From assembly GCA_037131245.1 (NCBI GenBank), contig JBAXRK010000006.1, positions 1-50,294 on the forward strand: 50,294 nucleotides of DNA. Reading direction: 5' to 3'. Positions 1-50,294 of this stretch are shown here, one piece after another. Source of the stretch: Candidatus Omnitrophota bacterium (GTDB lineage: Bacteria > Omnitrophota > Gorgyraeia > Zapsychrales > Fredricksoniimonadaceae). The notes under the pieces are model-generated. The model did no database searches. It worked only from the letters and a program-made list of their open reading frames with translations, and had not been told where the DNA came from. Position numbers and translations under genes: made by a program. The stretch's first letter is position 1. Each line of letters begins with the position of its first letter.

Positions 1-54
1 AATCTGCAAACTCAATTTTTCCCCAACATGTCCAATCGATGCTGACGCTCTACA
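1..54. mobile_element. Probable terminal end of an insertion sequence abutting the enolase gene
   Basis: Positions 29-54 read TGTAGAGCGTCAGCATCGATTGGACA on the minus strand, a TG...GGACA pattern like IS3/IS481/IS21-type ends. Enolase similarity begins right after the terminal CA (53-54). No transposase is visible in the window. Confidence 0.4.
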
Positions 55-1178
55 ATATAAAGCGCTATGGGGGTAAAGGCGTATTAAAGGCTGTAGCAAA
101 TGTGAACGCTATTATTGCGAGGTCTTTTCAAAACAGAGATTTTTCTAGCCAGCGGGAACTGGACTATTTTTTAATAGAACTTGATGGGACCAAAAATAAG
201 GCTAAATTAGGCGCGAATGCGATTCTCGGTGTTTCTATGGCTTATGCCCGAGCAAAAGCACATTTCGAAAATATTCCTTTATATCAGTACTTAGGAAAAG
301 GCGATGCGGCCGTAATGCCCGTGCCATGTATGAATGTCATTAACGGCGGAAAACACGCCGACAATACGTTGGATTTTCAAGAGTTTATGATCGCGCCGCA
401 TCATGCGCCATCATTTACAGAGGCAATAAGAATGGGCGAAGATGTTTTTCATTCATTAAAATCAGTATTGAAAGCAAAAGGATTAAGTACGGGCGTTGGA
501 GATGAAGGCGGTTTTGCCCCAGATTTAAAATCGAATGAACAGGCGGTCGAAATGATCCTGGAGGCAATTACTAAGGCCGGGTACAAGCCTGGAACTGATG
601 TAAGTATATGTCTTGACCCTGCTGCCAGTGAAATGTGGGAGAACGGAAAGTACAAATTCTTCAAAAGCACTCAGAAGGTAGTATCGAGTGATGATATGGT
701 TAAACTTTGGGGAAGCTGGGTAAGCCAATATCCTATTGTTTTACTTGAGGATGGTTTAGCAGAGAACGACTGGGAGGGCTGGAAGAATCTTACTGATCTG
801 CTGGGGGAAAAGATCGAGATCGTAGGGGATGACATCTTTTGTACCAATAAGAGCATATTGGAAGAAGGAATAAGAAAGGGTGTTGCAAACTCGATCCTGA
901 TCAAACTTAATCAAATTGGGACGGTGACGGAAACACTGGAAACTATTGAAGTGGCTTACAAAAATTCATACAATTGCTTTGTTTCACATAGAAGTGGCGA
1001 AACAGTTGATTCCTTTATTTCAGACCTGACAGTGGCTGTCAATGCGGGGCATTTGAAGACAGGCAGCGGTTGTCGGGGGGAACGGGTTGAGAAGTTTAAT
1101 CAACTGATGAGGATCGAACATCAGTTAGGCGCTGCATCAACATTCGCAGGTATAAAGGCTTTTAAAAATTCAAAATGA
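55..1178 (+). pseudogene. eno: Enolase (phosphopyruvate hydratase), 5'-truncated
   Basis: Motifs KRYGGKGVLKAV, LGANAILGVS, NVINGGKHA, VGDEGGFAP, IKLNQIGT and SHRSGET are present. The N-terminal DSRGNPTVE/VPSGASTG/ELRD segment is missing; ORF 39..1178 starts with unrelated MLTLY. Confidence 0.8.
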
Positions 1179-1230
1179 TGCTTTAGGCCGTTTTTTCCTG
1201 ATATGGTCGGGGGCACAGGGAGGCATTTAA

Positions 1231-1268
1231 CCTCTTGTGATCGAAAGATCGCGAGGGGCTTTTCTTTT
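1231..1268 (+). terminator. Rho-independent terminator after eno
   Basis: Stem CCTCTTGTGATC-GAAA-GATCGCGAGGGG followed by CTTTTCTTTT. Confidence 0.75.
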
Positions 1269-1366
1269 GATTATTGTGGGAATGATTAGCGGTCTAGAAT
1301 ATAATTAAATTCAATGACCTGTGAAGTGGGACAGGTTAAACAATGGTTGTAAGGGGGGATGAAACA

Positions 1367-1618
1367 ATGAATCTTGATCAGATGCGCACCGTTTTGGCTA
1401 ATGAGCGGACATTTTTGGCGTATGTTCGCACCGCGTTATCATTGATGATCTTCGGGATGGCGGTGATCAAATTCTTCTCGGAACAGCACGCCATGCTCGT
1501 TTTGGGCTGGGTTGTCCTGGGTTTGGGCATTCTGCTCTTGATATGGGGCAGTATTCACTGCCGCCATCTTGCAAGGCTGATAAGCCGTGAGGGCGGTCGT
1601 TCAGGCGCAAATACGTAA
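1367..1618 (+). CDS. DUF202/YidH family inner membrane protein
   Basis: RTVLANERTFLAYVRTALSL signature and two hydrophobic helices. A G-rich RBS precedes ATG 1367. Confidence 0.85.
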   Translation: MNLDQMRTVLANERTFLAYVRTALSLMIFGMAVIKFFSEQHAMLVLGWVVLGLGILLLIWGSIHCRHLARLISREGGRSGANT

Positions 1619-1682
1619 GGGCGTGTGCTATTTGATGACTAATCTAAAGAGCAGTTTTATTAATGATATCCATGGAGGCTGT

Positions 1683-2198
1683 ATGAAACATATTTTCTTA
1701 ATCCCAGCGGTGTTCTTTTCTGTGGCGACGGCCGCGATGGCGGCGACAGGTACGGCGCTGATCACGGGCACAGGAGCGGGGTCCAAGATCGGCGGTGTTG
1801 TCACTTTTACCGAGGCGAATGGAGGTCTGACGATCCAGGCTAATGTGGTCAATGCTCCACCCGGCCAGCACGGGATCCATCTTCATGAGAATGCCAGTTG
1901 CGCCGAGGGCGGCAAGGCGGCGGGCGGGCATTTTAATCCTGATAAGGTTGCCCATGGGTATTTACCAAAAGACGGTAAAGAACATGCGCATGCCGGCGAT
2001 ATGGGGAATATTGCTGTTGACGCCCAGGGTAAAGGCAGTCTTAGCGTGTTCATGCCCGGCCTGACGCTGGGCAAAGGCGAACATTCCGTGGCAGGAAAGT
2101 CGGTGATCCTCCATGAGAAATCCGATGATTTCGGCCAACCTACCGGGAATGCCGGCGGACGTATCGGGTGCGGGGTCATCGAGGTCGTCGGGCAATGA
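1683..2198 (+). CDS. sodC: Cu/Zn superoxide dismutase, secreted
   Basis: Signal peptide; HGIHLHE, GGHFNP, HAGDMGNI, VILHEKSDD and GNAGGRIGCGVI motifs; GGAGG RBS before ATG 1683. Confidence 0.95.
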   Translation: MKHIFLIPAVFFSVATAAMAATGTALITGTGAGSKIGGVVTFTEANGGLTIQANVVNAPPGQHGIHLHENASCAEGGKAAGGHFNPDKVAHGYLPKDGKEHAHAGDMGNIAVDAQGKGSLSVFMPGLTLGKGEHSVAGKSVILHEKSDDFGQPTGNAGGRIGCGVIEVVGQ

Positions 2199-2323
2199 TG
2201 TTTTCTGCTTGCCGGATCTTTATCGCGATTTTTATTTTTGGGATGATGTTGTCTTGTCCCGCCTATGCTACGACGGCAAATGAATATAACAGGTATAATT
2301 GCCCCAGAAATCTAGACCACTAA
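2195..2323 (+). pseudogene. 5' fragment of a TPR-protein paralog (42 aa)
   Basis: Translates MMFSACRIFIAIFIFGMMLSCPAYATTANEYN-RYNCPRNLDH*. It matches the N-terminus of 3027..3569 (LLNCPAYATTAKEYN), then diverges. ATGA overlap with the sodC stop. Confidence 0.65.
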
Positions 2324-2367
2324 AACAGCGGCCAGAGATATAATCTGATCACAATTAGGATGTCCAG

Positions 2368-3024
2368 ATGGCCAAAGGGTTTACCTTAGTTGAGATCATC
2401 GTTGTTATTATTATCCTAGGGACGCTGGGAACGATCGCGGTGCCCCGGCTTGCCCAGCAGCAAGAGTCCGCCAGGGCTGGGGAAGCTGTTCAATTATTGG
2501 ACATGCTGCATCGCTCGCAAGATCGATGGGCGATCGAGCATCCGGAAGGGGGCCTGACTGATTGCGCCTCTTTGGATGTGACGCCAAGGGTCGGGAATTT
2601 TAGCCCGCCTGTTTGTTCGGATACCAGGATAGACCTGACGCGTCAGGGTGGGAGTTATACGATCTCGGTAGATCCTTCCGGCTGCTATTTCTGTTCGGGG
2701 AATTGTCCGGGGACACTTGCCAAAACCCTGCCTGTCGGCCCTGGGTGTGAGCGTATCACTATTGTTACAGCGACCTTTGGCGGAAATTGTGGTGTCGCTG
2801 CCGGTAATGTGACAACTTCGGTGGCTGGATTGTGCGATGGGACCAAGTCCTGTTCCTTTATTGAATCGGGGCCTTTTTGTGGAGGTGGTTTCTTCCCGGA
2901 TCCTGTGGTTGGCTGTTACAAGGATTTTTCTGTCAATTATGTTTGTTCTGGCGGCGTTGGCAAATCAGCTTACGCTCCTGCGCACCAATGTGAAGGGGAT
3001 ATGGTTGCTCTTGCCTGTCCTTAA
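2368..3024 (+). CDS. Type IV pilin-like protein with C-terminal SUEL-like (galactose/rhamnose-binding) lectin domain
   Basis: Prepilin cleavage motif KG|FTLVE. The Cys-rich C-terminus ITIVTATFG...LCDGTKSCSF...FPDPVVGCYKDFSVNYVC resembles SUEL lectins. Confidence 0.8.
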   Translation: MAKGFTLVEIIVVIIILGTLGTIAVPRLAQQQESARAGEAVQLLDMLHRSQDRWAIEHPEGGLTDCASLDVTPRVGNFSPPVCSDTRIDLTRQGGSYTISVDPSGCYFCSGNCPGTLAKTLPVGPGCERITIVTATFGGNCGVAAGNVTTSVAGLCDGTKSCSFIESGPFCGGGFFPDPVVGCYKDFSVNYVCSGGVGKSAYAPAHQCEGDMVALACP

Positions 3025-3026
3025 GG

Positions 3027-3569
3027 ATGCCCATGTGTTTTAATTTCGTTATGGTAGTGGCTTTTCTTCTTGGCGGGCTGCTCTTGAATTGTCCTGCTTA
3101 TGCCACAACAGCAAAGGAGTACAATGTAAGCGGGCTTGCTTATGGGGAAGAAGGCCAATTCCCCCAGGCTATCGCCGCGTTCACTCAAGCGATCGTGATG
3201 GATCCTAATTTCGAAAAAGCCTACAACAACAGGGGGGTTGTTTACTATAAACAAGGTGATATAACGCACGCCATCTTTGATTTTGACGAGGCGCTCGCGA
3301 TTAACCCTGATTATGTGGATGCGTATTGTAATCGCGGCCTGGCTTATGGCAAGCAGGGGGAATCAGCACAGGCGATCATTGATTTTACCAAGGCGATCCA
3401 GACGGATGTGATGTTTACCAAGGCTTATGTGAACCGCGCGGTGGCGTATTTTGACGCGCAGGATTATGACAATGCCTGGGCCGATGTGCACCGGGCGGAA
3501 CAATTGGGGAATATCATCAGTCCGGGGTTCCTGGATGCTTTGAAAAAGGAGTCGGGACGGGATAAATGA
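3027..3569 (+). CDS. Secreted tetratricopeptide repeat protein
   Basis: Signal peptide; repeated AYNNRG/AYCNRG/AYVNRA TPR units. Confidence 0.9.
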   Translation: MPMCFNFVMVVAFLLGGLLLNCPAYATTAKEYNVSGLAYGEEGQFPQAIAAFTQAIVMDPNFEKAYNNRGVVYYKQGDITHAIFDFDEALAINPDYVDAYCNRGLAYGKQGESAQAIIDFTKAIQTDVMFTKAYVNRAVAYFDAQDYDNAWADVHRAEQLGNIISPGFLDALKKESGRDK

Positions 3570-4171
3570 ACCTGCTCACCCCCAAAATGATTTTTAGCAC
3601 GGTCATGTGCGATGAGCGGACTTGCTTGTGGTTCAGGCGGTTGCTGTTACAACCGATGGTTGTGGAGCGCCTTAAGGGTTCGCCCGTGGCCGGGAGTGGC
3701 ATGGGGCAATATCGGCTCCATACAGGGCTTACGGCGGCAGTGCTTGTTTTAGCGGCAGGCCTATTTTTAACAGGGATATTCTTTTTCCATGGTCATGTGA
3801 TCATTTGGGCTGCTATCGCAGCTGTTGCGGTTATCGGTTCTGTCCCGCTCATGATCAGGGCACGTCGCGGTCTGGCGGCACTGGCGGTTGACCTTTATAC
3901 GCTCGATCAGGAGGCTATTCCGGCCGGGGCGACGCTTTATCAGTTGGGCGAATTCTACGCGCGGAAGTATGGTGGGCCGTCGCTGGTCCAGGTGATCTGG
4001 GTATGGGATCAGGTGCTCAGGGATGCTCTTTTGCTTTTATTTGTGATGACGTTAGGCGTTTATTTCCTGCCGGCGTGGCTGTCTTTCTTCCTGATCGCGG
4101 GGGGTTGCGGCGTGGTAGCGTGCGTGGTTAAAGTGGTTCTTCTTAAGGGTGGTAGTAAACGATCTCCATGA
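3566..4171 (+). CDS. Hypothetical membrane protein (paralog of 21868..22476)
   Basis: About four hydrophobic segments; ATGA coupling to the TPR gene; shares motifs with 21868..22476. Confidence 0.7.
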   Translation: MNLLTPKMIFSTVMCDERTCLWFRRLLLQPMVVERLKGSPVAGSGMGQYRLHTGLTAAVLVLAAGLFLTGIFFFHGHVIIWAAIAAVAVIGSVPLMIRARRGLAALAVDLYTLDQEAIPAGATLYQLGEFYARKYGGPSLVQVIWVWDQVLRDALLLLFVMTLGVYFLPAWLSFFLIAGGCGVVACVVKVVLLKGGSKRSP

Positions 4172-6101
4172 CGATCCCCAAGGCCAGCAGGATCCGTCCT
4201 GTCAGGGATGTGGTGAAGAGGAAAAAGAAAGAGATCAGTGAGAACGCGTTCTGAAGGAACCAGGAGCTTTTGAGCCGGGGGGTTTCCACCACCTGGCGGA
4301 AAAGGTCATATTGGCGCCAGTTAAGGTTGAGTAGTTTTTCATCGTTGACGCATTCATCGAAGTAGCGCGACCCCGGTAGGGGCGTCAGGAAGGTTACGAC
4401 GGTAAAGGCCGGCGATAGCCTGAAACAGAACCACCATAACCGCAGTAGCGAGCGCCAGGAATCCCCCGGAAAACCGAAAATAAATTGCCCCTGGATCAGG
4501 AGCCCTTTCTGTTTTAGTTTCTTTGTCAGTTCCATGTAATTCTTGGCATGGGCGAATTTCCCTTTCATGTCGGTCGTTGACCCTGCGTCGATCTCGTAGC
4601 CGATCAATAACTGAAAACAGCCAGATTCTTTCATGAGGCGCAGGGCTTCGTCGTCTTTAGCAATATCAATACTGGTAGAGCCTGCCCACAAGCATCTTAG
4701 CGGCTTCATGGCGCCAAAAAGTTCTTTCGCGTAGTCCGGGTCTTCATAAATATTATTGTCGATGAAGGTCACCGGCATTCTCGCGGCGGCTACTTTTTCA
4801 ATGAGGGGAAGCAGGTCGGCGACCGTTTTCTTGACCTGGACGCCTTTAGACAGGGCGGTGGCGCTGCAGAAATAGCAGTTGAATTTACACCCCGGGCTAG
4901 CCTGCAGGCAGTCATTGATGATCCCGGGTGGTTCTTTAAGCATGAATTGGTGAACGCGCAGGGAATCTTCTGTTCTGCAGCGGCCTTGATAGAGGCGTTG
5001 GAGGCGGTTGTTCTCGTAATCGCTGATGATCTCGGCCCAGACGCTTTCCGCCGGCCCCACCACAACGCTATCGCAGAATTCGAGCGCTTCCTCAGGGAAG
5101 AAGGTGACGTGCGGGCCGCCGAGGATGACGTTGGCTCCCCGCTTCCGGAATTCGCCAGCCATCTGGTAGGCGGCGGCACAGTTCGTGGTAAAACAGGTGA
5201 TAGCGACCAGTGCCTTATCCCGGTAAAAATGTTCCCGCCAGGTCACCCGGTTGTATTCGATGATCCGATAGTCGGCGGGTGTCAGGGCTTTAAGCACGGT
5301 AAAGAAGGGAGGATAGCGGCGCATGACGACCGGTGAAAAAGCTTCGGCCCGCAGGCTGCCGGCCGAGGGATTGATCAGGATCAGCGTTTTGGGAGAGTTG
5401 AAGTGTTCGGCTACTTCCGGATAGGCCGCCGAGAATATGGAAGCGGACAGGGAGAAGATCAGAAAATGGTTCAGGTTTTGCAGGATCTCAATGAGCGGGT
5501 TGATGAGTGGAAGATTCCAGGTTTTCACGCTGAGCCAGTGCAAGCCCAGCGAAAGCAGTGTGAACATTATCCCGTAGATAACCAGGCCGCCCGACCAGAA
5601 AATATCATTGATAGGGCGCTGGCACAAATGTTTGTATTTGATCTTGAAGAATTCGCCCGCGGCCCAGTAAGCGATAAAAACATAAAGGAGGCAGGTCAGG
5701 AGCGCAATAGAATAAGTTTCCTGTCCGGTAAGCAGGAATACCAGTATATGAACGATCCAGGGGATCAAGAGGGCGGTGGCTACGATCCACCAGCCCTTGG
5801 CCAGGTTGGATCTGAAGTTTTCCAGCCGCGGGATAGGGCTCTCTCCGGCTACGATCTCAACAATAAGCCCCCAGAGCCAGCACATAAGAACAGCTCCGGC
5901 AATACGCTGAAGACCCGGGTCGACGATCGTATAGAAAGGGCGTGGCGCGCCCCATGACCGGGTAAAGCCGACATGGTCGAGAAAATATAGGGCCATGGCT
6001 GGTACCCAGAGGGTGCCGGCGATCTGGATCGCTCGTTTGAGGGGCTGCGTTTCTCCGGGCATTGGTGTTTTCAAGATACTTGATGTTACCGGCGTCGTCA
6101 A
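4143..6101 (-). CDS. B12-binding radical SAM enzyme with N-terminal multi-TM domain
   Basis: Hydrophobic N-terminal ~230 aa; B12-binding-like VAITCFTT...VILGGPHVT...VVVGPAE; CKFNCYFC radical SAM motif. The exact start is uncertain. Confidence 0.88.
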   Translation of the reverse strand: MTTPVTSSILKTPMPGETQPLKRAIQIAGTLWVPAMALYFLDHVGFTRSWGAPRPFYTIVDPGLQRIAGAVLMCWLWGLIVEIVAGESPIPRLENFRSNLAKGWWIVATALLIPWIVHILVFLLTGQETYSIALLTCLLYVFIAYWAAGEFFKIKYKHLCQRPINDIFWSGGLVIYGIMFTLLSLGLHWLSVKTWNLPLINPLIEILQNLNHFLIFSLSASIFSAAYPEVAEHFNSPKTLILINPSAGSLRAEAFSPVVMRRYPPFFTVLKALTPADYRIIEYNRVTWREHFYRDKALVAITCFTTNCAAAYQMAGEFRKRGANVILGGPHVTFFPEEALEFCDSVVVGPAESVWAEIISDYENNRLQRLYQGRCRTEDSLRVHQFMLKEPPGIINDCLQASPGCKFNCYFCSATALSKGVQVKKTVADLLPLIEKVAAARMPVTFIDNNIYEDPDYAKELFGAMKPLRCLWAGSTSIDIAKDDEALRLMKESGCFQLLIGYEIDAGSTTDMKGKFAHAKNYMELTKKLKQKGLLIQGQFIFGFPGDSWRSLLRLWWFCFRLSPAFTVVTFLTPLPGSRYFDECVNDEKLLNLNWRQYDLFRQVVETPRLKSSWFLQNAFSLISFFFLFTTSLTGRILLALGIVMEIVYYHP

Positions 6102-6265
6102 AGGCTATTTGGGCTTGCCGTGGTTTGTACAAATTTGACGGGACGAGATGCGGATTTGATTGTATTATGACGGAGAAGATAGGTGGGCTTTCCCTGGTAT
6201 TAGCTGGTATACTTGTTTTGGGGGATCGCTCTGGTAGTGAACAGGTGTTGGAAAAGGAGCAAGCT

Positions 6266-6670
6266 ATGGAACGATCCCAGCGTGGTTTTACCCTTCCGGA
6301 AGTTCTTGTATCAGCTGCGATCTTGGCCTATTGCCTTTCCGCGTTGCTCGCGACTTTTATCAATAGCGCCGCCCTCAATGATTCCACCCGCAATTTGATG
6401 CGCGCCACGACCCATGCTGAATTTGTTATGGAAAATATCAAGGCTACCGCGTTCGCGGCTATTCCGAGCAATCATAACGGGGCGCAGTGGGACACCTGGA
6501 CGCTCAATACGGCCGCGGTCAATGCCGCGGGCATGGCGGCGCTTAACACGGAAGCGATCACGACCACGTTAACGGGAACCAATCCGATCGATGTGACGGT
6601 CACGGTCACATGGCATGACTTAAGAGGAAGGAGCCGGTCAACAGTACTTCGGACGTTGATCTCAGGATGA
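6266..6670 (+). CDS. Minor pilin / pseudopilin (PilV-like)
   Basis: RG|FTLPEV prepilin motif; AAGGAG RBS before ATG 6266; C-terminal VTVTVTW strand. Confidence 0.85.
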   Translation: MERSQRGFTLPEVLVSAAILAYCLSALLATFINSAALNDSTRNLMRATTHAEFVMENIKATAFAAIPSNHNGAQWDTWTLNTAAVNAAGMAALNTEAITTTLTGTNPIDVTVTVTWHDLRGRSRSTVLRTLISG

Positions 6671-7137
6671 AGAACGCGCGCGGCTACACATTACTGGAAA
6701 TTTTATTTACGGTGGCCATTTTCTCCGTGGTCATTTTGGGGGTTTACGGGGTACTGCTGACCGGCGACATCGTTTTTAACAAGGACATGACGCTGTTGGA
6801 AATGGAGTCCCAATCCCGTAACGCCATCGACCGTATTGTCCGGGAGGTTCGCCAGGCTTCATCACAGGTGATCACGGCCAATTATAACGGGACGACGAAT
6901 GACAAGATCCTGTTCACGACGCCGTCATATGCCGGGGTCCAGTATTATTTGAGCGGGACGGCCTTGGTGAGGGAATATCCGGCCGGCACTGTTGTCAAGC
7001 TGGCATCGAATATAAATTTGTTGAAATTCACGCTGGTCGGGTCATTATTGACCATTCAAACGCAGGCCAGCCAAACGCTTTATAACAGTGCGGTCACCTT
7101 TCCATTGATTGAGAAAGTGAGGCTTCGCAATGAATAA
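6667..7137 (+). CDS. Minor pilin / pseudopilin (PilW-like)
   Basis: RG|YTLLE motif, RIVREVRQA helix and C-terminal VRLRN; ATGA coupling. Confidence 0.85.
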   Translation: MKNARGYTLLEILFTVAIFSVVILGVYGVLLTGDIVFNKDMTLLEMESQSRNAIDRIVREVRQASSQVITANYNGTTNDKILFTTPSYAGVQYYLSGTALVREYPAGTVVKLASNINLLKFTLVGSLLTIQTQASQTLYNSAVTFPLIEKVRLRNE

Positions 7138-8359
7138 TAAAGGGTCTTTAGCCATTACGGTCATGGTTATATTTGTGCTTTCAGCTTTAAGCGCCGCGTT
7201 CCTGATGCGTGGCGTTGCCGAGCGCTGGAATACGGGTAGGGTCGTTAAATCTTCTGCCGCTTTGTGGGCGGCCGAAGCCGGCGTACAGAAAGCGATGTGG
7301 GAAAATGTTTATAATAATTGTGCCGGGATGACCCGGACGGCGGGCAATACGCTGTGTAACGGGAATAAGACCATGGCCGGGACTTTGGCCGGTTACGGGG
7401 ATTATGATGTGACTCTCGATAGCACCAATGCGATCATTCAGTCGGTGGGGTCTGTTCCAAGCCGCACGGATCCCAAAAAGGTCACGCGGCGGGTCCAGGC
7501 GAACCTGGCCAAGCCGGCGATCTTTGCTTTCGGCATGTTTGCGCAAGGTAAGGTTACGGTCAGCAATAATGCGCTGGTGGATGCGTTTAATTCCAGTACC
7601 GGGATTTACGGCGGGACGAATATCGACCATAGTCACGGCAGTGTCGGCAGCAACGGGACGTCGGCCGGTATTGTCGAGGTCGACAATAACGCCAATGTCT
7701 GGGGCGATGTCTCAACCGGGCCGGGCGGTTCGGTGACGAACAGTGGGAATATTCACGGGCAGATCACGAATGCGAACAGTGTTGCTTTACCGGCGGTGGT
7801 TGTGCCGGCGACGTTAACAGGTTTGGCCAGTCAAGGAGCGTTGACTCTCGGGCAGAAGGGGACGCGGACACTGACTGCAGGCGATTATAAATATTCCAAT
7901 ATCAGCCTGGGCAATAAAGCGGTACTTACGATCAGCGGGAATGTGCGGTTATATCTGACCGGGGATGCGTCAAAGAATGCCCTTGTGTCGGGCAACGCTT
8001 CAGAAACCACGATCAGTGTCGCGTCGGGCGGCAGCCTGACGATCTACACGGATGGGGTCGTGAATCTGAACAATAACAACGTGATCAATACTCTTTCCCA
8101 GAAACCAAAAGATTTCTTGATCTACAGTACTTACACGGGAGCTAACGGGGTTGCGGTTAGTAACAATGCTACGTCTTATATGGCAATCTACGCCCCTCAA
8201 ACGGATGTGAGCGCCAGCAATAATGCCGGGCTCTACGGGGCGGTGGTTGGGAAAACGGCGTCCCTCAACAATAACGGTGATATTCATTTTGACATGGCTT
8301 TGGCCGGCTTGGCTAATCCGTTTGAAAGTGTGATCGTGACGAATTGGCGGGAGTATTAA
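7130..8359 (+). CDS. PilX-like minor pilin with Asn/Gly-rich beta-solenoid C-terminal domain
   Basis: NNKGSLAI N-terminus lacking Glu5, AAEAGVQKA motif, repeated xSNNAxx strands, IYAPQTDV...GAVVGK...IHFD and C-terminal WRE. Confidence 0.8.
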   Translation: MNNKGSLAITVMVIFVLSALSAAFLMRGVAERWNTGRVVKSSAALWAAEAGVQKAMWENVYNNCAGMTRTAGNTLCNGNKTMAGTLAGYGDYDVTLDSTNAIIQSVGSVPSRTDPKKVTRRVQANLAKPAIFAFGMFAQGKVTVSNNALVDAFNSSTGIYGGTNIDHSHGSVGSNGTSAGIVEVDNNANVWGDVSTGPGGSVTNSGNIHGQITNANSVALPAVVVPATLTGLASQGALTLGQKGTRTLTAGDYKYSNISLGNKAVLTISGNVRLYLTGDASKNALVSGNASETTISVASGGSLTIYTDGVVNLNNNNVINTLSQKPKDFLIYSTYTGANGVAVSNNATSYMAIYAPQTDVSASNNAGLYGAVVGKTASLNNNGDIHFDMALAGLANPFESVIVTNWREY

Positions 8360-8371
8360 GCAGAACTCGGT

Positions 8372-9328
8372 TCAATCGGCCGTTTGAGCCAGTACGGCCG
8401 CCAGGTAGCTTTCTTGCATCAGACCGCTTCCGGCAAAGTCTTCATCTTGCTCGAAGCGGCTTTCTTTTGTGATCGTGCGCGTCCCGGCGGCTTCCAGGAT
8501 CATATTGGTCAGATTCTCATGGCCCATCAGGCTGTAATTGCTGGCCACGAAAATAGCCCCTCCCGGGTTTAAGACTTTCATCGCGGATTTGATCAGCGGC
8601 GCCAGGTCTTTCTTGACGCTGAAAGAGCGCCCTTCGTAGCGGGCGAATGAAGGGGGGTCGAGGATGATCAGATCGAAGCGATTATCTTTTTTGATCGCGC
8701 GTTCCAGGTATTCCACGGCGTCGGCCTTGATGAATTCATTGGGAGCCGCGGCCAGGTTATTAAGCTCGTAATTCTTGCGCCCGCGTTCCAGGCCTTTGCG
8801 GCTGACATCCACATTGACCACGATCCCCGCGCCTCCAGCCCGGCAGTGAACACCGAAAGAGCAGGTATAAGCGAAGCAGTTAAGCACCTTGCGGTCACGC
8901 GCTAAAGCCGCGACGGTTGCCCGGTTGTGGCGCATATCGAGGAACAAGCCGCTGTTAAGGGTGTCATTAAGGTCCACGCAAAATTTCAGGCCATTCTCTT
9001 CAACGATCGTTTGCGATGTGCCATTATCAAGCCAGACCGCGGCGCGGAAGGCGCCGGGTTCCGCGGAAGCTGAAGCGGTGCGGTCTTTAACAATAAAGTA
9101 TTCAGCCGCCAGGCGGGTTTTCAGGAATTCCAGGATAGCCGGGCAATGCTGATGCCATTCATTTTCGAAGATCTGCGCGACAAAGTGGCGATCGTACTGC
9201 TCGAGGATCAGCCCTTCCATGGCGTCGCCGAAGCCGTTGACCAGCCGACGGGCATTGGTCAGGGCGCTTAACGGGGCGCGTTTCGTGATGGCTTTTGCCA
9301 GGAGTTCTATTGCCTGCGGTGTGGTCAT
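8372..9328 (-). CDS. Class I SAM-dependent rRNA methyltransferase (RlmI/RlmK-like)
   Basis: GLFLDMRHNR, VLNCFAYTCSFG and DLIILDPPSF motifs. Confidence 0.85.
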   Translation of the reverse strand: MTTPQAIELLAKAITKRAPLSALTNARRLVNGFGDAMEGLILEQYDRHFVAQIFENEWHQHCPAILEFLKTRLAAEYFIVKDRTASASAEPGAFRAAVWLDNGTSQTIVEENGLKFCVDLNDTLNSGLFLDMRHNRATVAALARDRKVLNCFAYTCSFGVHCRAGGAGIVVNVDVSRKGLERGRKNYELNNLAAAPNEFIKADAVEYLERAIKKDNRFDLIILDPPSFARYEGRSFSVKKDLAPLIKSAMKVLNPGGAIFVASNYSLMGHENLTNMILEAAGTRTITKESRFEQDEDFAGSGLMQESYLAAVLAQTAD

Positions 9329-10926
9329 GGTGTGTCCAGCAGCTTGGCGTCAGGGAAGCGTTTCATGTAATAATTGAACGCCCATTCGTTCTGGAACAGG
9401 ATGGCCAATCGTCCCTGGCTGTCTTTGGCGAAAGCCACTTCATTGGACTTTGATGCCAGCAGTGCTTCTTCGTTGAAAGGCTGGCCGACCCATTTAAGGA
9501 TCTTCCAGGGCAGCATTTCCAGGCGCGATTCTCCGCCGTATTCATCTTTAAGGCGGTATTGCAGGACTTCGAACTGTAGAGGCCCGACCGCGCCGAGTAA
9601 GGGCAGATGGCTGGCGCCGGAGCCGGCCATGGTGAAGGTTTGAACAATGTCTTCCGCCAGCAGGTGCTCGAGCCCTTTACGGAAAGGCTTGTAAGTCGAC
9701 GCTGCTGAATTGTGCAGGTAAGCAAAACATTCCGGGGCGAAGCGCGGGATCACATCGAAAGTAATAGCGGGGTTGACGCTGATCGTGTCCCCAATACGGT
9801 AATCGAGCTTGGTGACAAAGCCCAGGATGTCGCCGGGATAGGCTTCGGCCAGCACTTCCCGGTCGCGGCCGAAAAGTTTAAAGGAGTCCGACAGGCGTAT
9901 TTCCCGCGCGAGGCGGTGGTGAAAAACTTTCATGTCCCGGTAGAACCGGCCCGAACAGACCCTGGCAAAGACAATACGGTCGCGGTGCTGGGGATTCATG
10001 TTGGACTGAACCTTGAAAATGAAAGCCGAGAAGTCCTCACTGTCCAGGGGGACCAGGCCCGTGGTGGCGGTGCGCGGCGTCGGGGAGCAGGAGTGCTCCA
10101 GGAAGCCTTTTAACAGGAACTCGACCCCGAAATTGTTGGCCGCGCTGCCGAAGAAAACAGGGGTGGTTTTTCCGCTTAGGACCGCTTCCGCGTTAAAGCC
10201 TTCCTGGGCTATATCGAGCATCTGCAGTTCTTCGATGACGTCATGGTAGATGTCATCATGCAGGATCTCTTTGACGAACGGGTCCGAGAGATCATGGACG
10301 GAGACCGGGGCGCGGTAGGCGCCGGCCGTCACGCGTTCGAACAGGTGTACTTCTTTGTTGATCCGGTCGTAGATCCCCTTGAAGGACGGGCCATTGCCCA
10401 GCGGCCAGTTGACGGGGAAAGCATGGATATGGAGGACTTTCTCCAGCTGATCGATGAGCTCCAGCGGCGACATGGCCGGCCGGTCGAGTTTGTTCATGAA
10501 CGTGAAAATAGGAATGCCGCGTTTACGGCAGATCTCGAACAGTTTGCGGGTCTGGCCCTCGATCCCTTTACCGGCGTCGATCACCATGATGACCGCGTCG
10601 ACCGCCATCAGCACCCGGTAGGTGTCTTCCGAGAAGTCTTTGTGGCCGGGCGTGTCGAGCAGGTTGAGGCGGAAGTCGCCATAGTCGAACTGCAGGACGG
10701 TCGAGGAGATCGAGATGCCGCGTTTTTTTTCAAGTTCCATCCAGTCGGAGGCCGTTTCGCGCTGCTTTTTCTTGGCGGTCACCGAACCCGCCAGATCGAT
10801 CGCGCCGCCGTAAAGCAGGAGTTTTTCCGTGAGCGTGGTTTTGCCGGCGTCCGGGTGAGAAATGATCGCGAACGTCCTGCGCCGCGCTACTTCCTTGATG
10901 ATCTGTTCGCTTGGGGTTAAAGCCAT
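9325..10926 (-). CDS. prfC: Peptide chain release factor 3
   Basis: RRRTFAIISHPDAGKTTLTEKLLLYGGAI, DTPGHKDFSEDTYR and GAVGPLQFEVLQYRL. Confidence 0.97.
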   Translation of the reverse strand: MALTPSEQIIKEVARRRTFAIISHPDAGKTTLTEKLLLYGGAIDLAGSVTAKKKQRETASDWMELEKKRGISISSTVLQFDYGDFRLNLLDTPGHKDFSEDTYRVLMAVDAVIMVIDAGKGIEGQTRKLFEICRKRGIPIFTFMNKLDRPAMSPLELIDQLEKVLHIHAFPVNWPLGNGPSFKGIYDRINKEVHLFERVTAGAYRAPVSVHDLSDPFVKEILHDDIYHDVIEELQMLDIAQEGFNAEAVLSGKTTPVFFGSAANNFGVEFLLKGFLEHSCSPTPRTATTGLVPLDSEDFSAFIFKVQSNMNPQHRDRIVFARVCSGRFYRDMKVFHHRLAREIRLSDSFKLFGRDREVLAEAYPGDILGFVTKLDYRIGDTISVNPAITFDVIPRFAPECFAYLHNSAASTYKPFRKGLEHLLAEDIVQTFTMAGSGASHLPLLGAVGPLQFEVLQYRLKDEYGGESRLEMLPWKILKWVGQPFNEEALLASKSNEVAFAKDSQGRLAILFQNEWAFNYYMKRFPDAKLLDTP

Positions 10927-10962
10927 TATCCGTCCATTTTAAGGGGGTTATTCGAAGATGAA

Positions 10963-10990
10963 ACTATATATTATGGGGAAGATATGTCAA
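10963..10990 (-). promoter_or_regulatory. sigma70-type promoter for prfC
   Basis: TTGACA-N16-TATAGT on the minus strand. Confidence 0.55.
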
Positions 10991-11035
10991 GGGCGCTTTA
11001 CATCGGCGTTGACGCGCGGGATAATTTAAAATCGA

Positions 11036-11063
11036 TTGCAAGATAAGCTGAAGGGTCTATAAT
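11036..11063 (+). promoter_or_regulatory. sigma70-type promoter for the hemerythrin cluster
   Basis: TTGCAA-N16-TATAAT. Confidence 0.55.
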
Positions 11064-11105
11064 TTTAGGGGATTGGCAGGAAGAAGGTTAAAAAACGGGG
11101 GTGGT

Positions 11106-11516
11106 ATGGCTGTTTTGGTCTGGAATTCGAATTGGGATATCGGCATCGATTCGATCGATAATGAGCACAAGAAGCTGATCGGGCTTATTAACCGTCTGCA
11201 GGCCGGCGGCGTTCTTCCGGGAAAAAGAGAAGTTGACGCGGTGCTGACGGAATTGATGGATTATACGGTTTATCACTTTGCTAATGAAGAGAAGCTTTTT
11301 AAAAAGTATGCTTATCCGGACGCGGCGGCCCACGTGAAGGCGCACATGGTCTTTACCGACAGGATCGCCGGGCTTTGTGATGTTTTTGACAAGGGCAGCA
11401 CCGCGGTCGGCCAGGAGGCGGTGGATTTTCTCCGGGACTGGTTGGTCAATCATATCATTCTGCTGGATAAGAAGTACGCGCTTTTTCTTTCGCGGAAGAA
11501 TATCAATCAGGCATAA
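11106..11516 (+). CDS. Bacteriohemerythrin 1
   Basis: IDNEH, HFANEE, HVKAH and WLVNHIILLD diiron ligand pattern. Confidence 0.92.
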   Translation: MAVLVWNSNWDIGIDSIDNEHKKLIGLINRLQAGGVLPGKREVDAVLTELMDYTVYHFANEEKLFKKYAYPDAAAHVKAHMVFTDRIAGLCDVFDKGSTAVGQEAVDFLRDWLVNHIILLDKKYALFLSRKNINQA

Positions 11517-11534
11517 AAGTGAGCGGGGTGCGGC

Positions 11535-11942
11535 GTGGCTATCATTGAGTGGGGTATTACATTAAAGGTCGGTATTGAGGTCGTGGACGATCAGCATAAA
11601 AAACTGATCGGCCTGATCAATCAGCTTTATGACGCGATGCTGGCCGGGCGCGGCGACCAGGTGCTGGGCGAAATCCTGACGGAGTTGGTGGCGTATACGG
11701 TGTATCATTTTAAGACGGAAGAGGACCTTTTTCGCCAGAATTCTTACCGCGAGGCGCCGGAGCACATCCGGGAGCATGCCGAGCTGGTCAAGAAAGTGTC
11801 TGAATTCAAGGCGGCTTTTGACGGCGGGAATCGCGCGCTGACCGTTGATATGATGACCTTCCTTAAGGATTGGTTGATCAAGCATATCATGGGGTCGGAT
11901 AAGAGGTACGCGCCGTTCTTAAACAGCAAAGGCATTAGATAA
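11535..11942 (+). CDS. Bacteriohemerythrin 2
   Basis: VDDQH, HFKTEE, HIREH and WLIKHIMGSD. Confidence 0.95.
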   Translation: MAIIEWGITLKVGIEVVDDQHKKLIGLINQLYDAMLAGRGDQVLGEILTELVAYTVYHFKTEEDLFRQNSYREAPEHIREHAELVKKVSEFKAAFDGGNRALTVDMMTFLKDWLIKHIMGSDKRYAPFLNSKGIR

Positions 11943-11961
11943 TAACGGAGGTATGGTCGCG

Positions 11962-12369
11962 ATGGTCATGATCAATTGGGATATTAATTTGAAGACCGGC
12001 GTAGAGATCGTCGACGATCAGCATAAAAAGCTGGTAGACCTGGTGAATCGTTTGTACGACGCGATGATCGGCGGCCGGGGCAATCAGGTCCTGGGACAGA
12101 TCCTGACGGAGCTGGTCGATTACACGGTCTATCATTTTAAGACCGAGGAGGATATGTTCCGGCAGTATGGTTACCGGGAGGCCGCGCAACATATTCAAGA
12201 GCATAAGGATCTCACCGAGAAAGCCGTGGCGCTTAAAGCCGCTTTCGACGGCGGGAAAGCTACGATCACGCTCGATACGATGAATTTCCTCAAAGACTGG
12301 CTGGTTAACCATATTATGAAATCCGACAAGCAATTCGGCCCGTTCCTCAACAGCAAGGGCGTTAAATAA
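11962..12369 (+). CDS. Bacteriohemerythrin 3
   Basis: VDDQH, HFKTEE, HIQEH and WLVNHIMKSD. Start chosen by GGAGG spacing and alignment with Hr2. Confidence 0.95.
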   Translation: MVMINWDINLKTGVEIVDDQHKKLVDLVNRLYDAMIGGRGNQVLGQILTELVDYTVYHFKTEEDMFRQYGYREAAQHIQEHKDLTEKAVALKAAFDGGKATITLDTMNFLKDWLVNHIMKSDKQFGPFLNSKGVK

Positions 12370-12379
12370 GGGAGACCCG

Positions 12380-12787
12380 GTGATCTTTGAATGGAAGGCG
12401 GAGTATAACGTTAATGTCAAGATGATCGACGATCAGCATCATCGCCTGGTGGAACTGCTCAATCAGCTGCATACGTTTATCAATGAAGGCGCGCCCGAGG
12501 AAAAAAGCTGGGGCCGGCTCGTTAAAGAGTTGTTCGATTACACCCTGTATCATTTCAAAGAGGAAGAAGCGCTGATGCGCCGGCATTCTTTTGATGATTG
12601 CCAGGAACACATGGCGGAACATGCTTTTTTCGTTACGCGGATCAAGTCGGCGCAAGACGGCGTGGAGGCCGACGACCTTAACGTGATGGCCGACCTGCAG
12701 TATTTTCTTACCGTATGGCTTCAGAATCATATCCTCATCGTTGATCATAAACTCTGTGCCTTTTTGAATAAAAAAGGGATCTATTGA
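12380..12787 (+). CDS. Bacteriohemerythrin 4
   Basis: IDDQH, HFKEEE, HMAEH and WLQNHILIVD. Confidence 0.93.
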   Translation: MIFEWKAEYNVNVKMIDDQHHRLVELLNQLHTFINEGAPEEKSWGRLVKELFDYTLYHFKEEEALMRRHSFDDCQEHMAEHAFFVTRIKSAQDGVEADDLNVMADLQYFLTVWLQNHILIVDHKLCAFLNKKGIY

Positions 12788-12803
12788 CCGGAGGTAACGT
12801 GGC

Positions 12804-13589
12804 GTGAAGAAACCCCGGATGCCTGTCCTCTTTGTCGGGCATGGTTCTCCGATGAACGCTTTGGAGAAAAATCCTTTCACACGGGCCTTGTCCGGCCTGG
12901 CCGCCGGCATACCGCGCCCTCGCGCGATCCTTTGCCTGTCTGCTCATTGGGAGACGTCACTTACGCAGGTGCTGGTCAAGGCGTCTCCCGAAACGATCCA
13001 TGATTTTTACGGCTTTCCCGATCAACTAAACAGGTTCCTTTATCCGGCTCCTGGTGCGGTGACAGAGGCACGCCAGACGCTGGATTTGCTTTCCGACCGG
13101 GCTCTTGAAACAGACGCCTGGGGCCTCGATCACGGCGCCTGGACCATGTTGACCCATTTGTATCCCAGGGCGGATATCCCTGTTTTTCAGGTAAGCCTGG
13201 GACATGACCTTTCAATGGCGGCGCATATCGCTCTTGGGCGCGCGCTGGCGCCGTTGCGCGATGAGGGTATCCTGATCCTGGGCAGCGGCAATATCGTTCA
13301 TAACCTTGGGATGATGGATCCGGATGCGCGTGCCAAGCCCTATGATTGGGCGGAGGTGTTTGACGCGGGCGTTAAAAAGGCCCTGATGGAGAAGGATATT
13401 GACGCGTTGGCGAGTCCCAAAGCGATGGGCCGGGCGGCGGCGTCCTTGTCTTTGCCGAGCGACGAGCATTATATCCCGTTACTGTATGCGGCGGGAGCGT
13501 CTTCCAAACGGGACAAGATCAGCTTTCCTTATGAAGGGATTGAGCATGCCAGCCTGTCGATGCGGGCGGTCCTGTGGAGGGAAGAGTGA
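12804..13589 (+). CDS. ygiD: 4,5-DOPA dioxygenase extradiol (YgiD/LigB family)
   Basis: FVGHGSPMN, SAHWET, IHDFYGFP, WGLDHGAW, GSGNIVHNL and EHYIPLLY. Confidence 0.92.
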   Translation: MKKPRMPVLFVGHGSPMNALEKNPFTRALSGLAAGIPRPRAILCLSAHWETSLTQVLVKASPETIHDFYGFPDQLNRFLYPAPGAVTEARQTLDLLSDRALETDAWGLDHGAWTMLTHLYPRADIPVFQVSLGHDLSMAAHIALGRALAPLRDEGILILGSGNIVHNLGMMDPDARAKPYDWAEVFDAGVKKALMEKDIDALASPKAMGRAAASLSLPSDEHYIPLLYAAGASSKRDKISFPYEGIEHASLSMRAVLWREE

Positions 13590-14203
13590 ACCATCCTTTA
13601 TTTACGGATCTAAGGCGCCAGGTTGATGAGGCGATCACGTTTGATGATCAGCCCGGGGCTTGCCGCCTGATCGCGGAAGGGTTACGCCTCGCGGGGCAAC
13701 AGGATTGTCCTGGGGAGATCTTGTATTTCAGGGCGCAGGCGGAGATCATCGCCGGTCGTTTTGAGGCGGCCATCGGCTTGCTGGAAGAGGCCCTGTTAAG
13801 CAATCCCACGGACGGGGCGGCGTATAATGATATCGCGCTGTGCCGGGTGGAAATGGGCCGGCTTGAAGGCGTCCTGGAGATATTTGATCAAGGGATCGCG
13901 GTCGAGCCCGATTATGCGACTATTCATCACAATAAAGGATGGTTCCTGAACAAGATCGGACGACTTTCGGAAGCGCTGCCCTGTTTGCGGCGGGCGATCG
14001 CGCTCGAACCTCTGCGCGCGGTCACCTGGGAGAATATCGCTGATATTTATCAGGCGCAGGGCCTGCTTGGCGAAGCGGTCCAGGCTTACCGGATGGCTGT
14101 TTTGTGCCTTGGCGGTTGCGGCGCGGGGATCAAGGAACAGTTGAAGGCGGAGATGGAAAAGCTTGAAAAGATGCTGACGATCATAAAAAAGGAGGCAGTA
14201 TGA
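13586..14203 (+). CDS. Tetratricopeptide repeat protein
   Basis: TPR units (AYNDIA, IHHNKG, TWENIA); GTGA overlap with the ygiD stop. Confidence 0.85.
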   Translation: MNHPLFTDLRRQVDEAITFDDQPGACRLIAEGLRLAGQQDCPGEILYFRAQAEIIAGRFEAAIGLLEEALLSNPTDGAAYNDIALCRVEMGRLEGVLEIFDQGIAVEPDYATIHHNKGWFLNKIGRLSEALPCLRRAIALEPLRAVTWENIADIYQAQGLLGEAVQAYRMAVLCLGGCGAGIKEQLKAEMEKLEKMLTIIKKEAV

Positions 14204-14688
14204 ATGTGAAAGGCTTGTTGGTCCTGGTTGTTTTTGTCGCGGCCGCTTTGGTTTCTTTACCGGCGCGCGCGGAGGGTATCAAGACGGGGAAATGGGAAGT
14301 GACCATGGTGACGAAAGTTGAGGGGATGCCGGATATGGCAGCGATGATGGATAAAATGCCTCCCGGTGTCAAATTGCCGGCGGGCATGAGCATGTCTGGC
14401 GGGCCTGGCGGGATGACCATCAAGTCGACGAATTGCGTGACGCAAGCCAATCCAGTCCCGGGCATGAAAACGCCTCCCGGTTGTGAGGCGCCTGAGTTCC
14501 ATCAAAATGGCAATACGGTCGATTACAGCATGACCTGCAAAAAGGGTACGGCACGGACGAGTATTTCGGGTCACGTGACCTACACCGATGGCTCAATGCA
14601 GGGCAGTACGAAAACAACCCAGGTCATGGATGGCCGGGAGATTCATTCAACGTCCGAGATGACAGGCCGCTACCTTGGCCCGTGTTAA
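14200..14688 (+). CDS. DUF3617-like secreted protein
   Basis: Signal peptide, KTGKWEVT, Met/Gly-rich linker, paired Cys and C-terminal GRYLGPC. Confidence 0.8.
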   Translation: MNVKGLLVLVVFVAAALVSLPARAEGIKTGKWEVTMVTKVEGMPDMAAMMDKMPPGVKLPAGMSMSGGPGGMTIKSTNCVTQANPVPGMKTPPGCEAPEFHQNGNTVDYSMTCKKGTARTSISGHVTYTDGSMQGSTKTTQVMDGREIHSTSEMTGRYLGPC

Positions 14689-14706
14689 AGTGAAAGGGTA
14701 ACAATT

Positions 14707-15351
14707 ATGGACGAACTCTATTTTAGCAATAATTTTGACGATCGTTCGGTGCAGCGTGGCGGCAATGCCGGCTTTCAATTCGATTTTCACTGTCAGCGTT
14801 GTGGCGATGTCTGGCGGTCGCCGTTCGTGGCTTTTCAGGGCGAGCAGGCCTCGCATTTGCTCAATGAGCTTGGCGGATTCGCTGGTGGGATACTGGGCCG
14901 GGTCGGCGGTGTGGCCGAGCAGTTCGCTCAGGCGGGTTATGGCAAGGCCCATGATGAGGCCCTCAAGGAGGCGATCGAGAAAGCCAAGGCGCATTTTCAG
15001 CGCTGCGGCCGTTGTACCCATTATCTTTGCCCGCGCTGCTGGAATGAAGACAAGGGTTTGTGCCTTGAATGCGCTCCTGATGTCAGGGCAGAGGTGGCTG
15101 TTGCCCGTGCCGGCGGTGAAGTGAGCGCCGCGTCGGATCTGGCCCGGCAGGAAGGCGAGCGGCTAGGGAAAATGCAGGATGTTAAAACACCGTATCAGCT
15201 GGTCTGTCCCAAGTGCAAGGCCAAAACGACCGGTGGCAAGTTCTGTCCGGATTGCGGGGCACCCTTGAATGTTAGCCGGAAGTGTTCTTGCGGCGCGGAT
15301 ATTCCCTCTGGTGCAAAATTTTGCCCGGAGTGCGGGGCCAAGAGTTCATGA
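14707..15351 (+). CDS. Double zinc-ribbon domain protein
   Basis: Multiple CxxC pairs; GFQFDFHCQRCG; KFCPDCG and KFCPECG. Confidence 0.85.
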   Translation: MDELYFSNNFDDRSVQRGGNAGFQFDFHCQRCGDVWRSPFVAFQGEQASHLLNELGGFAGGILGRVGGVAEQFAQAGYGKAHDEALKEAIEKAKAHFQRCGRCTHYLCPRCWNEDKGLCLECAPDVRAEVAVARAGGEVSAASDLARQEGERLGKMQDVKTPYQLVCPKCKAKTTGGKFCPDCGAPLNVSRKCSCGADIPSGAKFCPECGAKSS

Positions 15352-16295
15352 GATACTGGGTCTTTGTTATTTTACTTCTCATCGGCCCAGGGAGCCCGTG
15401 TTGGGCTCAGGTTCAGCCGCGGCCCTACATTCCCCGGGATGGCCGATTGCTAATCATCGGCCAGCAGCAGGATACGCTCGAGGCATATATTAACGACATC
15501 GGCCTTGTTCCCGGCGGGTTCATGGCTTATACCTCCATTCAGCAGATGGATGGCCTGGACCTTCCGGCCGATCACGGCGCAGGCATCAATGACGCCCGTT
15601 ATGAGGCAGATCGTTATCCGCATGCCGTGATCCAGTTGGCTTTGTACATGGTAGGCGCGCTTGACGGGGTTATCGGCGGCAAATATGACGCCAATATTGC
15701 GGCGCTGGCGAAGTGGCTTAAAAGCGTGAAGCGTCCGGTTTATTTTCGTATCGGTTATGAATTTGACCTGCCCGATAATGCCTATGATCCGAAGAAGTAT
15801 CAGCAGGCATATCGCTATATTGTCGACCGTTTAAGGGCCCATAGCGTTTCCAATGTTGCTTATGTCTGGCATTCGGCGGCGATGATCCAACAGGCGGGCC
15901 CTTACCTGGACTGGTATCCCGGCGACGATTATGTGGATTGGGTGGCGGTTTCGATCTTTAATCCGATGCAGATCAAACCCTCTAAAGATCTGGTGGCGTT
16001 CGCGCGGCAGCATCGCAAGGCGTTCATGATCGCCGAGTCCAGCCCGGCGGGGCTTGTATCCACCGGCGCAAAAAAAGAGTGGTTCCGTCATTATTTTGAC
16101 TTTATTCAGGAAAGTGACATTAAGATTGTTTGCTATATTAACAGTTTCTGGGATACTTACCCGATGTTCAAGGCTCTTCATTGGGGCGATGCCCGCGTGC
16201 AGGCCGACCCGGCCATTAAAGCGATGTGGTTGCGCGAGACAAAAACGTATTTACGATCTTATCCGGGCCTTTTCAACCGTCTTAGCGGGCCGTAA
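15348..16295 (+). CDS. Glycoside hydrolase family 26-like protein, secreted
   Basis: Signal peptide; FRIGYEFD (acid/base Glu), WYPGDDYVDW and MIAESSP (nucleophile Glu). ATGA overlap at 15348. Confidence 0.85.
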   Translation: MRYWVFVILLLIGPGSPCWAQVQPRPYIPRDGRLLIIGQQQDTLEAYINDIGLVPGGFMAYTSIQQMDGLDLPADHGAGINDARYEADRYPHAVIQLALYMVGALDGVIGGKYDANIAALAKWLKSVKRPVYFRIGYEFDLPDNAYDPKKYQQAYRYIVDRLRAHSVSNVAYVWHSAAMIQQAGPYLDWYPGDDYVDWVAVSIFNPMQIKPSKDLVAFARQHRKAFMIAESSPAGLVSTGAKKEWFRHYFDFIQESDIKIVCYINSFWDTYPMFKALHWGDARVQADPAIKAMWLRETKTYLRSYPGLFNRLSGP

Positions 16296-16373
16296 ATAAA
16301 CTCATTGTGTAAATAGCCGGGATAGCGTTAGAATAACGGGTCTGGTAAACACGATCAACGTAAGGATGGACGC

Positions 16374-16782
16374 ATGCATTTTAAGTGGTCGCAGGCCTAT
16401 CTGTTAGGGGTAGGGCAGGTGGACGATCAGCATCGTAAGCTGCTCGGCATTCTGGGTGAGTTAGATGTGTTAGTCAACAAGAAAGATCCGGTCAAAGGTG
16501 AGCTGATCGGCATTTTTAACGAGTTGCAGGAATATTCCCAGTATCATTTCAAGACCGAAGAAGACCTTATGGTCGATCATTCTTACGAAGGGATGAAGGA
16601 TCATTTTAAGGAACATGCGTTGTTCCGGTCCAAGACCGTGGCTTTGAAAAAAGGCCTGGATGTCAATGATCTTACGATAGCCCATGAACTGCTTTTTTTT
16701 TCTGATGCTCTGGCTGCAGAATCATATCCTGGGCATAGATAAGGCTCTGTGCGTTTTCCTGAACAAAAAGGGGATAGGATGA
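16374..16782 (+). pseudogene. Bacteriohemerythrin 5, frameshifted at a T9 run (16693-16701)
   Basis: VDDQH, HFKTEE and HFKEH are in frame. Removing one T gives FFLMLWLQNHILGIDKALCVFLNKKGIG*, matching the Hr4 C-terminus. Confidence 0.85.
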
Positions 16783-17129
16783 AGATCATGACCTGGAGCG
16801 CTATCGCGCTCATTATTGTTACCGGGGGCATTCATGTCTATGAAGCCCCGGATTCGTTTAGCGAGGCAGCTTATAAGGGCTGGCTTTTTTATGCCAACGG
16901 GGCTGGCGCGCTTCTTGCGGCTTACGGGATTCTTCGTGATCGCCAGTGGGGCTGGTATCTCGGTGTGGCGGTCGCTGCCGGGTCATTTCTGGCTTATATC
17001 GCCAGCCGTACGGTGGGGCTTCCGCTCCTGGCCGCGGAACCTGATGCCTGGTTTGAGCCGCTGGGCATTTCCTCTTTTATCGCCGAAGGCCTTTTTATTG
17101 CTCTTTTTGTGACCAGGGTCATGAAGTAA
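16779..17129 (+). CDS. Hypothetical small multi-TM membrane protein
   Basis: About four hydrophobic helices; ATG overlaps the restored hemerythrin stop (ATGA). Confidence 0.75.
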   Translation: MKIMTWSAIALIIVTGGIHVYEAPDSFSEAAYKGWLFYANGAGALLAAYGILRDRQWGWYLGVAVAAGSFLAYIASRTVGLPLLAAEPDAWFEPLGISSFIAEGLFIALFVTRVMK

Positions 17130-17199
17130 GTGTAATGGGCCCGGTAGTATGACGACATATTCTTTGGGGTTTGTCATTAATAACTAACAGGAGGGCATT

Positions 17200-17931
17200 A
17201 TGTTGAGAAAAGCGTTTTTGATCACGAGCCTTATTTTTGTTTCGGCGGTCGGTATAGCGCAGGCCGCAGGAGCACCGGCAGTTTCGGATGAAAAGTTCCT
17301 GCAGTTATCTGTTTTTGAGCCGATCCAGCTTGTTCCCAAGGAGGAATCGATCGGTGGCTTGAGGCTGAATATTTTTTACACGGTCAACAAAGACATGACG
17401 GGTTTAAGCTATAGCTTTTTTGGTGTTAACCGCACGACCGGGGACGTTAAAGGTGTTGAGTTGGGTTTAGGCAACTGGACGGATGGGTCTTTTTACGGTT
17501 GGCAACCGGGTTTGGTGAGCCGGACGGGTAAGCGCTTTGTCGGTTGGCAGGGTGGTGTGGCTGCAGTTACCGAGGGTGATTTTACCGGTTTACAGTCGGG
17601 GTTGGTTGCTTATACGGAAGGCTTTTTCCATGGTTGGCAGGCAGGATGGATCAATTACACGGCCGGCCGTTTCGTCGGGTTGCAGAGCGGGTTGGTCAAT
17701 GCTTCGAAGGGAGAGTTTACCGGTGCGGCTCTCGGCGCCGTTAATTATGCTGACGGCGAGGTCAAGGGTTTTCAGGGCGGGTTAGTTAATTATGCCGGGA
17801 CGATGCATGGGTTCCAGCTTGGTTTCGTGAATGTGACCAAGTCGCTGGACGGCCTTCAGATCGGATTGGGGAATTACAACGGGAACAAAGAGCCGTTTGA
17901 ATTTCTTCCGATAGTTAACTGGAAATTTTAA
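17200..17931 (+). CDS. LA_2272-like surface repeat protein
   Basis: Signal peptide; tandem GxQxGxxNxx repeats; C-terminal PIVNWKF; AGGAGG RBS. Confidence 0.8.
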   Translation: MLRKAFLITSLIFVSAVGIAQAAGAPAVSDEKFLQLSVFEPIQLVPKEESIGGLRLNIFYTVNKDMTGLSYSFFGVNRTTGDVKGVELGLGNWTDGSFYGWQPGLVSRTGKRFVGWQGGVAAVTEGDFTGLQSGLVAYTEGFFHGWQAGWINYTAGRFVGLQSGLVNASKGEFTGAALGAVNYADGEVKGFQGGLVNYAGTMHGFQLGFVNVTKSLDGLQIGLGNYNGNKEPFEFLPIVNWKF

Positions 17932-17959
17932 CCGAATCCTAAGGGTTTCTGTTAAAATC

Positions 17960-18005
17960 ATCCCTGATCTTCCGGACCATTACCGGGAGATCGGGGATTT
18001 TCTTT
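17960..18005 (+). terminator. Rho-independent terminator
   Basis: ATCCCTGATCTTCCGG-N7-CCGGGAGATCGGGGAT followed by a T-rich tract. Confidence 0.7.
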
Positions 18006-18072
18006 AACCGGGAGGGTTGTCATGCGGGAGCACTTGGAGAACTTTTTTAATTTCAGATGGGGGGAGTTTAAT

Positions 18073-19068
18073 ATGAACAAGGGCACGGCGTTCTTTATGG
18101 GGTCGATCATCGCGGTGTTGTTCTTTTTCTGGATGTTCGTCGGGATCGTCGATATCAAGCCGACCGAGGTGGGTGTCGAGGTCGATAAGGTCCAGGGCAA
18201 GGTGATCGAGATGCCCCGGTTGGTTGGTTATCATGTTTTTAATAAAGTATCGACTGATATTGTGGTCTATCATGTGGCCGCCCGTGCTTTTCCCGGTGAC
18301 GTGATGAAAAGCGAAAATTCGGATAATTACAGTCTGGACCTTAAGACTAATGACGGACAGAACATCCGCGTTGACCTGACCATCCTGTACGCTCTCAAGG
18401 GTAATGAGGTGCCGCAACTGCATCAGGCGATCGGGCCGAATTATGAAGACCAGATCCTGTTGCCGCAGATCCGTTCGGAAGCACGGATCACGATCGGTAG
18501 TTACGCGGCGGAAGAGATCTACAGCGGCAAAGTCCGTGACGCGATCCAGAAAGAGATCGCCACCCGTCTGCAGCAGGCGGTGTCCAAATTCCCGGCTATC
18601 CAGATCCAGGATGCTTTGATCCGGCATTTCGCGTTCAGCCGTGAATTCGAGAGTGCCATCGAGCAGAAGAAGTTGGCTGCACAGCAGGTGGAGATCAATA
18701 AGAATCGCGCGCTGGCTCAGGAGCAGGAAGCGAACCGCCAGGAGGCGGAAGCGCGCGGCAGCAAGCTTAAGGCGATCCAGGAGGCCGAAGGGCGCGCCCA
18801 GTCGGCTAAGATCGAGGCCGATGCTGAACGTTATAAACTCGAGCAAGAGGCTGCCGGTAAACTGGCGGGTTGGAAGGCTGACGCTGAGGGGAAGAAGCTT
18901 CAGGCGGAGGCGCTCGGCGGCGGGCAGAACGTGGTGGCCCTTAAATTCGCGGAGAATATTCCTGACAAGTTCCGGGTCTTCGCGGTTCCGATAGGGCAGA
19001 ATTCAACCAGTTTGATGGACCTTAACGGGATCTTCAAAGGCATGTTCTCGGGCGAAGCGCAGAAATAA
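18073..19068 (+). CDS. SPFH/prohibitin family membrane protein
   Basis: N-terminal TM, band-7 domain (KTNDGQNIRVDLTILY), FESAIEQK and an AE-rich coiled coil; GGGGAG RBS. Confidence 0.9.
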   Translation: MNKGTAFFMGSIIAVLFFFWMFVGIVDIKPTEVGVEVDKVQGKVIEMPRLVGYHVFNKVSTDIVVYHVAARAFPGDVMKSENSDNYSLDLKTNDGQNIRVDLTILYALKGNEVPQLHQAIGPNYEDQILLPQIRSEARITIGSYAAEEIYSGKVRDAIQKEIATRLQQAVSKFPAIQIQDALIRHFAFSREFESAIEQKKLAAQQVEINKNRALAQEQEANRQEAEARGSKLKAIQEAEGRAQSAKIEADAERYKLEQEAAGKLAGWKADAEGKKLQAEALGGGQNVVALKFAENIPDKFRVFAVPIGQNSTSLMDLNGIFKGMFSGEAQK

Positions 19069-19079
19069 GGAGACGGATC

Positions 19080-19181
19080 ATGGTATCATTTTTGGAAACA
19101 GCGGTTTTGCTTCAGGCGATCATTATCGGGTTCCTTCTTTTTAAGGTGCTTGAACTGCAAAAGAAGAAAGACGAAAAATGA
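19080..19181 (+). CDS. Small single-TM protein (33 aa), not in ORF track
   Basis: AAGGAG RBS; MVSFLETAVLLQAIIIGFLLFKVLELQKKKDEK*; stop overlaps the mnmD ATG. Confidence 0.65.
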   Translation: MVSFLETAVLLQAIIIGFLLFKVLELQKKKDEK

Positions 19182-19954
19182 CCGGACCGTTCGCGGATAC
19201 GGACAGAGGGCCCCGGACACCAAGTCCGGGGTCTTTTTTTTGGGATGCGGCCGGTCGGCCGCGTTCGGCGGCTTTTGATGACCAGTATTTCTGCAAAGAG
19301 TTTGGTTATGAAGAAGCGCAGTATGTGGTTTGCCGGGGGAATAAGTTGCGGGAGCGTTTCTTGGCTCTGGACCCGGCGGCAAAAGGTGTTTTTACTTTTA
19401 TTGAGACCGGCTTCGGCACCGGGCTTGATTTTTGTTGTGTTTGGCAGTTGTGGGATGAATGCGCGCCGTCTTCTTGGTCGCTGCACTTTATCTCGGTCGA
19501 GCTTTATCCGCTTTCGTCTTCCGAGATCGCGCGGGCATTAAGTTTGTGGCCGTGCCTGTCTCCGCATAAGGAGGCTCTAGCCGCGACCTACCAGCCGGTC
19601 CCGGGGGCGGTCGGTGATCTTTCTCTTGTTCCGCAGCGGGTGCGTCTGACCATTATTTTTGATGATGTTATCTCCGCGCTGGCTTTGATCCGGGATGCCG
19701 CGTTGGCTCCCAAAGGGGCGGATGCCTGGTCTCTTGATGGCTTCGCGCCTTCAAAGAACCCGCAGATGTGGACGGATGGTGTTTTTGCCGGCATGGCCGC
19801 GCTTAGCCGCCCCGGAACGACATTGGCGACGTTCACAGTGGCCGGTTTTGTGCGGCGGGGCTTGGCGGCTCACGGTTTCGAGGTTGAACGCATTCTTGGC
19901 CACGGCAAAAAGAAGAATGTCTTGACTGGATATTATAGAAAAGATGTAAAATGA
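19178..19954 (+). CDS. mnmD: tRNA mnm5s2U34 methyltransferase MnmD (stand-alone MnmC methyltransferase domain)
   Basis: FDDQYF, ETGFGTGLDF, FISVELYP, LDGFAPSKNPQMW and ATFTVAGFVRRGL. No FAD oxidase domain. Confidence 0.9.
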   Translation: MTGPFADTDRGPRTPSPGSFFWDAAGRPRSAAFDDQYFCKEFGYEEAQYVVCRGNKLRERFLALDPAAKGVFTFIETGFGTGLDFCCVWQLWDECAPSSWSLHFISVELYPLSSSEIARALSLWPCLSPHKEALAATYQPVPGAVGDLSLVPQRVRLTIIFDDVISALALIRDAALAPKGADAWSLDGFAPSKNPQMWTDGVFAGMAALSRPGTTLATFTVAGFVRRGLAAHGFEVERILGHGKKKNVLTGYYRKDVK

Positions 19955-21867
19955 CCCCTATGACATTTTTACGCTGGCATGAGATCAACACGTTGCGGAG
20001 CGCGTTCGGCTTGCTGCGCCGTTTTATGCTTCCCGCGGTCGCAACCTATTATTTGTTGCATGTTGAGATCTTTGGTGCGTACGATTTTAAATTTCATCAT
20101 GTTGGCGTGTTTTCAGCGTTGACCGAGGTGATCTTTAAGGTTTGCTTGATCGGGGCCTGGGCATTCTTCTTTTCTGTTTTGGCCGATCTGACGTCCCGGC
20201 GGGAGTTGGCGATGACGTTTAGGTCGTCAGTTGGGGCGGCCGCTTTTTTGCCTTTGGTCTTTCTGGCCATTGGCCTTCCGCAATTGGTCCACTTTCTGGG
20301 GTACCTCCTTACCGGGCAGGAACAGATAACGGTCGCCCAATGGAGCTTCATCCTTTTCCCTCTGCTTAGCTGGTTCATTGCCGGCCAGGTTTTATGTGGT
20401 AAGGGGTATATTGAGCGTATTCGTGTGATCGATATGACATTGTTGGACCTGTTCATCATGAGCGCGGCGGTCTTTGCCGGACTCTGCCTGGATCATGTGG
20501 CGCATGGCTTTTCTAAAGCAGGATTTCTCAAGTCCCTGTTGGCGTTTTCCAGTGAACTCATTAAACTCTTCGTCCTTTATTATTCTTTTGTGGCTTTAGC
20601 CAAGCCTGCCCAGGAGGATAAAGGTGACGGGCGGGAGTTGATCCTTATTAATCCGTTGCTTGTCGGACATTTTTTCGGGATCGTTTATACGTTCCTTCGG
20701 GCTTATCCGATCTTTTTTGCCAGTCTTCGGGCGTTCACGCCCGCCACGTACAAGGTTTTTGAATTGAATCGGGTATTTTGGGCCGATGAATACGCGCGAG
20801 GTAGCGCTCTGGTCGCGATCAGTTGTTACACATCAAATGCCGCGTTGGCCTATTCGCTCGCCAGGCGATTTCGCGCTGCTGGCTCAAAGGTGGTGATGGG
20901 AGGGCCGCATGTGGGGCTTTTCCCGGAGGAAGCCCTTGAATTCTGCGACGCGGTCGTTATCGGCCCGGCCGAAGGAGTTTGGGACAAAATTCTTGCTGAT
21001 TATGAAGCGGGAACTTTGTCGGGTGTTTATCAGGGAAGTTGCTCGGAGGCGGATCTTGACCGCCTTCACGGGTTTCTTATGACCATGCCTCCGTCAGTAG
21101 TAGCTGAAACCCTGATGGTCAGCCGCGGTTGTAAATTCCGTTGTTATTTTTGCACTCATACGTCGATCCTCAACACGGCGTCTCGATGTCATGACGATAT
21201 TATCGCCCTTTTGAAACGAGCCAGCGGGATGGTCGTGGCATTCTCGGACTCCAATATTTATATGAACCATGAATACACCAAAGAGCTTTTAAGGAGGATG
21301 ATCCCGCTAAAGATCACCTGGAATGGATGCGCGAGTATTGATATCGCCAGGGACGATGAGGTGGTTGAGTTGCTTAAGCAGAGTGGTTGTGCCGAGTTGA
21401 TGATCGGTTATGAGATCGCGACCGGGTCACAAGAGGAGGAGCGCAAAGGCAAATTTCTGATGACTAAAGATTATATTGCGTTGTCCCGCAAGTTGACCCG
21501 GGCGGGCATTAGCATCAAGGCCCAGTTCATGTTCGGTTTTCCGACAGATAATTGGAGCTCTTTGTGGCATTTATGGAAGTTCTGTTTCAAACTTTCTCCG
21601 GGTGTAACGGGGGTCTCCTATATGTCACCGATCCCGGGTTCGTTATATTATGATGACGTGGTGCGGCAGGACCGGATGACCAATTTGAACTGGACTAGTT
21701 GCAGCGGGCATAAAATGATCTGCGAACATCCCCGGATGGGAACGCCCGCGATCCTGAAGAACGGATTCATTCTGATCCATACGCTGTTCTTTTTGACCAC
21801 CAGCCGGATGGGCCGGGTGGTTTTTGCGTTCATCCTCGGTGGATTGTGGTGCCTTTTTCAGCGCTGA
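19951..21867 (+). CDS. B12-binding radical SAM enzyme with N-terminal multi-TM domain (paralog of 4143..6101)
   Basis: Hydrophobic N-terminus; VAISCYTS...VVMGGPHVG...VIGPAE; SRGCKFRCYFC. Confidence 0.88.
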   Translation: MTPMTFLRWHEINTLRSAFGLLRRFMLPAVATYYLLHVEIFGAYDFKFHHVGVFSALTEVIFKVCLIGAWAFFFSVLADLTSRRELAMTFRSSVGAAAFLPLVFLAIGLPQLVHFLGYLLTGQEQITVAQWSFILFPLLSWFIAGQVLCGKGYIERIRVIDMTLLDLFIMSAAVFAGLCLDHVAHGFSKAGFLKSLLAFSSELIKLFVLYYSFVALAKPAQEDKGDGRELILINPLLVGHFFGIVYTFLRAYPIFFASLRAFTPATYKVFELNRVFWADEYARGSALVAISCYTSNAALAYSLARRFRAAGSKVVMGGPHVGLFPEEALEFCDAVVIGPAEGVWDKILADYEAGTLSGVYQGSCSEADLDRLHGFLMTMPPSVVAETLMVSRGCKFRCYFCTHTSILNTASRCHDDIIALLKRASGMVVAFSDSNIYMNHEYTKELLRRMIPLKITWNGCASIDIARDDEVVELLKQSGCAELMIGYEIATGSQEEERKGKFLMTKDYIALSRKLTRAGISIKAQFMFGFPTDNWSSLWHLWKFCFKLSPGVTGVSYMSPIPGSLYYDDVVRQDRMTNLNWTSCSGHKMICEHPRMGTPAILKNGFILIHTLFFLTTSRMGRVVFAFILGGLWCLFQR

Positions 21868-22476
21868 TCAGCGCAGGCCCAGTAGGGGGCGCAGGATGCG
21901 GACCGGGCGGATGAAGAAGGGCCAGGCAAAGGTCAGCGTCATCAGCCACAGGACAGTGATCCAGGAAATATTGATGTAGACCAGAAGGGCTAACGGGTAA
22001 ATCGTTATAAAGAAGCGCTTCAGGAAAATGTCAAGTTTTCCGTCGAAATCGATAAATGACGTGACGCCGAAACGGCGGCCGAGGTCTTCGCCGAATTGAA
22101 AAAAGGTTCCTTTTGGCGGCGCTTCTTGGTAAAGCGCGTTGACGAGTTCTTTGGAGAGTTCTATAAGCAATTTCTTTTTGATGCTCTCTACCAGGAAGAA
22201 TGACGTGAGGCACATGGCTCCGGTGGAGAGCATGAGGGCCTGACGGAACAGGAATCCGGGAAACAAGCTGGCTACAGAAGCGGCAAAACACAGAAACGAG
22301 AGCGCTGCGTAACGGTCGCAAGTTTGAAAGAGTGAGGCGGCACGGGGGGATCCTTTGGCCATGGATTGTCGTATGGCCGGGGTAAAGCAAATATAGCGCA
22401 TCCACAGTTCACTATTGACGTCGTTACGGACGGTTTCGGATAAAGAACGGGGATTGACCAGGTCGGCTTTTATCAT
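21868..22476 (-). CDS. Hypothetical membrane protein (paralog of 3566..4171)
   Basis: Hydrophobic segments; TFFQFGEDLGRRFGVTSFI aligns with TLYQLGEFYARKYGGPSLV; has its own promoter. Confidence 0.7.
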   Translation of the reverse strand: MIKADLVNPRSLSETVRNDVNSELWMRYICFTPAIRQSMAKGSPRAASLFQTCDRYAALSFLCFAASVASLFPGFLFRQALMLSTGAMCLTSFFLVESIKKKLLIELSKELVNALYQEAPPKGTFFQFGEDLGRRFGVTSFIDFDGKLDIFLKRFFITIYPLALLVYINISWITVLWLMTLTFAWPFFIRPVRILRPLLGLR

Positions 22477-22490
22477 AAACTTTAGTAATC

Positions 22491-22518
22491 ATTCTAGCGC
22501 GGGATATTGGCATGTCAA
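22491..22518 (-). promoter_or_regulatory. sigma70-type promoter for 21868..22476
   Basis: TTGACA-N16-TAGAAT on the minus strand, overlapping the start of the divergent gene. Confidence 0.6.
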
Positions 22519-24272
22519 TTAAACCTCAAGTGCAAACCGATCGCAGCCGGATCTTTATTGCCGCCATGGCAGGCGTGGTGCTGTTGCGGCTGGTGGTCTG
22601 GAAGATCTTTCCGCTGGCGCTGCCGATGGTCAAGGAAGATTTCAGCAACCTGATCGTCGCCGTGTTCCAGCTGGCTTTCGGCGCGGCGTTTGCCGCGCTG
22701 GCGTTGCAGAAACGGGTGAAGGTCCCGGTCACGGGTTTTGAACCCGCGCTGGGGATCCTGTTGCTGGCCTCGTCCGTGTCTTTATGTTATACGCTGGATT
22801 TCTCGGTTACGCTCCGGGTATGGGTCCCCTTGATGGGAAGCATGGTGATGTTCTATATCCTGACAGGGGTACTGACCACCATGGAGCGGGTGAAGGTCTT
22901 TCTTTATTTTATCCTCGCGTGCGCTTTTGTTACGTCTTTGTACGGCCTTCAGGAGTTCGCGGCGCTTTGGACCCGTCCGCCCCAGCCGGGGGACGCCGAT
23001 ATCGCCGAGTATAATGCCAGTTTGTATTATATTTTGTTGAACCGCAGAGTAACCTCTTTCCTCGGCTGGCCGAATTCACTAGCCGGTTACCTGCTGTTGA
23101 TCCTGCCGTTCGCGGGGTTGTCGATCCTTACGGTCCGACGGCTTTGGGCGCGGTTTATCCTGGGAGGGATCACCGCGGTCTTGATCGGCTGCCTCCTGGT
23201 CACTTTTTCCTTTTTAGGCTGGCTTAATTTTCTTATCGCAACGGTTATCTTGATGCCGGTGATGCTCAAGCGCTTTCTGCCGCGGCTTGATCGTCGGGGC
23301 AAGGTGTTGCTCGGCCTGCTTGCCGCGGTCTTTTGCGCGCTGTTCCTGGTGGTCATTATGCGCAAGAATTTTGCCGGGTCGATCGTGCCCCGCCTGGAAT
23401 ATTACAGCCAGGCCTGGCACCTGATCGCGGCCCGCCCCTGGGAGGGGTACGGGTTCGGCACGTTCGGCTTGGCCGCCAGGCCGATGGTCGAGTCGATGGA
23501 TGCGTTCACCAATTATACTCACAATATTTATTTGCAGTGGTGGGTGGAGTGCGGCGTGCTGGGGCTGGCCGGGATCCTGTGGTTGATCGGTGTTTTTATT
23601 GTTGCTTCCCGCCGGATCCTGGATCATTTTGTTGATGGGGCTGACGGCGTCATCGCGCTGGCCGTGGTGTGGGGGCTGACGGCGTTCTTTATTGATAATT
23701 TTTTCAGTTTCACGTTCACCAAGCCGAATATTGCTGTTCACGGGTGGGCGCTGCTGGGTGTTTTTGCCGCGCTTTATCGCCAGGCACGGCAGGACGGGCC
23801 ACTTCCCGGCGGGCGCCTTATCCCGGCGGCCGGCCTGCTGGCGTGCGCGGGGTCTTTGATCGTCGGAGCAGTTCTTTGCGCGGGGATCTTTTTTTATCAT
23901 CTTGGGACACTGGCCATGAATGCGGGGAACATTAACGCGGCCGGGCGGTTTTTTGTGACCGGGTCTCGCATCGACCGCTGGTCGGCGTCTTATCCGTCGG
24001 CAACCGGTGACGCCGCCGCGGCTGTTTTTGGAAGAAGCCGCCAGGCAGCGCACTTGCGTCTGGCGGAGCTCAATTACCTTGAAGCTGTCCGTCGGGAACC
24101 GCTCCTTTACGCCAATCACCTGATGCTCAGCCGCGTGTATCTTGTTCTTGGTGACCGTGACCGGTCGCTCTCGTACGCCCGCGAGGCCAAGCGGCTTTCG
24201 CCGTTCGAATATGAGAGGGATATGGCGCGCATCACACAGGCCGATACGGCGGCTAAAGCGCCCGCGAAGTGA
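22512..24272 (+). CDS. O-antigen ligase / O-oligosaccharyltransferase (Wzy_C) family protein with C-terminal TPR-like region
   Basis: Many TM helices; RVTSFLGWPNSLAGYL, GYGFGTF and THNIYLQWWVECGVLGL. Confidence 0.85.
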   Translation: MSIKPQVQTDRSRIFIAAMAGVVLLRLVVWKIFPLALPMVKEDFSNLIVAVFQLAFGAAFAALALQKRVKVPVTGFEPALGILLLASSVSLCYTLDFSVTLRVWVPLMGSMVMFYILTGVLTTMERVKVFLYFILACAFVTSLYGLQEFAALWTRPPQPGDADIAEYNASLYYILLNRRVTSFLGWPNSLAGYLLLILPFAGLSILTVRRLWARFILGGITAVLIGCLLVTFSFLGWLNFLIATVILMPVMLKRFLPRLDRRGKVLLGLLAAVFCALFLVVIMRKNFAGSIVPRLEYYSQAWHLIAARPWEGYGFGTFGLAARPMVESMDAFTNYTHNIYLQWWVECGVLGLAGILWLIGVFIVASRRILDHFVDGADGVIALAVVWGLTAFFIDNFFSFTFTKPNIAVHGWALLGVFAALYRQARQDGPLPGGRLIPAAGLLACAGSLIVGAVLCAGIFFYHLGTLAMNAGNINAAGRFFVTGSRIDRWSASYPSATGDAAAAVFGRSRQAAHLRLAELNYLEAVRREPLLYANHLMLSRVYLVLGDRDRSLSYAREAKRLSPFEYERDMARITQADTAAKAPAK

Positions 24273-24368
24273 GCCCTCTAAAAACGGTTGCTTTAACTCT
24301 TATTATTTAGATAATAGGTGGCGTGAATTTAATCATATAACCAGTTCTTCGGAAAGGGCCCCGCTATC

Positions 24369-26006
24369 ATGAGCAAGTTACGTCTGGAGCGCCACGGGAT
24401 CACGATGTATGATGAGATCTTTTATAATCTCTCCCTAGAGGAACTCATCAAGCACGAGACCTCTTCTGAAACGCCGGCTAACGAGCGCGGCGTCATTACC
24501 GCCAGCGGGGCGGTCGCGATCGATACGGGGAAATTTACCGGACGTTCACCCAAAGACAAGTATGTGGTCAATGAAGAAACCTCTCATGACAAGATATGGT
24601 GGGGGGTCGGCCCGGTCGCGCCTACCACCAACAATTCCGATAATCAGCAGATCTCGGAAGAAACCTGGTATTACCTTAAGGACCTGGCGTTAAAACGTCT
24701 TAACGGCAAGAAACTTTATGTGATGGACGCTTTCTGCGGCGCCAATCCCGATTCGCGCATCCGCGTCCGGTTGATCACTGAGATCGCCTGGAAAGCGCAT
24801 TTCTTCAAGAATATGTTCATTCGTCCGACGGAAGAGGAGCTTATTGATTTTGTTCCCGACTGGACTATTATGGATAGCTGCAAGATCTCCTGCCCGCAGC
24901 CGCACCGCCACAATCTCCGCACGGAGGTTTTCATCGCGTTCAACATGATGGAGCGCATGACCCTCATCGGCGGCACCTGGTACGGCGGTGAGATCAAGAA
25001 GGGCGTTTTTTCCGTCATGAATTATTTCCTTCCGCTCAAAGGCATAGGCTCTTTTCATTGCTCCGCGAATATGGGCAAGGACGGGGATACCGCGCTTTTC
25101 TTCGGGCTTTCAGGTACGGGGAAAACGACGCTTTCGACCGATCCCAAGCGCCTGCTCATCGGTGATGACGAGCACGGGTGGGATCATGATGGCATTTTCA
25201 ATTTCGAAGGCGGTTGTTACGCAAAGTGTATTAACCTGTCGCCTAAGAACGAGCCCGACATCTTTCGCGCCATCCGCAAGGACGCGTTGCTTGAGAATGT
25301 TGTTATCGATGAGAAAGGCGTGCCGGATTACAATTCCGACAAGAAGACCGAAAATACGCGCGCGTCGTACCCGATCCATCATATCGACAATATTGTCCGC
25401 CCGACTTCTCGCGGTGGCCATCCGTCCAAGATCATTTTTCTGACGTGCGATGCTTATGGCGTGTTGCCCCCGGTCGCTAAATTGACCAAGGATCAGGCGA
25501 TGTACCATTTTCTCAGTGGGTATACTGCCCGGGTGGCAGGAACCGAGCTGGGCGTTACCGAACCGAAGGCGACGTTCTCTGCTTGTTTCGGGCAGGCCTT
25601 CCTGCTGCTGCACCCGACCCGTTATGCCAAGATCCTGGGTGATCAGATGGACAAGCATGGCTCCCATGCTTATCTGGTTAATACCGGATGGGTACGCGGA
25701 AAGTGCGGCGTGGGCCAGCGCATGGACCTTCCTAGCACGCGCAAGATCATCGACGCTATTCTTGACGGTTCGCTGGAGAAGGCGCAGTTTGAAACGATGC
25801 CCCTTTTCAATTTTCAGATCCCGAAAGCCGTTGCCGGCGTTGATCCGGTTATCCTTAACCCGCGCACTGCCTGGACGGATAAGGCTGAATATGACAAGAC
25901 CTACCGTAAGCTGGCGGAAATGTTCGTGGCGCATTTCGTGAATTTCACGGATACGGAAAAAGGTCGGGCCCTGGTCGATGCCGGCCCGCAGTTGAATGGG
26001 GATTGA
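24369..26006 (+). CDS. pckA: Phosphoenolpyruvate carboxykinase (ATP)
   Basis: [41 protein letters not shown] and NFEGGCYAK. Confidence 0.97.
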
Positions 26007-26641
26007 TGGTACGCGCTCTTTGGGGCTGGTTTAAAAAAGTTGTCGGCCTTTCAACCGGCGGTAGTTTGACGGAAAAGACCCGCCGGTTGAAAGGAATTTA
26101 CCGTTCTTTAGACAAAGAAACAGCGGCTTTTAAAATTGCCTCGGGGCTATGTTGCGTAAATCCCTGCGGCCAGTGCTGTATTAATTCAACTGTTGAGGCG
26201 ACCGAACTTGAAATGTTGCCGATGGCCGCGGAGCTCATCCGGTCGGGGGCGGCGGAGCAGGCGTATCAGCAGGCGGAAGACCGGCATTTTGAAGGGCGTT
26301 GTGTTGTGTACAGTTCCGGCGATCTTTACGGGAAGTGCCTCTCCTATGAGCAGCGCCCGCTGGTTTGTCGTTTGTTCGGGTTTGCCGGGAATCGCGATAA
26401 GCATGGCCGGCCTCGCCTGGTGACCTGCGGGCTGATCAAACACTCTCAACCCCAGCAAGTTGAACTCGTTCTAGGAAAAGTGGCCCAGGGCGGGCTTAAC
26501 GCGCCGATGATGAACGATTGGGTGATGCGCCTTTCCGCTGTTGATCCGCAGATGGCGCGTGAAAGCTTCCCGATCAATACGGCCCTTAAGAAAGCCCTTG
26601 AGCGGATATGGTTAAACCGTAAGTACAACCAAAGCAATTAA
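26006..26641 (+). CDS. YkgJ family cysteine-cluster protein
   Basis: CCVNPCGQCC...C...CLSYEQRPLVCRLFG. Confidence 0.85.
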   Translation: MVRALWGWFKKVVGLSTGGSLTEKTRRLKGIYRSLDKETAAFKIASGLCCVNPCGQCCINSTVEATELEMLPMAAELIRSGAAEQAYQQAEDRHFEGRCVVYSSGDLYGKCLSYEQRPLVCRLFGFAGNRDKHGRPRLVTCGLIKHSQPQQVELVLGKVAQGGLNAPMMNDWVMRLSAVDPQMARESFPINTALKKALERIWLNRKYNQSN

Positions 26642-26655
26642 CGAAAGAAACGCAC

Positions 26656-28407
26656 ATGACCTCTTATCAAATGATCGAGAATAAGATCATCCTGCAGATC
26701 CAGGAGAATATTTGCGCGACCGAGGCGGAGATCCTCGATAGCGAGCTTTTTAACGGGTTGGTGACCGTGGCTATCAAGAAGCTAATGAAACGCAATTCGA
26801 TCCTGCTTGATGTTTTCGGCAAAAGGGATGTGGGCCCGGAGGACATCAAGGTTTTTATTGAGGCCGTGAAGTTCCTGGTGAAGATCCCCGTCGCGCAAGT
26901 CCGTTATACGTATCCCGCGGCGGAGGGGTTGCTTAAGAACACGTCACTCCTTAATGACCTTATCGAGTACTTATATAATTTTTGGCGTAGTTTTGACCGG
27001 TTTATTATCACGGACCGCAAGATCTGTGAGGATTGCGACAAGAAGCCCTATCGCACGTTTAATTTGACCGTCGGGCATTTGACGAACCTGATCCGCGGGA
27101 TGTACCGCGATATCCAGGAGAACGTCACCGGGCGCCATCCGCATATTTACCGCCAGGTCGCGGCGGGCGGGGAAGTTGCGACCATCGCCGTCAAGCACGG
27201 GGTCCCGCTTCCATCGGATTATGCCGAGCTCAACCGCGTCCCGATGATCCGCCAGATCCTGTTGTATCCGCCGCTTATTTTACAGCCGACGATGAACAAG
27301 CGCACCGGCCGCATCGAGCCGGTCGGCGAAAGCCCGATCAAGGGGTTAACCTTTAATTCCCAGGATTGGCTCTGTTATCCGGCCAAGGTGGGCGAGTTGA
27401 TCATCCTGATCTATTTTCATAATGCTTTTACCGAGCTGGGGCATTCGTTATGCAATCTTTTTGAAATGGCCAGCGACGAAGACCTTAAGCGCCAGCCCGA
27501 TGCTGTTTATGCTTATGGCGTTCCGGAATCGGCGGTGGCGCGTTTTAATCAGGGGCAGGTTTTCTTTGATGACCAGAAGAACAATATCCTGGTGGGGGCC
27601 ATTCCGCTTAAACCCGAATTCGGCTATTTCGGGTATGTGAAGAAGATGGTCCTGACGCTCCATAATGTCATCATGATGAAGCGCGGTCGCCTGCCGTATC
27701 ACGGGGCGATGGTGCGGATCATCATGAAGGGGGATATCGCCCGCAACCTACTTTTCATCGGCGATACCGGGGCGGGCAAGTCGGAGACACTGGAAGCGTT
27801 GCGCGGGTTGGGTGAAGATGTTATCCAGGACCTGATCATTATTGCTGACGACATGGGCTCGATCAGTCAGGGCTATAACGGCGAGGTGCTGGGATATGGT
27901 ACTGAGATCGGGGCTTTCCTGCGTCTCGACGACCTTCAGCCGGGTTATGCGCTGGGTCAGATCGACCGCGCGATCATCATGAGCGCTAATCAGGTCAATG
28001 CCCGTATTATCATTCCGGTCACGACCTTCGAGAATGTTATTAAGGGGCACAAGATCGATTTTGTTCTGTACGCGAACAACTACGATGACATTGACGACGA
28101 GCATCCGATCATCGAGCGTTTTAAAACCCCTGAACAGGCCATGAACGTTTTTCGCGAGGGGACGGCCATGAGCAAGGGCACGACCACGACAACCGGCCTT
28201 GTCCATTCTTATTACGCGAATGTTTTCGGCCCCGCGCAGTTCAAGGAAATGCATGAGCCGCTGGCAAAACGCTACTTTGAGGCGTTCTTTAAGAACGATG
28301 TTTATGTAGGGCAGATGCGCAGCCGCCTCGGGTTGGCCGGGTGGGAGCAGAAAGGCCCTCAGGAAGCGGCCAAAGAATTGCTACGGGTCATTCAGAATTC
28401 GGCGTAA
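26656..28407 (+). CDS. PEP carboxykinase-like protein (atypical family)
   Basis: FGYVKKMVLTLHN, PYHGAM, P-loop GDTGAGKSET, IIADDMG and GTEIGAF mirror PEPCK active-site elements. Confidence 0.7.
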   Translation: MTSYQMIENKIILQIQENICATEAEILDSELFNGLVTVAIKKLMKRNSILLDVFGKRDVGPEDIKVFIEAVKFLVKIPVAQVRYTYPAAEGLLKNTSLLNDLIEYLYNFWRSFDRFIITDRKICEDCDKKPYRTFNLTVGHLTNLIRGMYRDIQENVTGRHPHIYRQVAAGGEVATIAVKHGVPLPSDYAELNRVPMIRQILLYPPLILQPTMNKRTGRIEPVGESPIKGLTFNSQDWLCYPAKVGELIILIYFHNAFTELGHSLCNLFEMASDEDLKRQPDAVYAYGVPESAVARFNQGQVFFDDQKNNILVGAIPLKPEFGYFGYVKKMVLTLHNVIMMKRGRLPYHGAMVRIIMKGDIARNLLFIGDTGAGKSETLEALRGLGEDVIQDLIIIADDMGSISQGYNGEVLGYGTEIGAFLRLDDLQPGYALGQIDRAIIMSANQVNARIIIPVTTFENVIKGHKIDFVLYANNYDDIDDEHPIIERFKTPEQAMNVFREGTAMSKGTTTTTGLVHSYYANVFGPAQFKEMHEPLAKRYFEAFFKNDVYVGQMRSRLGLAGWEQKGPQEAAKELLRVIQNSA

Positions 28408-28436
28408 GCGCTGGCTTTTTTCAGCGACCAATGGCC

Positions 28437-29030
28437 ATGAGATACCTTGCTGTCCTGTTGATCTTTCTGGGGGTTTTTATGGCTAACGCCGATGCCGCTG
28501 TCTTGAAAAAGGCTGTTTTCGCCGGGGGTTGTTTCTGGTGTATGCAGCCGCCGTACGACAAGATCCCCGGCGTTGTTTCCACGACCGTTGGTTATACCGG
28601 GGGCACCGTCGTAAATCCCACCTATGAGCAGGTCTCTTCCGGGACGACCGGTCATTTTGAGGCCATTGAGGTCGTTTACGACTCTTCTAAAACATCTTAC
28701 CGTGAGTTGTTGCGTGTTTTCTGGCGGTCTATTGATCCCACCGATGACGGCGGCCAGTTTGCCGACCAGGGGTCGCAATATGAACCAGCGATATTTTTTG
28801 CTGACGAAGCGCAACGCCTGGAAGCTGAGGCCTCGAAGAAAGAGATTGGCGCTTCGGGACGTTTTAAGAAGCCGATCGTGACCCGAATCCTGCCGGCCAA
28901 GGTTTTCTATCCGGCGGAGGGGTATCATCAGAAGTATTATCAGAAGAATTCCCCGCACTACAATGCCTATAAGGTTGGATCGGGACGCGCCGATTTCCTT
29001 CATCAGGCCTGGCCGGACGCCGCCCCGTAA
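28437..29030 (+). CDS. msrA: Peptide-methionine (S)-S-oxide reductase with signal peptide
   Basis: FAGGCFWC, GYTGG, TGHFEA and FYPAEGYHQKYY; hydrophobic N-terminal leader. Confidence 0.93.
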   Translation: MRYLAVLLIFLGVFMANADAAVLKKAVFAGGCFWCMQPPYDKIPGVVSTTVGYTGGTVVNPTYEQVSSGTTGHFEAIEVVYDSSKTSYRELLRVFWRSIDPTDDGGQFADQGSQYEPAIFFADEAQRLEAEASKKEIGASGRFKKPIVTRILPAKVFYPAEGYHQKYYQKNSPHYNAYKVGSGRADFLHQAWPDAAP

Positions 29031-29079
29031 CAACGCATCTTGTTATTCCATTTTTTCCAAATCTGGTTAAAATAATACC

Positions 29080-29832
29080 ATGCTGGCATTAAAGAATGTT
29101 TTTGTCCGCAAAGGCGGTAAGGATATCTTGCGGGATATTACCTGGTCGACGCGGCCGGGAGAGCACTGGTTCGTGATGGGCGGCAACGGTTCGGGCAAGA
29201 CCACGTTGATGGAATTGCTGGCCGGATATGCGTGGCCGCAACGGGGGGAGGTCGCCGTCCTTGGCGCGATCTTCGGCCGGGCCAGCCTTCCGGAATTGCG
29301 CGCGCGGGTCGGGTTCGTGTCACCCTGGATATTCCGCCGGATGGCGGCGGATGTTCTCTTTGAAGATGTGGTCGCTTCCGGCTTCGATGCTTCGGTCGGG
29401 TATAGCGGGCGCCAGAGTGCGAGGATCGCGGCCGCGGTGCGCCGTCAGATCGTTTTTTTTGGATGCGGGGACCTGAAAGGCCGGGCGTTCGGGACGCTTT
29501 CGTCAGGACAGCAACTCAAGGCGGTCTTGGCCCGCGCGCTGGTCCATGAACCAAGCATTCTTATTTTGGATGAGCCGTTCTCTTTGCTTGATATCGGCGC
29601 CCGGTTGGATATGTACGCGCTTTTGCTTAAATTGGCCCGCAGCTGCAAGGCGCCGCAGATCATTATGGTAACCCATCATCGGGAGGATATCCTTCCGGTT
29701 TTTACCCGGGGCTTATTGCTCAAGAAGGGGCGGATATTGTATCAGGGCCCGGTGGCGGAAGCTTTGCGGCCGGGCATGCTGGCGAAATGTTTTGGATTGT
29801 CCGCGTCAACACTTAAACAGGTCCTGGTCTGA
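29080..29832 (+). CDS. ABC transporter ATP-binding protein (YlmA/ModF-like)
   Basis: GGNGSGKTT, LSSGQ, LILDEP and MVTHH. Confidence 0.88.
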   Translation: MLALKNVFVRKGGKDILRDITWSTRPGEHWFVMGGNGSGKTTLMELLAGYAWPQRGEVAVLGAIFGRASLPELRARVGFVSPWIFRRMAADVLFEDVVASGFDASVGYSGRQSARIAAAVRRQIVFFGCGDLKGRAFGTLSSGQQLKAVLARALVHEPSILILDEPFSLLDIGARLDMYALLLKLARSCKAPQIIMVTHHREDILPVFTRGLLLKKGRILYQGPVAEALRPGMLAKCFGLSASTLKQVLV

Positions 29833-30506
29833 TGCTGCTGTTGAAATTCATCCTGGCTTTCTGCGGTTTGTCCTATGAGCTGATCCTGGCTCAAGGCTTG
29901 TCGGCTTTTTGCGATAATACTGTTCTGCGCTATAGTACGACGATCGGCTTTTATATGTTCGCGATGGGGTTGGGCGCTTTGGCTGCTTCCAGAATGGGCG
30001 CCCGCAGGCCGGTGGTCACATTATGGCAGACGGAAGTCCTTCTGGCTTTCGCCGGCGCGGGAAGTATCTTTTCTCTTTTTATGGTTTCTGGGACGCACGC
30101 GCCTGCGCAGCTGATCGTTGTGATGGCGTATGTGATGGTTGTTGTGATCGGTTTCTTGACCGGGTTGGAATTGCCCTTGATGCTGATGATGGCCGCAAAG
30201 GAAGGCCAGCCTGCCCGGGGGAAACTTCTGGCATTTGATTATGCCGGCGCGTGCGTTGCGACCTTGGTCTTTGTCTTTTTCTTTTACCCTACGGCCGGCC
30301 TGGTGAGCGCGGTCCTTATGGTGGCGCTGCTCAATATGCTGGCGGCGGTGGCGGTTGCTGTAAAATACCGTCATGAATTTGTCGGTCCGGCCGGATCGGT
30401 TTTGCTGGCGTCGTTATCACTATTGGGAGGGATATTGGCTCTGCTGCTGGTAAGCCGGCAGCTGGAGATCAATTTATTGGCGCTTTATTTGAGGCAGGGG
30501 CATTAA
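29832..30506 (+). CDS. Stand-alone membrane domain homologous to the N-terminus of membrane-bound SpeE
   Basis: AFCGLSYELIL, MGLGA, GLELPL and FDYAG match the N-terminus of 30865..32616; no catalytic domain. Confidence 0.75.
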   Translation: MLLLKFILAFCGLSYELILAQGLSAFCDNTVLRYSTTIGFYMFAMGLGALAASRMGARRPVVTLWQTEVLLAFAGAGSIFSLFMVSGTHAPAQLIVVMAYVMVVVIGFLTGLELPLMLMMAAKEGQPARGKLLAFDYAGACVATLVFVFFFYPTAGLVSAVLMVALLNMLAAVAVAVKYRHEFVGPAGSVLLASLSLLGGILALLLVSRQLEINLLALYLRQGH

Positions 30507-30868
30507 TGGACAAGAAAGATCATTCTTTCGGCAGGCATTTTCTGGTCGAGTTCGTTGGTTGCCCGGCAGACCGCATTGCGCGCGTTGCCGATATCCGTGA
30601 GGGATTCTTGCAGGCGGCCCGGCTGAGTGGGGCCACGATCCTGGAGTCGTTTTTTCATCAGTTCGAACCCCGGGGGGTGACCGGGATGATCTTTATCGCC
30701 GAATCGCATTTTGCCATTCACACCTGGCCAGAGTCGGGTTATGTTGCCCTGGATATCCTGACTTGCGGCGTCATGGCGCCACAGAAAGCGATCGATCATC
30801 TGGAGCAGATGCTTAAAGCCGAACGGGTCGAGGTCCGGGAGTTCACGCGAGGCTATAACGACCGATGA
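30506..30868 (+). CDS. speD: S-adenosylmethionine decarboxylase proenzyme
   Basis: GRHFLVE, HQFEPRGVT, IAESHFAIHTWPE (pyruvoyl cleavage site) and DILTCG. Confidence 0.95.
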   Translation: MDKKDHSFGRHFLVEFVGCPADRIARVADIREGFLQAARLSGATILESFFHQFEPRGVTGMIFIAESHFAIHTWPESGYVALDILTCGVMAPQKAIDHLEQMLKAERVEVREFTRGYNDR

Positions 30869-32616
30869 ACTTTATTTATTTGCTCAGCTTTGTCCTGGCT
30901 TTCTGCGCGTTACTTTATGAGCTGCTCATCGCGCGGGTTGTTTCCTTATGGGCAGTGAATAACACGGTTTGGTACGCTTTGGTTGTTGGTATTTTTATCG
31001 GCGGGATGGGAACAGGCGCTTGGCTGACGGAACGCGGGCAGAAGGTGGGGGCAGCCTGGCCCCGTCTTTTTCGCATCGAGCTTTGGTTGGTTTTTGCCGG
31101 AGGGCTTTGTGTTCTGGCTGTTTACGCGGCAGGCCTGGCGGGGCTCTATTTGGGGCTATGCGGGTTTGAGAGCTGGGGGAGGATCCTTTTCTTCGGGACG
31201 GCCTTTGTTGCGGCTCTTAGTGTCGGTGTTGGCGCGGGCATGGAATTGCCGCTTTTGCTTTCGATGGCGGATGAACAGGCTCCCGGGGTATCCGGGGAAA
31301 AAGCCGGGGCTGTCCTTTTTATGGATTATGCTGGGTCGCTGGCTGCCGGCCTGGCCTTTCCGCTGGTGATCATCCCCTGGATGAGCGTGATGGCAGCAGC
31401 GGCACTTGTCGCTTGTGTTAACGGCATGGCTGCTTTGGGGTTGTTGTGGCATTACCGTTCGGCGTCAGGGCATAAACGCGCCTGGTCGCTGGTCTTCCTG
31501 ATGGCGGCTTTTTACTGCGTTTCACCGGGCATCGAGGGATATTTCACCTCGAAATATTATTTCAGTTTCCAGGATGACCTGGCTCTGGCCATGTTTTTTA
31601 AGCCCCGGGTTTATCCCGGCAGGGTAGAGCGGTTGAGGTCTCCTTACCAGATCCTGGACCTGGTGGTGGCCGACGATATCGGCCCGGATGCCAGGGGATT
31701 GTTGAAGGCTTACATCAAGGGGGATCCTTCGGATGATAAGAGCCTTGAGGGGATGGTTCTTTTTTTGAACAATGATTTCCAGTTCGCGGCGTCTTTTGAG
31801 CGGATCTATCATGAGACGTTCGCGCATGTGCCTGTAGCCGTTCTGGGGCGGGTGCCGGAGAGCGTTCTTATTCTCGGTGGAGGGGATGGCTTACTGTTAA
31901 GGGAGGTTCTTAAATACCCTGGTGTCAGGCAGGTCGTTCTCGTTGATATCGATCCGAAGGTCCTGGGGGCCTTTAAGAATGTCAGGGCGCTGGCGAGCCT
32001 CAATCACAACGCGTTGCGGGACCCGCGCGTGACGGTGGTGACACAGGACGCGTACCAGTATGTCCGCCGGCCGGGGGAGAGTTACGAGATGGTCTTTTGT
32101 GATTTTCCCAATCCCGATGATTATGATCTGGCCAAGCTGTATAGCCGGGAATTTTATCGGTTCCTGCGGTCACACGTGAAGCCTGGAGGGCTAGTGGCCG
32201 TTGATGCGCCGGGTTTATCGCAGGAGAACGGCGGAGAGTCGCGGGGTATGTGGGCGGTTTTGAGCAATACCCTTCAGGCGGCTGGTTTCGCTTCGGTGAG
32301 GCCTTTCTTTTCGCAGCTTGAGGAGGATAACAAAGAAGCCCTGTCGCTTATGGAGGGAAACAAGGAAGCCCTTCACGGGTATGTTGACGGCCTGACATCG
32401 GGTTTTTTGATGGCCTTTGTTGATCAGGGGCCATCGGGTGAGCCCCGGCCTTTAAATGTTGCCGGGCTAAGGGTCATCAACGATGCGCGGGTCCGGTTGA
32501 GCCTGGAGCGCGCGGCCCGCTTTTCGTTCTATCATGACCCTGTCGCGGTAAATTCTATTCTCCGTCCGCTTTTTCCATTGCGGGGGGATTCAGGCAAGAT
32601 CCGCAGCGCTTATTAA
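30865..32616 (+). CDS. speE: Membrane-bound polyamine aminopropyltransferase (spermidine synthase-like)
   Basis: N-terminal TM domain; SPYQ, YHETFAH, VLILGGGDG, VDIDP, CDFPNP and LYSREFY. Confidence 0.85.
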   Translation: MNFIYLLSFVLAFCALLYELLIARVVSLWAVNNTVWYALVVGIFIGGMGTGAWLTERGQKVGAAWPRLFRIELWLVFAGGLCVLAVYAAGLAGLYLGLCGFESWGRILFFGTAFVAALSVGVGAGMELPLLLSMADEQAPGVSGEKAGAVLFMDYAGSLAAGLAFPLVIIPWMSVMAAAALVACVNGMAALGLLWHYRSASGHKRAWSLVFLMAAFYCVSPGIEGYFTSKYYFSFQDDLALAMFFKPRVYPGRVERLRSPYQILDLVVADDIGPDARGLLKAYIKGDPSDDKSLEGMVLFLNNDFQFAASFERIYHETFAHVPVAVLGRVPESVLILGGGDGLLLREVLKYPGVRQVVLVDIDPKVLGAFKNVRALASLNHNALRDPRVTVVTQDAYQYVRRPGESYEMVFCDFPNPDDYDLAKLYSREFYRFLRSHVKPGGLVAVDAPGLSQENGGESRGMWAVLSNTLQAAGFASVRPFFSQLEEDNKEALSLMEGNKEALHGYVDGLTSGFLMAFVDQGPSGEPRPLNVAGLRVINDARVRLSLERAARFSFYHDPVAVNSILRPLFPLRGDSGKIRSAY

Positions 32617-32628
32617 AGAGGTATTGAA

Positions 32629-33135
32629 ATGAATGAGGCATGGCGTAAATTCCTGGCATTTGAATGGTTGATGCTGGTCATTTTCGGCTTCTTCTGGGGG
32701 ACGGCCATGTGGCTGGTTCTCTTTCTTTCTGGCGGTCTTGCCGATAAAGAGGAGTTTTGGAGGAACTTTTTTATTATGGTTGGCCCGTACGCGGCTTATC
32801 TCGTTTGCCGGTCCCTTTATTTGCTTTATCGGTCGTTGCGTTGGGCTTATCTGGTCGCCAACTTCTTGTTCCGTTCGGAAGCGGAAAAAACATTTGCTCA
32901 GGAATGGCTGCTTTTCGTGATCCTGGGGGTCTTGTGGGCGTTCATCCTGATTTATCCGCTGTATGTTGTAGAGATGTTCTCGGCGAAAGCCTGGCCATGG
33001 GCCGCTTTGATCATGGTCGCGCCGTATGGCTCTTTTTTAGTCGTGCGCTGGGTGGTCGTCTCCAGCATCAGGGCAGATCGGTTGCTCAATGAGGAGAGAT
33101 CCCGAACAAAAAAAGAACCCCGTGCCAAGGGATAG
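32629..33135 (+). CDS. Hypothetical membrane protein with two-fold internal repeat
   Basis: GAGG RBS; AFEWL...FWG...IMVGPYAAYLV is repeated as AQEWL...LWA...IMVAPYGSFLV. Confidence 0.75.
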   Translation: MNEAWRKFLAFEWLMLVIFGFFWGTAMWLVLFLSGGLADKEEFWRNFFIMVGPYAAYLVCRSLYLLYRSLRWAYLVANFLFRSEAEKTFAQEWLLFVILGVLWAFILIYPLYVVEMFSAKAWPWAALIMVAPYGSFLVVRWVVVSSIRADRLLNEERSRTKKEPRAKG

Positions 33136-33145
33136 CACGGGGCTC
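33108..33145 (-). terminator. Rho-independent terminator (minus strand)
   Basis: GAGCCCCGTGC-loop-GCACGGGGTTC followed by T7. G-U wobble pairs form only on the minus strand. Confidence 0.75.
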
Positions 33146-33286
33146 GCGAATGCCCCTAGGAGATATAGGGCATTCTCAGGGAGATGGGATGGGAGTCTCC
33201 TTAACTCGTTGATCCCGAGTTCATTGTGGGATGCTCCCGCGGCGGCAGGTGCCGGGCGGGGATGATAACTAAGTTTTTAAAGAACT
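33108..33286 (-). ncRNA. Candidate small RNA (~180 nt) with tandem hairpins and C-rich loops
   Basis: Bounded by a near-consensus promoter (33293-33320) and an intrinsic terminator (33108-33145); four to five hairpins; no credible ORF. Confidence 0.6.
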
Positions 33287-33292
33287 GATTTA

Positions 33293-33320
33293 ATTCTAGC
33301 GCCAATAAGTTTATTGTCAA
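33293..33320 (-). promoter_or_regulatory. sigma70-type promoter of the candidate sRNA
   Basis: TTGACA-N16-TAGAAT, the same architecture as 22491-22518. Confidence 0.65.
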
Positions 33321-33417
33321 CTTATTTGTGGTGAAAAATAGAAAAAATTATGCAGGTGTTGTAAAGGGGATGGTATAGAATAAGGGCATTCGGATAAACC
33401 TAAACAAGGGGGGGCAT

Positions 33418-34098
33418 ATGTACGGATGGGACCAAATCATTTTAGACCCGGTCAAGACGATGATCACCAAAGTGGCATCGTTTGTTCCGGTGTTGTTCGG
33501 TGCTCTGGTGATCCTGCTTGCCGGGTGGATCATTGCTAAAGTGGCCAGTGGCCTGGTGCAGAAAGCTCTTGAAGCGATCAAGTTCAACGATATTTCCGCC
33601 AAGATCGGCCTGACGGACCTTCTTTCCAAAGGCAATGTTCCATTATCGCCGTCGGCTCTTTTGGTATCGGCTGTTTATTGGTCGGGCATGATCGTTGTTT
33701 TCGCGATCACGGTCGACGCGATCGGGCTTAATGTGGCGGCGGCTCTTTTGGTGAAGGTTTCCTCTTATATCCCGAATGTTATTTCCGCGATCTTTGTGCT
33801 GATCGTCGGGATGTTCCTGGCAAATCTGATCAGCGGTGTTATTAAGGCGACGGCGTCCGATGCCGGCCTGGCCCGCGCCGAGTTCCTGGGCAGCATCGCC
33901 AAGGGCGCGATCCTGCTTTTTACCACGGTCGTGGTATTGGAAGAGCTTAATATCGCGTCCTTCTTTGTGACGACCACCTTCCAGATCTTTTTCGCGGCGA
34001 TTTGCCTGGCGCTGGCGCTTTCTTTCGGGCTTGGCGGTAAGGACCTGGCGGCCAAGATCCTTTGGGATTTTTTCAATAAACAGAACATTAATAAATAG
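33418..34098 (+). CDS. MscS-associated conserved-TM-helix protein (CmpX-like)
   Basis: FVPVLFGALVILLAGWIIA repeated as YIPNVISAIFVLIVG; ALSFGLGGKD. Confidence 0.85.
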   Translation: MYGWDQIILDPVKTMITKVASFVPVLFGALVILLAGWIIAKVASGLVQKALEAIKFNDISAKIGLTDLLSKGNVPLSPSALLVSAVYWSGMIVVFAITVDAIGLNVAAALLVKVSSYIPNVISAIFVLIVGMFLANLISGVIKATASDAGLARAEFLGSIAKGAILLFTTVVVLEELNIASFFVTTTFQIFFAAICLALALSFGLGGKDLAAKILWDFFNKQNINK

Positions 34099-34124
34099 GC
34101 CTTATGGCAATACCGGATGTATTC

Positions 34125-34156
34125 AAAAGCGCGGGGGTCATGCCCCGCGCTTTTTT
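34125..34156 (+). terminator. Hairpin/terminator overlapping the start of the next gene
   Basis: AAAAGCGCGGGG-GTCATG-CCCCGCGCTTTT; the loop contains ATG 34140. Confidence 0.55.
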
Positions 34157-36062
34157 ATTGGGGATGCTTTGCGCGGCGGCGCAGGTGCTTTTTTTTCGGG
34201 AGCTCCTTGCCTGCCTGTATGGCAATGAACTGCTTTTTACGGGATTGATGGCGGCCTGGTCCGTGGGGATCGCCGGCGGCAGTGCGTGGGGCCGCCGGAT
34301 CGGGAGCGGTTGGCCAGTCCTTTTATTGGGGGTTGCCCTTTTTTCCTGGGATATTTGGGCTTGCCGCCATGTCCGGGGTTTGCTGGGTTGGCCGGTTGGC
34401 GTGTCAGGAGACATCTTACCGTCTTTGCTGGTGTCGGTAATCCTGGTGTTCCCGCCGGCTTTTATCCTCGGAGGGTATTTTGCGGCTTTGGCGGCGGGAC
34501 AGTTGAAAAAGCCGGGGACGCGGATCTACGCGGCCGAAACGCTGGGTTTTGCGGCCGGGGCTTTGCTGATGGTGGTCTTTTTCCTCAGCCCGTTTTCGCA
34601 GGTGAGCGTAGCGTCGCGGAGCCCTCAATGGCCTGGTTATAAGGTGGTCGCGGCCCGCGAGACGCCGCTGGCCTCGTTCGTGGTGGCTGAGCGTCAGGGA
34701 GAGACGAGCCTTTTTGAGAGCGGTTTACTTGTGGCGACGACCCACGACCGCTTGACGGCGGAGGAAAGCGTTCATTACGCCTTGCTGGCGCATCCGTCGC
34801 CAAAGAGGGTCCTGTTGATCGGCGGTGCGGCGACCGGGGCGGTCGAGGAGGCGATAAAGCATCCAGGTTTGAAAGTGGATGTTCTTGAGCCTGATCGGGT
34901 GGTGTTTGATTTGGCCCGCACTTATTTCCCGGATGCGGCAAAGGCGCTATTGGATCCGCGGGTCCGAGCCATTATGGCGGATGGCCGCCGCTTGCTGAGG
35001 ACGTCGCGGGAAAGATACGACGCGGTGATCGTTTTGGTCGGGGATCCGTGTACATTGCTGGCCAACAGGTACTATACGGCTGATTTTTTTGTTGATGTGA
35101 AGGCCCATCTTTCGCCGGGCGGGATGATGTCGGTGGCCCTTTCGGCGTCTGAGAATTATGTGAATGAAGAGGGCCGCGCGGCTCTGGGAGGGATACGCTC
35201 AACGCTCGCTTCTGTTTTTGAAGCGGTCAGGGTTATTCCCGGTGGAAAATATATTTTTCTTGCCGCCAGCCGTCCGGGGGATATTTCTATTGAGCCGGGG
35301 GTCCTGGCGGAGCGCCTTAAGGCCCGGGGTATTCAAAGTCTGTTCGTTCGCCCGGAATATTTTAATGAACGGCTGGGGGCCTATCGGGTAAAAGAGGCTG
35401 CGGACGTGGTGAGCGGGGGTCATCCTGTTAACCGGGATATTCGTCCGGCGGAATTGGTTGGGGCGCTTTCGTACTGGGCGTCGCAGTCCGGGTCGGCCTT
35501 TCCCCGGATCACGGCCTGGTTCCGGACTTTTGGCCTTTGGTTGTGGATTGTTCCTTTCCTGGTTTTTCTTGTTACACGGTTTAACCGGGGCGCGGCGGCG
35601 CCCTTCGTGGCGGGGTTCGGCCAGATGCTTTCTCAGACGGTTTCAGTGGCGCTGTTCCAGAGTGTGTTCGGGAATATTTATAGCCTGGTTGGCCTGCTGA
35701 CAGCTGGCGTGATGCTGGGGCTTTTTGTCGGGGCCAGGGAACATTCAAGGGGACACGGGCCATCGCCTTTCTTAGCCGGGGCCTTGTTGTTCACGGCCGC
35801 GGCGGTTATTGTGCCCTTGATCGCCGGCAATGATCTGTTGGCCGGAGGGTTCTTCGCGGTTTTTCCTTTCCTGGCGGGGTTATATGGCGGCCGGCAATTT
35901 ACATCGGCGGTGACCGGTGAACGTACCGGTGCGGCGTATACGATGGATGTTCTGGGTTCCGGGCTCGGGGCGCTGCTGGGAGGCCTTTTCCTGATCCCTT
36001 TCTGGGGCATCCCCCAGGCGCTGCTTTTCGCCGCGGCGATGCAACTGGCGCTATCCTTTTAG
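34140..36062 (+). CDS. Fused membrane (MFS-like halves) / spermidine-synthase-like protein
   Basis: N- and C-terminal TM blocks (QVLFFRELL...YGNEL; YTMDVLGSGLGA); central EESVH, VLLIGG, DGRRLL, GDP and NRYYT. The start may be 34104. Confidence 0.8.
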   Translation: MPRAFLLGMLCAAAQVLFFRELLACLYGNELLFTGLMAAWSVGIAGGSAWGRRIGSGWPVLLLGVALFSWDIWACRHVRGLLGWPVGVSGDILPSLLVSVILVFPPAFILGGYFAALAAGQLKKPGTRIYAAETLGFAAGALLMVVFFLSPFSQVSVASRSPQWPGYKVVAARETPLASFVVAERQGETSLFESGLLVATTHDRLTAEESVHYALLAHPSPKRVLLIGGAATGAVEEAIKHPGLKVDVLEPDRVVFDLARTYFPDAAKALLDPRVRAIMADGRRLLRTSRERYDAVIVLVGDPCTLLANRYYTADFFVDVKAHLSPGGMMSVALSASENYVNEEGRAALGGIRSTLASVFEAVRVIPGGKYIFLAASRPGDISIEPGVLAERLKARGIQSLFVRPEYFNERLGAYRVKEAADVVSGGHPVNRDIRPAELVGALSYWASQSGSAFPRITAWFRTFGLWLWIVPFLVFLVTRFNRGAAAPFVAGFGQMLSQTVSVALFQSVFGNIYSLVGLLTAGVMLGLFVGAREHSRGHGPSPFLAGALLFTAAAVIVPLIAGNDLLAGGFFAVFPFLAGLYGGRQFTSAVTGERTGAAYTMDVLGSGLGALLGGLFLIPFWGIPQALLFAAAMQLALSF

Positions 36063-36199
36063 CCGGCCAGCGAATCCGGGCTGCGGTAATAAAGGGCTTC
36101 TTTCATTCCCGGCTTTTGCGGCAGGGCATTGATCTTTCCCCCGAAAAAGAACGCCAGAAGCGCGGCCAAACTTGTTTTTAAAAAGTGACGGCGGTCCAT
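36059..36199 (-). CDS. Small Tat-signal peptide (46 aa), not in ORF track
   Basis: GGAG RBS; starts 1 nt after the amrS stop. MDRRHFLKTSLAALLAFFFGGKINALPQKPGMKEALYYRSPDSLAG* has the twin-arginine RRxFLK motif and a hydrophobic core. Confidence 0.75.
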   Translation of the reverse strand: MDRRHFLKTSLAALLAFFFGGKINALPQKPGMKEALYYRSPDSLAG

Positions 36200-36200
36200 A

Positions 36201-37175
36201 TCAGCTCCATATTCCCGGGATCGGTACCTGGCAGTATCCGCATTTGCCGTTGTTCAGGTGGTTTTCCAGTATCTGATACCCGTAGCGCTTGAGGATGATC
36301 CTGCGGCAGGACGGGCATTGGGTATTATTGCCCGGATGATCAGGAATATTCCCCACATAAACATAGTCCAGCCCTTCGGCCTTCGAGATATCCCAGGCGC
36401 GTGACAGGGTGCTTTCGGGCGTCGGCGGCAGGTTCTGCAGTTTGTGCATCGGCCAGAAACGGGAAAGATGCAGGGGCGTGTCTTTTCCCATGTTCTCTTT
36501 GACCCAGCGGGCCAGCGCGCGGATGTCATCATCGCTGTCATTCCAGGTGGGGATCACCAGATTGATGATCTCCACCCAGACACCCTGTTTTTTCATGGTG
36601 AGCAGGGCATCCTGGACGGGCTTGAGCGTGGCATTGCACATTCTTTTATAAAAGTCATCAGTGATCCCTTTAAGGTTCACGCTGGCGGCATCGGTCACTT
36701 TGCATAATTCGAGCAGCGGGTCCTGTTCAATGTATCCGGCGGTAACAATGATATTCTTGATGTCCTTTTCCCTGGCTTGGCGCGCGGTGTCGAGCGTGTA
36801 TTCGTAGAAAACGATCGGCTCTGAGTAGGTATAGGCAATAGAGCGGCAGTTATTGGCACCGGCCTGAGCCACGACATTCTCCGGGGAGAGAGTCGCATTG
36901 CGTGTCTCTTCCGGCGGACTTTGGGATATTTCCCAGTTCTGGCAGTAAAGGCAGTGCAGATTACAGCCCGCCGTCGCAATCGAGAAAGCGTTTGTGCCCG
37001 GCAACATATGGAAAACTGGTTTCTTTTCGATCGGGTCAACGTGTACGGCGCAGGGGTTCCCGTAAACGAGTGAGAAAAGCTTTCCGTCGACATTCGTGCG
37101 GACGCGACAATCACCCCGTTGGCCCTGGGCGAGCTTGCAATGGCGAGGGCATAAGGTGCATTCGATTTTTTTCAT
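36201..37175 (-). CDS. amrS: AmmeMemoRadiSam system radical SAM enzyme
   Basis: CTLCPRHC...GDCRVR, VDPIEKKP, GCNLHCLYCQNWEISQ, YTYSEP and C-terminal CPSC...CGYC. Confidence 0.92.
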   Translation of the reverse strand: MKKIECTLCPRHCKLAQGQRGDCRVRTNVDGKLFSLVYGNPCAVHVDPIEKKPVFHMLPGTNAFSIATAGCNLHCLYCQNWEISQSPPEETRNATLSPENVVAQAGANNCRSIAYTYSEPIVFYEYTLDTARQAREKDIKNIIVTAGYIEQDPLLELCKVTDAASVNLKGITDDFYKRMCNATLKPVQDALLTMKKQGVWVEIINLVIPTWNDSDDDIRALARWVKENMGKDTPLHLSRFWPMHKLQNLPPTPESTLSRAWDISKAEGLDYVYVGNIPDHPGNNTQCPSCRRIILKRYGYQILENHLNNGKCGYCQVPIPGIWS

Positions 37176-37378
37176 AGGGCTTTCCAGTAGCTTGCCGGAT
37201 GAAGGTTCAATCCATGAGCGGTGAATCCGGCTATTAAATCTTTAGAAGAGGGCAAAGGCCCGCCTTCTTCTATTATTGCGCGGTCGCGTAGGAACGAGAC
37301 GGTATTGCCAAGTGTGCCTGCGCCTAGAAGGAGCGTCGCAGCGATCAGGATGGCTGTAAATGGTTTATTGGTTGCCAT
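37172..37378 (-). CDS. Small membrane-anchored/exported peptide (68 aa)
   Basis: N-terminal hydrophobic helix; ends GLNLHPASYWKAL; stop overlaps the amrS ATG (ATGA). Confidence 0.65.
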   Translation of the reverse strand: MATNKPFTAILIAATLLLGAGTLGNTVSFLRDRAIIEEGGPLPSSKDLIAGFTAHGLNLHPASYWKAL

Positions 37379-38555
37379 AAGGACACTTTAACACAAAACA
37401 GCTTGTTGCGTTCTTTGGAGTGCGGCACTCTTTAAGGCATTCGCCGCAAAGGATGCATTCCGTCATATCCACCGTCCATAAACCTGCTGGAGTTTTTTCG
37501 ATGGCTTGTGTCGGGCATTTTGCCGCGCAAAGCCCGCAGCTGCTGCATTCTTTAGAGGGGGCCGGTTTGAAGAGGCTCCAGCGGGCAACGAGCCCAGTTA
37601 ATGCGCCAACGGGGCAAAGATAAAGGCACCAGAAACGGAAATAAAAAAGGCTTATGACGAGGATTAGCCCCAGCAGGCACCAGGCGAGGCATGTGCCGTG
37701 AAGGGTGAAGAGCGTGATAAAGGGCTCAATATTCGCTGGCGCGGCATTGCCGACAGTCAGGCACAGGCCGATAAGGATGATGGCGATCAGGTATTTGACG
37801 GTTTTTGCTGTCCTTATTTGCTCTGGCGGGATGGCCTTCGGAAGGAGCCTCTTGGGGAGTGTGATCGCCAGGAGTTCCTGGACCAATGCCAGAGGGCATA
37901 AGCTTCCGCAATAGATCCTTCCTATAAACAAAGCCGGGATGAAGCCGATGATCAGGCAAATCAGCCACAGGATATTGATGTCAAGCCCGGGCGTATGGAG
38001 CGTGGCGGCATTGATGACCTGGATGATCGATAGCATGGAGCGTTCGATCAGGCCGAAATATATAAATCCGCCGAGCATGGCCAGCCAGCGCAGGGCGGTG
38101 TTTTTGAGAAGCAGCGCCGCGAGCGCCAGGGACAGCAGCAGAAAAGCAGGGATCGCCGGGAGTAGCGAGACCGGTTCGGATGCTGTTGATGGCGTAGGGC
38201 GTAAACGTTCACGCACGGCCCTCGTTATTCCCGCGCTGGTGATGGTCGCGCGGGTAATGCCGTCAATATCTTCTCCGAGGGTCAAGGCGCTGCCGGGGCC
38301 TTTGCCGATGAACTGGCCAAGGAAAGTCCCCAGGTCACCGATATAAGAGGGGGTTTCATTATGCGCCAATACCCGGAGGCTTGTGATATGCTGTTCCTGA
38401 TCCGTGGTCAGGATAATGGCGATCGTTCCGCCGTAACCCCTGGCCCGGAGGGCGTCTTTGTTAAAGGTTCCGGTAGAGGCTTCGCGCTTAAGCGAAATGC
38501 CCAGGCATAAGGCCAGCAAGGTGATCGACAGCAGGGTCACGTATCGGTAACGCAT
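37365..38555 (-). CDS. FMN-binding + polyferredoxin membrane protein (NosR/NirI/YccM-like)
   Basis: GYGGTI...HNETPSY...DGITRATITS FMN_bind domain; GRIYCGSLCP and RFWCLYLCP; two CxxCxxCxxxC motifs. Confidence 0.85.
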   Translation of the reverse strand: MRYRYVTLLSITLLALCLGISLKREASTGTFNKDALRARGYGGTIAIILTTDQEQHITSLRVLAHNETPSYIGDLGTFLGQFIGKGPGSALTLGEDIDGITRATITSAGITRAVRERLRPTPSTASEPVSLLPAIPAFLLLSLALAALLLKNTALRWLAMLGGFIYFGLIERSMLSIIQVINAATLHTPGLDINILWLICLIIGFIPALFIGRIYCGSLCPLALVQELLAITLPKRLLPKAIPPEQIRTAKTVKYLIAIILIGLCLTVGNAAPANIEPFITLFTLHGTCLAWCLLGLILVISLFYFRFWCLYLCPVGALTGLVARWSLFKPAPSKECSSCGLCAAKCPTQAIEKTPAGLWTVDMTECILCGECLKECRTPKNATSCFVLKCPYGNQ

Positions 38556-38571
38556 GGGCTTATTTTAGCAT

Positions 38572-38590
38572 ATCGAGAAAGTTTCTCGAT
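38572..38590. promoter_or_regulatory. Perfect palindrome, candidate operator
   Basis: ATCGAGAAA-G-TTTCTCGAT; the half-site ATCGAGAAA recurs at 38665-38673. Confidence 0.55.
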
Positions 38591-38624
38591 TCTCCGACGG
38601 GAATAAAAAGGATGAATAATTATC

Positions 38625-38653
38625 TTGCCAACGCATTGCTGCGTTCCTATAAT
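38625..38653 (+). promoter_or_regulatory. sigma70-type promoter of the hydrogenase operon
   Basis: TTGCCA-N17-TATAAT. Confidence 0.7.
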
Positions 38654-38727
38654 CGATTCTCTCAATCGAGAAATCATTCATCATTAACGTTCGTGTGTTC
38701 GGGGCTCTATATTGAAAGAGGATCGGT

Positions 38728-39210
38728 ATGGTCGTTGATACGATAGACGAAGATGTCAAGAAGGTAGTGGAGCGCTGGAAGGATAAACGGGGCAACCTGA
38801 TCATGGTCTTGCACGATGTCCAGGATCATTACGGGTTTGTGCCACGCGCAGCCGCGCTGGAGGTATCGCGCCAGCTCGATGTGCCGCTGGCCCGCATTTA
38901 TGAAGTGCTGACGTTTTACAATTTTTTTAAGCTTCAGGCGCCGGGTAAGTTCAATATTTCAGTTTGCCTTGGTACGGCTTGTTATTTGAAGGGCGCGACG
39001 GCTTTGATCGACGAGATCCGGCACCTGCTGCATGTTGAGGAAGGCCATACGACCAAGGATGGTCTTTTTCATTTGCAGATCGTGCGTTGCCTGGGGTGCT
39101 GCGGGTTGGCGCCGGTCATCACGGTGGAAGGGAAAGTTTATAGCGCGGTCAAAAGAAGCGACGTGGTCGGTATCATTGCGGAACATTCAAATCAGAAGGC
39201 CGAGGTCTAA
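38728..39210 (+). CDS. hydC: [FeFe]-hydrogenase NuoE-like subunit (HydC/HndA)
   Basis: TFYNFF, VCLGTACYLKG and RCLGCCGLAP [2Fe-2S] motif. Confidence 0.92.
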   Translation: MVVDTIDEDVKKVVERWKDKRGNLIMVLHDVQDHYGFVPRAAALEVSRQLDVPLARIYEVLTFYNFFKLQAPGKFNISVCLGTACYLKGATALIDEIRHLLHVEEGHTTKDGLFHLQIVRCLGCCGLAPVITVEGKVYSAVKRSDVVGIIAEHSNQKAEV

Positions 39211-39212
39211 AT

Positions 39213-39554
39213 ATGGGCATCACACAACAGGATCTTCTTCAATTGAAGGAAAAATCCCTCAAGGATGCGCCGAAGAACTGGATACGCGTTGGATACAGTA
39301 CTTGCGGCGTCGCGGCGGGAGCGGACGTGGTTTATAAGGTCCTGGCGGAGGAAGTGGCGGCCAGGGGTCTTTCCGTAGAAGTCAAGAAATGCGGGTGTGT
39401 GGGGCTTTGCTCAGCTGAGCCGCTCGTTGAGGTCAATGTTGAGGGGGCGCCTCATGTTTTTTACGGCAAGGTTAACAAGGAAGTCGCCCACAAGATCATG
39501 GAAGAGCATGTCTGCCAGAAGAAGCTGGTGGAAAATCATATTTTTGAAATGTAG
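39213..39554 (+). CDS. Thioredoxin-like [2Fe-2S] ferredoxin subunit (HydD/HndB)
   Basis: VGYSTCGVAAGA...CGCVGLCSAEPLVEV. Confidence 0.88.
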   Translation: MGITQQDLLQLKEKSLKDAPKNWIRVGYSTCGVAAGADVVYKVLAEEVAARGLSVEVKKCGCVGLCSAEPLVEVNVEGAPHVFYGKVNKEVAHKIMEEHVCQKKLVENHIFEM

Positions 39555-39572
39555 TCTTAACGAAAGAATGAT

Positions 39573-41306
39573 ATGAAACAGATCTTGATCCAGGATACGA
39601 ACGGAAACCTGCGCAAGGAGTTGAGGGATTTTCACATCGCGCTGACCAGCCAGTTGCGTGAGCGCGGCCTGTCAGAGGCGGCACAGGTACTGACGGTGGC
39701 TGATATCGGTATTTATCAAAAAGGCATTGTCGCCAAGATCCTTCCTGAAGGGTTCATCTATGGTTCCCTTCAGATCAAAGATATCGCCGAGATCATCGAG
39801 AAGACGGTTCAGAAGGGCGAGAAGGTCCAGGCGCTGGCTATTGACCGGAAAAACAAGCAGATGCGGATCGTTTTGCGTAATTGCGGCCGTATTAACCCCG
39901 AGAGTTTTGAGGATTACGCGGGTTGCGATGGCTATCAGGGGCTGGCGAAGGCTCTTGAAATGGGCCCCGAGAAGGTGATCGAGGAAATGAAGAAGGCCGG
40001 TTTGCGCGGGCGCGGCGGCGCGGGGTTTCCCACCTGGATGAAATGGAACATCACTCGTGGAGTGGCGGGAGCGGTCAAATATATTATTTGCAACGGCGAT
40101 GAGGGCGATCCGGGTGCGTATATGGACCGTTCGGTGCTGGAAGGTGATCCTCATTCCGTTATCGAGGGGCTCATGATCGGCGGGCTCGCGATCGGGGCCA
40201 ATCAGGGCTTCTTCTACATAAGGGCGGAGTATCCGTTGGCCATTGAGCGTATCCAGAAAGCTCTTAATGAGTGTTATGTCCGGGGGATCCTGGGAAAGAA
40301 CATCCTGGGGAGTAATTTTAATTTTGATATCGAGATCCGCTTGGGTGCCGGAGCTTTCGTGTGCGGCGAAGAGACGGCCCTTATCGCTTCCGTTGAAGGC
40401 TTGCGGGGATATCCGCGGCCGCGCCCTCCGTTCCCGTCGGTTAAAGGCCTGTGGGGTAACCCGACGGCCATTAATAACGTAGAGACACTGGCCAGCGTGC
40501 CGTATATTTTTCTGCACGGCGGAGAGGCTTTCGGGAAGATCGGCGTTGAGGGTTCCACCGGAACCAAAGTGTTCGCGCTCACCGGCAAGGTCCGCAATTC
40601 CGGCCTGGTTGAGGTCCCGATGGGGATCACCTTGCGTGAAGTCGTCTTTGATATTGGCGGCGGTGTTTTGAATAATCAGAGCATCAAGGCCATCCAGACC
40701 GGCGGGCCATCAGGCGGCGTTATTCCGGAGCAGTTCTTTGATACGCCTATTGGTTACGAAAGCTTGCAGAAGCTGGGGTCCATCATGGGGTCCGGCGGGA
40801 TGATCGTGCTCGATGTGAACGATTGCATGGTCGATATTTCAAAATTCTATCTTGGGTTCTGCGTTGATGAGTCGTGCGGGAAGTGCGCGCCTTGCCGGAT
40901 CGGCGGCACCCAGATGCTTGAGATCCTTAAGAGGATATCCGAGGGTAAGGGCGTGGACGATGACCTCAAGAAGCTTAATGAGATCGCCATGGCTATGCAG
41001 AAGGCGTCTTTGTGCGGGTTGGGGCAGACGGCGCCGAACCCGGTGCTTTCCACCTTGAAGTATTTTGAGGCGGAGTATAAGGCTCATGTGGTCGACCGGA
41101 AGTGCCCGGCCGGCAAGTGCGCCAGTTTAACATCGTATTCCATTACGAAAGAAAAATGTACTGCCTGCGGCATGTGCGCGCGGGTGTGTCCGGCGGATGC
41201 CATCACCGGAAACCGGGCGGATAAATATGTGATCAACGCTGAGAAATGCATTAGCTGCGGCCAGTGTTACGAGGTGTGCAAGTTCGCCTCGGTTCTTCGT
41301 CAATAA
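39573..41306 (+). CDS. hydB: [FeFe]-hydrogenase NuoF-like diaphorase subunit (HydB/HndC)
   Basis: GLRGRGGAGFPT, NGDEGDPGAYMDRS, GAGAFVCGEET, GGPSGG, ESCGKCAPCRIG and a C-terminal 2x[4Fe-4S] domain. Confidence 0.95.
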   Translation: MKQILIQDTNGNLRKELRDFHIALTSQLRERGLSEAAQVLTVADIGIYQKGIVAKILPEGFIYGSLQIKDIAEIIEKTVQKGEKVQALAIDRKNKQMRIVLRNCGRINPESFEDYAGCDGYQGLAKALEMGPEKVIEEMKKAGLRGRGGAGFPTWMKWNITRGVAGAVKYIICNGDEGDPGAYMDRSVLEGDPHSVIEGLMIGGLAIGANQGFFYIRAEYPLAIERIQKALNECYVRGILGKNILGSNFNFDIEIRLGAGAFVCGEETALIASVEGLRGYPRPRPPFPSVKGLWGNPTAINNVETLASVPYIFLHGGEAFGKIGVEGSTGTKVFALTGKVRNSGLVEVPMGITLREVVFDIGGGVLNNQSIKAIQTGGPSGGVIPEQFFDTPIGYESLQKLGSIMGSGGMIVLDVNDCMVDISKFYLGFCVDESCGKCAPCRIGGTQMLEILKRISEGKGVDDDLKKLNEIAMAMQKASLCGLGQTAPNPVLSTLKYFEAEYKAHVVDRKCPAGKCASLTSYSITKEKCTACGMCARVCPADAITGNRADKYVINAEKCISCGQCYEVCKFASVLRQ

Positions 41307-41316
41307 GGAGCTTTGT

Positions 41317-43077
41317 ATGCCAACGGTTACCATGATAAAAGCGGTCATTAACGGGATCCCGGTCGAAGTGGAGCAGGGCGCTTCCATCCTTGACGCCGCG
41401 CGTAAGGTCCAGGTCAATATCCCGACTCTTTGCAAGCACGCCGACCTGACGGCGTCCGCCGGTTGCGGGATATGTATCGTCAAGATCAAGAACAGCCGTA
41501 AAATGTTGCGCGCCTGCTGTACGCCGCTCGAGAATAACATGGAGATCATCACGCATGATCCCGAGATCGTGCAGACCCGGCGTACGGTCCTGGAGCTTAT
41601 TCTTTCTAATCATCCTAAAGATTGCCTGATCTGCGGCCGTAATAACGATTGCGAGTTGCAGAAGATCTCATCCGAGTTTGGTATCCGCCAGGACCGTTTT
41701 GACCAGATCCTGCCCGAGATCCCGGTTGATAAATCGACGGGGACGATCATTCTGGAGCCGCGCAAGTGTATTAAATGCGGTCGCTGCGTTGACGTTTGCC
41801 AGAACAAGCAGGATGTGTGGGCGCTTTCATTTATTGAGAGAGGGTTTAAGACCCGCATTTCACCGGCCGGAGATATCAAGCTGGCGGATTCGCCGTGTGT
41901 CCGCTGCGGCCAGTGCTCGGCTCATTGCCCGACCGGAGCGATCACTGAGAATGATGAAACGCAGAAGGTATGGGATCTTTTGCAGGACCCGGATAAGCAT
42001 TGTGTCGTCCAGATAGCGCCGGCTGTTCGTGTGGCGGTTGGGGAAGGGTTTGGTTATCCGGTCGGGACTAATCTTACCAAGAAGCTTTATGCCATGTTGC
42101 GCCGGCTGGGTTTCAAAGTGGTTTTTGATACCAATTTCGGCGCTGATCTGACTATTCTTGAAGAAGCCGGTGAGTTCGTGGAACGTTTTGCCCATAAGAA
42201 GGGGCCGTTGCCGCTGATCACCAGCTGTTGCCCGGCGTGGGTCGATTATCTTGAGAAATATTACGGGGATATGATCGGGCTCTTCTCATCGGCCAAGAGT
42301 CCTCATGAAATGGTGGGGGCGCTCACCAAGACTTATTATGCGCAAAAGAAGAATATTGATCCGGCCAAGATCAAGGTGATCTCGATCATGCCGTGTACGG
42401 CCAAGAAGTATGAGATCTCGCGCACGACTGACATGTCAGCGTCTGGATTTCAGGATGTGGATGTATCGCTGACCACCCGCGAACTGATCCGCATGATCAA
42501 GCAGGCCGGCGTGGATTTTAACAATCTACCCGATGAAGATGCCGATCTGATGCTGGGTGATTATGCTGGTGCCGGGACGATCTTCGGGGCCACGGGCGGC
42601 GTCATGGAGGCCGCGTTGCGTACGGCTTATTTCAATGTGACGGGGGAGAATCTCAAGAACGTCAATTTCACCGCTGTCCGTGGGCTTAAGGGTGTTAAAG
42701 AGACCACGATCGATGTTAAAGGAATGCCGGTCAAGATCGCGGTGGCGCATGGCCTGGCCAATGTGAAGTTTGTCATGGACAAAGTGCAGGATGCTATCAA
42801 GAATAATCAGCCGGTCCCGTATCATTTTATTGAAGTCATGGCCTGCCCGGGTGGTTGTGTGGGCGGCGGCGGCCAGCCGTATATGGTTACCGACGAGATC
42901 CGCAAGCAGCGGGCTAAAGGTCTTTATGATGAAGATGCGGCGTCCAAGATCCGTTGTTCGCATCAGAACTTTCATGTGCAGCAGCTTTATAAAGAGTTCC
43001 TGGAGAAGCCGTTGTCGCATAAAGCGCATGAATTATTGCATACGCATTATAAAGCCCGCCCCTTGTATGTGAAATAA
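41317..43077 (+). CDS. hydA: [FeFe]-hydrogenase catalytic subunit, group A3 (HydA/HndD)
   Basis: H-cluster motifs TSCCPAW, MPCTAKKYE and EVMACPGGCVGGGGQP; N-terminal [2Fe-2S], HxxxCxxCxxxxxC and 2x[4Fe-4S]. Confidence 0.97.
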   Translation: MPTVTMIKAVINGIPVEVEQGASILDAARKVQVNIPTLCKHADLTASAGCGICIVKIKNSRKMLRACCTPLENNMEIITHDPEIVQTRRTVLELILSNHPKDCLICGRNNDCELQKISSEFGIRQDRFDQILPEIPVDKSTGTIILEPRKCIKCGRCVDVCQNKQDVWALSFIERGFKTRISPAGDIKLADSPCVRCGQCSAHCPTGAITENDETQKVWDLLQDPDKHCVVQIAPAVRVAVGEGFGYPVGTNLTKKLYAMLRRLGFKVVFDTNFGADLTILEEAGEFVERFAHKKGPLPLITSCCPAWVDYLEKYYGDMIGLFSSAKSPHEMVGALTKTYYAQKKNIDPAKIKVISIMPCTAKKYEISRTTDMSASGFQDVDVSLTTRELIRMIKQAGVDFNNLPDEDADLMLGDYAGAGTIFGATGGVMEAALRTAYFNVTGENLKNVNFTAVRGLKGVKETTIDVKGMPVKIAVAHGLANVKFVMDKVQDAIKNNQPVPYHFIEVMACPGGCVGGGGQPYMVTDEIRKQRAKGLYDEDAASKIRCSHQNFHVQQLYKEFLEKPLSHKAHELLHTHYKARPLYVK

Positions 43078-43091
43078 AGGGGTGTAAGATA

Positions 43092-43191
43092 CTGTGTAGT
43101 CCTGAAGCCTGGGCGAAAAGCCTGAAGCCAGGGGCAAAATCGGGAGCAGCTTCGAGTCCCCGTTCTGCCTATGGCAAAACGGGGATTTTTT
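43092..43191 (+). promoter_or_regulatory. Structured leader with terminator/RBS-sequestering hairpin (candidate riboswitch or attenuator)
   Basis: Nested stems and a repeated CCTGAAGCC, then GTCCCCGTT..AACGGGGAT followed by a T-run directly before ATG 43192. Confidence 0.5.
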
Positions 43192-43440
43192 ATGGAAAAA
43201 AGATTGGGGTTTGTAGGCATTATTATCGAGGATCGTAAAAAGTCCGCGCCGCAGGTCAACAAGATCCTCTCCGATTATGGTGATGAGATCCTCGCCAGGG
43301 TCGGATTGCCCCATCATCAGCGCCATTGCCACGTGATCACCCTGACGGTAGAAATGACATCCGACCAGATCGGCGGCTTGACGGGCAAGTTGGGAGCGAT
43401 CGAAGGCGTGATGGTTAAATCGGCATTGGGAAAGGTCTGA
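43192..43440 (+). CDS. TM1266 family iron-only hydrogenase system regulator
   Basis: MEKRLGFVGIIIE...VNKILS...ILARVGLP...LTGKLGAIEGVMVKS. Confidence 0.9.
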   Translation: MEKRLGFVGIIIEDRKKSAPQVNKILSDYGDEILARVGLPHHQRHCHVITLTVEMTSDQIGGLTGKLGAIEGVMVKSALGKV

Positions 43441-43442
43441 GC

Positions 43443-44846
43443 ATGGATCATCGGATCGAAAAAGACGCATTAGGCGAGACAAAAGTTCCGGCGGATGTTT
43501 ATTGGGGCACCCATACGCAGCGGGCGTTGGAAAACTTCACGTTCGGCGGAGCTAAGGTCCGGTTGACATTGATCCATGCTTTGGCCATGGTGAAAAAATC
43601 CGCGGCGATGGCAAACCGCGAATTGGGGGCTTTGCCCGGGGATATCGCGGGGGCGATCATCACGGCCTGCGATGAGATCCGGGATGGAAAATTCGATACG
43701 CAGTTTCCGGTAGATGCGCTGCAGGGCGGCGCCGGAACGTCGACAAACATGAACCTGAACGAAGTCATCGCCAATCGCGCCGGTGAATTACTGGGGGGCC
43801 GCAAGGGCGAATACGATCTTGTTCATCCTCTTGACCATGTTAACAGGCATCAGTCGACGAATGATGTTTATCCGACAGCCTTGAAATGTGCGGCCATTGC
43901 CGGTATCCGCTCGCTGGCGGATGCGGCGGCGCTATTGCAGGGATCTTTGCAGCGCAAGGAAAAAGAATTTTCCCATATCATCAAGGTTGGCCGTACCGAG
44001 ATGCAGGAAGCGGTCCCCATGACACTTGGTTCGGAGTTCTCTGCTTGGGCCGAGGCGCTCTCGCGTGATCGCTGGCGCACCTTTAAATGCGAAGAGCGGT
44101 TGCGGGTGGTCAATCTGGGCGGCACAGCCATCGGCACCGGGATCGGCGCTCCGAGGGATTATATTTTCAGGGTTATTGAATGTTTGCGTGATATTTCAGG
44201 CATCGGATTGTCCCGGGGAGAGAACGTGGCCGGGGAGACCGCTAACGCCGACGCCTATGTGGAGGTTTCCGGTATCCTCAAGGCGCACGCGGTTAATCTA
44301 GCGAAGATATCCAATGACCTGCGGTTGTTGAATTTTCTCGGTGAGATCATTCTGCCGGCTTGTCAGCCGGGGTCTTCGATCATGCCGGGCAAGGTTAACC
44401 CGGTCATTCCGGAAGCGATCACGCAGGCGGCCCTCAAGGTTATGGCGAATGATCTGTTGGTCGCGGAAGCGGCTTCCCGCAGCGCCTTGCAGATCAATGA
44501 ATTCATGCCGCTACTGGCTCAGGCTTTGCTTGAATCCATCGAGCTTTTGACGGCGTCTGACCGGATGCTGGCGTTACATATTGATGGTGTGAAAGCGGAT
44601 GAGGCCCGCTGCCGGTATTTTGTGGAACACAGCCGTATGGTCGTGACCGCCCTGGTCCCTCTTTTGGGTTATGACCGGGCGGGGGCTCTGCTTAAGGAAT
44701 TCGACGCTTCTGGACGTGACGACCTGAGGGTTTTTCTTGAGGAACGGGTCGATCGGGCGATCGTGGCCAGGGCGCTTAGCCCGGAAGGATTGATGGCGCT
44801 GGGGCACCGGAGGGTGGAAGATGGGAAAAATGAAAAAAGATCCTGA
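43443..44846 (+). CDS. aspA: Aspartate ammonia-lyase (fumarase/aspartase family)
   Basis: RIEKDALG, QGGAGTSTNMN, QSTNDVYPT and GSSIMPGKVNP; context among hyd maturases. Confidence 0.9.
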   Translation: MDHRIEKDALGETKVPADVYWGTHTQRALENFTFGGAKVRLTLIHALAMVKKSAAMANRELGALPGDIAGAIITACDEIRDGKFDTQFPVDALQGGAGTSTNMNLNEVIANRAGELLGGRKGEYDLVHPLDHVNRHQSTNDVYPTALKCAAIAGIRSLADAAALLQGSLQRKEKEFSHIIKVGRTEMQEAVPMTLGSEFSAWAEALSRDRWRTFKCEERLRVVNLGGTAIGTGIGAPRDYIFRVIECLRDISGIGLSRGENVAGETANADAYVEVSGILKAHAVNLAKISNDLRLLNFLGEIILPACQPGSSIMPGKVNPVIPEAITQAALKVMANDLLVAEAASRSALQINEFMPLLAQALLESIELLTASDRMLALHIDGVKADEARCRYFVEHSRMVVTALVPLLGYDRAGALLKEFDASGRDDLRVFLEERVDRAIVARALSPEGLMALGHRRVEDGKNEKRS

Positions 44847-45447
44847 TCCAGGGGTTATCCTCGGATGGGCGGCGGTCTTGGTCTTGCTGGTTGATATTCT
44901 TGTGAATTTTGGAGATTGGACCGAGCTGCTCTGGTTTTGTACGATCACCACCGCTTTGTTGGCGTATGCACTTTTCCGGAAGAATGCCCTGGTCATGACC
45001 CTCTGCCTGATCATGTCAGTGCCTGCCCAGATCTTATGGGTCGTGGATTTTTTCCTGTATATGGCGGGGCATGGGATGGGGCGCACGGAACTCCTGGCTC
45101 ATTGCGGCCCGTTGATATTTTGGGGTTCCCTCGTGATCCATACGTTTGTGATCCCGGTCTCTTTCTGGGGCGTGCGCCGCTTGGGGTTTCATCCGCGGGC
45201 GTTGGGCTGGGCGGTCCTGTACGGCGCGGCGATCCTTCTGGCGAGTTATTACACGACCCCGCCGTTTAAGAACGTTAATTGTGTCTTTTTCAGCTGCGAC
45301 GGGTTGGACCCCGGTGGCGGGTATTGGGCGCATTTCTGGGTTGAAACGTTCTTTCAGTCGCTTGGCGTTGCCGTAGTGTCGTTTTTCATATTTCGCTTTC
45401 TTTTCAGGGGCGGCCTGGTTAAGGAGGTCCATGCAGAGCACGCCTAA
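44821..45447 (+). CDS. Hypothetical integral membrane protein (possibly YwaF/TP0381-like)
   Basis: About six TM helices; LLWFC, H and NVNCVF motifs; GGAGG RBS; overlaps both neighbours. Confidence 0.65.
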   Translation: MGKMKKDPDPGVILGWAAVLVLLVDILVNFGDWTELLWFCTITTALLAYALFRKNALVMTLCLIMSVPAQILWVVDFFLYMAGHGMGRTELLAHCGPLIFWGSLVIHTFVIPVSFWGVRRLGFHPRALGWAVLYGAAILLASYYTTPPFKNVNCVFFSCDGLDPGGGYWAHFWVETFFQSLGVAVVSFFIFRFLFRGGLVKEVHAEHA

Positions 45448-46675
45448 GTCTCTTCGTCTTCATATCGGTATTTTTGGCCGGATGAATGCCGGCAAGTCTA
45501 GCTTCCTTAACATGGTGGCCGGACAAGACGTAGCGATCACGTCTCCGGTTGCTGGGACGACCACCGATGTGGTCGAAAAAACAATGGAGCTTTTACCATT
45601 GGGGCCGGTGGTGTTCCTGGATACGGCGGGATTGGATGATGGTTCGGCTATAGGGGATTTGCGTGTCGCGCGGACGATGCGCGCGCTTGATCGCGCGGAC
45701 ATGGCGCTACTTATTCTTGAGCCGAACCTTTGGGGCGCGCCGGAAGAAACGGCTATTCGTCTTTTTCGGGAGAAAAAGAAGCCGTTCATTTTGGTCATTA
45801 ATAAGGCGGATGCGGCGGCGCCCGCGGAAGATTTTATGGCCGGGTTAAGGGCGAAGGCTGACAGGGTTCTGGTTGTGTCGAGCCTTGATGAGTCTTTTCG
45901 TCATGATCAGCTGACGGCTCTTAAGGAGGCGCTGGTCCATTGCTGTCCTGATGATCATTTTGTCTCGCGCCGTTTGCTGGGAGACCTTATTCCGCCGGGA
46001 GGCCTGGCGGTGATGGTCGTTCCGATCGACCTTCAGGCCCCGAAAGGGCGTTTGATCTTGCCGCAGGTCCAGGCCATCCGCGATGTCCTGGACCATGACG
46101 CGGCGGTCATGGTGGTCAAGGAGCGTGAGCTTGCCCCGTATTTGATGAAGCTCAAAGAGCCTCCAGCCCTGGTGGTTTGCGATTCGCAAGCGGTGATGAA
46201 GACAGTGGCCGATGTGCCGCTGGGGGTTAAATGCACGACCTTTTCTATCCTGTTCGCCCGTTTCAAGGGGGATCTTGAAGAACTGGCGCGGGGGGCAGCC
46301 GCGATCGACAGGCTCCAGGAGGGCGACCGTGTTCTGATCGCGGAAAGCTGTTCTCATCACACGGCGGAGGATGATATCGGGAAGGTGAGAATACCGCGCT
46401 GGCTGGCGCAATACACCGGGTGCGGCCTTGATATCGGGCATTGTTCAGGCCGGGATTATCCCAAAGACCTTGAGTCGTATCAATTGATCATTCATTGCGG
46501 TTCCTGCATGCTGACGCGCGGCGAAATGCTCTTTCGCATATCCCAGGCCAGAGGGCGTGGCGTCCCGATCACGAATTACGGGGTGGCGATCTCTTTTGTT
46601 CAGGGTGTCTTAAAACGAGTTCTGGCGCCTTTTCCGGTGGAACTGGCGGCCTTTGAGGCGGAATTAAATAAGTAG
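45431..46675 (+). CDS. hydF: [FeFe]-hydrogenase H-cluster maturation GTPase
   Basis: GRMNAGKSS, GTTTD, DTAG, APKGRLILPQ, ESCSHH and HCGSCM. Confidence 0.97.
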   Translation: MQSTPKSLRLHIGIFGRMNAGKSSFLNMVAGQDVAITSPVAGTTTDVVEKTMELLPLGPVVFLDTAGLDDGSAIGDLRVARTMRALDRADMALLILEPNLWGAPEETAIRLFREKKKPFILVINKADAAAPAEDFMAGLRAKADRVLVVSSLDESFRHDQLTALKEALVHCCPDDHFVSRRLLGDLIPPGGLAVMVVPIDLQAPKGRLILPQVQAIRDVLDHDAAVMVVKERELAPYLMKLKEPPALVVCDSQAVMKTVADVPLGVKCTTFSILFARFKGDLEELARGAAAIDRLQEGDRVLIAESCSHHTAEDDIGKVRIPRWLAQYTGCGLDIGHCSGRDYPKDLESYQLIIHCGSCMLTRGEMLFRISQARGRGVPITNYGVAISFVQGVLKRVLAPFPVELAAFEAELNK

Positions 46676-46684
46676 AGGTGTCTT

Positions 46685-48184
46685 ATGTCGGCTGTATCCG
46701 GATGTTCAGGTACATGGGAAGACCAGCGCGTTAAACGCGATCAGGTCGAAAAATATATGGTCAATGGACGGGATTTTATCGATGAAGAGCGGATCTTCGC
46801 GCGCTTGGCGGCAGCTCCCAAAGATCCCGACCCCGGGCAGGTCCGCGATATCCTGGCCAAATCGCTGGCCATCAAGGACTTGACGCCGGAAGAGGTGGCG
46901 GTCCTGATCAATGTGACGGATAAAGGGTTGCTTGAAGAGATGCGCTCTACCGCGCTGGCCGTTAAGCTCAAGATCTATGATAACCGGATCGTGACCTTCG
47001 CGCCTTTCTATCTGGGGAATTATTGTGTGAACCGCTGCGCGTACTGCGGATTTAACAATGATAATTGCGATGCCCAGCGCAAAGTCCTGGATACTGAAGA
47101 GATCAAGAAAGAAGTTGCTGTCCTTGCGGGGAAGATCGGCCATAAACGCTTGATCGTCGTTTATGGCGAGCATCCAAATAATGATGTCGACTATATTGTG
47201 GAGAGTTTAAAAACGATCTATTCGGTTAAAGTCAAGACCCGCAGCGGCCATGGTTCGATCCGTCGCGTGAATGTTAACGCGCCGGCTTTTTCCATAGAAG
47301 ATCTTCGGCGTATCAATGAAGCCGGTATCGGGACGTACCAGGTTTTTCAGGAGACCTATCATAAGGCTACCTACGCCCGGATGCATCCGGCGGATACGAT
47401 CAAGGGCGATTATCAATGGCGCCTTTATTGTATGCATCGCGCATTGGAAGCTGGTATTGATGACGTCGGGATAGGCGCTTTGTTCGGCCTATACGACTGG
47501 CGTTTTGAATTGATGGCGCTTATTGACCATACTCAGGAGCTGGAGAGGTCATTAGGGATCGGGGCGCACACTATATCTTTTCCGCGCCTTGTGCCGGCGC
47601 TTAATTCTATGATCGGCCCTGATTGGAAATATCTGGTCAGCGATGACGATTTTAAAAAGATCATGCTGATCATCCGCCTGGCGGCTCCGTACACGGGGAT
47701 GATCATCACGGCACGGGAGAAAGCCTCGATCCGTGATGAGGCTGTTCTGATGGGCGTGACCCAGATGGATGCGTCGTCCCGTATTGCGATCGGCGGGTAT
47801 TCCGACGCTGTCACCGCTCAGGAGAAGGATAAGCAGCAGTTCATCCTGGGGGACACGCGGTCGCTTGATGAGCTTATTCGCGATCTGGCCGCGAAAGGCT
47901 TTATTACCTCATTTTGCACGGCGGGGTACCGTTGTGGGCGGACGGGAAAATGCATCATGGACCTTTTGCGCAGTGGGGCTGAGGGAAAATTTTGCAAGCT
48001 TAACGCGATCCTGACCTTTCAGGAATGGCTCGATGATTTCGGCAGTGAAGAAGCGCGCCGGGCCGGGTTACCGCTTATTGAAAAAGAGGTCGAACAGGTC
48101 AGGGCCAAGAATCCGAAAGCGCTGGAGATCTTTACCGAGTATCATGCCCGGATCAAGAAGGGTGAGAGAGACTTGTACTTATAA
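46685..48184 (+). CDS. hydG: [FeFe]-hydrogenase H-cluster radical SAM maturase
   Basis: NYCVNRCAYC, FQETYH, HTISFPR and SFCTAGYR...FCKLNA. The C-terminal CxxC reads CTAG here. Confidence 0.95.
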   Translation: MSAVSGCSGTWEDQRVKRDQVEKYMVNGRDFIDEERIFARLAAAPKDPDPGQVRDILAKSLAIKDLTPEEVAVLINVTDKGLLEEMRSTALAVKLKIYDNRIVTFAPFYLGNYCVNRCAYCGFNNDNCDAQRKVLDTEEIKKEVAVLAGKIGHKRLIVVYGEHPNNDVDYIVESLKTIYSVKVKTRSGHGSIRRVNVNAPAFSIEDLRRINEAGIGTYQVFQETYHKATYARMHPADTIKGDYQWRLYCMHRALEAGIDDVGIGALFGLYDWRFELMALIDHTQELERSLGIGAHTISFPRLVPALNSMIGPDWKYLVSDDDFKKIMLIIRLAAPYTGMIITAREKASIRDEAVLMGVTQMDASSRIAIGGYSDAVTAQEKDKQQFILGDTRSLDELIRDLAAKGFITSFCTAGYRCGRTGKCIMDLLRSGAEGKFCKLNAILTFQEWLDDFGSEEARRAGLPLIEKEVEQVRAKNPKALEIFTEYHARIKKGERDLYL

Positions 48185-48193
48185 AGGGGGCTT

Positions 48194-48463
48194 ATGGATA
48201 ACAAGAAGATCGTTGAGGTGTTCGACCATCTTTCTCCGATCCTGGCCGATAGGGTCGGCGGGCCGGTGTATCTTGTTAAGGTAAGTGGCGCCCGCTGGTC
48301 CTATGTTGCCGGTCACGTGCCTTCAGAGCTCCCGTTTGTGGAGCCGCAAAAAGTCCTGCTTTTCGATGAATGGGCGGTCCTTTATTATCCTCAGGCAGGC
48401 CATCACATTGACCCGGAGGATATCCGCCGGATGTTCCTGGAAGCGCGCGAGGATGAGCCGTGA
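48194..48463 (+). CDS. Hypothetical protein (89 aa)
   Basis: AAGGGGG RBS; sits between hydG and hydE with GTGA coupling to hydE; RWSYVAG motif. Confidence 0.7.
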   Translation: MDNKKIVEVFDHLSPILADRVGGPVYLVKVSGARWSYVAGHVPSELPFVEPQKVLLFDEWAVLYYPQAGHHIDPEDIRRMFLEAREDEP

Positions 48464-49452
48464 CCAGGCAGGAAATTATCGATCAGCTGGCAACACCGGA
48501 TCCGACCGCCCTTTTCGCGCGAGCAGACCGTGTCCGCCATGAGCAGGTTGGTGACGCGGTCCATTTGCGCGGCCTGATCGAGTTTTCTAATGTTTGCGGT
48601 AAAGATTGCCTTTATTGCGGGCTGCGGCGCAGTAATAAGCGGGTGGAACGTTATCACATGGCCGTTGATGAAATTGTTGCGGCGGCTACCCAGGCGGCGT
48701 CGCTCGGGTATCAAAGTGTGGTGCTGCAGTCTGGTGAGAATTGCCAGTATCCGGTGGATGATATGTGCCGTCTGGTCAGCCGGATCAAGAAAGATTTAGC
48801 TTTGGCGGTCACGCTTTCTATTGGAGAAAAAAGCCGGGATGAATATGCCGCGCTTAAGGATGCCGGGGCGGATCGGTATTTGCTGCGTTTTGAGACTTCC
48901 TCTGAGAAATTGTTCGGGGAATTAAAGCCGGATTCTTCGTATGCGGCCCGTATGCACTGCCTGGCGTCGTTGCGTGAACTTAATTTTCAGGTCGGTTCGG
49001 GCATCATGGTCGGATTGCCGGGACAGACGCTGGCGATGATCGCGGATGATATCCTGCTGATGAAGGAGCTCGATCTGGACATGATCGGGATCGGGCCGTT
49101 CATCGCCAATCCGCAGACGCCCCTTGAAGGCGCGGCCAGCGGGACGCTGGCCCTGACGCTTAAGGCCCTCGCCCTGATCCGGCTGGTCACGCTCAATACG
49201 CATTTGCCGGCGACGACAGCTATGGGCTCGATCGATCCACGGGGCCGGCAGAAAGCCCTTCAGTGCGGTGCTAATGTCTTGATGCCTAATGTTACACCGA
49301 CTCGCTATCGCGCGCATTATCAGCTTTATCCGGGCAAGATATGCATTGAGGATAAGCCGGGTGACTGTTTCTTATGCGTCTCGGGCATGCTCAGGTCGCT
49401 GGGGCGGTCTGTTGCTGAAGGGCCCGGGCATAGCCTTAAGATCACCACCTAA
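48460..49452 (+). CDS. hydE: [FeFe]-hydrogenase H-cluster radical SAM maturase
   Basis: RGLIEFSNVCGKDCLYCG, LLRFET, GIGPFI, PATTA, GANVLMPN and YQLYPGK. Confidence 0.96.
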   Translation: MTRQEIIDQLATPDPTALFARADRVRHEQVGDAVHLRGLIEFSNVCGKDCLYCGLRRSNKRVERYHMAVDEIVAAATQAASLGYQSVVLQSGENCQYPVDDMCRLVSRIKKDLALAVTLSIGEKSRDEYAALKDAGADRYLLRFETSSEKLFGELKPDSSYAARMHCLASLRELNFQVGSGIMVGLPGQTLAMIADDILLMKELDLDMIGIGPFIANPQTPLEGAASGTLALTLKALALIRLVTLNTHLPATTAMGSIDPRGRQKALQCGANVLMPNVTPTRYRAHYQLYPGKICIEDKPGDCFLCVSGMLRSLGRSVAEGPGHSLKITT

Positions 49453-49485
49453 CGTTTTTCTATAAACATGGGATGAGGGGGTTTT

Positions 49486-50121
49486 ATGATCGTTTCGCGG
49501 ATCAGAGCGGCTTCACGGTCAACATTGAAGCGGCTTCCTTTATATTTGCATCTTTTAGAAAGGGTTCAGGCGTTGGGAGAGGAGTATATCTCCTGTACCC
49601 GGATCGCCGAAGAGTTTGATTTTGATCCAACGCTGGTCCGTAAGGATATTGAAGTGACTGGTGCCGTGGGGGTTGCCCGCATTGGTTTTCGTGTGTCAAG
49701 CCTGGTGGGGCGTATCAAGGAGTTTCTCGGCTGGAACAATGCCCATGACGCCTTTCTTGTTGGCGCCGGAAATCTTGGCAAGGCTTTGCTTGGCTATAAG
49801 GATTTTGAGAAGTATGGGCTCAATATTGTGGCGGCGTTTGATGATCATCCGCGCAAGGTCGGGACGATGCTTTTCGGAAAAGAGGTTTTGCCGCTTTCCC
49901 GCCTGCCGGCTATAGCCAAAAAGATGCGGGTCAGTATCGGGATCGTGACGGTCCCGGCTGAACAGGCCCAGGGGGTGGTCGATCAATTGCTGGCGGCTGG
50001 TATCAAGGCTATATGGAATTTTGCTCCGGCGCCTCTTAAGATACCCGGTGGCATCATTCTGGAGAATGCCCGATTGACACAAAGTTTGGCGGTTTTAACA
50101 ACGCATTTGACCAGGATGTAG
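49486..50121 (+). CDS. rex: Redox-sensing transcriptional repressor Rex
   Basis: RLPLY, VRKD, VGAGNLGKAL, IVTVP and IWNFAP. Confidence 0.95.
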   Translation: MIVSRIRAASRSTLKRLPLYLHLLERVQALGEEYISCTRIAEEFDFDPTLVRKDIEVTGAVGVARIGFRVSSLVGRIKEFLGWNNAHDAFLVGAGNLGKALLGYKDFEKYGLNIVAAFDDHPRKVGTMLFGKEVLPLSRLPAIAKKMRVSIGIVTVPAEQAQGVVDQLLAAGIKAIWNFAPAPLKIPGGIILENARLTQSLAVLTTHLTRM

Positions 50122-50234
50122 CCGATATATAGAGAAAGTGGAGACTTTTAGGGTTTTTTCAATAATGACCTTGAAAGCATGTCAATAGATGTTATACTTT
50201 GCATACTCGTTCCACCCTTATCTACTCAAATAGA

Positions 50235-50294
50235 ATGTATAAAAAATCTTTCTCGATCCTGACAGCTATTTTTTTATTTTTTTGTTCACAGGCA
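50235..50294 (+). CDS. Partial CDS running off the window, begins with a signal peptide
   Basis: MYKKSFSILTAIFLFFCSQA; upstream TTGAAA-N16-TATACT promoter at 50171-50198. Confidence 0.4.
   Translation, partial: MYKKSFSILTAIFLFFCSQA

What the first reader, a model, noticed from the sequence alone, without database searches (positions are those of the whole stretch)
36059..38555. Clipped AmmeMemoRadiSam enzyme flanked by two small exported peptides carrying its missing N-terminal motif
Seen in the sequence: the minus-strand operon runs FMN/ferredoxin membrane protein, 68-aa peptide, amrS, then an unannotated 46-aa Tat peptide. AmrS starts abruptly at MKKIECTLCP. From family knowledge, AmrS proteins usually have a short MKEAxxYxxL-type segment just before this Cys cluster. 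That motif instead lies near the C-terminus of both flanking peptides: LHPASYWKAL in the 68-aa peptide (after a TM or signal helix) and GMKEALYYRS..LAG in the Tat peptide. Inference: the peptides either supply this strand in trans, acting as interchangeable membrane anchors or Tat hitch-hiking adaptors for a folded Fe-S enzyme, or are substrates recognised through it. The NosR-like protein could supply electrons. No amrA or amrB gene is in the window. This looks like an undescribed variant of the system.
Basis: partly seen in the sequence, partly recalled or inferred. Interest (0 to 1): 0.85.

Follow-up and report, generated by a model that had tools for sequence, protein, structure and literature searches.

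The report
Split radical-SAM enzyme with Tat pilot
A radical-SAM enzyme of the enigmatic Memo/AMMECR1 system lacks its first beta-strand, which is instead carried by two tiny neighbouring proteins, one a membrane anchor and one little more than a Tat export signal, which suggests that this iron-sulfur enzyme is carried out of the cytoplasm and docked on a membrane electron donor.

Summary
On the minus strand lie a NosR/NapH-like flavo-FeS membrane protein, a 68-aa single-pass peptide ending LHPASYWKAL, a 324-aa AmrS that lacks TIGR04337 profile positions 1-10, and a 46-aa twin-arginine peptide ending KEALYYRSPDSLAG. The split is not a sequencing error. The 120 best homologues are 311-341 aa, and the peptide's frame relative to amrS varies between genomes. 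The Tat peptide is a real small-protein family: 176 representatives, and 17 of 17 strong genome hits lie directly downstream of amrS. Other Omnitrophota carry the same Tat signal and strand in cis on a 376-400-aa AmrS. A complex model places the peptide's KEALYY as the missing hairpin strand (ipSAE 0.91, best control 0.01). The second strand copy always sits on the FMN-domain (outer) side of its carrier. The AmrB-AmrA partner has a Sec signal peptide in 30 of 30 loci. Best reading (about 0.5): AmrS folds in the cytoplasm, is exported by Tat hitch-hiking on the mini-protein, and docks on the NosR-like tail for electrons. The unsolved problems are the SAM supply outside the cell and covalent fusions in genomes where no Tat genes were found. 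I class it as a new variant of a known kind, of high interest.

The parts
37365..38555 (-). NosR/NapH-like membrane flavo-iron-sulfur protein (396 aa). It has an N-terminal anchor, an FMN_bind domain, a NapH-type membrane part with two CX3CP motifs, and a C-terminal 2x[4Fe-4S] ferredoxin domain. It is the proposed transmembrane electron donor.
   Evidence: Pfam FMN_bind 1.5e-13 and Fer4_5 2.1e-13 (two stretches), plus Fer4 family hits; NCBIfam NapH/MauN 5e-22 and NosR 4.4e-19, both below their cut-offs. It is conserved upstream of amrS in the relatives' loci. In L010, L012, L013 and L015 it is fused at its C-terminus to the TM-plus-strand peptide.
37172..37378 (-). 68-aa single-pass membrane peptide whose C-terminus (LHPASYWKAL, 37175..37204) is a copy of the AmrS first strand (beta1).
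   Evidence: ORF. Alignment A2 of 12 stand-alone homologues has invariant G56 and W65 and the motif GLxLH[PE][AG]KYWK. It aligns with the KEAxFY segment of unsplit AmrS. Its frame relative to amrS varies. pN<pS in 66 of 66 pairs, near saturation.
36201..37175 (-). AmrS core (324 aa): an AmmeMemoRadiSam radical SAM enzyme lacking beta1. The N-terminal Cys cluster C6/C9/C13/C23 is at 37107..37160 and the radical-SAM CX3CX2C (C71/C75/C78) is at 36942..36965.
   Evidence: TIGR04337 380 bits, profile positions 11-333 of 349. Pfam Radical_SAM 2.5e-19. The 120 best homologues are 311-341 aa. The Cys residues are invariant in A4.
36059..36199 (-). 46-aa Tat-signal-plus-beta1 mini-protein. The twin-arginine motif DRRHFLK is at 36176..36196. 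The segment predicted to bind AmrS, residues 30-41 PGMKEALYYRSP, is at 36077..36112. The C-terminal Gly is nearly invariant (invariant in the 16 sequences of A1).
   Evidence: TIGR01409 17.4 bits (cut-off 16.7); Pfam TAT_signal 20.1 bits (below its cut-off of 22.7). Alignments A1 and A3. 176 representatives, the best 150 being 42-92 aa. 17 of 17 strong genome hits lie directly downstream of amrS. Complex model 0.91 against a best control of 0.01.
34104..36062 (+). Polytopic membrane protein with a central spermidine-synthase-like (PABS) domain, convergent on the cassette. It is a conserved neighbour of this AmrS clade and a possible further partner.
   Evidence: Pfam Spermine_synth 1.7e-19. 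It lies next to amrS in 16 of the 20 AmrS-clade loci of relatives and in 7 of 7 class-level loci with amrS, on the same strand and abutting in L069 and L070. The Atlas gives an uncharacterised PABS-domain membrane family.

Best explanation
This is a conserved Omnitrophota cassette in which an AmmeMemoRadiSam radical-SAM enzyme (AmrS) is split at the turn of its first beta-hairpin. The 324-aa core lacks strand beta1. Two small proteins each carry a copy of beta1 (L-x-x-A-x-[FY]-[YW]).

- One copy sits at the end of a single-pass membrane peptide. In other genomes the same piece is the C-terminal tail of the NosR/NapH-like protein or of a single-pass FMN-binding protein.
- The other copy is the only mature-looking part of a ~50-aa protein that otherwise consists of a twin-arginine (Tat) signal peptide.

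Proposed working:
1. AmrS folds and receives its Fe-S clusters, and perhaps SAM, in the cytoplasm.
2. The Tat mini-protein inserts its KEAxFY strand between AmrS residues 2-8 and 31-40.
3. The complex is exported by the Tat pathway as a hitch-hiker.
4. Outside the cytoplasm AmrS sits on the same side as the FMN domain of the NosR-like protein. It is held there by the anchor's beta1, either by exchange with the pilot strand or in a second population.
5. The NosR-like protein passes electrons across the membrane from its cytoplasmic ferredoxin domain to the FMN domain and on to AmrS.
6. AmrS works with the Sec-exported AmrB-AmrA fusion.

Shown by computation: the split, its conservation, homology of both peptides to the cis N-terminus, the predicted strand insertion, and the topology logic. 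Inferred: export, docking by the anchor strand, electron flow, and the substrate.
For: 1. The split is real and old. The orthologues' open frames are 327-382 aa. The 120 best homologues are 311-341 aa. The peptide frame varies.

2. The Tat mini-protein is a family under constraint. In A3, R3, F6 and A35 are invariant, and Y38, L44 and the C-terminal G46 are nearly so, over 150 sequences. There are 176 representatives and no long forms among the best 150. pN<pS in 105 of 105 pairs. 27 of 150 members hit TIGR01409.

3. Adjacency. 17 of 17 strong hits in 41 relatives lie directly downstream of the amrS orthologue on the same strand. None of the 22 genomes without an orthologue has a strong hit.

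4. Cis forms exist. The profile of the trans peptides hits the N-termini of 376-400-aa AmrS proteins with Tat signal + KEAxFY + core in 5 of 251 phylum genomes. These match TIGR04337 from position 2 and align colinearly with the split parts. TatC was found in 5 of 5 of these genomes, within 48 nt, 2.6 kb and 4.8 kb of amrS in three of them. Further cis Tat-AmrS proteins are (P0276, P0284, P0286, P0292).

5. Complex model. ipSAE is 0.91 (median of three runs) against a best control of 0.01. The runs agree in at least 83% of contacts. The partner's pLDDT is at least 50. The mark was reached by 58 of 80 solved complexes and 2 of 110 mismatched pairs, and these counts hold only roughly because my own alignments were used. 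The interface is peptide residues 30-41 with AmrS 2-8 and 31-40, antiparallel to 5-8.

6. Topology. The anchor beta1 follows an extra TM helix placed after the ferredoxin domain in L010, L012, L013 and L015; that domain is taken to be cytoplasmic from the recalled NosR/NapH topology. It follows directly after FMN_bind in L018 and L020 and in the covalent fusions P0296, P0298 and P0300. It is therefore always on the FMN_bind side.

7. AmrS is fused in nature to three module types (NapH-like, DsbD_2, FMN_bind). Meheust et al. 2021 (PMC8238504; passages read) describe these as extracytosolic electron-transfer components.

8. AmrB-AmrA carries a Sec-type signal peptide in 30 of 30 loci.

9. TatC was found in 38 of 41 relatives. 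The window's genome, 74% complete and without a tatC hit, encodes a Rieske protein with a Tat signal. The two AmrS-clade genomes with neither TatA nor TatC found (G012, G037) also lack the Tat peptide.
Against: - No source of SAM is known outside the cytoplasm, and a radical SAM enzyme normally consumes SAM at each turnover.
- G037 (98% complete) has a covalent FMN_bind-NapH-TM-AmrS fusion whose AmrS should lie outside, yet no TatA or TatC was found. Most such fusions lack a twin-arginine before the last TM helix.
- P0271-P0273 carry a Sec-type signal followed by Memo and AmrS. P0282-type proteins have an N-terminal TM helix followed by AmrS-AmrA-AmrB. Neither can be matured by any known route if they are exported unfolded.
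- G004 (same genus, TatC present) has the anchor peptide but no Tat peptide. This is on a 2.9-kb contig.
- In G143 and G067 the split AmrS and Tat peptide occur with no NosR-like or anchor gene nearby, so the hand-off step is not general.
- Topology rests on hydropathy and the positive-inside rule, computed by hand, and on the NosR/NapH topology recalled from the literature.
- No tatC was found in the window's own genome.
- No RNA or protein evidence exists.
Confidence: 0.5

Rival explanations
1. Strand complementation without export. Both peptides supply beta1 in trans, but AmrS stays on the cytoplasmic face. The TM peptide tethers it to the membrane. The Tat-like mini-protein is an assembly factor, a regulator or a membrane-targeting piece that is not translocated with AmrS.
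For: SAM, the Fe-S assembly machinery and low-potential reductants are cytoplasmic (established knowledge). Several relatives have plain N-terminal TM anchors or Sec-type signals with no twin-arginine (P0282, P0285, P0299, P0271-3). G037 has a covalent fusion and no Tat genes were found. Charge counts around the stand-alone TM peptides are ambiguous.
Against: In L010, L012, L013 and L015 the strand follows a TM helix that comes after the ferredoxin domain, which is taken to be cytoplasmic (recalled NosR/NapH topology), so it should be outside. In L018, L020, P0296, P0298 and P0300 it continues directly from the FMN_bind domain. Cis Tat signals of good consensus stand on full-length AmrS. tatC lies beside amrS in G234. 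AmrB-AmrA is Sec-exported. A cytoplasmic radical SAM enzyme would not need NapH-like, DsbD-like or FMN_bind transmembrane modules.
Confidence: 0.25
2. The peptides are substrates. AmrS recognises them through mimicry of its missing strand, as RiPP maturases bind leader strands. It modifies the conserved Tyr or the C-terminal Gly, and the Tat peptide is then exported as a product.
For: Conserved small ORFs sit next to a radical SAM enzyme, with invariant A35 and nearly invariant Y38 and C-terminal G46. Radical SAM domains related to those of Memo-AMMECR1 systems occur in predicted peptide-processing systems (PMC7159879; passage read). PflA-like enzymes act on protein Gly loops (one search gives PflA as the only solved relative).
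Against: The same residues stand in cis at the N-terminus of unsplit AmrS, where they are part of the family profile, so a structural role explains them. In the model the peptide touches residues 2-8 and 31-40 and none of the radical-SAM Cys 71-78. Pfam and NCBIfam found no SPASM domain. The anchor copy is often the tail of a 450-490-aa membrane protein.
Confidence: 0.12
3. Artefact or decay. The 68-aa ORF and amrS are one gene broken by a sequencing error or a recent frameshift, and the 46-aa ORF is a dying remnant of a tandem amrS copy.
For: An ATGA overlap and an A7 run lie at the junction. Tandem cis amrS genes exist in G234, which would explain the gene order as a relic.
Against: The frame relation varies among genomes. 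The 19 orthologues have open frames of 327-382 aa. The 120 best homologues are 311-341 aa. The Tat peptide is kept open with invariant positions at near-saturated synonymous divergence. It forms 176 clusters. A second assembly of the source reads shows no indel.
Confidence: 0.02

Closest known systems
AmmeMemoRadiSam system radical SAM enzyme (AmrS, TIGR04337), with AmrA (AMMECR1) and AmrB (Memo)
   Same: The core scores 380 bits against a cut-off of 220. It has CX3CX2C and the N-terminal Cys cluster. The genome has amrB-amrA.
   Different: Profile positions 1-10 (beta1) are missing and are encoded on two separate small genes. amrB-amrA is unlinked, fused and carries a Sec signal. The cassette holds a NosR-like and a SpeE-like membrane protein. 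The system's function is unknown. Burroughs et al. 2019 (JBC) is not held here, so I cite it from recall and from a citing sentence.
Tat hitch-hiker co-translocation, in which a signal-less subunit rides on a signal-bearing partner (for example hydrogenase large on small subunit, DmsB on DmsA; recalled knowledge)
   Same: A folded Fe-S protein without a signal is paired with a partner that carries a twin-arginine signal. Binding is predicted.
   Different: Here the carrier is almost nothing but the signal plus one beta-strand that completes the cargo's own fold. It derives from a split of a cis Tat-AmrS. The cargo would be a radical SAM enzyme.
NapH-like, DsbD-like and FMN_bind extracytosolic electron-transfer systems (Meheust et al. 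2021, PMC8238504; passages read)
   Same: FMN_bind + Fer4_5 + ferredoxin architecture. ApbE is in the genome. The proposed role is to carry electrons across the membrane to an outer partner.
   Different: The partner is a radical SAM enzyme. The main text of that paper has no occurrence of 'radical SAM', 'Memo' or 'AMMECR1', and its supplementary tables could not be opened. The NosR-like protein gains an extra C-terminal TM helix and a docking strand.
TIGR02811 'formate dehydrogenase region TAT target' small proteins
   Same: A protein of about 50-70 aa consisting of a Tat signal and a short conserved C-terminal segment, encoded beside a redox enzyme. 9 of 150 family members hit this model at E<=0.01.
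   Different: The window's peptide does not hit it. The C-terminal motif is KEAxFY...LAG, homologous to the AmrS N-terminus. The neighbour is amrS, not a formate dehydrogenase.
Radical-SAM RiPP maturases with adjacent precursor peptides (recalled knowledge)
   Same: Small conserved ORFs sit beside a radical SAM gene, and the peptide binds as an added beta-strand.
   Different: No SPASM or RRE domain was found. The conserved peptide residues are those of the enzyme's own N-terminus in unsplit relatives. The model keeps the peptide away from the SAM cluster.

Membership tests
AmmeMemoRadiSam radical SAM enzyme (TIGR04337) | Whole-protein score above the curated cut-off | tested here: met
   380.1 bits against a cut-off of 220.
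AmmeMemoRadiSam radical SAM enzyme (TIGR04337) | Radical SAM CX3CX2C and the N-terminal CX2CX3C...C cluster | tested here: met
   C71/C75/C78 and C6/C9/C13/C23 are present and invariant in A4. Pfam Radical_SAM 2.5e-19.
AmmeMemoRadiSam radical SAM enzyme (TIGR04337) | Full-length match including the N-terminal strand (profile positions 1-10) | tested here: not met
   The match starts at profile position 11, whereas unsplit relatives start at positions 1-3. The segment is encoded on the two flanking ORFs. The protein is a member by its core, with the first strand detached.
AmmeMemoRadiSam radical SAM enzyme (TIGR04337) | AmrA (AMMECR1) and AmrB (Memo) in the same genome | tested here: met
   Fused Memo-AMMECR1 on G000:C9, 185 and 181 bits. 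It is unlinked to amrS.
Twin-arginine (Tat) signal peptide | Consensus R-R-x-F-L-K followed by a moderately hydrophobic stretch and a basic residue after it | tested here: met
   The window peptide has DRRHFLK. TIGR01409 gives 17.4 bits against a cut-off of 16.7. Pfam PF10518 gives 20.1 bits, below its 22.7 cut-off. R3 and F6 are invariant in 150 sequences. 27 of 150 members hit TIGR01409. The consensus itself is recalled knowledge.
Twin-arginine (Tat) signal peptide | Tat translocase present in the organism | tested here: inconclusive
   No TatC or TatA was found in G000, which is 74% complete. TatC was found in 4 of 4 congeners and 38 of 41 relatives. G000 encodes a Rieske protein with a Tat signal.
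Tat hitch-hiker pair | Cargo without a signal binds the signal-bearing partner before export | tested here: inconclusive
   The model supports binding (0.91 against 0.01), but nothing was measured. Co-translocation cannot be tested with these tools.
NosR/NapH-like flavinylated transmembrane electron carrier | FMN_bind domain, NapH-type membrane part with CX3CP, and a ferredoxin domain | tested here: met
   Pfam FMN_bind, Fer4_5 (two stretches) and Fer4 families. The NosR and NapH NCBIfam scores are far below their cut-offs, so the protein is neither NosR nor NapH itself.
NosR/NapH-like flavinylated transmembrane electron carrier | ApbE flavinylation site ([ST]-G-A-[ST], recalled motif) and ApbE in the genome | tested here: inconclusive
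   Two ApbE genes were found. The window protein reads T-R-A-T at the site, while relatives read TGAT or SGAT.
Radical-SAM RiPP maturase with precursor peptide | SPASM or RRE domain; core peptide reaches the active site | tested here: not met
   No SPASM or RRE family was among the Pfam or NCBIfam hits. The modelled contacts do not include residues 71-78. The model is not a measurement.
TIGR02811 formate-dehydrogenase-region Tat target | Match to the model and a formate dehydrogenase neighbourhood | tested here: not met
   The window peptide has no hit. 9 of 150 relatives hit at E<=0.01. The neighbour is amrS.

The most novel reading that the evidence does not exclude
In these Omnitrophota the whole AmmeMemoRadiSam pathway works outside the cytoplasm. 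A radical SAM enzyme is exported folded through Tat by a detachable 'pilot' mini-protein that donates both the signal and a structural strand. It is then plugged, through the same strand slot, onto the outer tail of a NosR-like protein that feeds it electrons from the cytoplasm. The conserved SpeE-like (PABS-domain) polytopic protein supplies or handles the SAM-derived nucleoside on that side. This would be the first extracytoplasmic radical SAM system.
Probability: 0.3. Interest if true: 0.92.

Novelty: new variant of a known kind. Interest (0 to 1): 0.8.

Why it matters
Radical SAM enzymes are treated as strictly cytoplasmic because they need SAM, Fe-S assembly and low-potential electrons. 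A clade with Tat signals in cis or on a separate pilot peptide, dedicated transmembrane electron modules and a Sec-exported Memo-AMMECR1 partner would challenge that view.

The cassette also gives a concrete handle on a system whose function is unknown even though it includes homologues of the human disease-linked MEMO1 and AMMECR1. It suggests an envelope-side substrate.

For the Tat field it offers a minimal, natural 'signal plus one strand' carrier. This could be tested and reused as an export adaptor. It would also be an example of a protein split at a hairpin so that one core can take alternative N-terminal modules.

The claims can be tested directly with four small genes.

Tried and rejected
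- **Programmed frameshift joining the 68-aa ORF to amrS.** Rejected because the peptide lies in either alternative frame in different genomes, and in L014 it is about 160 nt away.
- **Sequencing error.** Rejected.
- **Long or fused forms of the Tat peptide.** The 'longer' word search found none (weak evidence). The exhaustive profile search showed only 42-92-aa proteins among the best 150. The six-frame genome scan did find cis forms.
- **Solved structure of an AmrS.** None exists; only PflA matched, at 3.5e-12.
- **Expression.** No RNA holder was listed. The two metatranscriptome runs of the source sample held next to none of the words and gave no contigs on the stretch. This is no evidence either way.
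- **dN/dS.** Synonymous sites are near saturation, so pN<pS is only weak support.
- **My first TM-finder script.** It split helices badly. I replaced it with uncharged-stretch and loop-charge counts, which are still heuristic.
- **Literature.** 'AmmeMemoRadiSam' occurs in 6 papers, all passing mentions judging by the search listing. The phrases 'periplasmic', 'extracytoplasmic', 'exported' and 'secreted radical SAM' gave 0 papers. Memo + AMMECR1 + 'protocatechuate dioxygenase' + isoprenoid gave 0 papers. The supplements of PMC8238504, which list gene clusters, are closed and may contain such neighbourhoods.
- **Not run.** Structure prediction and fold search, because their output (confidence and secondary structure) could not show strand contacts.

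Full report
**What is there.** The minus strand of 36059..38555 holds four tightly packed ORFs.

- A 396-aa protein with FMN_bind, two Fer4_5 (NapH-type CX3CP) stretches and a 2x[4Fe-4S] ferredoxin domain.
- A 68-aa ORF with one hydrophobic helix, ending LHPASYWKAL. Its stop overlaps the next start (ATGA).
- AmrS, 324 aa, starting MKKIECTLCP.
- One base after the AmrS stop, a 46-aa ORF: MDRRHFLK...KEALYYRSPDSLAG.

AmrS scores 380 bits on TIGR04337 (cut-off 220), but only from profile position 11. The 46-aa ORF passes the NCBIfam Tat-signal model (17.4 against 16.7) and falls just short of Pfam's (20.1 against 22.7). Names on homologues place the organism in Candidatus Omnitrophota. The genome is a 1.69-Mb, 18-contig, 74%-complete assembly from a freshwater metagenome.

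**The split is genuine.**

- In the AmrS frame a stop lies 22 codons upstream of the start.
- In 41 related genomes, 19 carry an orthologue (57-100% identity) with open frames of 327-382 aa. A second, canonical paralogue group (41-46% identity) has longer frames and its own N-terminal G-[RK]-[FY]-W segment.
- The best 120 of 7997 database homologues are all 311-341 aa.
- The upstream peptide lies in either of the two other frames in different genomes, and once about 160 nt away. This excludes both a sequencing error and a programmed frameshift.
- Logan's separate assembly of the source sample is identical over 35900-38700 at depth 13.6, but it is not an independent sample.

**Both small ORFs are conserved genes.**

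*Tat peptide.*
- Sixteen neighbours align with invariant R3, F6, A35, Y38 and C-terminal G46.
- A profile search of 1.84 billion representatives gave 176 hits at E<=1e-3 and 47 at E<=1e-10. The best 150 are 42-92 aa, and nearly all end where the profile ends.
- In the 150-sequence alignment R3, F6 and A35 stay invariant, and Y38, L44 and G46 nearly so.
- In six-frame scans of the 41 relatives, 17 genomes have a strong full-length hit (E<=2.7e-10). All 17 hits lie directly downstream of the amrS orthologue on the same strand. The weaker hits cover only the signal part, mostly within long ORFs.
- 27 of 150 members hit TIGR01409 and 9 hit the small 'formate dehydrogenase region TAT target' model.

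*Anchor strand.* The GLxLH[PE][AG]KYWK tail occurs in four contexts among the 19 orthologue loci:
- at the end of a stand-alone TM peptide in 12 loci;
- at the C-terminus of the NosR-like protein, after an extra TM helix, in 4 loci (L010, L012, L013, L015);
- at the C-terminus of a single-pass FMN_bind protein in 2 loci (L018, L020);
- not found in 1 locus (G012).

pN<pS holds in 105 of 105 and 66 of 66 pairs, but synonymous sites are near saturation.

**The peptides are the detached N-terminus of AmrS.**

- A scan of 251 Omnitrophota genomes with the Tat-peptide profile found 23 hits at E<=1e-7. Five lie inside open frames of 377-406 aa.
- When fetched, these are AmrS proteins of 376-400 aa reading Tat signal, then [KR]-E-A-x-[FY]-Y-x-K-[IL]-D, then TVQCxLCP. 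One genome has two such genes in tandem.
- They match TIGR04337 from position 2.
- Alignment A5 shows that the trans Tat peptides cover the signal and the KEAxYY strand. The clipped cores begin at the next strand. The anchor tails (HPASYWKAL, VEAKHWQKI) align to the same strand.
- The window's order, core then Tat-strand, is what a tandem pair would leave after reciprocal loss. This is an inference from the tandem in G234.

**Predicted binding.** I ran one complex job: AmrS alignment of 118 rows, Tat-peptide alignment of 149 rows.

- The median ipSAE was 0.91 against 0.01 for the best of three controls.
- The runs agreed in at least 83% of contacts, and the partner's pLDDT was at least 50.
- The mark was reached by 58 of 80 solved complexes and 2 of 110 mismatched pairs. 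These counts hold only roughly with my own alignments.
- Peptide residues 30-41 touch AmrS 2-8, 26, 31-40, 88, 93, 95, 124-126, 128, 150, 152-153 and 156. The pairing is 35 with 8 and 38 with 5-7, which is an antiparallel hairpin partner of the first AmrS strand.
- No solved AmrS exists, so the pass is not a memory of a known complex. The model may still be completing a fold it knows from unsplit family members.
- The result supports binding but does not show it.

**Which side of the membrane.**

- NosR-type proteins have the FMN domain outside and the ferredoxin domain inside (recalled literature). Hydropathy here gives an anchor, then FMN_bind, then five helices, then the ferredoxin domain.
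- In the four fused forms, the extra helix after the ferredoxin domain returns the tail to the outer side. It has basic residues before it and acidic or neutral ones after it.
- In L018 and L020, and in the covalent fusions P0296, P0298 and P0300, the strand or AmrS follows FMN_bind with no helix between.
- In the G037-type fusions there are six helices after FMN_bind before AmrS.

The strand is therefore always on the FMN_bind side. Four further facts point the same way:
- Good-consensus cis Tat signals stand on AmrS.
- tatC lies 48 nt from amrS in G234 and within 5 kb in two more of the five cis genomes.
- AmrS is fused to NapH-like, DsbD_2 and FMN_bind modules, the module types that Meheust et al. 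describe for extracytosolic electron transfer.
- The Memo-AMMECR1 fusion has a Sec-type signal peptide in 30 of 30 loci.

TatC was found in 38 of 41 relatives. It was not found in the window's 74%-complete genome, which nevertheless encodes a Tat-signal Rieske protein.

**What does not fit.**

- SAM is not known outside the cytoplasm.
- G037 (98% complete) has the covalent fusion and no TatA or TatC hit. G012 has a bare core, no peptides, no NosR-like or SpeE-like neighbour, and no Tat hit.
- Sec-signal-Memo-AmrS proteins and TM-AmrS-AmrA-AmrB proteins exist.
- G004 lacks the Tat peptide, on a 2.9-kb contig.
- G143 and G067 have the core plus the Tat peptide but no anchor gene nearby.

The hand-off from pilot to anchor is therefore at best lineage-specific. 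The export model has about even odds.

**A further partner.** The convergent 652-aa polytopic protein with a spermidine-synthase-like domain (34104..36062) accompanies amrS in 16 of the 20 clade loci of relatives. It also does so in 7 of 7 class-level loci, twice on the same strand and abutting. Loop-charge counting puts its PABS domain outside (heuristic). It belongs to an uncharacterised family. A SAM-fold protein tied to this AmrS clade is an obvious candidate for the missing SAM logistics, but that is speculation.

**Comparison and verdict.**

- The core is an AmrS by score and motifs, but it fails the full-length criterion because its first strand is detached.
- The mechanism resembles Tat hitch-hiking and the NapH-like extracytosolic electron modules.
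- It does not meet the RiPP-maturase criteria that I could test.
- I found no paper describing an exported radical SAM enzyme or these peptides. Supplements and Burroughs et al. 2019 could not be read.
- I rate it a new variant of a known kind. It has high interest and a bold reading that remains open.

Noticed in passing
window 34104..36062 (+): A 652-aa polytopic protein with a central spermidine-synthase-like (PABS) domain is the most constant neighbour of this AmrS clade. It is present in 16 of 20 relatives' loci and 7 of 7 class-level loci, and abuts amrS on the same strand in L069 and L070. Loop-charge counts suggest the PABS domain faces outward. The family is uncharacterised.
   Followed up: partly
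G000:C9:24410-25900 (L003:1402-2895 +): amrB and amrA are fused into a 497-aa protein that starts with a Sec-type signal peptide (MRSMPGLKLKLFLIFLGLCVMGRPSFA|DN). The same holds in 30 of 30 relatives' loci. The fusion is present in 39 of 41 genomes, including ones with no AmrS hit.
   Followed up: partly
L068 (G234:C29:1400-7600), ORFs 4304..3171 and 3226..2036 (-): Two tandem unsplit Tat-signal amrS genes lie directly downstream of tatC (48 nt). This is a plausible intermediate for the window's order of 'core then Tat-strand peptide'.
   Followed up: partly
proteins P0271-P0273, P0282, P0285, P0287, P0289, P0294, P0295, P0299: Natural fusions of Sec-type signal + Memo + strand + AmrS, and of N-terminal TM + strand + AmrS + AMMECR1 + Memo. 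If these are exported unfolded, their Fe-S clusters could not be made by any known route. Unexplained.
   Followed up: no
proteins P0274-P0276, P0284, P0286, P0292, P0305 and others: Many long AmrS homologues carry intein/LAGLIDADG domains (PF14528, PF14890) inside the radical SAM domain. Several of these also have cis Tat signals.
   Followed up: no
window 38728..41306 (+): Divergent from the cassette lie a NuoE-like gene (160 aa), a 113-aa Cys-rich gene and a NuoF-like gene (577 aa), a possible source of low-potential electrons. In G012 the bare amrS core sits directly beside the homologous region.
   Followed up: no
L071 (G176:C56), ORF 2945..2748 (-): A 65-aa Tat-signal peptide ending DLKEARYYEPI lies between a stand-alone Memo gene without a signal and an amrB-amrA-like gene, with no amrS within the 6 kb fetched.
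   Followed up: no
L074 (G000:C2:121300-122600), ORF 497..952 (+): A Rieske-type protein with a Tat signal (VSRRDFLK) is followed by a cytochrome b gene. It shows that the window's organism has classical Tat cargo even though tatA and tatC are missing from the assembly.
   Followed up: yes
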